From assembly GCF_009914755.1 (NCBI RefSeq), contig NC_060925.1: DNA of 64,000 nucleotides; one strand, written 5' to 3'. Under the pieces are notes generated by a model. That model was not told where the DNA came from and ran no database searches. It saw only the letters and a list, made by a program, of their open reading frames with translations. The position numbers and the translations under genes were made by a program. The stretch is from the human T2T-CHM13v2.0 reference genome, Homo sapiens. Shown here one piece after another: positions 1 to 64,000 of this stretch; positions within the stretch are counted from its first letter, which is position 1, and each line of letters opens with the position of its first letter.

Positions 1-519
1 CCACAGAAAGAACAATGGCAAGGCAACACTCCTAAATTAGTCATCGGTGCTGTTTGATTTGCTCCTGTGCCAGATGTTCCCTCATTGATCACTGCCTGGC
101 CCATATGTCCTCTCTGAACAGGGGAGCGAGTGGAGCCAGCAGCCGCCACTTCAGAAGCAGCCACCAGAGCGGGCTAATGGAGTCCTTGGCAGGAGGTTGC
201 CATCTGATTGGTTTGCCACTGTTTCTCTTAGAGATCAAGGGCATTATACAGGCAGCACACCTGCCCACTCTCAGGGCCAGGCTCCGGGCAGTCAGGCAGC
301 CTCAATTCCTGAAAGGCCCTGGTGAGCTTCCCAGAACCCCTCAGCAGCGTCCCTGGCCCTCTCACTCTTTTCGTCCCTGTCACAAGAAGCCCCTGTGGCA
401 TTTGTTAAACAGCCATTGCCATGTTCAAAGTGAGGCTCAACCTGGCCTGCAGTTTTTCTGTTCTTATTGCTTCTGAGCGGAGGACTGGGGGGCACTCTGC
501 CCTTCTCCGACTTAAGGGT

Positions 520-1100
520 GGAGAGGGATCACAATTTTAAGCCAGCAGGTAGAGGAAAGAGACTGGAGAGCTGCTCATCAGGGATGTTGGCTGGCTTGTC
601 CTTTTATATCACTAAGAACTGCCATGTGGATATAAGAGGCAAGGACACCTTTCCCAGCTTCTCATGAGGCCTGTAAGAAACATCCCTTTTATCTGCCCTC
701 ATCATCCCATTCTTCGGGAAACCCTGCTTCCAGCCATTCTTGGGTACCTTGATCGGACTGGCCAATCAGAGAACCTCTCTATAATTTCTAAACCAATGCT
801 GGGCAGAGAGTGAGCTCCGTTCCCGGGGAGGGAGTTATGGGGTGTGAGGCCCAGAATCCATCAGTATCTTGTGGGAGAAGTCAGAGTGCTCCAGCGAGGA
901 TAGGCAGACACTAGCAAGGATCCAGCATGGACCTGAGTCAGGGGCCCCTGAGGACCAACTGCAGCTCTACCTTCCTGTTTGGCTGCCAGATCCTTCCTTC
1001 AATTACATAGGATGCTCCCATATCCTTCCTGTAATTTACTATTTGTGCCAAGGCCGTTTTGAGTTTCTGTCACTTGCGTCTAAAAGAGTCTGGACAAATA
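520..1100 (+). mobile_element. Old MaLR LTR (MLT1 family)
   Basis: Ends with MLT1-like tttctgtcacttgcgtctaaaagagtctggacaaata; left boundary approximate. Confidence 0.6.
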
Positions 1101-1919
1101 AGTGGATCAAATAAAAGGGGAACAGGACAGTACCCTGAATCACCATGATTTTGAAACCCAACTCTCTGACTAACCAATCTGCCAAAAATAGATTCCTCAA
1201 ATAATCTATTTGCCAAAAGAACTCATCACAAAAGAGAATGTCCCCACGCTTTTTTTTAGCCATGTCTTTTCTGAGGCTACTTTAGCATTTTGCTCATTTA
1301 GCTATGATGTCTATCAGATTCTTCTAAATTGAATGTCAATTTCTTCTAGATTTCACTTCTTCAGTGCCTAGGGCGTCCTGAGCATAGAAGTTCTGTATCA
1401 ATTGGATGAGTTTCTCTTTGATACCGTTTGCTCCCTCTCTGACTCGGGAAGTGTGCCCATTTTCTGCCTACTTCTCCACTTCATCAGCTCCTAACTTGTG
1501 CCTGTCTTTGCCCTTCACCTTGCTTGCCCTTGCCCACAAAATGGCTGTGACAAGCTGTTCTATGTCCAGTTAAAATCCGTATCTGACCAACTGTAGTAAT
1601 TTTAGTAATATAGCAAGCCAGCTACTATATGAATTGGATTTGAAAAAGTGTTTCCCAGTGATTTGACCAAGATGCCAAACACTACAACCAACCAATGAGT
1701 ACGTTGAAAAATAAAATCCAAAGAGAATCTGCAAAATTTAGTTTTCATCTCCCTTGCCATTGAGTGGACTAGACCATTGACCCTAGTAGTGGGTCTCCCC
1801 TGACTGACTCCCAAGACAAATTCTACCCCTGATCTGAAGGGTCTATAGCTGTTGCTGTTGGAGGGCCAGGACTCCCTCTTGGACTGGGCCATGCTGAGCT
1901 GCTGTGGTGATCACCTCAC

Positions 1920-2140
1920 TGCCCCACTGTACCTCCCCCTACACACTGTACTTCTCCTTAATATTGTGTTGCTCACCTGTATTAATTAACTTAATTAGTT
2001 ATAATTCCCTGTTCACTACATCCATCTTCACTGGACTGTAAGTTCCTGACAGCAGGAGTATCATTTCAGCCTGTGTCATCACTGAATCCCCAGTGCCTGG
2101 CACGGGGCTGGTTGCACAGTAGGTGCTCTTCAGCTTTTGT
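1920..2140 (+). mobile_element. L2 3' end
   Basis: gactgtaagttcctga...ccccagtgcctggcac...cagtaggtgctc motif series typical of L2 termini. Confidence 0.7.
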
Positions 2141-3379
2141 AGGAAATCTGGAGTTAGCCAACCCTGTTAGGTAAATGGCACCATTTGGGAACCATCCGAT
2201 CTTTGGCCTCCTGCACTGACTCTGCTACTGCCTCACTTAAGCCTCCTGAGTTGACCAGGCCCTGTCAGCCACACCTTCTTTAGCAGCTTTATTCCTTCTG
2301 ATGACCATGTGGCTGGAGGAGTCTGGTCTTACCTGCTGGACAAGCCCTGCCCAGCCTTCCACTTTCAATTATATGACCTCAATGCCTATTTCCTCCACCT
2401 CCCATGTCCTTGCCTGTGGGTAAACCATTGTCACTTCTGTGGGCTACCCAACAGAAGAAGATGAGTCACCTGACATCCAACATATGCCATGGCAGGAGAA
2501 GGGGACCCAGCAGGATGCTAAGTAAGAAAGAGCAGGCACCTTAGAAACCAGGCAGGGCAAGGGCAGTTGCGATTGGCCAGGTTGGGGTCAATTTCAGGTT
2601 CTACCATTTATTTGCCATGTGATGTATTATAAAGAAGAGTTAATGATAATTCCTGGTTTACAGCACGCTAACTGTGAGCACAACAAGCCACTCAATAAAA
2701 TACAAAATTGGGGTGAATTATAAAGGAGTGGCTCGGCCAGGCCAGGCCAGTTAGGATGACAGTTGTGTCTAACAGGAACTGGAAAGCTGCCAATAGTCCA
2801 CGTCTGTCTCTCTCCTTCTGTGCCGTTTCTGCTTCTGTCTTTCACATTCACTTTCTCCCCCTGCGCACTGGCTTTCTCTGCACTATTAATGGCAAGCACT
2901 TGTTAGTGTGGCCACCTAAAATGGCAAACCAGTCTTCTGAGACCACACAACCTTCTAACTTTTTTCCCTGAAATTAAGAGGCTCAGTCGCTGCTTCCCAT
3001 TCCAAAGCTTCAGGAGAGTTTCTTATTGGTCCTATTTAAATAATAAGATTTACATGGAAAATAAAGCTGTCAAGTCCAGGCTTTGGATGTGTGTATGCGG
3101 GGAAGAGAAAAGAGGGAAGTAAAATAGATTTCAGTAAGGAGTGGGGTGCTAGGGAATTAATAGGGACCACTACTCCCCTTCTTCACAGTTGTTGTTATGA
3201 AAATATAGACAGTGGCCAATGGAAAATGCCTGGTTCAGAGCAGATGCTCACTAGTTCCCTCTCTTCCTCTGCCACTACTTGGTCACACTTATCAGCTAGC
3301 TAAGGAGAACTCACAATTACAGTTTCTGCCCGAAGTCACCCCTTGGCCCCTAGGACTCCCTACCCTTCTCTCGCTTTTT

Positions 3380-3429
3380 GCAAAAACAAAAACAAAAACA
3401 AAACAAACAAAAAACAACAACATAAAAAC
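3380..3429. repeat. (CAAAAA/CAAA)n simple repeat
   Basis: Seen directly. Confidence 0.85.
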
Positions 3430-3614
3430 ATCTGGCTGGACACAGAAGTGCTCCCTACAGCTTTCCCCCTGACCTGGTGAAAGTGGGCCCCCTGATTTCC
3501 CCCACTATGCAGCACCCCACAGCAAGCCCACCTCCTGAGCAGAAGCCCAGAGGGTGCCTCTGAGTTCAGCACAGCTGCTGCAACCTGCCTTATCTGACAT
3601 TTGCCTCCTGAATT

Positions 3615-3763
3615 TAGGGTGCCCAATTTAGCAAATAAAAATACAAAACACCCAGTTAAGTTTTATATAAACAACAAGTAATTGTTTAGTGTATGTTTCA
3701 AATATTCATTGCTTGCCTGAAATTTAAATTTAACCATGTTTTCTGTATTTTGTCTGGTACCTA
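3615..3763. mobile_element. MER53-like hAT MITE, internally deleted
   Basis: tagggtgcccaatttagcaaataaaaatac...tgtattttgtctggtaccta; imperfect palindrome with TAGGG-type termini. Confidence 0.7.
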
Positions 3764-5022
3764 GTCCTGACCAGGTCTTTGCTTGTTTGTTGTCAGATGT
3801 GACTATCTAACTACACTCCCACTTTGGACATACACTCATATTTGCACTCCAAACACAAGCAGGCCCATGGTGAATGCTCAATAAACTTAATGCTCTTCCC
3901 ACCCTTACCTGTCTGCTTCACTTGAAAGTCTCTAACCACAGTCCTGTTCTTACTTGTCTGACCAACTTCTAGCCTCAGTTTTATATGCCTGATAATTTAC
4001 ACTGGGCACCAGCCCAGCCCAACCCCATAACAAACCACGCCATTGGCTCCATACCAGCTGTTTCTGTTGCCAGAATGGGTGCCGGTTTTGCTTATGCACT
4101 AAAACATAAAGATAATAACTTAGCCCTTTCCATTTCATGTCCTCGTTTTCATTTCCCTCTAAAAGAGTGATCATCCAGCAAGCAAAGAATCACTTAATGA
4201 CTTGTACTATTTCATTTCTTCCTCTTTTGCACTATTTCATTTTTGGTGTTATATTCCAGAAAACCTCTTTGGCCCTCACTTCCTGTCTCTGTTGAACTCT
4301 TTGTATTGCTTTCTTAAGGTGTTTTTGTTGTGCTGTCTGGCTTGTTTCCCTGGAACTACATTTCAGAGTGCCTCACTGAGGCAAGAATGAGGGAGGCAGA
4401 CTGCATTAGAAATTCTCAAGTTTGAGAATTGATGAAGGTCTTGGATCATATCCCTGAATAATGCCAAGGTCTTGGAGTATATTCCAAACTATTTCATTTC
4501 ACCTTATGACTCAGATATCAGAAGTTATATATTTATATCTGAGGCTAAAAAAGAGTGACAGTTTAAATTGTCAAAGACCCCTAAAACACAAAGCAGGCCC
4601 CAGACCCAAGAACATCATGATTCTGAAGAGAAAAGTGTGAGAAAAGATCAGAAAACTCTTAGTCAGTGAGGCCTGGCAGATGTAGGAAAGAAAGAAACAC
4701 CTGCTCAGGCTACCATGGAAGACAAAACAGAACATCTCTCAAATTAGAGAAATAATAAAAATTATTTGTCATCACAAATAAAATGTTTAGCGATTGAATG
4801 AATTTTTGCATCAAGCTCATTTTGGTGGTGGTTACGAATACAAACATCAAAAGTCTTTTTCAGGGAGCCCAAGAGAGAGCAGATGTTAGTTAGAATAAAA
4901 TTGGAGCAAGGCAGACTAAATTTTGTTTTGTCCTGGTGTTGCATTTATTATTTCATCACATCCCCTTAGTCAGCACTGCAACCTGTGCAGAAATTAATCT
5001 ATGCAAATAGCTTGGTCCATAG

Positions 5023-5186
5023 AAGTCATTCTCAAAGTGTAGTCCTGGGCCAAAAGCATCAGCATCATCCAGCAACTTATTGGAAATACAACTGCTTGGA
5101 CCTCACCCCAGACCTACTGAATCAGAGAGGCTGGCGTTGGAGCTCAGCAAGCTACACGTTAAGCCCCCCAGGTGATTCTGATGTGT
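5023..5186. mobile_element. MER5A (hAT-Charlie)
   Basis: ttctcaaagtgt...agcatcagcatca...cccagacctactgaatcaga...ccaggtgattctgatg. Confidence 0.8.
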
Positions 5187-5632
5187 TTCAGCCACAACTG
5201 GGATGTCACTCACATGCTTCTTGTGGATCACCCTAAAACACATCCAAAACCCAAGATAAATGGCCGTTCTTGTCAAAGCATTGTTTAAAAATATATCAGG
5301 ACTCTAGTTTGGCCCTTTCCCTTGCTTGACATCCAAGCCCTGGTGTTAATTCCAGACCCAGAGAGTCACATGATTATTCCCCGCCACAAACCTCTTCAAT
5401 AACACAAGCATTGTTTTGTTGCTCTTTACCCTCATCTAGTATCCTGAAAGAGGGGGAGCCAGGCAGACAGAGAAAGATGGAGAGACTGTCACAACCTGGC
5501 TCTGCTGCTTCTCCTGGGGCTGAAGGGGAAATAAGTCCTAACTGTCACTGGCTAGATGCTCTCCTCCCAGGTGAGGGCTTCTAAAATGAGAAAGGAAACA
5601 TTCAAAAAAATTTCTCAGGGAAAAGCAAACAC

Positions 5633-5862
5633 TTTTTTTTTTGAGACGGAGTTTCACTTTTGTCGTCCAGGATGGAGTGCAATGGCGTGATCTCGGCTCA
5701 TCACAACACCTGCCACAATGCCCAGCTAATTTTTGTATTTTTAGTAGAGATGGGGCTTCGCTATATTGGCCAGGCTGGTCTCGAACCCCTGACCTCAGGT
5801 GATCTGCCCACCTCAGCCTCCCAAAGTGCTGGAATTACAGGCGTGAGCCACTGCACCTGGCC
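5633..5862 (-). mobile_element. AluS with ~60-bp internal deletion in the right arm
   Basis: Poly-T, then gagacggagtttc...; jumps from cacaac to acctgccac at ~5707; ends cctggcc. Confidence 0.92.
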
Positions 5863-6000
5863 TAATTTCTATGTTTTGAAAAATGTTCCATGGCTAGATA
5901 AGATGTTAACATTAGGGAAAGCTGAAGGAAGAGTATATGGGATCTCTCTTATTATCTTTGCAACCCTTCTGTAAATCTCAAATGTTTCAAAATAAAGATA
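5863..6000 (+). mobile_element. L1M 3'UTR fragment
   Basis: gatgttaacattaggg...tatatgggatctctc...tttgcaac...ctgtaaatct...aaataaa. Confidence 0.65.
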
Positions 6001-7379
6001 AAAATATTATAAAGCATTTTTGGAGCATTCAAAAGCACTTAGTCATTCCTTTGCCAACTGTGAATCATATACCCAAGCAACTGTTCTATGATGGTATTGC
6101 ATTCGATTCTAGAAGACGCAAAAGTTCTCAAAGCTTCAAATATTCATTTCGACCATCTCTCAAGGGACTATCACATCCTAGGAAGACAGATGGAATCGCT
6201 CCCTGCTTGGGTAAGAGAGCAGCTGGAACAGGAATTCTGTCTGCAGCAATGCCCTGCCTGGCTCCATTGTTGAGCTCCCTCTCACATGACTATCCCACTG
6301 TGGCATTCATCACACCTTTCTTGTTGGCTGCCCCAGAGAAGAAAAGGAGCGTCTGAATATTCAGCCATTTTATCTCTTTCAAGAGAACCCACTCATCCAA
6401 TCTGCTTAATTCTCCATTTGTCACAAACACACAACGAGGACATTTAAAATCCATTTTTGCTTGGTTTTATTTTTTCCTCCCAGAATGAAAAGAGCTCTTT
6501 TACCTCTGAGGGTTTATGTTCCATTATTTCATTGGCATTGATTTCTTTGCCACGTAGCCCAGCTTATTTCAAAAGTGTGAAATCTGTCCTTGCTATACAT
6601 TGCCATTGGAGTTCATTTTCTATACTAGTTCTCAGGCATTGCTTTTTTTGGAAAAACAAAGAATCCTGACTGTACAGTGATCTTGCTCGCAAACTATTTC
6701 AGGATGACACCTGACCCAGGAGTTTTGCATTCTGGCTCAGCTGTTCCTGGTACTGTTTATTATACAAGATTTCCCAGTGAGCAAAGGCTCTTGTGCCCCC
6801 TGTGGATCACAAAGAGCATATAATTGGATAGACAAGAAGGGTAACAATGGCCATCCGGTATCTACCGAGCCCCTCTCCTTTGGAAATCGTTGGCATTTCA
6901 TCTTCATGATCATTTGCAAATATTCAATGAGGGGCCCTTTGATGAAGGAGATGATGAAAACATTAAACAAAATGAAGAAGAACCTGTCTCAGACATCTGA
7001 TCATTAATTCTTACTAGAGTCCTAAGGCAAATCAGAAATAGAGAAACAGATCAATCCTGTGTTCAGTCACCCGAGACTGGAAAGCAATTGGAAGGAAAGA
7101 AGATCTGAGGCTAACGGACTGAGTCCATGGGAGCCTAGTGGAGACTCACATGTACTCCAAGGTGCACTGACTTTTTTCTGGTGGAGAAATGAGGACATGC
7201 CCAGAAATGAGACTCTTGTGCAATTGTGGGCTGATGTGGGAGACATGATCTTGGTTGACAAAGTACCTCGAGCCATACACAATTATTGAACTCCATGTCT
7301 CCAACTGGCAAGACAGTGCCTAAGATTATCTAAGCTGGAAACTTGCTTGCTTTAAAAACAAAAACAAAAGAACAGAATC

Positions 7380-7870
7380 ATATTTATCATGGTTGTTTAG
7401 CATATTTACTCTACAAACAACATTTTAATACATCAAAAAGTATCACCATAATTCCAACATTTAGCAAGTCAACTCTTCTAGTTTATTCAAGTGCCCTTTT
7501 ATGAATTGCCCATTTGTAATCATTTTTAGAAAATTATAATCAGAGCATAGATTTCTGAATTTTGCTGTTTAGCTTTAAACCACAAACACTTTTTCTAAAC
7601 CACTATAAAATATCCAAAATTATGGTTTTTAGCCTCTGTACAATATTCTGTTTTGTTGTTATACTACAATTTATTTAACTATAATTTATTTAACTACTGT
7701 TGGCCATGGACATGTTTTCTAAATTTTTGGTATTATAAACTATAACTCAATGTATCTGACTTTTTTCTTTCCCTGGATAATTTACTTGGGATAATTTCTC
7801 AAAGATTGAATTGAGAGGTTCAAGGATAGGTTCATTTTTTACAACTTATAAGTAATTTTTCATGGGCATT
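7380..7870 (-). mobile_element. Old L1M(E) fragment
   Basis: AT-rich antisense L1 ORF2-end motifs (ctgttggccatggacatg, tttttggtattataaac, aattgagaggttcaagg). Confidence 0.5.
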
Positions 7871-7949
7871 ATTTACGTGTTTCTTTGTTTAAGTAAGTAG
7901 AGAGAACTGAAGATAAAGGGGTACTATATATGCACCCTTGTTTCTGTTG

Positions 7950-8930
7950 ACCACCGGAGCTATATATCAAATCATTTACTGGACATTTCTGCTTGGATGT
8001 TGCATAGGTATTCTAAATGAAACATTCCTACAACTAAACTTGTCATATTTCTATCAGCTCCCCAAATCTGCCTTTACTCCACGGTCCCTTGGCTCAGTGA
8101 AGTGTCACCATCCATCCCATCACTTGAGCCAGAAGCCTGAGAATCACCCTAATTGCGTCTTTGCCCTCACCTTTCCCTTCATCTGATCAAGCATTGTGCT
8201 GTGAGTTCTATCTTCTAGGCATCTGTTGAACCTGACCATTTCTCTAAAGATTCACAGCCCCTATTCTAGTCTAAGGCACCGTCATCATCACTGTTACCCA
8301 CTGCCTAGCCACCTCCCTGGACCCTGTGCCTCTGGTCTTAACACACAGAGAGATCTCTCTAAAGCGTTGCATTCTGGGCTTAAAACGCTTTGTTCTCTCA
8401 TTCCCCTTTGCATAATGTTAATGTTTTCATCATGGTTTACAGGGTTATTCAGGATCTAATCCTTTTGAACTTCTCAAGTTTCATCCCATGCCTCTCCCCC
8501 TTGTTTTCTCTACACAAGCCATCCCGGTCTTATTTCAGTCCCTGAAATCTCCCCTGGGGGCTCTTGCCCTGGGGCTTACACTTATGGCTTTCCCTCGATT
8601 ACCCCAGTCCACCGCCCATTCAGTTATCTGAATCCCACCCACCCTTTGTGTTCCATCTTAAATGTGTTTTCCTCAGAAAGAATCGATCACTACCACCACC
8701 ACGGCCTGTCATAGTCCCCGTAATATGCTCTCAAAACACTCTGTGCTTCCCCTCTGGTAACATTTATCTCCCCCATTTATTTATTAAATGTCTGTCTTCT
8801 CCACCAGATTGTAAGCTTCATGAAGGCAAGAAGGTTTGTATTGTTTAAGACTATATTTTCAATGTCCAACATGCATTTGAGACACTATAGTTTCTCTATA
8901 CATATTTGTTAAATGCATGAATAAATAATG
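7950..8930 (+). mobile_element. L2 3' region
   Basis: cttggatg...aaactt...ccagattgtaagcttcatgaaggcaag...atttgttaaatgcatgaataaat. Confidence 0.8.
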
Positions 8931-10677
8931 AATGAAATAACATATTCTCAGACCCTATTTAAGATGGTTTCCATAATATTAAACAATATTCCAAAAATCC
9001 TGCTTTCAAAGACCTTGCTTATGATTCACATCTCCACGTTTTATACCAAACTCACACTAAACAGCAAGGAGACTATTTTAACAATTGACTTCCTTTTCCC
9101 ACATGCACAGATTATTAATACAACAGCAGGCCGGTGACTAAAGGTAAGACTAATCCTACATATTTTCTTCTCTTCCCTGCCTCTCAGACTTGTCCTTTTG
9201 GAGAGGAGTGATAAAGCAGATGGATTTAGTTTTTATGTCAGTCATCATCAGCTGAGTAGAGGTTTTTGTGTGAAAGAAAAAGCTAGTATTAAATTGATTG
9301 ATGGTTTATTTTTCCTATTTGCTGTTTGGTCATTGGAGTGACACCAGGAGGGCTGTCTAGTTAGAGGTGTGTGAGACAATAGCTATAACAAAGGCTATTC
9401 CAGACACAGAATTCATTGCTCATAAATGATCCCTGGAAATGAGCATATTGACACATAGTCACCAATAAACTCGCATGCAGAACTGTTCGGAAAAATTTAT
9501 CTTGCACTTATTCAAAGGGCCATAAGGAATTAAAATTAGCATACAATCTTGAGAGGAATATTTGTAATAGATTTTCTCTTTTTTACAAATAGGAGATGAC
9601 AAATAATTCATACATATATTAATAATTCCACCTTTGAGTTTTCTTCACTTCTGTTCATATAACCAGGTCCTGGAGGATACGCAAATATGTGATTTCCACG
9701 TGCTGCTGTGGTTGCACGTGGCACGGGTGTTATGCCCTAGCAGACCTCATGTCTAGATACTATTGCTGTTATCATTCCTCTTATTAAAACATCCAAGGTT
9801 TTGCCCTAGAAGATGAAGCTCCAGGCAGGAAGAAATAGTTTACCAAGTGGATCCAATATTGTCTGACAGAGTTTTACCTTCCCCCTGGGACTTGCTCATA
9901 TCAAATTCCTCTGCCACCAGACTGCCCCCAGAAATGGCTGCAACTCCTTGAATGCTCTGGCACAGGTGGGGACAAAACCTCTCTCCCTATTTATCTTTGG
10001 CACAGCTTAGCCTGGCTAGGCCTGTCAAAAAAAATTAAGGTACAAAAGGTGCACAAAAGCAGGATAAACCGAGAAAGTAAGAATCTTAAAACAGCCTACC
10101 TACAAAGAACACGTTTCTGACCCTTCCCTAGCTACCTTGCTCTGGAAGCTCAAGGGCCCTTCCCTTCCTACAGTTTCTCTCCTGAGGATGTTATACTTTA
10201 ACCTGAAAAGGGGGCAAAGCACCCTACTTCCTTGCTTCTCAGCAGAGGTGTCAGTAGCTACAAAGGAGCCTCCATCCAAAGTCTGAGTGAGTTCTCCCTT
10301 TGTTCCTCCCCTGCAGACAATATCAAAAGTGTCTCATCTTTCTCCTCCCAGTAGGAAAAGTGAGTATATGAATAAGAGCGACCATTTGTTGGATTCTTTT
10401 TCTAGGCCCAGCATTGTGATAATAGAAGGTTTCTCGGGGAACAGGTGTAGATGGAGAGATAATAGGGGAGAGGTTATTTTATGGTTCAGAGGAAAGAGCA
10501 AGTTCACAAGAAATATAACATGGATTTCATGGGAATCATTAGGAAGCAGGTCTTTTGTTTCTCTTGCTCTCCCCCTTTTCCTTTCGGTATTGCTAACGGG
10601 AGTGGAAACAGACACCAAATGTGGAATTTAGCTCATGCCTTACCTACTGGCCTGCTTATTGGAAACACACTCCAGAC

Positions 10678-10891
10678 CAGTGCTGCCCAGTAGAAACTAT
10701 CTCCAATGATGAAAATAGTTTCTGTCTAATAGCACTGCCCAATATGGTAGCCACTAACCACATGTGACCACTGAGCACTTCAAATGAAATGTGTGACTAA
10801 GTAAGCGCATTTTAAAATTTTATTTAATTTTAATTAATGTAAAGTTAAATAGGTACACATGGCTCATGGTTATGGCAGTGAACAAAACAGC
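10678..10891. mobile_element. MER3 (hAT-Charlie)
   Basis: gcactgcccaatatggtagccactaaccacatgtg...ttttatttaattttaattaat. Confidence 0.75.
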
Positions 10892-10898
10892 TCAGGAG

Positions 10899-11533
<635 letters not shown>

Positions 11534-11756
11534 CTAAGGAGGCTAAGTATGACAGTGACCCAGTGGAAACTAGGTCCAGCATCTCAGCAACAGAGGTGAT
11601 GCCCCACACCCACCAGCCTGCTTGCCACAATGATCCATCTAAAGAGATGCCTCAGGACCCTCTGCTTATTTCCTGAGGTCTGCACACACCCTTCGAAATG
11701 CGCTTTAATAGCACTCTGTAATTTCTCCTTTGAGGCTCTGCTCATAGCTGTCCCCT

Positions 11757-11964
11757 GAAGTCCTCACTTAACATTGTCAATAGATTCTTGGAAACTGTGA
11801 GTTTAAATGAAATGACAACCTACAGCAGGGCCTCCAATAACTTCTTTTCCTTCAATGTCATTTTGTTATAATGTTGATGAGGAAAAAAAGAGTTTTGTTT
11901 ACATAATTTCACTTAAAGTCGCAGTTTCCAGGAACCAATTGATGATAAGTGATGACTCACTGTA
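11757..11964. mobile_element. MER6B-like Tigger MITE
   Basis: Inverted termini agtcctcacttaac...ttcttggaaactg / cagtttccaggaac...aagtgatgact; internal cagcagggcctccaataac. Confidence 0.7.
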
Positions 11965-11989
11965 ATTTAGAAATTATTTGTGCCGATCA

Positions 11990-12420
11990 TTCATTATTTC
12001 TTCTGTTTAACAGATATTTACTGAGCGATTACTCTGCATGCCCCAGGCACTGTTTCTGGCACTGGGAATGCACCGGTGAACAAAGCAGGCAAACTGCCTG
12101 TTCTCAGGATCTCATGTTCTAATCAGTGAAGCCAGAGCTACACTAGTGAAGAAGTGAGTATGTAATAGAACAGGGATTGATAAGAGCTCAGTAGGAAAAA
12201 AATATAGAGCAACATATGGGTATGGAGCGTACCAGGGATGCTGTTTTTGATAGGCAAGTCAGGGAAGGCTTCTCCAAGAGCTGTTGTACGCACAGAGCCC
12301 TGAATGGAAAGGAGGAATGAGGCATGAGGAAATCTGGGGGAGAAAACTCTAGGCAGAGGCCTCCGTCAGTTCGAGACGTGCTTGAGGCTGAGCAAATGTG
12401 AAGAAGGAGCGTGGCAGGAG
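11990..12420 (-). mobile_element. L2 fragment
   Basis: atatttactgagcg...ccaggcactgtt...gggaaggcttctc antisense L2 3' motifs. Confidence 0.7.
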
Positions 12421-13319
12421 CCAGATGCCTCCTCTCAAACTACGCCCTGGATCTACCCTCTGCTGCCGCTTTTGGAGATCCAGTCCCAGACCCCAGAAGC
12501 CCCACCATGGTGACAAGAGACATGCAGCACATCCTTGGGGGAAGGAAAGGGTCCAACACCCTACCTGGGGGCAGAAACTCATCTCAGCTGGCACATCAAG
12601 GTCAGGGGCCTTACCTCTCCTAGTATCATGAGGAGGATCTCAAAGCAGGGAAGGGAAGCCAGCTGAGGGACCCCTGAGAGGAGATCAGGGGATAAATACT
12701 TTGCAACAGAATCCCCATGGGAAACATGGCAAAATTAGTAACAGGAATGGAGCCTCCCTCAGAGGATACATGAATCGTTGAGTTGAAAATAACCACAAGG
12801 TCATCAAATCCAGCTGCCACCAACTGCCTGAATATTTTCAACAAATTTTTGAACAAGCAGTCCTCCAGCCTCCTCCAGCTGCATCCAGCAGCTCAGTGCT
12901 CCACCTGACAGCCCCTTCTGATAGCGTGAAGGCTCAGAAAGCCCCTGTGGGGCCCAGCACATCCTGGGGCAGGCCTCTAGTGGGCAGAGGGCAGCATACT
13001 GGGGTCTGGATCTAACACACTCCTCCATCCAGGTGGTATATTTATAGACCTGTGCTTTACAGAAAAGACTTCTGGTGAGATCAAGACTTTAGGCTGTTTA
13101 TGTGGCTTCTTTCATGAGCCAACTTTAAGACATTCCCCAGGGGAAGGGCAATCTTTTGTTGTTGGCTCTTGCTCCTGTAAAAGATCTTGGAGTCATGATT
13201 TTAGAACCAGGAGGAACTTAACAGTGATCTAGTGCAAACTCTTCATTTGACTTGTGAAAATTGAAGGCAGTTTCGAGCCTTGAGGTGAAATGCAGAGATT
13301 ATTCCCAGTGTTCCCTCTG

Positions 13320-13900
13320 AGGCTGCAATGCCTAGAGCTCTAGGTAGTCCCTGCTTCCGGGTCCTCTCATGAAGCCGCCCTGGGACCTCTCTTCTCAGTC
13401 CCCACGTGACCTGATCCCCTGCATCCATGGTCCTTGTAGACTCTTCCCTTGGTCTTAAAATTTTCCTCCCTTGGCCTTTGCAATACTATTCCCAGTTTCT
13501 TTCCATCTCTCTGGTTTCCTTTCCATCTCCTTGGCTGGATGTTCCTCTCCATGCCCCATAAATACACTGCTCCCTATGGCATGGGCGGGCCCTGTCTCCC
13601 TACTCACTCTACATATTCCTTCCCTTGATTACAATCGCTGCCTACATATGCATAATTTAGAAATATGCATCTTCAACCCACAGCTAGATGGTTGTACTCC
13701 AGACCCATAGATCCAATGATTTACTGATGATCTCCATCTGTGTATATTATAAGCATCTTTATTCTGCATGTTAAAGACTGAATTCACTATCCACTACCCC
13801 AAACCCTGTCCCATTCCTGTATTTCCTACCTCTTTGATATCTATCTTTAATTATCAAATCTCCAAACCCAGAACTTATCCTAGACTTTTCCATTTCACTC
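13320..13900 (+). mobile_element. L2 fragment
   Basis: Pyrimidine-rich L2 ORF2 remnant (ccttggcctttgcaatac, tcactctacatattcc). Confidence 0.6.
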
Positions 13901-14629
13901 GATTTCTACTCCTAATCTGTGCCTGCCGTGAAGACATGATGGAAGGAATACAGTAAAAGATTGCATCATGGTTTGAGGAAAGCAGCTTCCCCTTCCAACC
14001 CCGAGGATGCCAAGAATAAGATACAGAACAAACCCTTCTGATAAAGTGAGCAGATTAAGCTGTGCTCTCACAGGCGGGACAGCCATGACTTCAGTCCATG
14101 GACTGTTCTACCAGCCCCCAGTCCATCCACCTTCTGTGTTTACCTCCTACCAATCCAGCTCAGATTCAGGGTCCACCTCTTCAACTACTTTCTTTCCAGT
14201 AGAGGGCAAGTCACTTATCTAATCATCACAACAGCTGGAAAATTTCAACTACCTTCCTTCTCCATGACTGCACCTGGCCTGCTGACTGCTGACGGCAGAC
14301 ATTTTTCAACAAGCACATTGGCTTCGCTGTGAACTCCTGGTCACCTGACTCAGCTTCATCTGCAGCACTTCCTGTTAACATTGCACTGTTTCTGTAGTAA
14401 GCTCACTCTTCTTTTCTTCACGATAACCACCGCAAAGCCCCTCCCTGCATGCTCCTTACCTCTTACTGCTACCCATACTCCAACCTTCACTTGCTACTTC
14501 ACAAAGAAAGTAGACCCCATCAGCTAGGAACAGCCTCCAATAGTTGTCACAAATCTGCAAGCACCCATTCTTCTTGCTCCCATCCTGTCAAAATGGAAGA
14601 GGTGTCCTTTTCCCCATCTAAAACCAATC

Positions 14630-15240
14630 ATTACACATTCATTCACTGGATAGTTAATTACTGAGTGTCCACTATGTGCAAGGGTGACCAATACAGCTAC
14701 TGCCTTATCATTGTCTCCTTCCTAAAATGTTCAAACACAATTGACTCTCACTCACTTGTCTTAGATGCTAGAGATTCAACAAGACCAAACCATCTGCCCT
14801 CCCGGAGCTTTAATTTTGGTGGAGAAGATGACAATAAGCAAGATTAAGTCAAATATACAAAATGTTGTATAGTAACTAATTGCTACTGCATATTGAAGGT
14901 ATTGAAAATTTAGATATGGTATTCAGGGAAGGCCTCACTGACAAGGTGACATTTAAGTAAAGGTCATTATAAGGTGAGGGAGAGGACCATGGGGATACTT
15001 GGGGGAAGAACATTCCAGGCAGAGGAAACTGCAGGTTCAAAGTCTTGGCAGCAAGAGCTTACCTGGCAAGCATGGCTCAAAGAAAGAAGTAAAAGGAGAC
15101 GAGGTCAGAGTATGGCCAGTTGACACTAGGTTTTATGCATCAAAATGAGGACCTTGACTTTCATAGTCAGTGAGACAGAGATACTGGGGGCTTTTGGAAA
15201 GAGGTGAGACAGGAGCTGACTCATGTTATCAGGAACATTT
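14630..15240 (-). mobile_element. L2 fragment(s)
   Basis: cattcattcac...gggaaggcctcactgacaaggtgacattt...gaacattccaggcagagg. Confidence 0.7.
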
Positions 15241-15559
15241 TTTTGTGAGCTCATGTGCCACCATCTCAGGGATGGTGTGCTGCCAGTCACCCCCTCTACC
15301 TTTTCTGGGTGATGTGGCCTATTTCCTGTGTCTCATATCTTTCTAAGATGGGGTATAGAGAATCTCTGAGCACAATAAAGAACTGGAGTTAGACTAGAAG
15401 GCAGTGCAGCAGATCAGAAGGCGGCATGGACTTTGTTCTAAGGCAGGACAAGGAATGGCTGCTTTCTCTTGCCTGGGCATGCCTAACATTCATTCCAATG
15501 CATTTATATCATAAATGCCTGGCTGAAGCCATCTCATGGCTTAACGTCATATTGAAAAT

Positions 15560-15832
15560 CTGGAGGCCATTATCTTCCATGAAGTAACTCAGGAAAAAAA
15601 ACTAAATACTGCATGTTCTCACTTATAACTGGGAGCTAAGCTACGGATATGCAAGGACACACAGAGTGGTACAATGGACTATGGAGACTCAGAAGGTACC
15701 TATTAGGTACAATGTACATGACTTGGATCATGGGTACACTAAAAGCCCAGACTTCAACATTGTACAATTTATTCATCTGTATAACCAAAAACCACTTGTA
15801 CTCCTAAAGCTATTGAAATAATAAATAAAATA
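15560..15832 (+). mobile_element. L1PB/L1MA 3' end
   Basis: ctggaggccattatc...catgttctcacttata...gggagctaagcta...aaaagcccagacttca...aataaa. Confidence 0.85.
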
Positions 15833-17390
15833 CAGACTTCTTGCCATGGCCATCAGGACATTCCATGAGCAGCCTAATTCCCCAAAGTTACCCCCATCCC
15901 TTCACCACTAAACTTTGACTACATTGGTCTTTCAGTTTCTCAAATGTGCCAAACTCACTCCCACCTTAAGCCTCAGCCATTTATCTGGCTGGAACACTTC
16001 CCCGCTGATCCTTGTATGGCTGCCAAAATGTATGCAGTCACTCTGTGACCACTGCCTCCTCCAAACATAATTAACCCACTTAAGTTCCACTTGCCTTAAA
16101 AATAATGTACTCGTCTGGACACCATTTTTTGCTCTGACATTTTCCATTTCTCCCTTTCACAGATGAATTTCGCAAAGAGTGTCTACCCTCTGCTTCCATT
16201 TCTTCACCTTCCCTTCCGCTCTCATCATTGTCTCATCGGTTTTATGCCCTCAAAGCTCCCTTGAAATTACTCTCACCAATGGCTTCCATGTTGCTAATTA
16301 TAAAGTTTAACTTTAGGCCCCATCTTACTTGATCTATTGACAATATTTAGTACAATTGACAATACCTTCCTCTGTAAAATATTCCTTTCTCTTGGCTTCC
16401 TTGACACACTGTTTGTCTCCTTCTTCCATGGTGGACTTTTTTTGCCTATGCTATCAGGCCTTGAAATGTTGGAGTCAGGCAACGTCTGTCCCAGACCTCC
16501 TTCCTTGTTCATTCTAATTCACTCCTTGTAATCTTGTCCATCCTGATGACTTGGATCACCATCTATCTGCAAACTAATGACTTTATCACTCCTACTCAGA
16601 CTTTCTCCCAAGCAGGATGTCATCGCAGGGATGCTGCATGTGTATATGTCACACTCGATGTACATATGTACACGACTCAGATCATGGGTACACTAAAAGC
16701 CCAGACTTCAGAAGCTGACTCATGACCTTTTTCCCGTTCTTGCTCTCATCACTCTGAATCCCAAACCTCATTTACTATAGTATGCCTCTCAGGAAATGGC
16801 ATACAGCTATTGTTCAAATAAGAGCCCTGGGGTTCATCTGTGACTCTCTCACTTCCTGATTCCTCAAATCCACCCAATCTTATTCAAACAGGCTCTAAGT
16901 TTGCGTTCCTCTCTCTAATGCAGACTGCTCCCATCTGTGCTTGTCATCTCTCACTATAGCAATCACCTCCTATCACATCATCCTTGTTTCCACTCTTTAC
17001 CTCTTCCCAGCCATTCTCACTTCTCACATTGCAACCAGAGGGTACTTTACAAAATGCACATGGGACAATGTCACTCACCAGCTTAAAATCCTTCAATGGC
17101 GTCCCATGATTAGGCTGACACCTCAAACATAAACAGGGCTTGATGTCTGTCTCACAATGCTATTTCTCAAATTTTACTCTCCAGCTCAATTCAACATGTT
17201 TCAGTTCCTCAAATGCTTCAACTCTTTCTTACTTCTATGTCTAATTCACTAATTGTAAAATGACCATATTCTATCCCCATTAGATTTTAAGATCCATGAG
17301 GTCATGAATCTTTACCTGTTTTGTTCACCAGTGTGTGTCTAGCAAGTAGCACAGTGCCTGACATATATTTACAAAATATATGATTCATTT
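15833..17390 (+). mobile_element. L2 fragments
   Basis: Successive L2 motifs ending attagattttaagatccatgagg...agcacagtgcctgacata. Confidence 0.65.
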
Positions 17391-17549
17391 ATTCAAAAAA
17401 ATGTTTTTTGACTGCCTACTCTGTCGCAAGCTCTATTCCCGGTGCTGGTGATACAGAAACAATAATAATTGCTTTAAGGGACAAAACTCTCTGCCCTAAG
17501 GAGTTATATTCTAGTGAAGAGAGACAGAATATACAAAACAAATAAGAAA

Positions 17550-17680
17550 ATATGTATATATTTATACATATATTACATATATATATACATATTTGTGTAT
17601 GTGTATATACATAGTATATAGTATATTTGTATATATAGTATATTTAATATAATTTAACATAGCATATTTAATATAGTATA
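17550..17680. repeat. TA-rich low-complexity tract
   Basis: Seen directly. Confidence 0.8.
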
Positions 17681-17916
17681 CTTGAAGGTAATAAATGCTA
17701 TAGAAAAACATCAAATGAGAAAAAGGAAGTATATGATAAGAGGTTTTGGGTTGTCAGGGAAGAACAAAGATAACATTTGATAAAGCATCCAAAGATGGAG
17801 AAGGAGGAGAAGGAGGAGGAACAGGAGGGAGAGAGAGAGAGGAGACATTAGGTGAATGTCTGGGGGAACAGTGCTCCAGCACATGGAGCAGCAAGTTCAA
17901 GGTCCTAGAAGGGTAT

Positions 17917-18268
17917 TGTATTAGTCCATTTTCATGCTGCTGATAAAGACATACCCGAGACTGAGAAGAAAAAGAGGTTTAATCCGACTTACAGTTCCAC
18001 CTGGCTAGGGAGGCCTCAGAATCATGGCAAGCGGTGAAAGGCACTTTTACATGGCAGCAGCAGGAGAAAATGAGGAAGATGCAAAAGCGGAAACCCCTGA
18101 TAAAACCGTCAGCTCTTGTGAGACTTATTCATTACCACAAGAACAGTATGGGGTAAATCTCCTCCATGATTCAAATTCTCTCCCATCAGATCCCTCCCAC
18201 AACACATAGGAATTATGGGAGTCCAATTCAAGATGAGATTTGGATGGGGACACAACTGAATGATACCA
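17917..18268 (-). mobile_element. THE1 (MaLR) solo LTR
   Basis: tgtattagtccattttcatgctgctgataaagacatacccgagactg...; TG..CA ends; perfect 5-bp TSD GGTAT (17912-17916, 18269-18273). Confidence 0.93.
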
Positions 18269-21200
18269 GGTATATACCTTGATGCCTTGTGAGTTGATGG
18301 ACCAGAAAGGAGGCCAATACGGCTGGGGTAAATGATCCAGTGGGAGGTTATTGCAGAGAGAGAAGAGACACAAGGGCTTCATCATGCAGGGCCTTGTAGG
18401 CCTGTGGAACTTTCACAATGAGGGCAATAGGAGGTCACTGGAGGGTTTTCAGCAGAAGAGTGACACAGTGGCACATAGATTTTAGCACTCTCACTCAGAT
18501 GGCTCTGTTGAGAATAGGCTGAGGAGGAGAAAAGACAGGAGGCAAAATGCCAGATAGGAGGCTATTGCCATAATCTGGTTGAAAGATAATAGCAATTCCA
18601 ACCAGAGTGGTAGCAGAGATGTTGAATGAGGTACATATTTTGAAGGTAGAGTGGACAAGACCTACTGATGGACTAGATGTTCCATATAAAAGAGAGGAAT
18701 CTAGAATTATTCCAATGGGTTTGGCCTGAGCAAACGGAAAGATGGAGTTACTATTAACTGAAATGAAAAGACTGTGGAAGGAGCAGGTTACAATATATTA
18801 ATTTTAAGCAGGCTATTAGTCATCCAAGACACTTCATGCTGATCAGAATTGCATATTTTTAAATTAAAATATCACTTGTCCAAATGGCTGAAATCTTTTA
18901 GGATTAGCCCCATTCCTTTCAAGCCCAAGACTCTGGTCTTATCCCAAATTTCATAGATGTCATAAAACTGGTGTAAGGGGATATTACATTAGTTTGGTGC
19001 CATCTGTGGCACCAGATCTCCAGAACTGCTGCTGTCTAGATATTTATTCTGAGCATCTTTTAAAAAATCTAATAAGCAAAACATTCCTGGTTGTGCAGAA
19101 GGCTTGGAGCTACTCTTCACTCTAAAGCTTCCCAAACTCAGAGGTATTAGATAAGGTTTTCTTGGCCAAACCATGTGCCAGGTCCTCTGATGAACCATCT
19201 GCTAGGAATCTGTCCTTCTGTAACACTGAGCCAAGAGCTCCAGATGGGGCTATGTAAGGACTCTAGTCTGGATAGAGAAGGCAAAGGGATAACGATGGGC
19301 ATGTTTTCAAATCATTGTGCCTGGGAGCCACCAAGGACATCACCAGATAATGTCCCTTCAGGCCTTCTTAGACTGGTGAAATCACTGTTGACCCAAGGAT
19401 GGAATACCTAAGCCCAACAAGTCCCTAAGACAACTTCTGTGTGTAAATTGGGAACAGATGTTACCATATGAATAAAATGAAAAAAAAAATTACAAAACCT
19501 CAACCTGCTGAAAGACAAAAGTTTTAACTTTAATCTACAAAGTTAAATAGGTGAGTGCATTTTCTTTTCTTAAAATAACTTGCTTGCTAAGGGAAAAGGT
19601 GTGCAAATTTCTCAGACTCAAAAGTGCATCCAAGGAAAACAGCCAAGCTCTACAGACCGCCCATCATCCACCTGCAAGTTCTTATGACAGACCCTGGGGT
19701 GGTTAAAACTGTAATGTCTCAATTTGGAATGAGTTGTCCCCTTTTGAAGGACCCATGGGGTAAGGGTTCCAGTTGAATTCCTAGGGCAGTCTTGTACAAT
19801 GCCTCACTTGCTGTTCTCATACTGTTCCATGATAGGGACAAGGAGCATCTATCAAAAACCAGCTTGGTTTCTTGGTCTGTGAACCAGCTCAGAAGACCAA
19901 TCACCAAGATTTTCAAACCCTGCAGAAAAGAAAAAAAAAAAAAAAAAAAAAGCAGCATTAGTGAAGTGGGAATAGAGCTCCTGAAGGGAGTACTCTGAAG
20001 ACAATAACATGCATTTGAATATAAAATGCCGTAGGTTTACAGTTTAAAAATTATTTCATCTGGAGTAGATAAATAAGTAATGCACTAGGTAAATAAGAAT
20101 AAATGAAGTAATTTTATTAAAACTTACTAAATAGCATATACTTTCTTATCAATCTAAACCTTGAAAAGCAATAGAAATAGGTCAAGTAAGTTCTGTTCCC
20201 CAACAATATCTAAGGCAGAGTTTCAAGTGGGGGTGCATCTACAGGGATGTGTCAGAATCTCAGAGAGGGAAGTTACTTGTAGAAACTACATTGCCCTCCC
20301 TTCACCTGGAAATTCTAGGCTGCTGTGGGTACAAGGCCTGTATTTCCATCCCCACACAGATACAGAGGGAATGAATGGTCAGTTCATTCATCATAAGATA
20401 AATTATGATTGTAGATGGCAGTTACTCTTTCCTGAGACTTACTCTGGAATTGTGCCTGCAGCACTGACATGGTAATGATGTGTTTGGAAGACCAACCAGA
20501 AATGTAGCAGAGCACGAGTTCACATCAGAGGCTGGGGTCATTTCTGGGCCCTTGCTTGTTGTGATCTGGGGCAAGTAAAGAGAACTTTATGTTCTCTTAT
20601 GTAAAGAGAACTCACTTCAACTGGTACCTTACACATAATAAGTGCTATATAGTGTTTGCCATTGTAATATTACCAGCATTACTGACATAGACATTATTGA
20701 CATTGACATAGAGTGGGATCTATGCCCACCCACTCTGCCAAAGAATTGGATTAAAAAACACAAGGAAACAAGTTTCTCATAGTGTCCACGAGCCTGTGAT
20801 GATTGCCACCATGAGGATGCCCAGGAAAGCAGAGCACGATGGGTTATCACAGAGCTCAGGTTGAGCACATTTTTAGGCTCCAGTGTGTCGGAGAGAATGA
20901 ATGGGGAGGGCTTTCTGGCTAGAGGACAAGAGAGTATTCAGATACCTTTTTCTATTTTATAGAAATTAAAATATGACTGTATCTTTCTCTCTTCCACCAT
21001 ACTCCCCACCTCTGAAAAAATAAAGTAACTCAAAAGATTTTGGCATCAACATGTGAAGTCAAAGAAAAACGTGATTCCCCAATATCAATCCCCCAAATGA
21101 CTATGCCCCTTCACTTAAAACTCACAGTCCTTGGCGTGACTATTATCAGTTTGTTATTTTTTTTCTAATCTGCTGATGCTCAAGACAAACACATTTAAAA

Positions 21201-22459
21201 ATCATTGTAATTTTACTAGGTTGAGTCACATGAAATTGCCCATTTGTGGGTAAAGTAAGATAAAATATCAGCAATTTTCATACGTGTCAATTTATAATAT
21301 GCCCTGGACCTTGCTATTCTGTGCAATACAATTTATTGTTTTTTTATGTTTTATACTCCAGGACAGATTTATTAAAAGGCATGATTTAAAAGATGTATAT
21401 GAAATAAAGGCATTTCAGGGCTGACCTTCAGTTACATAAACATTGAGTTTGCATAAAAACTTTGAATGATTTTGTCTTACTAATATACAAAGCTGCTAAA
21501 GTTGAAAGAGCTTATTTCAAACCTTTCTTCTGATGAACTAACAGAGGTCCTGAGGGGTGAATTTATTTACCCAGGGTCAATTAGAACATATCAGAGCCAA
21601 GAACAACTCTCTGGTCCCTGAGATCCTATTCAGTTTCTCTTGTGGAAAAACCAAGTATCTATTGTCTGGAATTTTTTCAGGGTGGCCCAGGATACTTTTA
21701 TAAAGAAGCCACAGGCATGGTGTGGAAAACCCAGGGTCTGAGCAGATCTTTCCTGCCCCGAATGCAGTGACCCACTTTGCTTAGGTTCTTAAACACACCC
21801 CGGATTCTGAGCATAATAAAGTCATGATCATAGTCATCTGTAACTAAGAATCCAAGAATTCTCAGACCACTCAGGTGAACGACACTGCCATTGCAATGTC
21901 TAGATAAGAAATATTGAAAAAGAGGGCATAAAGGCATCTACCATATTTCCATGCAAGGTATTCAATGTTCCCCCTGCCTTACAGATGAAGAAACAAGTTC
22001 AGGGACGCTGGCAACTGCCAGCACTCAAGTCTGTCTACATTATCATAGAAAGATGGGTCCACCCTCCTGCCAGCTTCCAAGTATCACATGACTGTATTCA
22101 ACCGGGAGAACTTAATCAGAGAAACTTGGTCTCAAGGAGTCTTGAACACATTGAACACAATATTTAATTTTCTAGCTCCAGGAACCCAAAGAGGGTAGAA
22201 TAGAGGTAGTGAGAAAGCCAATTCTAGTAGGAAGCCCTAGAGAGAAAGACATTGTACCTATTGGTTTTGGGCTTGTTTACCTGAACCAATGACTGTAGTG
22301 CAAAGAACAGGCTTATCCTGATTGGCTGAAGCTGATCAAAGCTTATTCCTTGAGCAGAGGGTGTGCTCCTCGACTGAAGTATATGGGTTGGGAGTGGTAG
22401 AGGAGAATACCCTAACAAAAGCTGGATACTGTTAGGAAGGGAAAGGGAGCAAATGTACA

Positions 22460-22745
22460 ATAGTCCCTGTTTGGATGCACCATACTTTATTCAAGTTCAC
22501 TACTGTTGGACATTTATGTTCTTTCGGACTTTCACGCTGATACCTTGCCCCGTGACAAACACTCTTGTGGCTTTGTCTTTGTGTACATCTAGGATAAATT
22601 TCAATGCTAAATTTCAGGGTCAAAGTATATGAATGTTTGACTGGTCTTGATAAATTTTCTTCCAGCAAGTTTGTTTCCCATAGCTAATACCCTCATATAC
22701 ATAATACTGGGAGTTGTGTGTGCTAATTTGATAGGCAAAACTTTG
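22460..22745 (-). mobile_element. Old L1M fragment
   Basis: ggatgcaccatactttatt...ctgttggacattta...gggtcaaagtatatg...gctaatttgatagg. Confidence 0.6.
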
Positions 22746-23185
22746 TCCTTCTCAGATAACATTCCATAGTGGTGTGCTGGTGCTGGTGTGTGTGAGGCCA
22801 CAGAAAAATATGGCACATCTTCATGGAACTGCAATTTTTTTGTTTTCACAGAAAACTATTATGTTTACATTTTATGATATCATGACACAGAATACAAAAT
22901 CCATAAAAATTTTATTGATGACACATGAGAAACTTAGAAGATTTCCTGTTTAAAATGGGATGCACCTGTCTTCTCTTCCTTCCCACAAATCCCAGAAGTA
23001 CAAGTTCACTTTTTGCTGCAGTAGGTAAACCTTGGTAGAAATTTTGAGAACTAATTGCTCTTTACTGGGATTCACCTAATATAATAATTCATCAAATAAA
23101 GATGTGAAGATGCAAGACAACAATGATGGACCTGGTTGTAAGAATCTTATTCAGTGGCATAAAGCTGAAAAAAAGCAAATGGATA

Positions 23186-23234
23186 GAAGATACTAAAATC
23201 TGGCATGGAAGATACTGAAACCTGGCATGGAAGA
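23186..23234. repeat. 22-bp tandem duplication
   Basis: gaagatactaaaatctggcatg / gaagatactgaaacctggcatg. Confidence 0.85.
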
Positions 23235-24019
23235 GAGTAATCAAGTAGTTTCATCAAAGACAAATAAACTACCCCAGAGGTTTAATGATAGGGCAGTGGC
23301 CTACAATTGCCAGTGACAGAATCCAGAGATCCTTCTTTCAGCCACAGGAAATCCCAGCCTGCTACTGCCAGCAAATGGGCAAGGAGACAGGCCTGGCTGC
23401 TACATGCCCCACTGTTAGAGGGAAATCCCTGTTAGTTCCCAGCACAAGTCATTCCACATAGACTTTTTGTGATTATTGAATGTCATTTCTCTGATTAAAA
23501 TGACTTATTTTGCTCCGTCAAATCATTTGGTATTTGGAATACTGTGACATTCAACAAAACCTCTAATGTTGAATGAGGATGCGGCAATATCCAATTAAAT
23601 TCATTTGAGTCACTGTGAAGCCATCATCAAGGTTTTTGTGCTTCTCAATTAATTTTCCTAATGACAATAAAATTATGACTTTTTTTCTTGGTAATCTCAA
23701 ATGTAAAAATCCCAAAACAGACCTGTAAGTTTTGATACATAGGTCACTGCAGCTAAATTAAAAATCTATGCCTTCATGATTCTTAAAAAAGACAAAAATA
23801 CAAAAGAGACATTGAAAGATTAGAGCTGAATGATTTCCACCTGAATGAACATTTATTATCTTGCTCACTTTAATGTGCACCAGATAAAGAACTAGACTGT
23901 GTCCTCCTGAGTGAAGAGTGCCCTTTCAGGCATATTTGTGGCAGGAATGAGATCCCTAATAACATGGTTGTTGCATCTGGAGAAAGAACACAGGTTTACT
24001 CTCACATAAATCTGGATGC

Positions 24020-24498
24020 AACAGCCTGGTGGACATTCTCCGTTTGCCCCTACATGCGCTCTGTACCATCCCATCCCCGTGCTGCAGGCCCAAGGAGGCT
24101 GATCTTCACGGACTGTGCCAACCACAGTCCCTTGCCTTCTGACTTATGATTGAGTTTGGGCACTGGGAAGCCTTGGCAGGGATGGGAGGATGGGAGACCC
24201 TGAAGTCAAGGTATTTATTCCAGGGATCTCTCTCTTTGGGGCTGTGGGTTAGCCATGCATCATCTCAGGTCCTCTCTTACAGATTCCTCCAGCTTTCCAG
24301 GTTTCTGAAATTGCTCGGTCCCCTTGTTTATTTGGACTAGGTCCTTGTTCTTCATTGTTCCTAGCTCAGGAGGCCTTACCAAGCCTCACTGGTTTCACTT
24401 AACCCTTAACCCTGCTCTAGGCTCTGTAAACAATCTCTTCATTAAATTCTCCATTATGGATGTGCCATGTGTCTCTCATTGGGACCGTGATTAACGCA
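24020..24498 (+). mobile_element. ERVL LTR (LTR33-like)
   Basis: gtcccttgccttctgactt...gagtttgggcactgggaagcc...ggtatttattcc...cttcattaaattctcc. Confidence 0.6.
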
Positions 24499-25585
24499 GC
24501 TCATGTAGAGTCTATCAAACAGTATGTGATATAATACCATAAAATACACAGGAAAAGCGCTCAGTTCTGAAGAAGAGGATTTCACGTATCCAAGCTCAGA
24601 AGTAGCAATGCCAATAACAAAGGTTAGTTAGGAAACTAGAGCCACTGTGACTTTGGATAAGATATTTATTATAGAATTATACCTATCTAGTTGTGGCAAA
24701 TACTAGCGAAGTAATATGCAGAGGGGAGAGTTGGAGGAAAGGAGACAGAGTCACCATCCAGTCCTTCTAAAGCACTGGTGCAGGGTGGACAAGCATAGGC
24801 TTGCAGGGAAATCTAAGAGAGTTTACTGAGACAGCAAAGGGAATGTCCTTAATAGGGCTGGGGAAACTATGGCCTCTGATTAGTTCCACCTCTGGGGAAC
24901 CGCCAAACTTCTGATTTTGAAACTGGTTTTGAAGCCAGGTCTAGTAGTCATAAAGAAGAACTAGACAAGGAATGCAGGAGAGAAGTGGCAAGTTTGAATC
25001 TCTTGGGCACTTCTGAATCTGTCTATTCTCCACATATTTGACTGCAAGACCTTCCAAGATTATGACTAGTGATTTACTTCCACTTTCTAAACCTTGTACA
25101 AATTCCCCCCAACTCCAATTGTGTTCAGGAGACATAAAGGGAATGGGATTCTGAGAAATGTAGTTCCACTTTAACCAAGTGATATGGCACACTTCAGCAA
25201 AATTCCAGAGGAAAAAGACTGGTCATTTATTCATTCATTCATTTAAATAAGAAGTATATTGTGCCAGTAACACTCGAGGCACTCAGCTTGCAGAGCTTCA
25301 AACAGACTTAATGGAATGTAAAACATAGCAGAACAGACATTATAAACACGTTTCAAATACTGAAGTCTATAATTATAAACATGATAGTGCTGTGAAGGAA
25401 AATTAACATGGGCCCATGAGAGAAAATGACAGAGTAGGAAGAAGTTAGACTGAGTGGTAGAGAATACTTCACTGAGAGATGACATGTAAGCTGAGACATC
25501 ACAAATGAAGAGTGCAAGAAAATATTCTAGAAAAAAAAAAAAAAGCAAGTAGCCCCATCTCAAAATGCCCTGAAAGGGGTTGAGT

Positions 25586-25711
25586 ACACTTGCGACAACC
25601 TCTTCCTTACTTGCCATTTTATCTTAAACCCACTTCAAGCAGATTTTTACACTTGGGACAACCTCTTCCTTACTTGCCATTTTATCTGAAACCCACTTCA
25701 AGCAGATTTTT
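25586..25711. repeat. 63-bp tandem duplication (2 copies, 2 mismatches)
   Basis: Units 25586-25648 and 25649-25711. Confidence 0.93.
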
Positions 25712-27250
25712 GTTTCTACTTCTTCACTAAAATTCAAAATGTCAGGCTGTGCTCAACTCCCTAAATGCCAAGTGCAGTGGTTAATTCACAGCCCTCATCT
25801 CACTTGACCTCCACCAGATGAACACCCTGCCTTGTTGAAATACTGTCTTCACCTGGATCCCAGCGCATCCTCGTTTGTTTCTACCTAATAGAAGGTGATA
25901 TGCTCCCTGAGAGCAAGGTCTTTGGCTTGTTCACTGCTGTATCTCTAGTGCCAAGAACAATGCCTGGCGCAAAATAGGCAGTACATAATTGTTGAATGAA
26001 TTAAAGGAGTCCAGGAAGAAGCAGCTAGTAAGACAGAAAAAGGAACAAGAATAAATGATGTTTTGAGAACTAAGTGAAACAATGATCTCAAGAAGGAAGA
26101 GGGTGATCAGCGATTTAAATGTTGCAGAGAGTTGACTTCTGGATTTGGCAATGTGGAAGTTTTTGGTGAAGGTTTTGTGAAGTGTTAAGGTCAAAATTCA
26201 GATCAGAGTGGGTTCAAAAGAGAATAGAAGAAGAGGAATTAACAGTAGCAACTTTGGTCAGCTGTTTTGAGGAGTGTTGCTTTCTAGGAGATCAGAAAAT
26301 GAACAGTAGCTGAAGGTAAATACAAGAGGAAAGGAGCTTTCCCTTTTTGTGTATTTATTTTTTAAGAAGGATATCTGTATCCTGATGGAAGGGTCTGATA
26401 GATAAATGAAGTTTGAATTTGCATAATTGAGAGGGGATAATTGCTGAAGCGATGTATTTGAGCACAGGAAAAGAAATAAGATTCTGTGGGTAGGTGAACT
26501 GGTGGGCTTTGGAGAAGAGCACAGGCCCAGTTCACACAGCAAGAGGAGATAAGGATATTGGTGCAAGTAGACTAGTAGGTGTGGTGGGGAATGTTTGTAG
26601 ATAGTCTCCTATGATTTAGCCCCATTGCTGGAGTATTCTTTTCTACCCAAACTCTAAACACTGGAGAGCCCCAAGGCTCAGGTATTAGCTTGCTGCCTCT
26701 CCTATACTCATTTGCTGAGATGATATCATTTAGTCTCATGGCTTCAAATATACTACTCATTTCCAGATGTTTTTCTCATGCTCCAACTTCTCCCCAAACT
26801 CCAGACTCAGACCCAACTGCTTACCTGATATCAGTTTAATATCTAATGAGCACCTTAAGCTTAATGTGTCTAGAACTGAATAACTGATTTCTTACCTTCC
26901 TTCCCAAATCAGCTGCTCATCCTTAACCGTGTATGTATAACACCGTGCACAGAGTTGCTTAAGCCAAAAATGTTGACACCTCACATAATGATTTTTCCTC
27001 CCATTGTCACTTTACATTCAAGCCATAAGCTAGGCCAGCAGTAACTTCAAAATACATCTGAAATCCCAATATTTCTTACACATCCCTTGATATCATGCTA
27101 ATGTGAGCCACCAACATTTTTCGCCTGTGTTACCTAATAGTACTTTCATGGTCTCTCTGCTTCCACTCCTGTCTCTCTGTAGTAAAACTTCCACCAAGAA
27201 TCCACAGTGTTTCTTTAATAAGGCGTATCTGATCATTTCTCTTTTCTGCT

Positions 27251-27639
27251 TGTTTTAGTCAATTTTGTGTTGCTAGAACAAAATACCCGAACCTGGGTAA
27301 TAGATAAAGAAAAGATATTTATTTGGCTCATGATTCTGGTGGGTGGAAAGCCCAAGATTAGGCAGAGATCACATGGTGAGAAAGAAAGCAAGAGAATGAA
27401 ATCAAGGAAGCCAGACTCTTTTTAATAACCTGCTCTCATGGTAACTAATCCATTTTCGAGAGAGCAAGAACTCACTCACCACCAAGGAAGGGCATTATTC
27501 TGTTCATGAGGGATCCATGAGGGATCCACTCCCATGATGAAAACATCTCCCACTAGGTTCCACCTTCTAATGCAGCCACACTGGCAATTAAACTTCAGCA
27601 TGAGTCATGGCTGCAACAAACCACATCCAAACCATACCA
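27251..27639 (-). mobile_element. MST (MaLR) solo LTR
   Basis: tgttttagtc...tttatttggctcatgattctgg...ccaaaccatacca; perfect TSD CTGCT (27246-27250, 27640-27644). Confidence 0.9.
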
Positions 27640-28304
27640 CTGCTTCAGACTCGCCACTGGTTTTTCAAAACATAAAATCTTAAGTCCTTTCCATTACCTA
27701 CAAGGTAATGGAAAGATGACCTACAAGGTCATCCTGGACCAAGATGATCTGGTTGAAGATTAGCTCTCTAACTCATCTTACGCCAAGAGAGGCTTTCCTT
27801 GACTAGCATATCTAAAGCAGCACTTTGCTCATATACTCTCCTTCCTTTGCTTTGATTTTTTCATTGTATTTATCACTTCCTTATATTATGTAATGTATAT
27901 TCATTTACTGTCTATCTCCCTGTTCTTTCCAATATAAAGTAGGCTCTATAAAAGCAGAGAATTGTCTGTTTTGTTAACCATGTATTTGCAGCACCTGTGC
28001 CATGGGTTAAGTACTCCACAAATTCATTAAATAAATGGGAGGTGTTGGAGAGTTCTAAAAAATGAAATGAAATTATATAATCAAAAGATTAGAGGGGGGT
28101 GGGAAGGGAAGCAGGGATGCCAGTTAGGGGCTCTTGCAATCATCCAGGTGACATGAGATTGACTGGGACTAAGGTGAAAGAAGTGGAGATATTAAGAAGA
28201 GAATGATGCAAGATTTATGCCCTTCAAAGTTGTCCACCTACTTTTGTTTGAGCCTCAGTTCTCTGTCCCATTTACAAATTTGATTCCATGAAGATGTATC
28301 ATGG

Positions 28305-28515
28305 CCAAATATTTATTGAATGTCTTCATGCAGAATAATAGGACGTTAGAACTGGAAGTGGGCTTGATGTCTTCATTCTACAGATGAGAAAACCGAGCCT
28401 TAGAGAGGTTGGGGGTTCCACCCAGAGCCTCTTGACTCATTAGTGGAAGAATCAAGAACTAGAACCTGGTTTGCCTTATTTTCATTCCTGTGCTCTTTCC
28501 ACTTCCCCAGCAGTT
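28305..28515 (-). mobile_element. MIR
   Basis: cattctacagatgagaaaaccgagccttagagagg core. Confidence 0.7.
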
Positions 28516-29549
28516 GTATTGCAAAATTACTTTGGAAAAACTATATGTACTTATAACGTATTAAGAACTTTGAAACTGCTAATTGTTGTAAAAATAACTT
28601 GCCATATGATTACAAAAGTTCAACTTAGGCCTCTTGCACAATTTTAATTGTATTTTGGGCTGTGCTGAGAAGTCCCAAGAGGACACAACAGATTTTCATT
28701 TGCATCTTTCCACCCAACAGCTTCAAACTGATAGTGCAGCATTCAATGTATCATTCCAGTATTATTAATTTAGGGTTTGTCCACTCCCCCTTTCCTGGAT
28801 GCCCCTCCTAAATATCCACTCAATGTCATCTTTGAGGCAGGAATTTATAAATGGGATTATGTCCAGTATTTTAAGGACATTGCAAAATAAACTACGTAAT
28901 GAGTGGACCAGATAGGCTGCATAAAGGTAAATAAAATAATTTTTCACACTAATGTAGATTCATTGCATCACATATTATTAATGTAAACTTTATCCTTCAA
29001 ACCACCTAGCAACAATATCTCATCATTAAGTATAATAAATGCTGAGGGCATTTCCCACCTCTCTATAAAACCACAGCACATTTTTTTCTCCCTTCTTCAT
29101 ATTACGCAGGCCTAATTTGCACAGAATCCAGAAGTGTTTCATTAATTCACTTAAATAGGTTGCTTTTTCCTAATGAGCTTACCTACACAGAAGTACCTAG
29201 GAGCTTTCCTCTCCTGGCGGGAAGACGTGTGATTCTGACACATAGGGTGAGAAAAAAAAAGGGTAATTCACTTGGGGCTGATGGCCTAAGAAGATGACAA
29301 ATACATGGGTGGAAGTGGTATTGTTTCTATCAGCATATACTTGAATTTCTAGAAAAGTTTGGCCTTTGTTTACACCCCCTGAGGTTGAGCAGGACAGAGA
29401 CAGGCTGTGGACACATCTGTCCCTAAGTATAGCGTCTCTCTGGCTCACTTTCCTCTTCCCATGCTGCACCCGTTCCCTAGTAATCTCTGCTGAAGTATTT
29501 GTATCGTTCAGCATGCACTCTAATAACATGAGGATATAAGAAAGAGAGC

Positions 29550-29982
29550 TGTTATGGATTTAATTGTGTCCCCTTCAAATGCATATGTTGAAGTGCTAAA
29601 CTCTGGTACCTCAAAATGTGACCTTATTGGGAAATGGGGTGGTTGCAGATGTAATTAGTCAAGACTAGGTCATACTGGTGTAGGGTGGGCCCCTAATTAA
29701 ATATAACTGGTGTCCTTATAGAAAGGAGAATCTTAGACACAGAAACACACACAGGGAGAATGCCATGTGAAGATGACAGTTATGCTGCTGCAGCCAAGGA
29801 CTACAGAGGCCAGGAGAGAGCCTTGGAACAGATCCTTCTTTAGTGCCTTCAGAGAGGGCATGGCCTGGCAGGCACCTTGATCTTGGATTTCTGACCTTAA
29901 GAACTGTGAGACAATAAATTTCTGCTATTTAAGCCACTGGGTTTGTGGTACTTTATTATGGCGTCCCTGGCAAACAAATACA
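29550..29982 (+). mobile_element. MLT1B/C (MaLR) solo LTR
   Basis: tgttatgg...aatgtgaccttatt...gaactgtgagacaataaatttctg...aaataca; TSD AGAGC/GGAGC. Confidence 0.9.
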
Positions 29983-30029
29983 GGAGCTATTATCAAAGAA
30001 TGGCAGTGTGTTGATTGCACGGGTCTAGC

Positions 30030-30562
30030 TCTATCTCAGTCCACAGCATCCAGTGTGAGCTTTCTGAAATGTAAATGAGATCACCTCACATCCCTGCTTA
30101 AACGCTTCCAGTGGCTCCTGTCACCCTCTTTTCCCTGTCTATAAGATCTACCAGATCTGTTCCAGAAAGCTCTCTTCCTTTTCACCCTCTCCAACCACAC
30201 TGGGCCCTTGTGGCTCTCCAAACACTAAGCACTCAGATATTCATATATTTTTTTCTATTCTCAAATTAGGTCTCTGCTAAAAAAAATCATTTCCCCATAA
30301 AGCCTTCTTTGATCACCATATTCAAATAACATTTTCCTTGCTTCTTCTTCTTTTTTTTCTCCCTCAATAACACTTACCAGTGCCTAACATTATGTACCTG
30401 TGTCTTGCTCATCACCATCTGCAAGCAGATAAGCTTTTCATGGGTAGGAATTGTGTCAGCTTCATTGTTGTATCCTCAAAGGCTAGAATTATAGAGTTCG
30501 TAGAAGAAGCTCAATACACATTTGTAGAAGGAATGAATGAAAGAATGAAGGAATGAATGATT
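30030..30562 (+). mobile_element. L2 3' region
   Basis: ccctgcttaaacgcttccagtggctcc...gaatgaatga tail. Confidence 0.7.
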
Positions 30563-31000
30563 GGCCACATACTCTGGGATTTTAGAGTTTTACATTTTCA
30601 ACAGCTACTTCCAGGGCATGCCTGATTGCCGTTTCCACTTTTCCCTGTGATCCTGTGAGATGGAGCCTGCATCTCACATATTGGACACTTCTCCCACACT
30701 TCCTCTCTCCCCCTTTCTCTCTCCCAAAAATTTGAGCCTCAGGAAAGGCATTTCCTAAATGAGGAAAGGGGCAAAGAAAATGAGCTCCCCTGGGGACAGC
30801 TCCTTCTCTTATGCATCCTTTTATTCCCTGCAGAGGCTGGTATAGAGTGGGTTCTGTAAATACTGATTAAAGGAATCAACAGGAAATGGTTTTTTATGAA
30901 GGACTACATTTTAGATTCACCTAAGTTTCTCTGAAGTAACCCATGCCTTTCAGATAGGCCTCATCTTTGGCTCCAACGACCATTCAATGCATCCATCTGT

Positions 31001-31488
31001 TGTAGGCAGCCAGTAGGATGGCCCCCAATAATCCCTTTGTCCTGGTGTTCATCCTGTGTAATCCCCTCCCCTTGAGCATGAGCTGGATTTAGTAACTCAA
31101 CGCTAAGGGATAGAAAAGAGCTGAGTGCTGGGCTGTCACTTCTAAGATGGTTATAAAAAGACTAGCTTTCATCTTGAGTGCTTTTGCTCTTTCCCTCTTG
31201 GATGCTTATTTTAGGAGAAGCCAGCTGCCATGTTGTGAGGCAGCCATGTGGAGAGGTCCACAGGAGTGAACTCAGGAGCAGACTCTCCCCCAGTTGGGCC
31301 TGGAGATGACTGCAGCCTGGCTGACACCTTGATAGAAGCCTCATGGGAGACCCGAAGTCAGAAATACACAGCAAATCTGCTCCCGGATTTCTTACCCACA
31401 GAAACAGTGAAATAATAGATGTTTGCTGTACCCAACTGCAAAGTTTGGGAGTACCAAATTTGTTGGGTAGCAGTAGATAACTGATAGA
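31001..31488 (+). mobile_element. MLT1E/F (MaLR) LTR
   Basis: tgtaggcagcc...gaagccagctgccatgttgtgagg...gatgactgcagcc...agtagataactgata. Confidence 0.8.
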
Positions 31489-31568
31489 TGGTGCTCTGGT
31501 AGAGCATTTGATTTTGGCTCCATTTGTGCATCATTTTGAAAGGATTACTAATGTGAAAAGATAGCTCA

Positions 31569-31868
<300 letters not shown>

Positions 31869-32059
31869 TAACTCAAGAGGTCTTCCAAAGGCTAATATAT
31901 ACATTTAAAGGGAGTTTTTAACATATCCGAGTTTTTAAAATTCGTAACACTTATTTTTGTATATATATTTAAAGTAGTGGCCAAAATGCAAGTTTAAACT
32001 GTCTTGTTTACTGAATGTCTACTCTCTGCCAGACAATCTTCTAAACATTTTACAGCTGT

Positions 32060-32385
<326 letters not shown>

Positions 32386-32871
32386 TCACAAAAACCTCCT
32401 GAAGTAAGGTGCTATCATAACCCATTCTAACTATGCAGAAACAGAGGAACAGGCAGTGTAAGCATCTTGCCCAAGGTCATACAACTAATAAGTGGTAGAG
32501 CCATGATAGTCTGGTTCCAAAGCCTTAACCACTAGTCTATATTGCATTTTAGACAAAAAGACAGATGATACAGATTAGTAAAACATGTCAAATAGCCTTA
32601 AAAAACAACCCTAGTGTAGAAGATTTACTAAACTAGGACAAGATTTTTCATGATTAAAAGATGGGATGTTGTTAGTCTGTAATGAATTCTCAGAAGGATT
32701 ATATGAGATAAATGAGATAATATACGACAAATACCTAGCATACTGTCTGGCAGATACCAGTACAAAAAAAGAACAGCCAAAAGAGAAAAGGAGATGGACT
32801 ATAAATTATCGTCGGAAAAAAAAATCACTTTCTATAGAGAGGTCATTTGGATCACAAGAAAATCCACAAGC

Positions 32872-32992
32872 TTCATCCTTGTCTAGGTAGCAGGTTGATA
32901 GGTGCAGCAAACCATACGTGGCACATGTAACAAACCTGCACGTTCTGCACACGTATCCCGGAACTTAAAGCAAAAAATAAATAAATAAATAG
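32872..32992 (+). mobile_element. Very short L1PA 3' tip insertion
   Basis: ggtgcagcaaacca...aacaaacctgcacgttctgcac...aacttaaag plus A tail; 14-bp TSD GAAAATCCACAAGC (32858-32871, 32993-33006). Confidence 0.88.
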
Positions 32993-34069
32993 GAAAATCC
33001 ACAAGCATTTACTGATCAGACTCCCGAGTCATTACTGTTCTTATTGACACGTTTCAAAGTCATCAAGACAGGTTGATAGCAAGAGGTGCAAGGATTGTGA
33101 CTCAGTCATATTCTTACCTGATCTAGGATCCCAGCAGTCACCCAGAATGATTCCCAGAAGAAAGGCCTTAAGAATGGAGGAAATAATACTGGAGTCAGAG
33201 GGTCCTGAGTACTGATGTATGACAGAGGAATAGAGACAGCATTTATTTGACTTACAGCTGAGACACCCATGTTTTAGTCTTTACCTTGACAGTATTTTCT
33301 ATCTGCATGACCTTGGGCAAGCCAGATCATGAATTGGACACATTGGCTCTTCTGGAGTCCACCTTCCCTCCTATTCAGGACTCTCAACGTGGATCGCAAC
33401 ATCCATTAGAGGACAGGGTGTGAAGTGACTTTTGTGTACACTGTGTTTCTGCACTGAGGACTCTTCCCATCTGGCCATGTGCCTGGGTCATCATTTGTAG
33501 TTGCATTGTGCCTAGAAATTCAGGGACTTTGACAGCCAGTGTCTAGAGTGCTTCAAAAGGAGTTTGTTTTCTGTCACTGTTTCCCTCGATCTGGTTTAAT
33601 CAATGGCACCGAACGAGAGACAGAATTCCTTTATGATATCCTTTCTGGGACTTGTTCATTACTTAGAATAAGGTGGCTTCCAAACCACCTTATTACTTAG
33701 AATAAGGTGCCAGACCAGATGTGGGTGCGTAACATTTCTAATCAGAGTCCAACCAATCACAGCAAACTAGTTTTCAGTGAAAAATGAAGTGACTAATGGA
33801 CTCAGTCTAAATGATTATGAGCTGAGTAAAAATTCCATTTTCCTAGTCAAAATAATGTAGAGCTGTTAAATTCAACTTCTGAGATTGTTTGTGGGTTTGC
33901 ATATTAATCTTCCTGAACATGTATACTTTTTACTCTGTCCATAATTTAAGTGCAGAAAATTAAACTATATGTAAAAAACAAAGCATGGACTCCCAATAAT
34001 ATTCAAAATAACGGCAGCAAGTACATAATTTGATACCTGAGTATCTTATCTTTCATAAAGGGAGGGAAA

Positions 34070-34280
34070 CCAATATTTCTTGCATACCTACTATGTGTGA
34101 GGCTCTGTACTAGGGACCTTTTTCATATGTTATCATTTATTCTTCACAACAGCTCTCTCAGGCACTTTTAATGATCCCTTTATTACAGAAGAGGTAGTGG
34201 ATGCTCCTAAAAGTTAGTGGCAGGGTTGGGGTTTGAACCCCGGTCTGACTGATGCTAAAACCCTCCTTCTTCCTATGAAC
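34070..34280 (-). mobile_element. MIR
   Basis: cctactatgtg...catttattcttcacaac...tttgaaccccggtctgactga. Confidence 0.7.
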
Positions 34281-34596
34281 AAATAGTTTAATTCCCATCC
34301 TAGAAAGGTTAATTTCGAATCTGCAGAGTTTTTCTCCTTAATCCAATAAATGAGCCTAATTTATGCTAAAGAATTTCAAATATTAAGATGCCAACTATCC
34401 AAACTTGTCAGCAAACCCATCTGACAATCACAACAAGGATGATAATGACAAATATGGCTTTGTATATGCCAGCCACTGTTCCACTTTATGTGGATGATCT
34501 CAGTTGTGTCACACAACCGTTCTATGAAGTAGGTGTTGTGGTACTGATTGGTGGAGGTTCTGCATGGTAGGGATGAGATATAAACTGAGACAGTCA

Positions 34597-34998
<402 letters not shown>

Positions 34999-35669
34999 CT
35001 ACCAGCATATTTTACTTCACTCATTTGGTGGAAGACAAAATACTTGTTACAAAGCTGTGTTCCCATGTTAACTAGCAAATAAAGGGAGCAACGGTGAGTA
35101 CAATTGGCAGTGGTGAGGACGGTGATGAACTGATACAAGGTCTAACAGTCACGTAATGTTAATATGTCAAAGAGAAGTGATAAAGATACCAACGGAGTTG
35201 GCTCCTCAAATAATGGATTCAGGGCTGTATAACCCACTGTATCGTAATGAAAATAAGAGGAATTTTGTGTTTGTAGCAAGGTTGTGATGGTGAAGTCAAG
35301 CAGAAGCTACCACCATGGCCTTTCCTGGTCCTTAGAAGGAATGAAGTGATTCCACCCTCTCCCTAAGACAGACTCCATCACTGTGGATTATCAGCTGGCC
35401 TGCTCCACCAAGGGAAACTTGACTCCAAGCCTCTCTGGATTAGCAGCCATTTTCTAGTGCAAGAGTGAATCAAAGTAGAAACGAAAATTCAATCTGATAC
35501 TAATCTCTCTAGGCAATATCTTTTTTGGGTTTTCTTTTAGGTGGCAGGAATAGTGGCATATTTCTGAATTCTGTGTTAACCTTTCATTGTTCAAACCACT
35601 GTTTAGTATCGTATAGTTTCTTCTCGGTTATGTAAGTTTAAAAATGTACGAAATCTCTCTCTTGCCCTA

Positions 35670-35925
35670 CAAAGTGTGGCAGGATAGGGTAGTGGTTATA
35701 CGGACTCTGGAGCCAGACCACCCAAGTCAGAATTCAGCTCTGACACTTAGCAGCTGTGTGACTTTGGGAAAGTTGCAACCTCTTGATGTACCTCAGTTTC
35801 CTCATGTGCAAATGAAAATATTATGGGGTTCTACCTTTGGGGGTTGTTGTAAGTTGGTGCAAATAAAGCACTTAGAACAGAGCATGGCACATGGTAAGCA
35901 TGCCAATACATGTTATTGGCAACTA
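35670..35925 (+). mobile_element. Near full-length MIR
   Basis: ggactctggagccagac...agctgtgtgactttggg...cctcagtttcctcat...aaagcacttagaacag. Confidence 0.85.
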
Positions 35926-36045
35926 TTGAGTTTACCTTGTAGTTCACTGTTCATAACTTAGGCAGCAATCCTGAGCTAAACTTAAACAAAATTAGGGCTT
36001 AATCCCCATGTTAATTATGGGGCTGGTGTATGTGTGTTATGGGAC

Positions 36046-37992
36046 TGTGGGGCCTGTCAAGATAGTCCTTCTAAGGTAAAGGGTAAGTTGCTGCATTTGG
36101 CCCCTCCTACAACCAAGAAAGAGGCACAATGCCTAGTGGGCCTATTTGGCTTTTGGAGGCAACACATTCCTCATTTGGGTATATTAGTCCTGCCCAATTA
36201 TCAAGTGACCTGAAAGGCTGCCAGTTTTGAGTGGGGTCCAGAACAGAAGGCTCTGCAACAGGTCCAGGCTGCTGTACGAGCTGCTCTGCCACTTGGGCCA
36301 TATGACCCAGCAGATCCAATCGTGCTTGAGGTGTCAGTGGCAGATAGGGATGCTGTTTGGAGCCTTCGGCAGACCCCCATAGGTGAATCACAGTGGAGGC
36401 CTCCAGGATTTTGGAGCAAGACCCTGCCATCTTCTGCAGATAACTACTCTCCTTTTGAGAGACAGCTCTTGGATTGCTACTGGGCTTTGGTGGAAACTGA
36501 ACATTTGACTATGGGTCATCAAGTCACCATGCCACCTGAATTGCCTATCATGAACTGGGTGCTTTCTGACCCATCTAGCCATAAAGTGGGTCATGCACAG
36601 CAGCATTCCATCATCAAATGAAAGTGGTATATACGTGATCGGGCTCGAGCAGGTCTTGAAGGCCAAGTAAGTTACATGAGGAAGTGGCTCAAACGCCCAT
36701 GGTCTCTACTCCTGCCACCCTGCTTTCTCTTCCCTAGCCTGCACCAATGGCCGCATAAGGAGTTCTCTATGATGAATTGACAGAGGAGAGAAGACTAGGG
36801 CCTGGTTCACAGATGGTTCTTCATGATATGCAGGCATCACCCAAAGTGGACAGCTGCAGCACTACAGCCCCTTTCCAAGACATCCCTGAAGGACAGTGCT
36901 GAAGGGAAATATTTCCAGTGGGCAGAACTTCAATCAGTGCACCTGGTTGTGTGATTATATACTGATACGTGGGCTGTAGCCAATGGTTTGGCTGGGTGGT
37001 CAGGGACCTGGAAGAAGCATGATTGGAAAATTGGTGACAAAGAAATCTGGGGAAGAGGTATGTGGATGGGCCTGAGTGGCCAAAAACTGTGAAGATATTT
37101 GTATCCCATGTGAGTGCTCACCAATGGGTGACCTCAGCAGAGGAGGATTTTAATAATCAACTGGCTAGTATGACCCATTCTGTGGACACCACTCAGCCTC
37201 CTTCTCCAGTCACTCCTGTCATCGCTCAATGGGCCCATCAACAAAGTGGCCATGGTGGCAGGGTTGGAGGTTACACATGGGCTCAGCAACATGGACTTCC
37301 ACTCACCAAGGCTGACCTGGCTACAGCCAGTGTTGAGTGCCCAATTTGCCAGCAGCAGAGACCAACACTGAGCCCTCGATATGGCACCATTCCTTGGGGT
37401 GATCAGGCAGCTAGCTACCTGGTGGCAGGTTGATTATATTGGACCTCTTCCATCATGGAAAAGGCAGAAGTTTGTCCTCACTGGAATAGACAATTACTCC
37501 AGATATGGGTTTGCCTATTTTGTATGCAATGCTTCTGCCAAGACTACCATCCGTGGACTCACAGAATGCCTTATCCACAATCATGCTATTCCACACAGCA
37601 TTGCCTCTGTCCAAGGCACTCACTTTATGGCTAAAGAAGTGTAGCAGTGGGCTCATGCTCATGGAATTCACCATCATCCTGAAGCAGCTGAATTGATAGA
37701 AAGGTGGAATGGCCTTTTGAAGTCACAATTACAATGCCAACTAGGTGACAATACTTTGCAGGGATGGGACAAAATTCTTTAGAAGGCCGTGTATGCTCTG
37801 AATCAGTGTCCAATGTATGGTACTGTTTCTCCCATGGCCAGGATTCAAGGGTCCAGGAATCAGGGGGTGGAAGTGGAAGTGGCACCACTCACCATCACCC
37901 TAAGTGATCCACTAGCAAAATTTTTGCTTCCTGTTCCCGCGACATTCTGTTGTGCTGGCCTAGAGGTCTTAGTTCCAGAGGGAGGAATGCTG
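36046..37992 (+). mobile_element. HERV-L internal fragment (pol: RT C-terminus/connection, RNase H, integrase, start of the dUTPase region), decayed
   Basis: Broken frames give PTTKKEAQCLVGLFGFWRQHIPHLG, AWFTDGS and IYTDTWAVANGL (RNase H), HQQSGHGG...CPIC (integrase Zn finger), WQVDYIGPLP and IERWNGLLK (DDE core), [10 protein letters not shown]; several stops and frameshifts. Confidence 0.93.
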
Positions 37993-38638
37993 TGGATATG
38001 GGTACAGCCGGGCGCGAGATTTACACCCTCTCCCCCGCACTTTCAAGGGCCCTCCAGAGCTCACCAGATGCCGCTGGAAGCGCGACGCTTTCCAAGGCGC
38101 GGACCCCTCTCTCCAGGCGAACCCAATTCCAGGGCGCCCTGCCCTTCACAAGGAGAAAAGAACTCTCCCCGGGGCTTCCATTGGCTTCTCTGGGATCCTT
38201 CGCATTACTGTGCTGGACGCTTGGCAGTGTCCATCTCCGCCACTCCGGATTCGGGATCTGAACCGGACTCCCTTTCGATTGGCTGAGGGCAACAGAGGCC
38301 ATCGCCTGTCCATTCAGAATGGCGCTCACCTATTTCTCAGGACCGAATGACCCATGTCCAACTGCTGTTCACATGGAACCCTTCTCCACTTCGGCCTTTG
38401 AAGTTCTCTTTAGAATATGTGCTACTACCACCAAGATCTGCACCTGCGGCGGCTCTGCCCGGGCCCAGCCCTGGGCTTCAAGACTCACCGCAGCGGCCCT
38501 CCTACTAGACGCATAGCGTCCACGGGGCTGGCGGGCGGGGGGGTGGTGACCTCCACACATACACTGCTTCTGTTCACTCTGGACTGCTGGCGATGGCCTG
38601 GTACAGGCCCGACAATCCAGTGCCATCCATTTTCAGGG
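37988..38638 (-). pseudogene. 28S (LSU) rRNA fragment, non-functional
   Basis: Reverse complement carries conserved 28S motifs CCCTGAAAATGGATGG, GCAGATCTTGGTGGTAGTAGCA, GAAGTGGAGAAGGGTTCCATGTGAACAGCAGTTG and GTACCCATATCC; many CpG-type substitutions; ~650 nt with no rDNA context. Confidence 0.95.
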
Positions 38639-38655
38639 GAACCCTGACTAATACA
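38639..38655 (+). mobile_element. 3'-terminal 17 nt of an MLT2-type (HERV-L) LTR
   Basis: GAACCCTGACTAATACA matches the recalled MLT2 LTR end (...GAGAACCCTGACTAATACA); followed by GGGAT, echoing GGGAC at 36041-36045. Confidence 0.72.
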
Positions 38656-38706
38656 GGGATCATTCAATAAAAAGACTCCAACTCTTAGAAATCAATTTAG
38701 TCACTA

Positions 38707-38712
38707 TTTATT
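38707..38712 (-). terminator. Distal poly(A) signal of VAV3
   Basis: AATAAA on minus strand with TGTA elements upstream and U/GU-rich sequence downstream (gagttggagtctttttattg). Confidence 0.85.
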
Positions 38713-39187
38713 ATATTGACATATTTACAAAATAATACAAAGTGAAATACCACTCTAATTCACCGTATTACACGAGGGCTGCATACAGGCAAGACAAAGT
38801 ATATGGAAAACATTTACTTCTGTCTTTGGTATTAGAACTCTACACAAATCTGCAGCATTTAAATTTTCCAAAACAAAGTATTAAACGTGGACAAAGATGT
38901 AATTGGTAATGTCACAAAAAGGGGCTCCAATATCCTCTGCTAGGAAACCCCCAGGCCCATGAAATGCAACAGGAAGACTAAACACCATTTATAAGGAGAG
39001 GGTCTATTGACTAAAATAAACAATACATGCTACAATACCATCCACAGGAGTGTTTCTGCTTGTGTGAGGCTGCTCCCTCCATAACAAAGTTCGGCTGACG
39101 GCAACAGACAAAACATTCCCGAGACAGAGTCGCAGATAAGACTTTACAGGAAAGAATCCATTCCAAGAGTACACTTTGAGGTGTAAC

Positions 39188-39193
39188 TTTATT
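39188..39193 (-). terminator. Candidate proximal poly(A) signal of VAV3
   Basis: Minus strand TGTACAATAAAG: UGUA directly upstream of AAUAAA, GU-containing sequence downstream. Confidence 0.55.
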
Positions 39194-40861
39194 GTACAGA
39201 ACATTTTATAAAATACATTTTTGTGATCATTTACACATATACAAAGACTTAAATGGTTTTAGCAAATAATAATTTTTCTAAAACACAATCACAGTTTACA
39301 TAATTCTGAGGTAAAGGTCTTGAATCTATCCTAGATGAAAAGTCCTAGCCCATGAGGGTCTCTAACAGGGGGATGTGTCCACTGAACCTTGAGTTCTGGC
39401 ACCCAGACGGATTGATGAGAGGGCAGGCTACACCTGCTTCATTTCAGAGATGATTCAAAATTTCAGAACTTAATGCTCCTGGTTCAGTTCTACTAAGTTA
39501 ATGCTTCTTTTTTTTCCCAACATGTAACTCTCTCAGTCTTGTCAGAACACAACTTCTGCTATGGAGGAAATATTTCCATCAGGAAAGGGCCAAGTTAGTG
39601 TCTTAACTTGACTGCCTTGAATGGGGACTCTGGACCCCAGGAAGAATGTATTTAGGCTCCTCACAAAAAAGAGTGATGGCTGGGCAAAACAAATGTACTG
39701 CAAGACCCATCTTCCCTCCAGTTAATACACTCCCAGGATGGGCTGCAGAGGGGGAGACTCTGAGAGAAGCTGGAGGCCCACAAAAGTCCACTGACCCTCT
39801 TTCTGTCCCAGAAATGAATAAAGGACCCAGTTGTGCTTTCCTTCCAAAATCCTCAACAAAGTTGTTTGTGCTCCAAGAAAATGTGGGAATAAAAAAATCA
39901 TGTCCCAGGTCATCTTTGTGTGTGTGCGGGGGAGGTGGATGGGAGGAAAAGGCATGTATTAATAGATACTGCTGCTATAAAATGACATAAATTATAGCCC
40001 TTGATCTGTTTCTGTAAACAATGCCAGCTTCTTCAGGTTATTGGCAACTACCCCTAATATACCTAGCCCAGATCCTTTCATAAAGTCAAGTGCTATATTT
40101 CCAAAATAATCCTATGAAATCATGAAGGTTGTGAAGGTTTAATATGAAGACACCCTCTCTTTTGTGTGCTTTTTTCACCTTTTATAAAGAAGTTTGCAAA
40201 TATAATCAGGACACCAAATAAGTAATTAAAACCCTTCAGGGATAGCTCACTTATGATGCAAACCTGAGCACTGGCCTCATATTTTATAATATCATGAGTA
40301 ACATCTGAGGGTAAAAGTGTTTGCCGGGCAATGAGTCACCTTGTTGGACAATTTAAGACAAGTAAGGCTGGATCTTTCCAGTAAGCTGCTCAAATGGCAG
40401 AACTCCAATTTTTCGTCATGCTGGGAAAAGGAAAATTACACTTCTGCTTCTTTGTACCATCAAATAATCTGGTGAATGGCATGTGAGAATAAAGCAAAAG
40501 TGTATTAAGATTTACTGATGACTGGCATTCATGGTATCTGACCAGAAGAAGTAAAGGGAAGCACGAACCAATGTGTTTGCAGGGCTCTTCTGGGAAGAAC
40601 AGCTCTTGGTTTTGCCCTGGTCCCTGACAATGACAGACTGGCAGGCTGTTTCTTGCACAGCTCTAGGCAAGCCATTAATCTGTCAGTACCAGCATCTTTA
40701 GAAATCTCAGCATTAAGACTTAGGAGGGGCTAAGGAGGGAGGATGTTGAACAGCCAGAAATGCAGCTTTTTAAACACTTCAGTTAATTCACGATGCTGTG
40801 CAGGCTTCTATTTATCCCTTCTCTGAAATTTTTGGTGCAGGGTGCAACACGGGATTTGAAT

Positions 40862-40903
40862 TTATTCATCCTCTTCCACATATGTGGATGGAAACCAGCC
40901 CAC
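40862..40903 (-). CDS. VAV3: VAV3 last coding exon (VGWFPSTYVEEDE-stop)
   Basis: ttttttAG|GTGGGCTGGTTTCCATCCACATATGTGGAAGAGGATGAATAA; completes the SH3 GWFPxxYV motif; TAA at 40862-40864. Confidence 0.97.
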   Translation of the reverse strand: MGWFPSTYVEEDE

Positions 40904-41577
40904 CTAAAAAAGAAAAGCAACCAACACAGCAACATGACTTTGTATCTGACACTTCAAAGGATTCTACAAACAGAGTATTTTGTTTTCATAACACCCCAAT
41001 TAAACTGGGGTTTTATGTCCATTGTAGGTGAGAAGATTGGTTTAACTGCTCTTAGAAGCCTAATAGAGTAAATGATCGAAATGGAGGAATAAAATAAACA
41101 GTGTTCTAATCCACTAGCACACAAATAAATATGTAAATTAAGTATAATACAGGGGGGCTCTGCTGCATAATGATTCCTATTTCTGCTGTAGAACAGGATG
41201 AAAAGACAGAGGTACTATGTCCCATTCTTTCCAATTTACATCAGCAGTTCTTATAGATATTTTGCAATACACATAAAGTTTAGCTCTATGGCTCAGGGTC
41301 TAAAAAGAACTGAAATGCTCCTCGACTCTTTTCCAAGCAGCAAGCTGTCCCACTTGCCCAGGTGAATTTTATTTATGTCACTATCATATTCATTTCAAAT
41401 ATTTTCAGCGAGTCCCTGGTATCAGCAAAACACAGCACCAGTTTCCAGAGGGCAGAGGCCTGTGGGCTGAAAGCTGTAATACAGTATAGAGGCTTCTCCC
41501 TGGTGCCACAATGGGTGCAAACAACTGCTCAGTCCCCTTCTTTCACATGCACCAGCACATCGAGAGGGCCAACTTAC

Positions 41578-41729
41578 CCTGCCATTTACTTCTCCTCTCC
41601 ACCAGCCATTTGCACTCATCTTTGTGTAAATCTTCACCACATCTCCTTTCAACAAGGACAACTCTCTCATATCTCTTGCACAGAAGTCATACCGAGCGAT
41701 GGCAATGCCCAGCACTTTTGGACTTAACA
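41578..41729 (-). CDS. VAV3: VAV3 penultimate exon (C-terminal SH3)
   Basis: ttcttgacAG|TGTTAAGT...GGCAGG|GTaagtt; 152 nt; LSPKVLGIAIARYDFCARDMRELSLLKGDVVKIYTKMSANGWWRGEVNGR with SH3 motifs ARYDF, ELSL, GWW. Confidence 0.97.
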
Positions 41730-42493
41730 CTGTCAAGAAATGACAAGCAATGACAGTAGGTTTGCAGTTCGTTAACAACCATAACAACCTAATCAGATGA
41801 ATGTTATTGATGCTATCAAATGCACAGTCGTGATTTCATTACAGACCAGCGATAATGGCAGAGGAGCTTGAAAGCAGCAGAATTGCTGTTTCAATTCAAT
41901 CAGGTGCAAGCAAATTCGCTTCATAAGTTTAAAGAACCATTGTCCTGTTTTTCCATTCTTCATAAGAACCTCAATCAAAGTAAGGACTAGTTTTTATAAA
42001 AATGAAACAAAACAAAACAAAAAAACAAATTAAAAAAACTCGTTAATATCTAAGTATCTAAGGAGATAGATTCTAAAATAATTTCATCATACACTTCCTA
42101 TTGATGGCCCAGTAATCTAACCAGCACCTCCAAGGTAAAGCTTTATGTTTTTATCCAGTAACTGCTTTAACTAACACTCAAAACAACGAAATATTTTGCT
42201 CTGATGTCAGTCTCTTGTCAAATCTATGTTATCACTTCTGGTTAAGTGGCACTTTCTTCCCTAACAAGGCTTTCTATGTTAAAACTATTTGGGGATAAAT
42301 TTAGTTATTGTTTTGTATATAATTCACCTAAGTGAAGAGGTGTGAATCAGGTCTCAGAGAAGGAACACACAAATACCATCTATATTTTCTTTCTTTGAAA
42401 CAAATACTGCCTTACAGAAAAACTTTACTGATGTATCTAATCAAAAATAAGATGTCAGGGTATTAAATATCCTGTGTTCAGAGTTGAGTTTCT

Positions 42494-42496
<3 letters not shown>

Positions 42497-42549
<53 letters not shown>
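42497..42549. repeat. (TG)~26 microsatellite in VAV3 intron
   Basis: Perfect dinucleotide run. Confidence 0.97.
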
Positions 42550-42551
<2 letters not shown>

Positions 42552-43910
42552 AATATTCGATGGCAGGAGAGGAGCTAACTTTCTCCCTGGCCCTGCTGGC
42601 CCTGTTCTGAAAAGAAAACTCCATTCCAGTGGTTCATGTTTGTTAGTCTCTAGTGTTTCATGGCACGCTTTATATTAACTTCTCTACCTGTTGCTCTTTG
42701 GGGTTATAAAGTGTTTTCAATTATATGTTCAGTGATTCTGAGAATCACTCATCGGAGGTTGGTGAAACTTTATAAATCTTAAATGGTAAAGGAACTTAAG
42801 TGTAAGAAAAAGAGACAAATGGGAAACACCAACCATCTGTATTTTTAACAGTTCCCAGGGCTCAGGCAGCAGAAGTTATGACCTGTGTTACCCTGGAAGA
42901 GCCTGCCCACTTGGCCACAGGGATCTCTGACCTATTATTCATGGCTTTGTAATGACAGAAATTTTTTTAGACTCCAGGTGTCCATCACGAAATAAATGAA
43001 TGGCAATACTCTAGATTTCAGAACTGTAAAGGGAGTAAAAATAGGTCATTTTGTTTTACTGTTCAGGACACAAACCACTTTAATAGCTTTCTCACTGAAA
43101 ACTGTCCCATTACTGGGGCACTACTGTTAGAGTCGGTGCACATAAAAACACCCCTATGATGGAAAAACCCAATCATCAACTGTGTGGTGACCTTGCATAG
43201 GTCTCCTAACCCCTCAAGGCCACATTTTTTCTCATCTATGAAATGAAATGTTTGTACTAGATGACTTCTAAGTTTTTTCTAGTTTTAAATTCTATGATTT
43301 TTATTGGGATGTGCAGGTTAATTTTTAAAAATCGGTCAGAAAACAGACTTTATCTAATGTATACCCTAAATGTCATGTAAATAGCCATTAAACTCTCTGG
43401 GTAATGACAGAAATCAAGACCAAAATGCCCATGCACAAACCGAAGAACTGCAGAATTCATGGGCGCCAGTCATCTTTTCAAGTAATGTGTACTGAATTTT
43501 ACTTTTATATTTGAAAACAAAGTTGGGATTTTATTTCTATTTATTTTCTTCATGAAAATACATAAACATTGGCTTTTTTCAACTAAACTTTCTGGTCTTC
43601 AAGAAAAATAATGATTTTATAGATTTTTCATCCCCCTTTATACTTTCAGCCCCATCCCTCTGCAAACTCTCCCCAACAGATAAATTATAGAATGTCTCAT
43701 GGCATGAGCACACACACAAACACCAGAGGAGTGAAATGTCATGATGAACGGTGACTATGACAGAGAAGAGTAAAGTGCATGGTGGTAATGGAACTCGAGG
43801 GATTGTCTGTGAGGAGATGTATCCGTATGAGAAGCCATACATGGAACTCAAATATTTTATTTGCAAGCAGAAGCAAGTTGAAGAGACAAATAAAAGTAGT
43901 AAAGCAGTAC

Positions 43911-43994
43911 CTGACCAGAAAGGAGTGGAAGAAGGGGGAACAAAGCTGTAGTCTGGAGGAGTTACAAAAGAAAAGCCACAGAACAAAGAGGGGG
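43911..43994 (-). CDS. VAV3: VAV3 alternative cassette exon, 84 nt, frame-preserving (SPSLFCGFSFVTPPDYSFVPPSSTPFWSV)
   Basis: Long pyrimidine tract with branch-like CTAAAT, then AG at 43995-43996; GT donor at 43909-43910; 84 nt, phase 1-1, no stop; peptide resembles the recalled optional VAV2 linker segment ending ...SAPFWSV. Confidence 0.85.
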
Positions 43995-44919
43995 CTTTGA
44001 GAAAGAAAGAAAAAGAGAGAAGCAAAAGAGCATTTAGGTATTGGCAAAAATATCTCAACACAACCATTTTCACCCACTTCTTTCCTATCACCATTTCTAA
44101 ATGAAGAACAAGCCAAACTTTTACATTTTGATAGACAATAGTATTTTGCAATTCAGAGCTGTCTATCCTTTTACAGGCAAACACAGAGAATACCCACTCC
44201 ACATTGCCATCTTTGAACCCCATCCATCCAAGGATGGCCAACAATGGCCTCATCCTTTTGATGTGGTGCCCAATTCCCACTTTGTTACATCAGTGGAAAG
44301 GGGTAACCTGTAGATGCTTACTGTAAAGTAATCCTTCACATCAAAACTATTATAAAGAAAAGCCTGTAAGATGGTATCAATGAAACATGCAGAACCCATG
44401 GAAAATTCAAGAAAATTATTCATACAATTTGTTACAAACCACCTCCATCCTCCCAGCCAAGCATGCACATCCCAGCTTATTTTCAAAAGGAGAAAAGTGC
44501 AGTTAGAAATGAAAACCACTCTGACTCTTATAGCTGGAAAAAAGTAAATACATCCTCCACATTGTAGAGATGTACAGAAAAGTTACATGTCTATGGATGC
44601 TCTAAAACTTTCATTTTACTTTTAATATAAGAGCTAATCACATTTATCAAATGGTTTTGAAGTCTTAGATACCATGCTGAAAGTGCCATACTCAGTATTT
44701 CACTTAATTGTCACAGCTCTAAGAGGAAGGTACTAATATTATTTCCCCTTTACATATGAGAAAAATCTGGACTCAAACCTAAGTGATGTGACTCCAGGGT
44801 ACCTGCTCTTAGCGACTGCTGCACTACTGTGCAACTGCCACTCTGCTTCAGGCACCTCCGCAGGCAGCTATATAAATTGACCTGCTGATACTATGGTGCC
44901 ACTGCAATGGAAAAGGAAG

Positions 44920-45415
44920 GTGTGGTTGTATACTTTCTCCCAGTATTTATTCTCCCCTTCTTTCATGTCTTAGATTATGCATTGGGCTATGTTTGCCTAG
45001 AGAGAAGGCTACATTTCTCAGCCTCCCTTGCAGTTCGGTATAGCCATACAACCAAGTTCTGGCCAATGGAATATAAACAAAAGTGTCATGAGACAGCTTC
45101 TGGGACCTTTCCTAACAATACAGTGGACACACGCCTTTGCCTTTCTTTTTGGCTCTTCATTCTATCCTGCTGTCTGGAATATGAAAGCTACTATCTTGGT
45201 TCATGAGGAGGAAAGCCTCCCCTTCAGGATGGTGGAGCATGAGCCTGAAAGAAACTGGATCGCTAAAGATTTCCTGGAACAGAGATGACCAGCCCTGCCC
45301 TCCAGCCCTGGAGTATTTCTAGGATTTTTTGGGAAAGAGAAATAATTATCTTCTTGAAGCCTATTTAAGGTTTTTGGGTTGCTGTTACTTGTACCATGGC
45401 CTAATCTGAACTGTG
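44920..45415 (+). mobile_element. Old MLT1 (MaLR) LTR
   Basis: tgtggttg...ctacatttctcagcctcccttgcagtt...aagttctggccaatggaat...ctgttacttg. Confidence 0.75.
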
Positions 45416-46083
45416 ACAAAAAGTTTTCTACAGCCAAGCATGAGGTAAAAGTGAGCTAAGACAACTGGGAATGAGTTCACATCATCTTCCAATATATTCT
45501 GCCTCTGTTCAGGTAACTGCTTGACTTGACAGCCACAGAATTCTTCCAAAGTTAATACTCTTGTCATGAAAGGGTCCTAGTGATATTTGTGGATAGCAGT
45601 GACTTATTAAGGAGATTCCCAGACACCACCCAAACAGACTGGCCAAGAGAATTGGAGGGAGTTTAGTTATTCTTAGAATCAATGGCCTTGGAGCCCTCAT
45701 ATACACACTGATGCATTAATGACAGACTTTTCTCATGAATGGCCTCATGTTTACTTTTCACCTACCATGAAGTATACTCTTGTTGATAATCAAAGTCCTT
45801 TTCTATTCCATTGCACATTCTGCAGTACATTTTTTATTTTTAAGTATACTGATACATGCCATTACAACTAATTTTTATAATCAGCCCAAATCATTTTCAG
45901 CCATGCAGTAGAAATGGTACATTTTCATTTTCTTGAGATCATGATATAATTTTAGAGGACAGGATGCCACCTCCATTTTAATGAGCAAATGACACACATC
46001 TAACTCTATTATTGGCAGAAAATCTGGTGCTAAGATTTCTATCCTATGTCTGTGAAAACTTCAGTTAGAAGCCCTCATTCTAA

Positions 46084-46272
<189 letters not shown>

Positions 46273-46859
46273 TAAGTGTCCATCCTTGTGTCTCTCTCTC
46301 TGGGACTATTTTATCCATAAAGAAATAAAACACTATATTTCTCCAAAATTTTCAATGAAGGTAATTTACACCAAGAGTCTGGAATATAACAAGAGATAAG
46401 TTAGCTCTAGAAGAGAGAAATGATAAGCCAGTGAAAACACAGTTAAATGCAAATTAAATAATTTCAACAATAGGTAGGTAAATTAGATAAGATAACCTAT
46501 CTGTAATCTTAAAATATCTACTATTCCTGAAGGAATAAGGGTAATACTTGACCAAAGGACTTGAAACTCTGTTTCAATTACAGAATATCAGGGTGCTAGC
46601 CCTCTCTCTTATCTAACTCTAAAAGCCTTATCATCATTCGCATTCCTATCAAGTAGCTAGAATTAGAATCCTCTTAAATCTTATCTAAAATATTATAATT
46701 CCACCCAAACAGTAGTTAGCCCTCACAGTTAGGCTTTGGCCCCGCTGCTGTCTTCACTTAAACTAATGTTTTTCCCTTATGAATGCAGGAGATTCTTCGA
46801 TATGGTTTGGCTTCTCACCTGAATTTCAGACTATGGCTTCAAATGTTTTCATGACACTG

Positions 46860-47730
46860 CTATGAAGACTAGCTTTTATGTCTGATTTAATGTGTCTGAA
46901 ACCAAATTCCTCAACTTATTCCCTGTAATCTAGCTCAAAGTCCCATGTTTCCCCCCTGCAAGAACTCTCCTGTTCTCTCTGTGAACTAGCCTTGCAAAGT
47001 TAGTACACCGTTCAGCCCTCCTTGTCGCCTTTCTAAGTAAAGTGCTTTCTTTCTCTGCAATATGAAGTTAATCGTTCAGTAATTCTCAGCTGCACCATCC
47101 CAATTCAGGTATCTATATCATTCCTACTCTCAGAAAACTGCCAGCCAAATGGTCTTCTTGCTTCTGGCTTTCTTTCTCTTCTGTTCTAAATACTGCCTCA
47201 CAGCAGCTCACCTTTGATGTAAAGTCTATCATGCTATTTGCTAAATTATGAAATCCAAACCCTTGGCCTGAATTCCATGACAATTCATAATCTGGCCACT
47301 CTTGTCTCTCTAATGAAATCTGCATCCATTTCCACATGTGTTCTCTTTACCCAGACCAGCTTCCTACTACCTCCTGAGGCCCTCAGCTACATTTCCAACT
47401 CCAAATATCTGCTCATTCTGGAATGCTGCTCCTTCCCCGACCTCTGCTGACCTTAACTTCCCTGTCTCAAAAGTCCAGCCCAGACCCCTCCCAGGAGCCT
47501 TCCCTGACAATCCAGACAACACTCTGGCCCCTTCTTTGACCTTTCCTAGCCCTCTGGTAGGCATTGCATCATGGCACTTCATGGCTCTGATATTTAATTA
47601 CTGTACGTTCTGTGTTGTATCCCCAATTAGACAGCGATTCTGGAGGGCAGGGGCCAGTTCTAATATTGCTTCTGCATCCTCCACAGGATCAGGTCCAGTG
47701 CTAAGCAACTGAAGCTGCTGAATGGACAAG
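46860..47730 (+). mobile_element. L2 fragments
   Basis: ttaatgtgtctgaaaccaaattcc...gccttccctgac...aattagacagcgattctggagggcagg. Confidence 0.65.
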
Positions 47731-49929
47731 TATCTCGGCAGGGTATTTAATTCTGCAAGTTCCTTATGTCTCCTCCTTCCATTCCTTTAGCTCATCTTCT
47801 GCTCACTTAAACTGCTCCATAAGACTTCCAACAAAGGCCAGCAAAACACCAAGCAAAGAAAGCGAAATATATTCGGGTTCTATTCCGCAGGCTTCCTGAG
47901 CACCACCATCTATCAGTGATATTCCTAAAATAACTATTATTTTTTTTTTCTGAGATGCTGAACACCTATTAAATACTGTATGTCTCACGGCATTAACCAT
48001 ACTCTATGCCTGAGGAATCTTCTTAGGAGTAAAAGGTTAATCAGTTTCTCCTGCCACCCAGTGTATAGCTCTCAGCCAAACATTTTAAGGATTGGTAGGG
48101 ATGCTTTCTACTTTTCTACACACTGTAGCGTGACTTATTGTTGCCACTCTTCCTATATATCAATGGTAAATGCCTTTGGGTCCTTAATTCCTTTGAGCTG
48201 GAAAAACAGCATTTGAATGCCTGGCACCTACTGAGACAAGAGTAAAAGATAACATGTTTCTCCAGGAAAGTATGGATTTAAACCCAGATGTAAGCAATAT
48301 CAGAATAAGGTATTTGATAAAAATATTTTTAGAATGATTTAACCTGTAAAATATATTTCCATCCATACTGATAATATATCCACTTGTTTCTATATATATG
48401 GATGCATGGTTTCATCATCAAACTCCTCCTACCACACCAAGAAACTTCTAAAGTAAAAATTATTGGTAGGTACACGTCCTGGAATAGAATTAAAAAGGGC
48501 CCAGTAACAGTGACATTTAAATGGGAACGTTGAGGTGGTTATCATCTCCCGGACTCTTCATTCACTGCCTAACATTATAGACAACCTACCTGCATCATGT
48601 TGTTCTGGAAGCTTCTTGAAAGAGAACTCTTTTATGCATATTAGCATCCACTTAGATAATATTACACCAATACTGCGACCTTTTTCAATAGGTAATCATT
48701 TGCAAACTGGATGCTTCGTTTAACGGCATAACTTTCCCCCTTTTACAAACACTTTCAACTCCATATTAGCATAGGCAAGGGAGGCCACCTTGCTTAGAGA
48801 GACCATCACACTTAGGTAGGTATCTGGTTATTTTGCATGTGTATGACACCTGGCTCTCAACTGAGCTAACATACATGGGGCATTATTAGCAAATGACTCA
48901 GTGGCTCATAATTTAGTGACTTAAAGTTTCCAATTAGGAACTATTAAGAGCACAGTCAAATATTATTTATCAAGTTTTCCAAGTTAAGCAAAACCTGAAG
49001 TACTAACATTACCTAATATAAATAGAAGTTATCTGTTAAATAAATAAACTTGGAATAGAAGTTATCAGCATAGCCATAATAACTGACTGGCAAATCATTA
49101 GTGGTTATTATTCAGTTCTGAGACCTGACTGAGAAGATAACACCACAAAACACAGAAGAATGCCAATTAAAAAGAAAAAGAACACAGTGTTTATGGTAGG
49201 ATAAAAAAGTACTAGTGACTGGATATTTGATGCCTATACTTTTGTTGCCAAGGCTAAGGATTGTTTTAAAGTATTATGTTCTGCCTTGATCGTGCTATTA
49301 ATGTTCATGAGCAGATGAAAATTTACTCAGTTTTCAGTAATATTTGAAATTTTTACACATTGGAAACCAACCTAATCGACACTCTTCGTTCAGGTACTAG
49401 TTATCAAATCCTAAGTATTTTTGAACTAATAATTATCCTTTACATGTATCAGAGAACATTACCCTAAGTTGCTTGCTAAGTATTCTCTGGGACAGACATT
49501 CCTTAACACTCAGTTTTTAGTTGTAACAAGCACATGTGTTCTCACTCAGGTAACAAAAAGTTGTTAGTAAGAATATGAGAAGATTGGGTCAATGGTACTG
49601 TCAACACTGATCACTTGCGTTTGCTGCCCAGCAGTGGCCCTAGATGTTTTGCTGAAGAACTGTACTCCTAAGTGGGATGCTTTGATGAGCAGTCTAGGAG
49701 GTTCGTTTTGCCAAGATTGTCTACAGATGGCCTAACACCAGAGAACATGCTGAGAATTTAATGAATGCTTAATTTAAATTTGTGATCCTTACCCTGGTTT
49801 TATTTTAGAACTCAGGCATATCGTTTTAGATGCCCTGCAAAATTCATAGACAGAGTATCAACTATCTGCTCCCCAATCTCTCCCAAACAAAATGACCTAA
49901 AACCCTATTGTTTACTGCTTATTGTATAT

Positions 49930-52125
<2,196 letters not shown>

Positions 52126-52639
52126 TAGGAATAATTTAGATTAATTTCATTTAATTGAATGCTGACATCTGGTAAGTAGACAAATTTCTGTTAACCCAAA
52201 GTCCAAAGCTGTAACAAGGAAAACTTATGTCTAGGATTATTGTAAAAAATAAACTACTACTTAGTATTCAATGCTACAGAGTATAAACATATAAAGCCAT
52301 TAACAAGAAAACAAACTAAGTATAAGGTCTTTCTTATTGCTATGGAAAACTGCCTAGGGATTTCAGATTATTTATATGCATATGGCTTATCAAGATGTTA
52401 ATTCTAAATCTATATTTAAAAAATATTTGGCAGACATGTATTATATTGCTAATGTGCCAAAGACTGCTAAGATATCATAGGAGATATAATGAATAGGTAC
52501 AGCCTCTGACATCACAGGAGCTTAGAAATTAGTGAAGAGATAGACACAGACAGAAATTATGTAGAGATATGGAAATGATTGATTTTGGATTGAGAATGCT
52601 ATGATTAGACTTTAGGCTCTATTGGAGCCCTCAACACAA

Positions 52640-53885
52640 AACAAAACCTTCCAAACTCCCAGTTGCTCAGAGCAAAAACCTTAGAATTATTCTTAAGTCT
52701 TCTATTACTATTATACATCACATCTGATGTGTCATAATATCCTTTTGGATCACCCTCAAAATATAAATATAGTCACCTATATGGCTACGTGTTGTTCCAG
52801 GCCACTATCATCTCTTACCTTGATTGCTGTATGGGCCTAACTGGTCTTCCTGTGCCTACTCTGTCATCTATTTTCATGGTTTTTTTTATTATAATACAGA
52901 AACTAGAATAATCCTATTAAAACTTTAAAGACAGACCATGTTTCTCCTTTGCCCACATCCCTCCAATGGTTTCCTGTTTCTTCAAGGGTAAAAGCTAAAG
53001 TCCTTTAGGGCCTTAAGTGATCTGGCCTCACTTACCCCTTGAACCTCATCTCCAGCTACTCTTCCTCTTGGTCCTTCTGCTCTGGCCACATTGCCCAGTC
53101 AGACATACCCCTCCCTTAGCACTGACAGTTCTCTCTTTCACCTCCTTGAGAGTCTTGATTCAAATGCAACCTTCACAATGAAACCTGCTGTGATGTCCTA
53201 TAAAAGTCATGGATCCACACCACTAGTGCCATGTGATGGTGACAGAAACAGAGCTTATTGTGGGAACAACACACAATCAGAGAAGTAGGTAGCGTGCATG
53301 CAATCTCCCAAACTCCCATTGTCCTACTGCTGAGGTGAGGCACAAATGCTCTACACACACTGTAGTTACAGTTTCAGCATCCTGCTCTATGTATTGACAG
53401 GATATTTATGCAAACTTATAATAGCAGAAGCTCCCTGGTCACACAAGTGGCCTGTTAGAAAGAAGTGCTTCTAGAGCCAGTGGCTGGTGTCAGCCTGCTC
53501 TACCATTGAACTAACTCAGAAGTGATGAACCAGCTTTCTGCTACGCTACCAGAAAGAGGGAAAATGAGACTATAGTTTTGTTTTTCATCACCCAACCAGC
53601 CCAGTTAAAAATTGTAAGCCATCCCTCAGCGCTCATGAGTACCACTCCCTTGGCATAGTTTTTTTTTTTTTTTTCCCAGAGCGCTCAGTAACGTCTAACA
53701 TAATACACTTAATTATTTTTCTAAATCCATTAGCTACCTTCCCTACTAGCAAGTGGCATCTCCATTAGAGTAGGGAATTTTATCCATGCTATTCACTGCT
53801 GTATTTTAACAGTGCCTGCCCTGAAGTAGGCTCTCAATTAAGATCTGTTGAATGAATGCATTAATGAATAATGAATGAATGAATG
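52640..53885 (+). mobile_element. L2 3' region, apparently split by a ~450-bp unassigned segment (53200-53650)
   Basis: ccctccaatggtttcc...aaagtccttta; resumes with tagggaatttt...gaatgaatg. Confidence 0.6.
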
Positions 53886-55059
53886 TGGGGAACTATGGAG
53901 GAGGTTAATGGTGAAGATGCAACAACTAAACAGTAAATGAGGAAAGAAGTGCTTGGATTCGACTGAAATATGTAGAACTGTACCCTTTGAGGAGGAAGGA
54001 GAAAGGGAAGGGTGGAAATTAACTGTTGAAGAATGAGTTTTGAATAAAGAAAAATCTGAGCCAATCAGTCAGGCAATATTGAAATTTTTGTGCCCGGTCT
54101 GACAAATTGGAGTGCATCTATCAGAGGGTGGTGAAGATGGTGGGAAATTGACAACCATTTACATGATGAGGAATTGATTAATTATTTTGAAAAAGAAAAG
54201 GAAGGAATGAAGAGGTAGGAAGGAAGCATGGGGAAGGGGAAAGAACATACCAGATGAAAAGTTACCATGAGAGGGAGAGTATATAGTATATTTATTTTGA
54301 ATGTACAATGCATTATTTTTATAGTATATTTGGGGTTATCTTGGTAGGAAGAATATATATTTATTTTGAACTAATCACAGTAAATAGCTATAGTACATCA
54401 AATTTCTAGATCAATAAAAGAAAAAAACTTAATTTGTTCAGAAAATAGGGTGTTTTGTGTGGTATTGAACATAAAGTCCCTTGAGTGTTCAAGCAAAGCC
54501 TGATGATGACTTCTCAGGAGTGTTACAGAACGTTTAAAAAAACTTGTATTAGGGCTAATGGGGATGGTAAGTTTGAAGTGCCTAGATACAAGAAGAGTTT
54601 CTCTGGCATTCCTACCTATTGTTTAGATGTTAAGCTGTATTGTATGTAACACTTGAGACGTGAGTATGATATAGTATTTAATGCAAGCAGAGGCTCAACA
54701 AATGTTGAATGCACGAAGCAATGAATGAAAGTATAACTTAATGAAAGGAAACCCTAGCCGAATATGTAGTCAGCTTATTAATGTTATTAAGAGCAAGAGA
54801 GCTGCAGAGTTAAAACCTGCTACCTTATGCAGATTTGGGATTCAGCAGGGAAAATCAAATATCAGTCATATATCAGGAAAAAAGAGATATCAGCATTGAT
54901 CCTCATAACTAGGAGCCTGGTTAAATTTTTAGGAAGAAAAACTGGGAATTTCTCCCCATTTAGATGAATTTGTTTGTTTTTCAAGCAAGAGACTAGTAAA
55001 ACCAAATTCTTGGATCAGGGCTGTTATATGAAAGCACTATGGTAAATTAACTGCATTGA

Positions 55060-55409
<350 letters not shown>

Positions 55410-56692
55410 GAGACCAGTTTTCAATTTAGAACATGAGGTTATATGAGACACTATAAAAGTATTAATGAACAGTATAAAAGATGAGAAATTCTAAGATCAT
55501 AAGTACTGCTCTGAGCCTTGAAACATTTAAAAGATAGCACTGAATGAGGTTATCTGAATCTGTAGAATTTACACCTGCAAGCCATATTCTGAAGGGATCC
55601 TGGATACTGGTTGCTAACTTTTAAAGCCATCAGGCTCAGAATAAAAATGCTTTAGAGTAGCTGGTAAAGATCCTGAAGTAACTAAATAAAAAAGGGAAGC
55701 CCAGCATCACTTACTAATGAAGATGTACAATTGCAGTTGATCAGTTGTTCAAGAACTGTAAATTATGTGGACATCATAAATGAAGAGAGAAGAATATAAA
55801 AATGTCAGCAATATGTTATAACTAACTTAGTCCATAGAATAGTGTGTATACCGGAATAGTGTGTATCCAGGAAATAGAAGTAGGAAACCAAAGTATCAGG
55901 GAAAAGGAGAAGGACTTTATAAATATACTTAAAATTGTCAAATGAGGCTAATGTAACACTTCACACTGGGTACCAGTATTGGAAGTGGTAGCAGGAGCAG
56001 CAGTAGTAATAGCAGGAGCAAAACACATAGCACTTCCCACATGTGAGATGCTATTCTCAGTATTTCACACCTACTAACTCTTTTAAGCCTCCTAACATGA
56101 GCATTAAACACTATGAGACAGTGTTGCATGATGAAATAAACTGGGGAAAACTCTAGATAAACTGTCACTTTCCTAGAAGGGAATACATCATACTAGCAGC
56201 ATTTCTTATATATCTGTTTGACAAAAGAAATCTTTTCATGGTACTTCTCACAGGGCTAGAGATTCCTGGAATACTCCATTGGAGATATTGATCTGATATT
56301 TGTAAAAGGGGTTTGAAAAGTAAGAGTGTCCTGTTAATCATCAAATTATTGAATTTCAGAATTCTTAGGTTCTCTTATTCCATATAAAATATTTAATACA
56401 ATGTTTCAGACAAATGGTCATTCAAGTATTGTTTAGGAGCCTGCATTGGCTAGAAGTGCAGTCTCTCAGAAAGATAAGGCATTTCACCATGGAAAGGCAA
56501 TACAATTCATTGAAAACACTTTTTTTTTGTATTAAAGTAGTGTTTTTCTTGTATAAATCTCATTCACTGACTGCCTGACTGCTGTAATAATGTAAAGTCC
56601 TCTTATAACTCCAAGTTACAAAATGACAAAAAGAAAAATTAGAATAAGGATGGAAAATTTTAGAGAAAAGTTTAAAATTAATACAGTGGAAC

Positions 56693-57143
56693 TGCAGTGG
56701 GTCGAATGGTGGCCCTTCAAAAAGATATGCCCACCCAGGACCTGTGAACCTGTGAATGTGACTTTATTTGAAACAGGGGTCTTTGCAGATGTAATTCAGT
56801 TAAGGATCTCATAATGAGATCAAGCTGTATTTGGGTGGGCCCTAAATCCAATGACAGGTGTCCATAAGAGAAAAGAAGGGACAATGATACACACAGAAGG
56901 TGACGTGAAGACCAGCAGAGACTGGAGCGGTGCATCTATAAACCAAGCCATGCCAAGGATTGCCAGTAGAAACTGGGAGAGGAGCATGGGAGGGATTCTC
57001 CCTCAGAGCCTCCAGGAAGAATTAGCCCTGCTAACACTTTGGTTTTCAACTTCTGGCCTCCAGAAGGGTGAGAGAGTAAACTTCTGTTGTTTTAAGCCAC
57101 TTGGTTCGTGATAATTTTATAGCAGTACTAGGAAACCAATATA
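56693..57143 (+). mobile_element. MLT1C/D (MaLR) LTR
   Basis: gaatggtggccc...tgtgaatgtgactttatttg...ttctgttgttttaagccac...taggaaaccaata. Confidence 0.88.
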
Positions 57144-58019
57144 ATGAGATTAAAACAAATATTTAAATTACCAGAATAAAATTAGATCATATCAAACCCA
57201 ATTGCAAAATGACCGAGGAAAAGATGACAAAAAAACTGAGGATACAATAAAATCAGAAAATAAAGGCAGGTGAATATGGGAATGCTGAATTAAAAGGGCA
57301 AGGGAGAAACTAAGTTAAGTGGATGGTTAGGAACCTGTACGAAGGAGATAATAAATATTGTCTCTATTCTATTGTAATATAACTAATAAATAGTAGTTAA
57401 GGAATTATTAGGATGTTTAAGGAATTATCAGGAATAAGAATGCTACTTTATGTTCTACTGAGTTAAATAAATACGACACAAATTATCCAAGTTTCTGTTT
57501 CTACCCAAAATACTGACTAAAAATGAAGGATAAGCATGTTGTTGGATGGTGAATAGAATAATGGGGACAGTGGGTGACAGGAAAGAGACCACACCCAGGG
57601 AGAGACAGCCTAGGCTCTGTTCTGGCTTCTACTTCTTCCTGCAAGGTCAAACTTATGGCTCCAATGACAAAAGTAGCCTTTGTCAATCTTTGAAGAATTG
57701 CTACACTATTTGTCACCACACTGAAAGGAACATGCTGATCTACACTTTGTTTTCAAACTCACCCATATTCCCATGCTTTTCCAGTTTCAACTTAGCACTC
57801 TAATATCTGCTGTGTCTCCTGTGAACCTTAGACTCTGACTTCTCTTATTTAGCCCCTTCTGAGGCTATTTCATGCAAGGCATGTGCAAAAGTACAATTGA
57901 GAATGACAAGCAAAGGGTCCTGGCTTCTAGGGCTCCAGCAAACAATGCACCAGAAGAAATTAAGCCTATATACAAATGCCTATAATTCTCACATCACTAT
58001 ATTCTATGTGAACTATGAA

Positions 58020-58975
58020 ATGGAGTATTAATGATTCATAAAATTCTACCTTCAATCCAGACCACTCTCCTCAGTGCCAGCTGCATCCTGAACCATTGAA
58101 TATCCGCAGGTACCTAAACACTGTGCAAAACTGAATATATTCTCTTTTCTCTTAAATCTGTTCTATCTCTTCTGTTTCCTGGATTGTTAATGGTTTTATC
58201 ACTTGCCAGTTGTCCAAAGCAAATACTTATGTACCATACTTGTACTAATTTGATTTCAAATCCTTTATCCAATCAACTCAACCTCTAAGATATACGCAAA
58301 CCTGCCACTATCCTTCTCTGCTGTCACTATGCAACTCATGTTCAAAGCATGCTTATCCCTCTCACGGACATCTGCAATAGCCTCCTAACTCATCTTCCCT
58401 CTGTGCATGCCTCCCTCTAGGCCACTCCTCAGGAACAGTCAGTGGTCTTTTAAGACAATGTAAATTAGTTCATGCCATTTTCTGTCTGTAAAACTTCAAT
58501 ACTTTCCTAGTGCAAATATCAGAATCCACTTACTATACTCACAACACATTGGTCCTTTTTCAGTTCCTTAAAAATATGAAGTTCTCTAATGCTTATGAAC
58601 CTTCACACAAACGACCTCTTTGCTATGCAGGTTCCCTATTGGCCACCACCCCACACCCTGTCAGCTCTTGTAGATCCTTTAAGTTTAGCCTGACTGTCAC
58701 TTCTTCAAAAAGCCCTTCTCTGACCCTGAAGGCTAAATGGCCCTGCTCCCATTTCCTTGCACTTATGCTTCAGCTTCATAAGGATTATCAAAATTTGTGA
58801 TTATTGAAGGTGTTTGTTTTTGTCTGTTCTTGTTCACCAGATTGTGTATCTTATTCACTATTATAATTCAAGTATCTAGCACAAGGCCTAGCACATACTA
58901 AGTACTGAAAATATTTTCAGGATAAAGGGATGAATGAATGAATGAATGAATAAATGAATGAATGAATGAATGAAG
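58020..58975 (+). mobile_element. L2 3' region with (TGAA)n tail
   Basis: aaactgaa...gcaatagcctcctaact...tctagcacaaggcctagcacata...(tgaa)n. Confidence 0.78.
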
Positions 58976-59169
58976 CAAATCCAATGAGGTCACAGGTAAG
59001 GAACGGATGGCTTCAAATATGATCTGTTCAGTACATGCTAGTGTTCCACACGTCCTGAAATCAATGGACCAGACGCTTCTATGTCTGAAGCAGGCAAAAG
59101 AAGGACACTGTCACTACCTCCCAATTCTTCAGATATAGCCAGCAAATGGGATCATCTCCACAACTGAAA

Positions 59170-60000
59170 ACTTCTATTCTGAAATATTTCAGACTTAAAG
59201 TAGCAAGGAGAGCAAAAGGAATTCCCACATATTTTTCATTCAGACTCCCCAAATGTTAACATTTTATGATGTTTGCTTTATCAATCTATGTATTTTTCCT
59301 GAGCCACTTGAGAATAAATTGCAGACATAATGCCCCTTATTGCTAAATACTCAGCACACGTTCCTGAAAAACAAAGGTATTCTCTTCTCTTATATAACCA
59401 CAGTACAATTATCAAAAGCAGAAAATTGCATTGATGCGGTACTATTTTTTAATCAAGAGAATTTATTCAAAATTTGCCAATTGTATCACATCTTTTATAG
59501 CAACATATATACACACATATTTTATAACATATACAAAATATGTTACTATACACACACACATATATATACATACGTGTGTGTGTGTGTGTGTGTGTATGTA
59601 TCTTCCCAACCCCTGTTCTAGGATTCAATCCAAGACCACATGTTATATGTAGTTGTCACATCTCTTGGTCTCCTTTAATCTGAAACAGTTCCTCAGACTT
59701 TTTCTTTAATGACACTGAAGGTTTTAGAGTATAGACCAATTATTTTGCAGAATGTCTTTTAGTTTGGGATTGTCTGATGTTTCCTCATGATTAGATTCCA
59801 CTTATGCTTTTTGGGGACAATAATACCACCAAAGTGTTGGTTTGTCCTGCTTGGAGCATTATATTAGGAGGTACATGATATTTATTTGTCCCATTATTAG
59901 GGATGTTAACTTCAATCACTTGGTTATTACTATTACCCTTTTGTAATTAATAAGTTCTTACAGAAGATACTTGGATATTATATAAATATAGTGATAGCCA
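59170..60000 (-). mobile_element. L1MC-type fragment containing a CA/TG microsatellite
   Basis: tctgaaatatttcagactt...gggattgtctgatgtttcctcatgattagattc...gatgttaacttcaatcacttgg; (TG)n at ~59574-59595. Confidence 0.72.
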
Positions 60001-60199
60001 TTTAAAAAAATTACCCAACTCTACTCTGTGGCCCAACTAATTCTCTACAAATAAAAACTTGGCAAAATATTTAAGGTCTGCTTATGGGTCACAAAATAGC
60101 TAAACATACAACTTTTCCTAATGCACCAATCTGTTAACATTACCTTACCTGCTTCTCTCATGCAAACAAAGGAAAAAACCTAAGATGCTATTTTTAAAA

Positions 60200-60310
60200 G
60201 AACATTATAAAATCTCTAATTTCATTCCTCATTCATCAGATGAGAAAGCTAAGGTCCAGACAGGCTAAGTGACTCGCCTAAGGTCAGACAGCTACTCTGG
60301 CAGACCTCAA
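60200..60310 (-). mobile_element. MIR core
   Basis: cagatgagaaagctaagg...aagtgactcgcctaaggtcagacagc. Confidence 0.7.
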
Positions 60311-61689
60311 AATAATTATGTGTTCATTGTAGAGCAAGAAATGCAAAAGTCAATTTAATGCCCTTCAAATATACAAGCCCTACAGGTAAACCTAAAGCAA
60401 TCTAAGGCAGGTTTGAGATGACCATTTTGGAAAATAATGGGATTTTTACAAAGATCCATAGAACATCTTTCATGGAGTCACTGAAGTTTCTAGAGGAAGC
60501 CCAAGAGCTCCCTGCTATGCCTGAGTTCTCTCTTTGTTCTTTTTCTTTCTCTCTTTTCTTCTCCCTTAGAAATGCTCTTAAGTCATTCCAAAGACAAAGA
60601 TAAAATCCCATCACTCTGGGAGAGAGGCTGAGAGACAGCCTACAATGGGCCCCTAACTTTAAAATGTTATGCTCCTTGCCCAATACTTTGGACACTTGCT
60701 TAATTCTAATCAATATCTTTTTAGATGTTACTTTGAATTTGCATAAGATAGTCCTGTCATAATCTTATCACATTGTACATACTTGAAAAAATAATTGGTA
60801 AACATTCTACGAACATTCTAACCTAGAGTAGCCCAAAAGTAAGTGGCCACTACAGTGCCCTGGGGCTTTCTTTTCCAAGGTGACTAGATTATTTAAAAAT
60901 AATAACAATAATAAACAGCAGGTTTCAGGAGTTGAAGTTCTATTCTCAACCTCTACTCAGAACACAGAATGGTTCCAAGCTTTACCTTGCCTGCTCTGTA
61001 TCCTCCAAGGACTTTTAGAAGTAATGGAGATGCCATTTCTGTCCAACCCAGTATCCCAAGGTAATAATGCTTGGCAAATGTTATTTTTAGATGATAGCAG
61101 CATACCTAAAGCTATGAACCAAAGGTAAGCAATATGAAGACATCTTGCACAATCTTTCTATACAAACATGCAGCATTTCCTCCTTACCACTTCCTGGGAT
61201 GTATAAAATGCATAAAAATAGAAGCAGTCTTTCTTTAAGGGTGAGCTTTTATCAAGACTTGGTATAAAAATAAGCAAGTTATATTTAAAAAATCATAAAG
61301 GCAAAGATGTACATTGCTATGAGTCATAATTAGTAAATGTATTCAAGCCTTAGAAATATAGGAAAGTGCTGTGTTAGAATAAGAGTTAGAAGTAGCAGCA
61401 GTAGTAGAGGAAGTAGAAGTTGTAGAGTCAGCAGTAACTTTTACTGTTTACCATGTAAGAGCACTATGCTAAGTGCTTTATATAGAACACCTCATTTAGT
61501 CCTCAGAACCATCTTAGTCTTCCTCTAACTTTATACAAAGTTAGTATAAAGTAAATAAAACACTGGAATGGTATCACAAATTTGATCTAAGATTGTAATC
61601 CTTCTTTGCAGTAACGAATGACTAATCTTGGAGTGTTAACCACTGTGCAATCATTACCAACCTACACCCCTTCTCTCCTTTTGAGTTGC

Positions 61690-61890
61690 TTTACGAGGGA
61701 GATCTTACCTGACCACTCTATATAAAAATATGAAACTCCTCCAAACCAGACTTGCCTGAGTTTCCCCATTGAAATGTAAACTCCATAAAGGCAGGAACTT
61801 TGTCTTCTTAATTGCTATATCCCAGAACCAGAACAGTGCCTTGTATGTGTTAGGTGTTTAATATATATCTGTTTAACGAATGAATGAATA
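61690..61890 (+). mobile_element. L2 3' end
   Basis: aatgtaaactccataaaggcagg...gaacagtgccttg...gaatgaatgaat. Confidence 0.75.
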
Positions 61891-63728
61891 ATTGATGAAC
61901 AAAACCAAACTATAACAAATATAAAATTTTCAATGAATTGTTTGCTTTCCCTTCACAATTACAAAAAAAAAGTTTTAGTGGCTTGATTCAAGTTGTCAGA
62001 ATCTCTTAAAAAGACTGGATAGGGAAGTTTGAACTCATGAGTTTATTTGCTGAAAAATTTATCTGGGGCTAGCATGGATATTCAAAGACATTCTACTGGC
62101 TATGCTTTTTTTTAAGAAAAAGTCCTGTAATTCCCTTCTTAGTTGTCAAACAAGTTGAGCATTAAATACTTCATTAAACATGAGACATAATTTTAAGTTA
62201 GACAACTTCATTCATTGCCGGGCTACATTCTCTGAGTACCTCCATGTACTAAACACTAAGGAATCGGCTGGGAGTGAACCACAGAGTGAAATATGAGGGT
62301 TAGTGACCTTCCTACCTAATATGGGACATCTGTTCTCCCTGTCTGCCCCACTTCTCCCTCCTAGGCTCTCTAGAGCTAAGTGAACAACTCAAACAGGATT
62401 TTTCATCTAACTGACCTCCCTGGCAACTTTTATTATCTCTTGCTGCTGGGAAGGCAAAGAAACAGAGCTTCGAAAATTACATGTTTCATGCTGGGGGAAA
62501 TGTCATAGCTTCAACAGAGTTTTAAGATATTGGTAGGAAAATTGTTTTTTTGGAGAAAACTTCCATTTTTGAATGAGCAAAAATTATGCCTATTTGAGAA
62601 TCTAAAATAATCAGGTAATCTTGGGCTAAAAAATAACACCATAAAATCTAATAGGTGTTTAAAGTTTTAACATAAAGTTCGCTCTACTTTCATTGCACGA
62701 GCTTAGGCATACATCATTGATCACTGTGAGGAAAACATATATTAAGTTACTTAAATAAAAAATATGTCAGTTGATGTGACAGATTGTTTGTTTACTTGAA
62801 TTGAAATGTATAAAACTTCACTGATGTTGTTGAAACCCAGAGCATTACCTGTTCCCCTTTCAGTTTCTGCTTTCAAGGAAAAATATAAAGTTATATTAAA
62901 CCGACGCAAATTCTGTTTTCAAATACCTCTAGATATCCCAGTGTTGCTTAGGCTAAAGATTCTAAGAGTAATGAAATTGTATTCACTTCTTCCCCAAAAC
63001 ACTTATTTAAAAAAAATAAAGTGATATCAGATTAAGAAAATAAAATCACACCTTCTTGATGACATTTTTCAATTTTTTTGTTACATGCTCTATCTCCAGG
63101 AAGATTATGTAACATTAAACGATGAGAGAAAAGGTTTTCGACTTAGACTCACAGTCCAACCATAACATGCTTTTGTTTGCATGCTAATCTTTTGTGATTA
63201 GTTGTAGCACACAGCTCATTCTGAAAGAAAGTGGCCAATGTATGGTTTTAGAAATACTAGCATCCAAAAAAACACATTAGTAATGTCAAAATTCTTAAAG
63301 TAGTCATTGAAATAGACCATAAGCAGATTTGAGATACTAGGCTAACTGGAGAGCTGTGTACCAGCCCTGCTTAAATACTATTACTCAAACAGAATTATGA
63401 CCTCACACATTACATGTAAGTTAAAAAGAGTTTAGTTAATATAAAAGTCAATGAAAAGTATGAAATGTAAATATTAGCATATCTTTTACGTTTCTGCTGG
63501 ATTTTTGGACATAAACATAATTTTTAATTTGCCATAAAGATCTATAATTAGACATGTTCACAAGCCTGTTGGTCCATCTGACTCTGCTTAACTCCAGAAA
63601 AGAAGTCCTTGCTCATGCATTAGCGCATCCATTGGTTATATTTTAAAATTTGGAAGGAAGATGTTTAATGTTATTGTGCCCCTAATTTTTAAGTGACAGC
63701 AAATTGTATTCTCAATTACAATACTTAC

Positions 63729-63858
63729 AGCTGTTGCCTGCTCTATTACCCCTCTGTCCAGCTGAATGTTCTGGCTCCTTGTATGGAAACTGCAGAGTTG
63801 TATCTAAGGTTCTGAACCCTTCCTTGAGAGAATGATGCTTGTAGTACTCCACAAGTTC
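63729..63858 (-). CDS. VAV3: VAV3 third-last coding exon (end of SH2 domain and linker)
   Basis: Minus strand ttttttccaaAG|GAACTTGTG...AACAGCT|GTaagtat; 130 nt translating ELVEYYKHHSLKEGFRTLDTTLQFPYKEPEHSAGQRGNRAGNS plus 1 nt; matches the recalled VAV3 protein; phase-1 end fits the next exon. Confidence 0.96.
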
Positions 63859-64000
63859 CTTTGGAAAAAAGAATCCAACATATTTTTGATAAGGATACTT
63901 TTGTTCTCAAACACATGAACTCCTGAGCACATAAATACAATAAGGATGACCAATTTAATGCTAAATTTTCCATAGGTATATGGAAGATTAAGCAAATGAT

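What the first reader, a model, noticed from the sequence alone, without database searches (positions are those of the whole stretch)
36041..38660. HERV-L / 28S rRNA chimera that looks like one integrase-made insertion (retroviral capture of rRNA)
Seen in sequence: GGGAC | TGTGGGGCC...HERV-L pol (36046-37992) - antisense 28S rRNA (37988-38638) - GAACCCTGACTAATACA (38639-38655) | GGGAT. The 2610-bp unit starts TG, ends CA and is flanked by a 5-bp direct repeat with one mismatch. Established: ERVL elements make 5-bp TSDs and HERV-L LTRs (MLT2) end in ...GAACCCTGACTAATACA. Inference: the rRNA replaced the dUTPase region and nearly the whole 3' LTR inside one provirus-derived unit. The pieces would normally be annotated as unrelated neighbours and the 17-nt LTR tip would be too short to mask. 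There is no poly(A) tail or L1-type TSD, so ordinary L1 retroposition does not explain it.
Basis: partly seen in the sequence, partly recalled or inferred. Interest (0 to 1): 0.85.

Follow-up and report, generated by a model that had tools for sequence, protein, structure and literature searches.

The report
Retrovirus fossil carrying a ribosomal-RNA piece
A 2.6-kb piece of an ancient human endogenous retrovirus just past the end of the VAV3 gene has a backwards stretch of ribosomal RNA where its tail should be, and its ends suggest one faulty retroviral copy-and-insert event, though a later repair accident is almost as likely.

Summary
HERV-L pol runs 36046-37992. Antisense 28S rRNA runs 37988-38638. 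The exact 17-nt terminus of the HERV-L LTR is at 38639-38655. The flanks are GGGAC and GGGAT. No poly(A) or long duplication is present, and both junctions are single-copy in this genome.

The right end is a normal integrase-made LTR end. The left end starts TGTG, like the LTR itself, and sits next to a 4-of-5 copy of the right-flank 5-mer. That combination occurs at about 0.09% of window positions (TG) or 0.008% (TGTG). This family does make 5-bp duplications: 3 of 3 proviruses and 9 of 13 other LTRs.

The left end also falls on one of only two AGGGG...TGTG sites in HERV-L. The other is the real polypurine-tract/U3 border. This likeness is weak and was defined after the fact. The rRNA piece is not younger than the retroviral piece.

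My odds are about 45% for one aberrant reverse transcript inserted by integrase. I give about 40% to a normal provirus later truncated and patched with rRNA cDNA at a break. The antisense rRNA is easier to explain under the second reading. The decisive test, orthologous loci in other primates, could not be run here.

The parts
36041..36045 (.). Left flank 5-mer GGGAC, candidate copy of the target-site duplication
   Evidence: It matches the right 5-mer at 4 of 5 places. The window null for 4 or more matches is 1.28%.
36046..37992 (+). HERV-L pol fragment running from the RT connection/RNase H region through the integrase core to the first residues of the dUTPase domain. It has many stops and starts with TGTG.
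   Evidence: boundaries. (Pfam RT_RNaseH_2, rve). (the break maps to the start of the dUTPase domain in copy L067). (terminal branch 0.053).
37988..37992 (.). TGCTG, a 5-nt microhomology shared by HERV-L and antisense 28S at their junction
   Evidence: 8 of 11 HERV-L copies read ...ggaatgctg before diverging; the rDNA alignment includes TGCTG.
37988..38638 (-). 28S rRNA fragment (sense on the minus strand), domain III region plus an expansion segment
   Evidence: RF02543, 209 bits, model positions 1456-1888 of 3401. (87.9% identity over 552 aligned sites).
38541..38565 (-). Shortened GC-rich expansion segment: about 25 nt where the present human rDNA has about 137 nt
38639..38655 (+). Exact last 17 nt of the HERV-L LTR (U5 end, ...ACA), joined blunt to the rRNA piece
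   Evidence: One search shows the rDNA continues with C where the window has G, so there is no microhomology.
38656..38660 (.). Right flank 5-mer GGGAT, candidate copy of the target-site duplication

Best explanation
One aberrant HERV-L reverse-transcription product was inserted in a single step by the element's integrase.

Shown: the right end is the processed LTR terminus (...ACA). The left end begins TGTG, as the LTR does. Both ends abut a 5-bp near-duplicate of target DNA.

Inferred, step 1: plus-strand DNA started at an internal site in pol (...AGGGGTCCAGTGG|TGTG) that loosely resembles the real polypurine-tract/U3 border (...AAGGGGTGGACT|TGTG).

Inferred, step 2: in the integrase/dUTPase region the growing plus strand switched, over the 5-nt match TGCTG, onto a 28S rRNA present in the particle and copied 651 nt of it. 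This would account for the antisense orientation.

Inferred, step 3: the strand returned to the last 17 nt of U5.

Inferred, step 4: because the patch removed the polypurine tract, U3 and R, no normal left LTR could be made. The resulting 2.6-kb duplex had only a TGTG end and a 17-bp U5 tip, and integrase joined both ends to the chromosome with its usual 5-bp stagger.
For: Boundaries fixed by homology, not chosen by eye, give TG...CA termini and a 4-of-5 flank match. The joint chance is 56 of 63985 positions (0.088%), or 5 of 63985 with TGTG.

The family makes 5-bp duplications. They are perfect in 3 of 3 complete proviruses. They match at 4 or more places in 9 of 13 non-proviral LTRs, 5 of them with one mismatch, against 0 of 17 for an offset control.

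The LTR starts TGTGATGG..., so the first 4 nt of the unit equal the U3 terminus.

AGGGG(N0-12)TGTG occurs 5 times in five proviral loci: 3 at this pol site, 2 at the polypurine-tract/U3 border, and nowhere else.

The rRNA piece is not younger than the HERV-L piece. Its divergence is 7.8% at non-CpG sites, against a 0.053 terminal branch for pol.

No poly(A) or long duplication is present.

Literature. Retroviral non-homologous recombination can patch in host RNA through fortuitous microhomology (PMC4997597, section 5.1 read). Foamy viruses start a second plus strand inside pol (PMC6669543, passages read). Further purine-rich internal starts are reported for HIV (bioRxiv 10.1101/2023.06.12.544617, abstract only).
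Against: Antisense rRNA cannot arise from a simple switch during minus-strand synthesis. It needs plus-strand copying of rRNA, or a read-through RNA that carries antisense 28S. Several rare steps are needed in series.

The return to U5 shows no microhomology.

The resemblance of the pol site to the polypurine tract is weak and was defined after the fact. Among 32-53 TGTG sites per provirus it ranks 1, 1, 2, 1 with one reference tract but 4, 4, 16, 18 with another. In L065 the pol site is not an exact TGTG and was not ranked.

Truncation at this site is not recurrent. Of 85 copies with the exact 18-mer, 84 have the normal GG upstream and only the window differs.

Neither junction has a second copy, so the chimera never replicated.

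The left flank's GGAC also resembles the end of the polypurine tract (GGACT). That resemblance is as likely by chance as the duplication.

No outgroup locus was seen.
Confidence: 0.45

Rival explanations
1. Stepwise origin. A normal HERV-L provirus integrated here, and its right junction is the ordinary 3' LTR end. Later a break, or two breaks, removed about 1.3-1.5 kb from the dUTPase region to 17 nt before the LTR end. The free 3' end ...GGAATGCTG annealed to 28S rRNA over 5 nt and a cellular reverse transcriptase (probably L1 ORF2p) extended it. The cDNA was then joined blunt to the other end. A separate deletion removed the 5' LTR, gag, pro and half of RT. The left 'duplication' is then either chance, or it survived because the deletion used the 4-nt match between the LTR's first TGTG and the TGTG in pol.
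For: The orientation and the junction pattern (5-nt microhomology on the priming side, blunt on the far side) follow directly from this model. 28S rRNA fragments are known to be reverse-transcribed into primate genomes by L1 machinery: 18 28S/L1 chimeric loci are reported (PMC13174262, passages read). No step needs unusual retroviral biochemistry. No second example of the left-end truncation exists.
Against: It needs a coincidence of about 1e-3 at the left end, or a deletion endpoint falling within the first 4 nt of the 5' LTR. The cut site ...TGCTG|CCAC is not an L1 endonuclease site, and there is no A tail. The rRNA piece shows no sign of being younger than the provirus, so the patch would have to be early.
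Confidence: 0.4
2. One-ended integration. Integrase joined only the U5 end of a damaged viral DNA. Host end-joining attached the truncated left end and, in the same event, produced the short flank duplication.
For: Aberrant proviruses with one normal and one truncated, host-joined end are documented for ASLV and HIV vectors. Viral or host DNA can be added in either orientation, and host duplications occur (PMC5041404, passages read).
Against: In those cases the extra DNA sits at the bad end. Here the rRNA lies 17 nt from the good end. A host-joined end gives no reason for a 5-bp duplication or a TG start.
Confidence: 0.08
3. Replication-based or templated-insertion rearrangement. Pieces of a HERV-L copy, of rDNA and of an LTR were copied in series into a break near VAV3.
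For: Three unrelated pieces are joined, one of them over a 5-nt microhomology.
Against: It does not explain why the last piece ends exactly at the LTR terminus, as in 30 of 30 family members. It does not explain why the unit has TG...CA ends with a 5-bp flank repeat.
Confidence: 0.04
4. Ordinary L1-mediated retroposition of a chimeric RNA.
For: L1 does make 28S chimeras (PMC13174262).
Against: There is no poly(A) or poly(T) at either end, no 7-20-bp duplication and no L1 sequence. The parts are in opposite orientations.
Confidence: 0.02

Closest known systems
Retroviral non-homologous recombination with 'patch repair' or transduction of co-packaged host RNA (review PMC4997597, section 5.1)
   Same: A host RNA-derived stretch lies between two viral segments that are not adjacent in the parent. 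One junction has a short microhomology. Viral end sequence is retained.
   Different: The host piece is 28S rRNA and is antisense. The product lacks a left LTR and most of the right LTR. It is a germline fossil present once, not a replicating recombinant. Three full-text searches found no report of an ERV carrying rRNA.
[quoted passage not shown]
   Same: A 28S fragment of several hundred nt was reverse-transcribed into the genome, with microhomology at the priming junction.
   Different: There is no L1 part, no A tail and no 7-17-bp duplication. The published fragments cluster at 28S positions 3636-4115 and are mostly sense to L1. This one comes from the domain III region (Rfam model positions 1456-1888 of 3401) and lies between retroviral pieces.
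Aberrant one-ended retroviral integrations (PMC5041404)
   Same: A provirus with one canonical LTR-host junction and a truncated opposite end.
   Different: Here the truncated end also carries a TG start and a 5-bp flank match, as in concerted integration.
Internal plus-strand initiation at central polypurine tracts of foamy viruses (PMC6669543)
   Same: A second plus-strand start inside pol in the retroviral group to which class III ERV-L is usually allied (that relationship is recalled).
   Different: The foamy element is identical to the 3' tract and lies in the integrase region. The HERV-L site lies in the RT connection region and shares only AGGGGT...GG|TGTG with the 3' tract.
Dispersed rDNA-like pseudogenes of the human genome (PMC5381670; search listing and term search only)
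   Same: A decayed 28S-derived sequence outside the rDNA arrays.
   Different: That paper's main text holds none of the terms LTR, retrovir-, retrotranspos- or VAV3. Its supplements were not examined and may list this locus.

Membership tests
HERV-L (class III ERV) internal region | Nucleotide homology to many genomic HERV-L pol copies, plus RT/RNase H and integrase domains | tested here: met
   (90-92% identity to 39+39 scored copies). (RT_RNaseH_2, rve).
HERV-L LTR | LTR body of about 450-590 bp running from TGTGATGG... to ...ACA | tested here: not met
   Only the last 17 nt are present (17 of 17 identical). No other LTR or HERV-L piece exists in the 64-kb window.
28S rRNA (Rfam RF02543) | Score above the gathering cut-off | tested here: met
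   209.1 bits against 50. It is a fragment only (model 1456-1888 of 3401) and is decayed (87.9% identity).
Integrase-made retroviral insertion | TG...CA termini | tested here: met
   The unit starts TGTG and ends ACA.
Integrase-made retroviral insertion | Family-specific target-site duplication (5 bp) | tested here: met
   4 of 5 places match. Family habit. One mismatch is as common as none among old copies (5 against 4).
Integrase-made retroviral insertion | Cognate LTR end sequence at both ends | tested here: not met
   The right end has 17 nt of U5. The left end shares only TGTG with the LTR start.
Integrase-made retroviral insertion | A precise empty site in species that lack the insertion | not testable with these tools
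   Only the window's own genome and prokaryotes are held. The flanks are unique in this genome.
L1-mediated retroposition | 3' poly(A), a 7-20-bp duplication and a TTTT/AA-like nick site | tested here: not met
   The nick-site consensus is recalled.
Replicating transducing retrovirus | More than one genomic copy of the chimeric junctions | tested here: not met
   Searches found self hits only. Searches scored only the 40 best candidates.

The most novel reading that the evidence does not exclude
The locus is a fossil of a single aberrant ERV-L replication event. Plus-strand DNA started at an internal polypurine-like site, copied a co-packaged 28S rRNA and returned to the last 17 nt of U5. Integrase then inserted this LTR-less 2.6-kb DNA in a concerted way. 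If so, a bare TGTG end plus a 17-bp U5 tip is enough for a class III integrase in vivo. It would also show that endogenous retroviruses, not only L1, can seed rRNA pseudogenes in the germline.
Probability: 0.4. Interest if true: 0.7.

Novelty: new variant of a known kind. Interest (0 to 1): 0.55.

Why it matters
If the single-event reading holds, this is a natural record of three things otherwise known mainly from vector experiments. First, host-RNA patching during retroviral DNA synthesis. Second, internal plus-strand starts. Third, how little end sequence integrase needs. All three would be seen in a roughly 5%-diverged primate ERV.

It would add retroviruses to the routes by which rRNA sequence is scattered through genomes. 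It would also define a search image for finding more cases: an internal ERV fragment, then foreign RNA, then a very short LTR tip, flanked by a family-sized duplication.

If the stepwise reading holds, the locus is an ordinary decayed provirus with an rRNA-templated repair patch. Either way, standard repeat annotation would list the parts as unrelated neighbours and miss the 17-nt tip.

The unit lies 37 bp beyond the annotated VAV3 3' end and has no evident function.

Tried and rejected
(1) Hidden HERV-L homology left of 36046. I saw apparent resemblance by eye. Smith-Waterman scores against the upstream 600 nt of 8 copies, and of window 35900-36045 against 5 whole proviral loci, were at shuffle level. 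Rejected.

(2) The left flank as a remnant of the polypurine-tract region. Alignment of the 30-nt flank plus TGTG to the last 50 nt of 5 proviruses gave p of 0.008-0.05. The TGTG was counted for free in that score, so I treated the result as not significant. The GGAC/GGACT likeness remains as a caveat.

(3) The 17-mer as belonging to a family other than HERV-L's own LTR. I first suspected an MLT1-type LTR from memory. Proviruses L065-L069 show that the same LTR, starting TGTGATGG... and ending in the 17-mer, flanks HERV-L.

(4) A displaced 5' half of the provirus elsewhere in the window. None was found. All other hits are Alu or other repeats shared with the flanks of the reference loci.

(5) A hot spot of truncation at the pol site. 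There is none: 1 of 85 copies.

(6) A paralogous empty site. Both flanks are unique in the genome.

(7) Age test. It is not resolving. It shows only that the rRNA is not younger. Thirteen C<->G transversions suggest that part of the rRNA divergence is change in the rDNA lineage itself.

(8) A survey of 80 proviral 3' ends, to ask how often 5'-truncated HERV-L copies carry duplications.

Two papers on host-sequence patches were not held. A look-up on the foamy-virus intasome substrate failed on a term that was too short, and I did not repeat it. My note that 17-19-bp U5 oligonucleotides suffice for that intasome is therefore recall only.
Full report
WHAT IS THERE

Reading the region and searching the window's own genome fixes three parts by homology alone.

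Window 36046-37992 is HERV-L pol. With window 35850-36350 as query, 40 of 1246 candidates were scored. Of the 39 non-self matches (90-92% identity), 30 start at window 36046. The others start at 36048 (6), 36041 (1), 36047 (1) and 36051 (1). With window 37700-38060 as query, 40 of 1549 candidates were scored. Of the 39 non-self matches, 28 end at 37992 and all end between 37987 and 37993.

Other copies carry ordinary HERV-L sequence on both sides of these points: 10 of 11 at the left and 11 of 11 at the right. So the window's copy is cut at both ends.

The 600 nt left of 36046 have no similarity to the upstream part of HERV-L. In the 8 of 11 loci tested, scores were 11-14 against shuffle means of 12.1-13.1. 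Window 35900-36045 also has no similarity to any part of five proviral loci. Pfam sees RT_RNaseH_2, RT_RNaseH and the integrase core in 2 of 7 open pieces. In copy L067 the right breakpoint maps about 17 residues into the dUTPase domain.

Window 37988-38638 is 28S rRNA on the minus strand. Rfam LSU_rRNA_eukarya scores 209 bits against a cut-off of 50. BLAST to an rDNA unit gives 87% over 566 columns and 84% over 73. A GC-rich expansion segment is about 110 nt shorter than in present human rDNA.

Window 38639-38655 is a 17-mer with 1829 exact genomic copies against 1 for a reversed control. In 30 of 30 loci fetched it is the end of an LTR, and similarity between copies stops right after ...ACA. 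The same LTR starts TGTGATGG... and ends with this 17-mer in bona fide HERV-L proviruses.

THE JUNCTIONS

HERV-L and antisense 28S overlap by TGCTG. The join between 28S and the LTR tip is blunt: the rDNA continues with C where the window has G, and the LTR has A before the 17-mer. In full copies about 1.3-1.5 kb lies between the two viral breakpoints. So 651 nt of rRNA replace the dUTPase region, the polypurine tract, U3, R and all of U5 except 17 nt.

THE ENDS

The unit starts TGTG and ends ACA. Its flanks are GGGAC and GGGAT.

This family does make 5-bp duplications. Three of 3 complete proviruses have perfect ones. Of 30 LTR loci, 17 had a recognisable LTR start. Four of these are proviral LTRs whose partner lies elsewhere. 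Of the other 13, 9 match at 4 or more of 5 places (4 perfect, 5 with one mismatch). An offset control gave 0 of 17.

In the window, a 5-mer matching GGGAT at 4 or more places occurs at 1.28% of positions. With TG next it occurs at 0.088%, and with TGTG next at 0.008%. Because both boundaries were set by homology, this is close to a single prior test.

There is no A or T run at either end and no longer flank repeat. No other HERV-L or LTR piece lies in the 64 kb. Neither flank, nor any of the junctions, occurs elsewhere in the genome. For some searches, only the 40 best candidates were scored.

A POSSIBLE LINK BETWEEN THE LEFT END AND REVERSE TRANSCRIPTION

In proviruses the 3' LTR is preceded by ...AAGGGGTGGACT|TGTGATGG. 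The pol site where the window's copy begins reads ...AGGGGTCCAGTGG|TGTGGGGCC.

The pattern AGGGG(N0-12)TGTG occurs 5 times in five proviral loci of 6.1-6.6 kb: 3 at this pol site, 2 at the true border, and nowhere else.

The likeness is modest, and I defined the pattern after seeing both sequences. Ranked against one reference tract, the pol site is 1st, 1st, 2nd and 1st of 32-53 TGTG sites. Against another reference it is 4th, 4th, 16th and 18th. In L065 the site is not an exact TGTG and was not ranked.

Truncation here is not recurrent. Of 85 copies with the exact 18-mer, 84 have the normal GG upstream.

The left flank's GGAC also resembles the end of the tract (GGACT). A wider alignment of the flank to the tract region was not significant once the free TGTG is discounted.

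AGES

The rRNA piece differs from present rDNA at 67 of 552 aligned sites. At non-CpG sites the divergence is 7.8%, and 22 transitions fall on 64 CpGs. Thirteen C<->G transversions suggest that part of this is change in the rDNA lineage itself.

The pol piece has a star-tree branch of about 0.049 and a maximum-likelihood terminal branch of 0.053. The family median is 0.061. Six short rows were dropped from that tree. Two loci, L029/L067 and L016/L069, turned out to be the same places and were counted twice.

LTR pairs of three proviruses are 86-90% identical. The rRNA piece is therefore not younger than the retroviral piece. A finer statement is not justified.

HOW IT MOST LIKELY AROSE

That the right junction was made by integrase is close to certain under every serious reading, because it is the exact family terminus. 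The open question is whether the internal rearrangements and the left end arose before or after integration.

Reading A (about 45%): one aberrant reverse transcript. Plus-strand DNA begins at the internal site. It switches over TGCTG onto a 28S rRNA in the particle, which explains the antisense orientation. It then returns to the last 17 nt of U5. Without the polypurine tract, U3 and R, no left LTR can form. Integrase joins the TGTG end and the U5 tip with a 5-bp stagger.

Support from print for reading A:
- Retroviral recombination can patch in host RNA by fortuitous microhomology (PMC4997597, section 5.1 read).
- Foamy viruses start a second plus strand within pol (PMC6669543, passages read).
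- More such sites are proposed for HIV (bioRxiv 10.1101/2023.06.12.544617, abstract only).

Weak points of reading A: several rare steps in series, a return jump without homology, almost no cognate sequence at the left end, and no second example.

Reading B (about 40%): a normal provirus was later broken. The 3' end ...GGAATGCTG primed cDNA synthesis on 28S rRNA by a cellular reverse transcriptase, and the cDNA was joined blunt to the far end. A separate 5' deletion followed. This explains the orientation and the asymmetry of the junctions without special pleading. 28S fragments are known to be reverse-transcribed into primate genomes with L1: 18 loci are reported (PMC13174262, passages read).

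The cost of reading B is the left end. It needs either a chance of about 1e-3 or a deletion whose endpoint fell within the first 4 nt of the 5' LTR. It also needs an early date for the patch.

Minor rivals are one-ended integration (PMC5041404, passages read), serial templated insertion, and plain L1 retroposition. The last is contradicted.

COMPARISON AND NOVELTY

The parts are known kinds, and the mechanisms invoked are known from exogenous retroviruses and vectors. Three full-text searches returned no report of an endogenous retrovirus carrying rRNA. The paper on dispersed human rDNA-like sequences holds none of the terms LTR, retrovir- or retrotranspos- in its main text. Its supplements were not examined and may list the locus. 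I rate this a new variant of a known kind.

WHAT COULD NOT BE DONE

The names MLT2, MIR and Alu, the 5-bp rule for ERV-L in repeat databases, the L1 nick-site consensus and the size of the foamy-virus intasome substrate are recalled. They do not come from any call.

Noticed in passing
window 38656-38692: The unit ends 37 bp beyond the annotated 3' end of VAV3 (38692, minus strand). The 28S-sense strand is the VAV3 strand, so read-through VAV3 transcripts would carry an rRNA-like stretch of 651 nt at about 88% identity.
   Followed up: no
window 38541-38565: The 28S copy has about 25 nt where human rDNA has about 137 nt of GC-rich expansion segment. The cause could be an ancestral short segment, reverse transcriptase skipping a hairpin (the human segment folds at -111 kcal/mol), or a later deletion.
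   Followed up: partly
window 37988-38540: 13 of the 23 transversions between the copy and present rDNA are C<->G. They cluster in stems. This looks like change in the rDNA lineage rather than decay of the copy.
   Followed up: partly
window 36016-36045: The left flank (…GTGTATGTGTGTTATGGGAC) loosely resembles the last ~36 nt before the HERV-L 3' LTR (…GTGTATGGGTTCAAG…GGACT). p was 0.008-0.05 with TGTG counted free, so I judged it chance.
   Followed up: yes
window 34689-34991: There are two SRP-RNA-like hits and a mir-1268-like hit. These are the two arms of an Alu element (name recalled). Other Alu-like hits at 5633-5885, 10895-11521, 31568-32354, 46120-46267 and 55118-55430 appeared as matches to Alus in the flanks of the reference loci.
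   Followed up: no
window ~35690-35940: The sequence just upstream of the unique left flank looks like a MIR element. This is by eye and recall only; no tool named it.
   Followed up: no
L035-L064 (LTR loci), about 20-70 nt before the LTR end: Many copies of this LTR carry variable (TA)n, (CA)n or (TATC)n microsatellites just upstream of the conserved terminal ~40 nt. These break BLAST alignments between LTRs.
   Followed up: no
L065-L068 and L035-L064: In the three 5' LTRs of the L035-L064 set (L048, L051, L053) and in L066, the LTR end ...ACA is followed by GATTTTGGTA…, continuing CCAGG in the first three. Five nucleotides therefore separate the CA from the TGG of the primer-binding-like site.
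   Followed up: no
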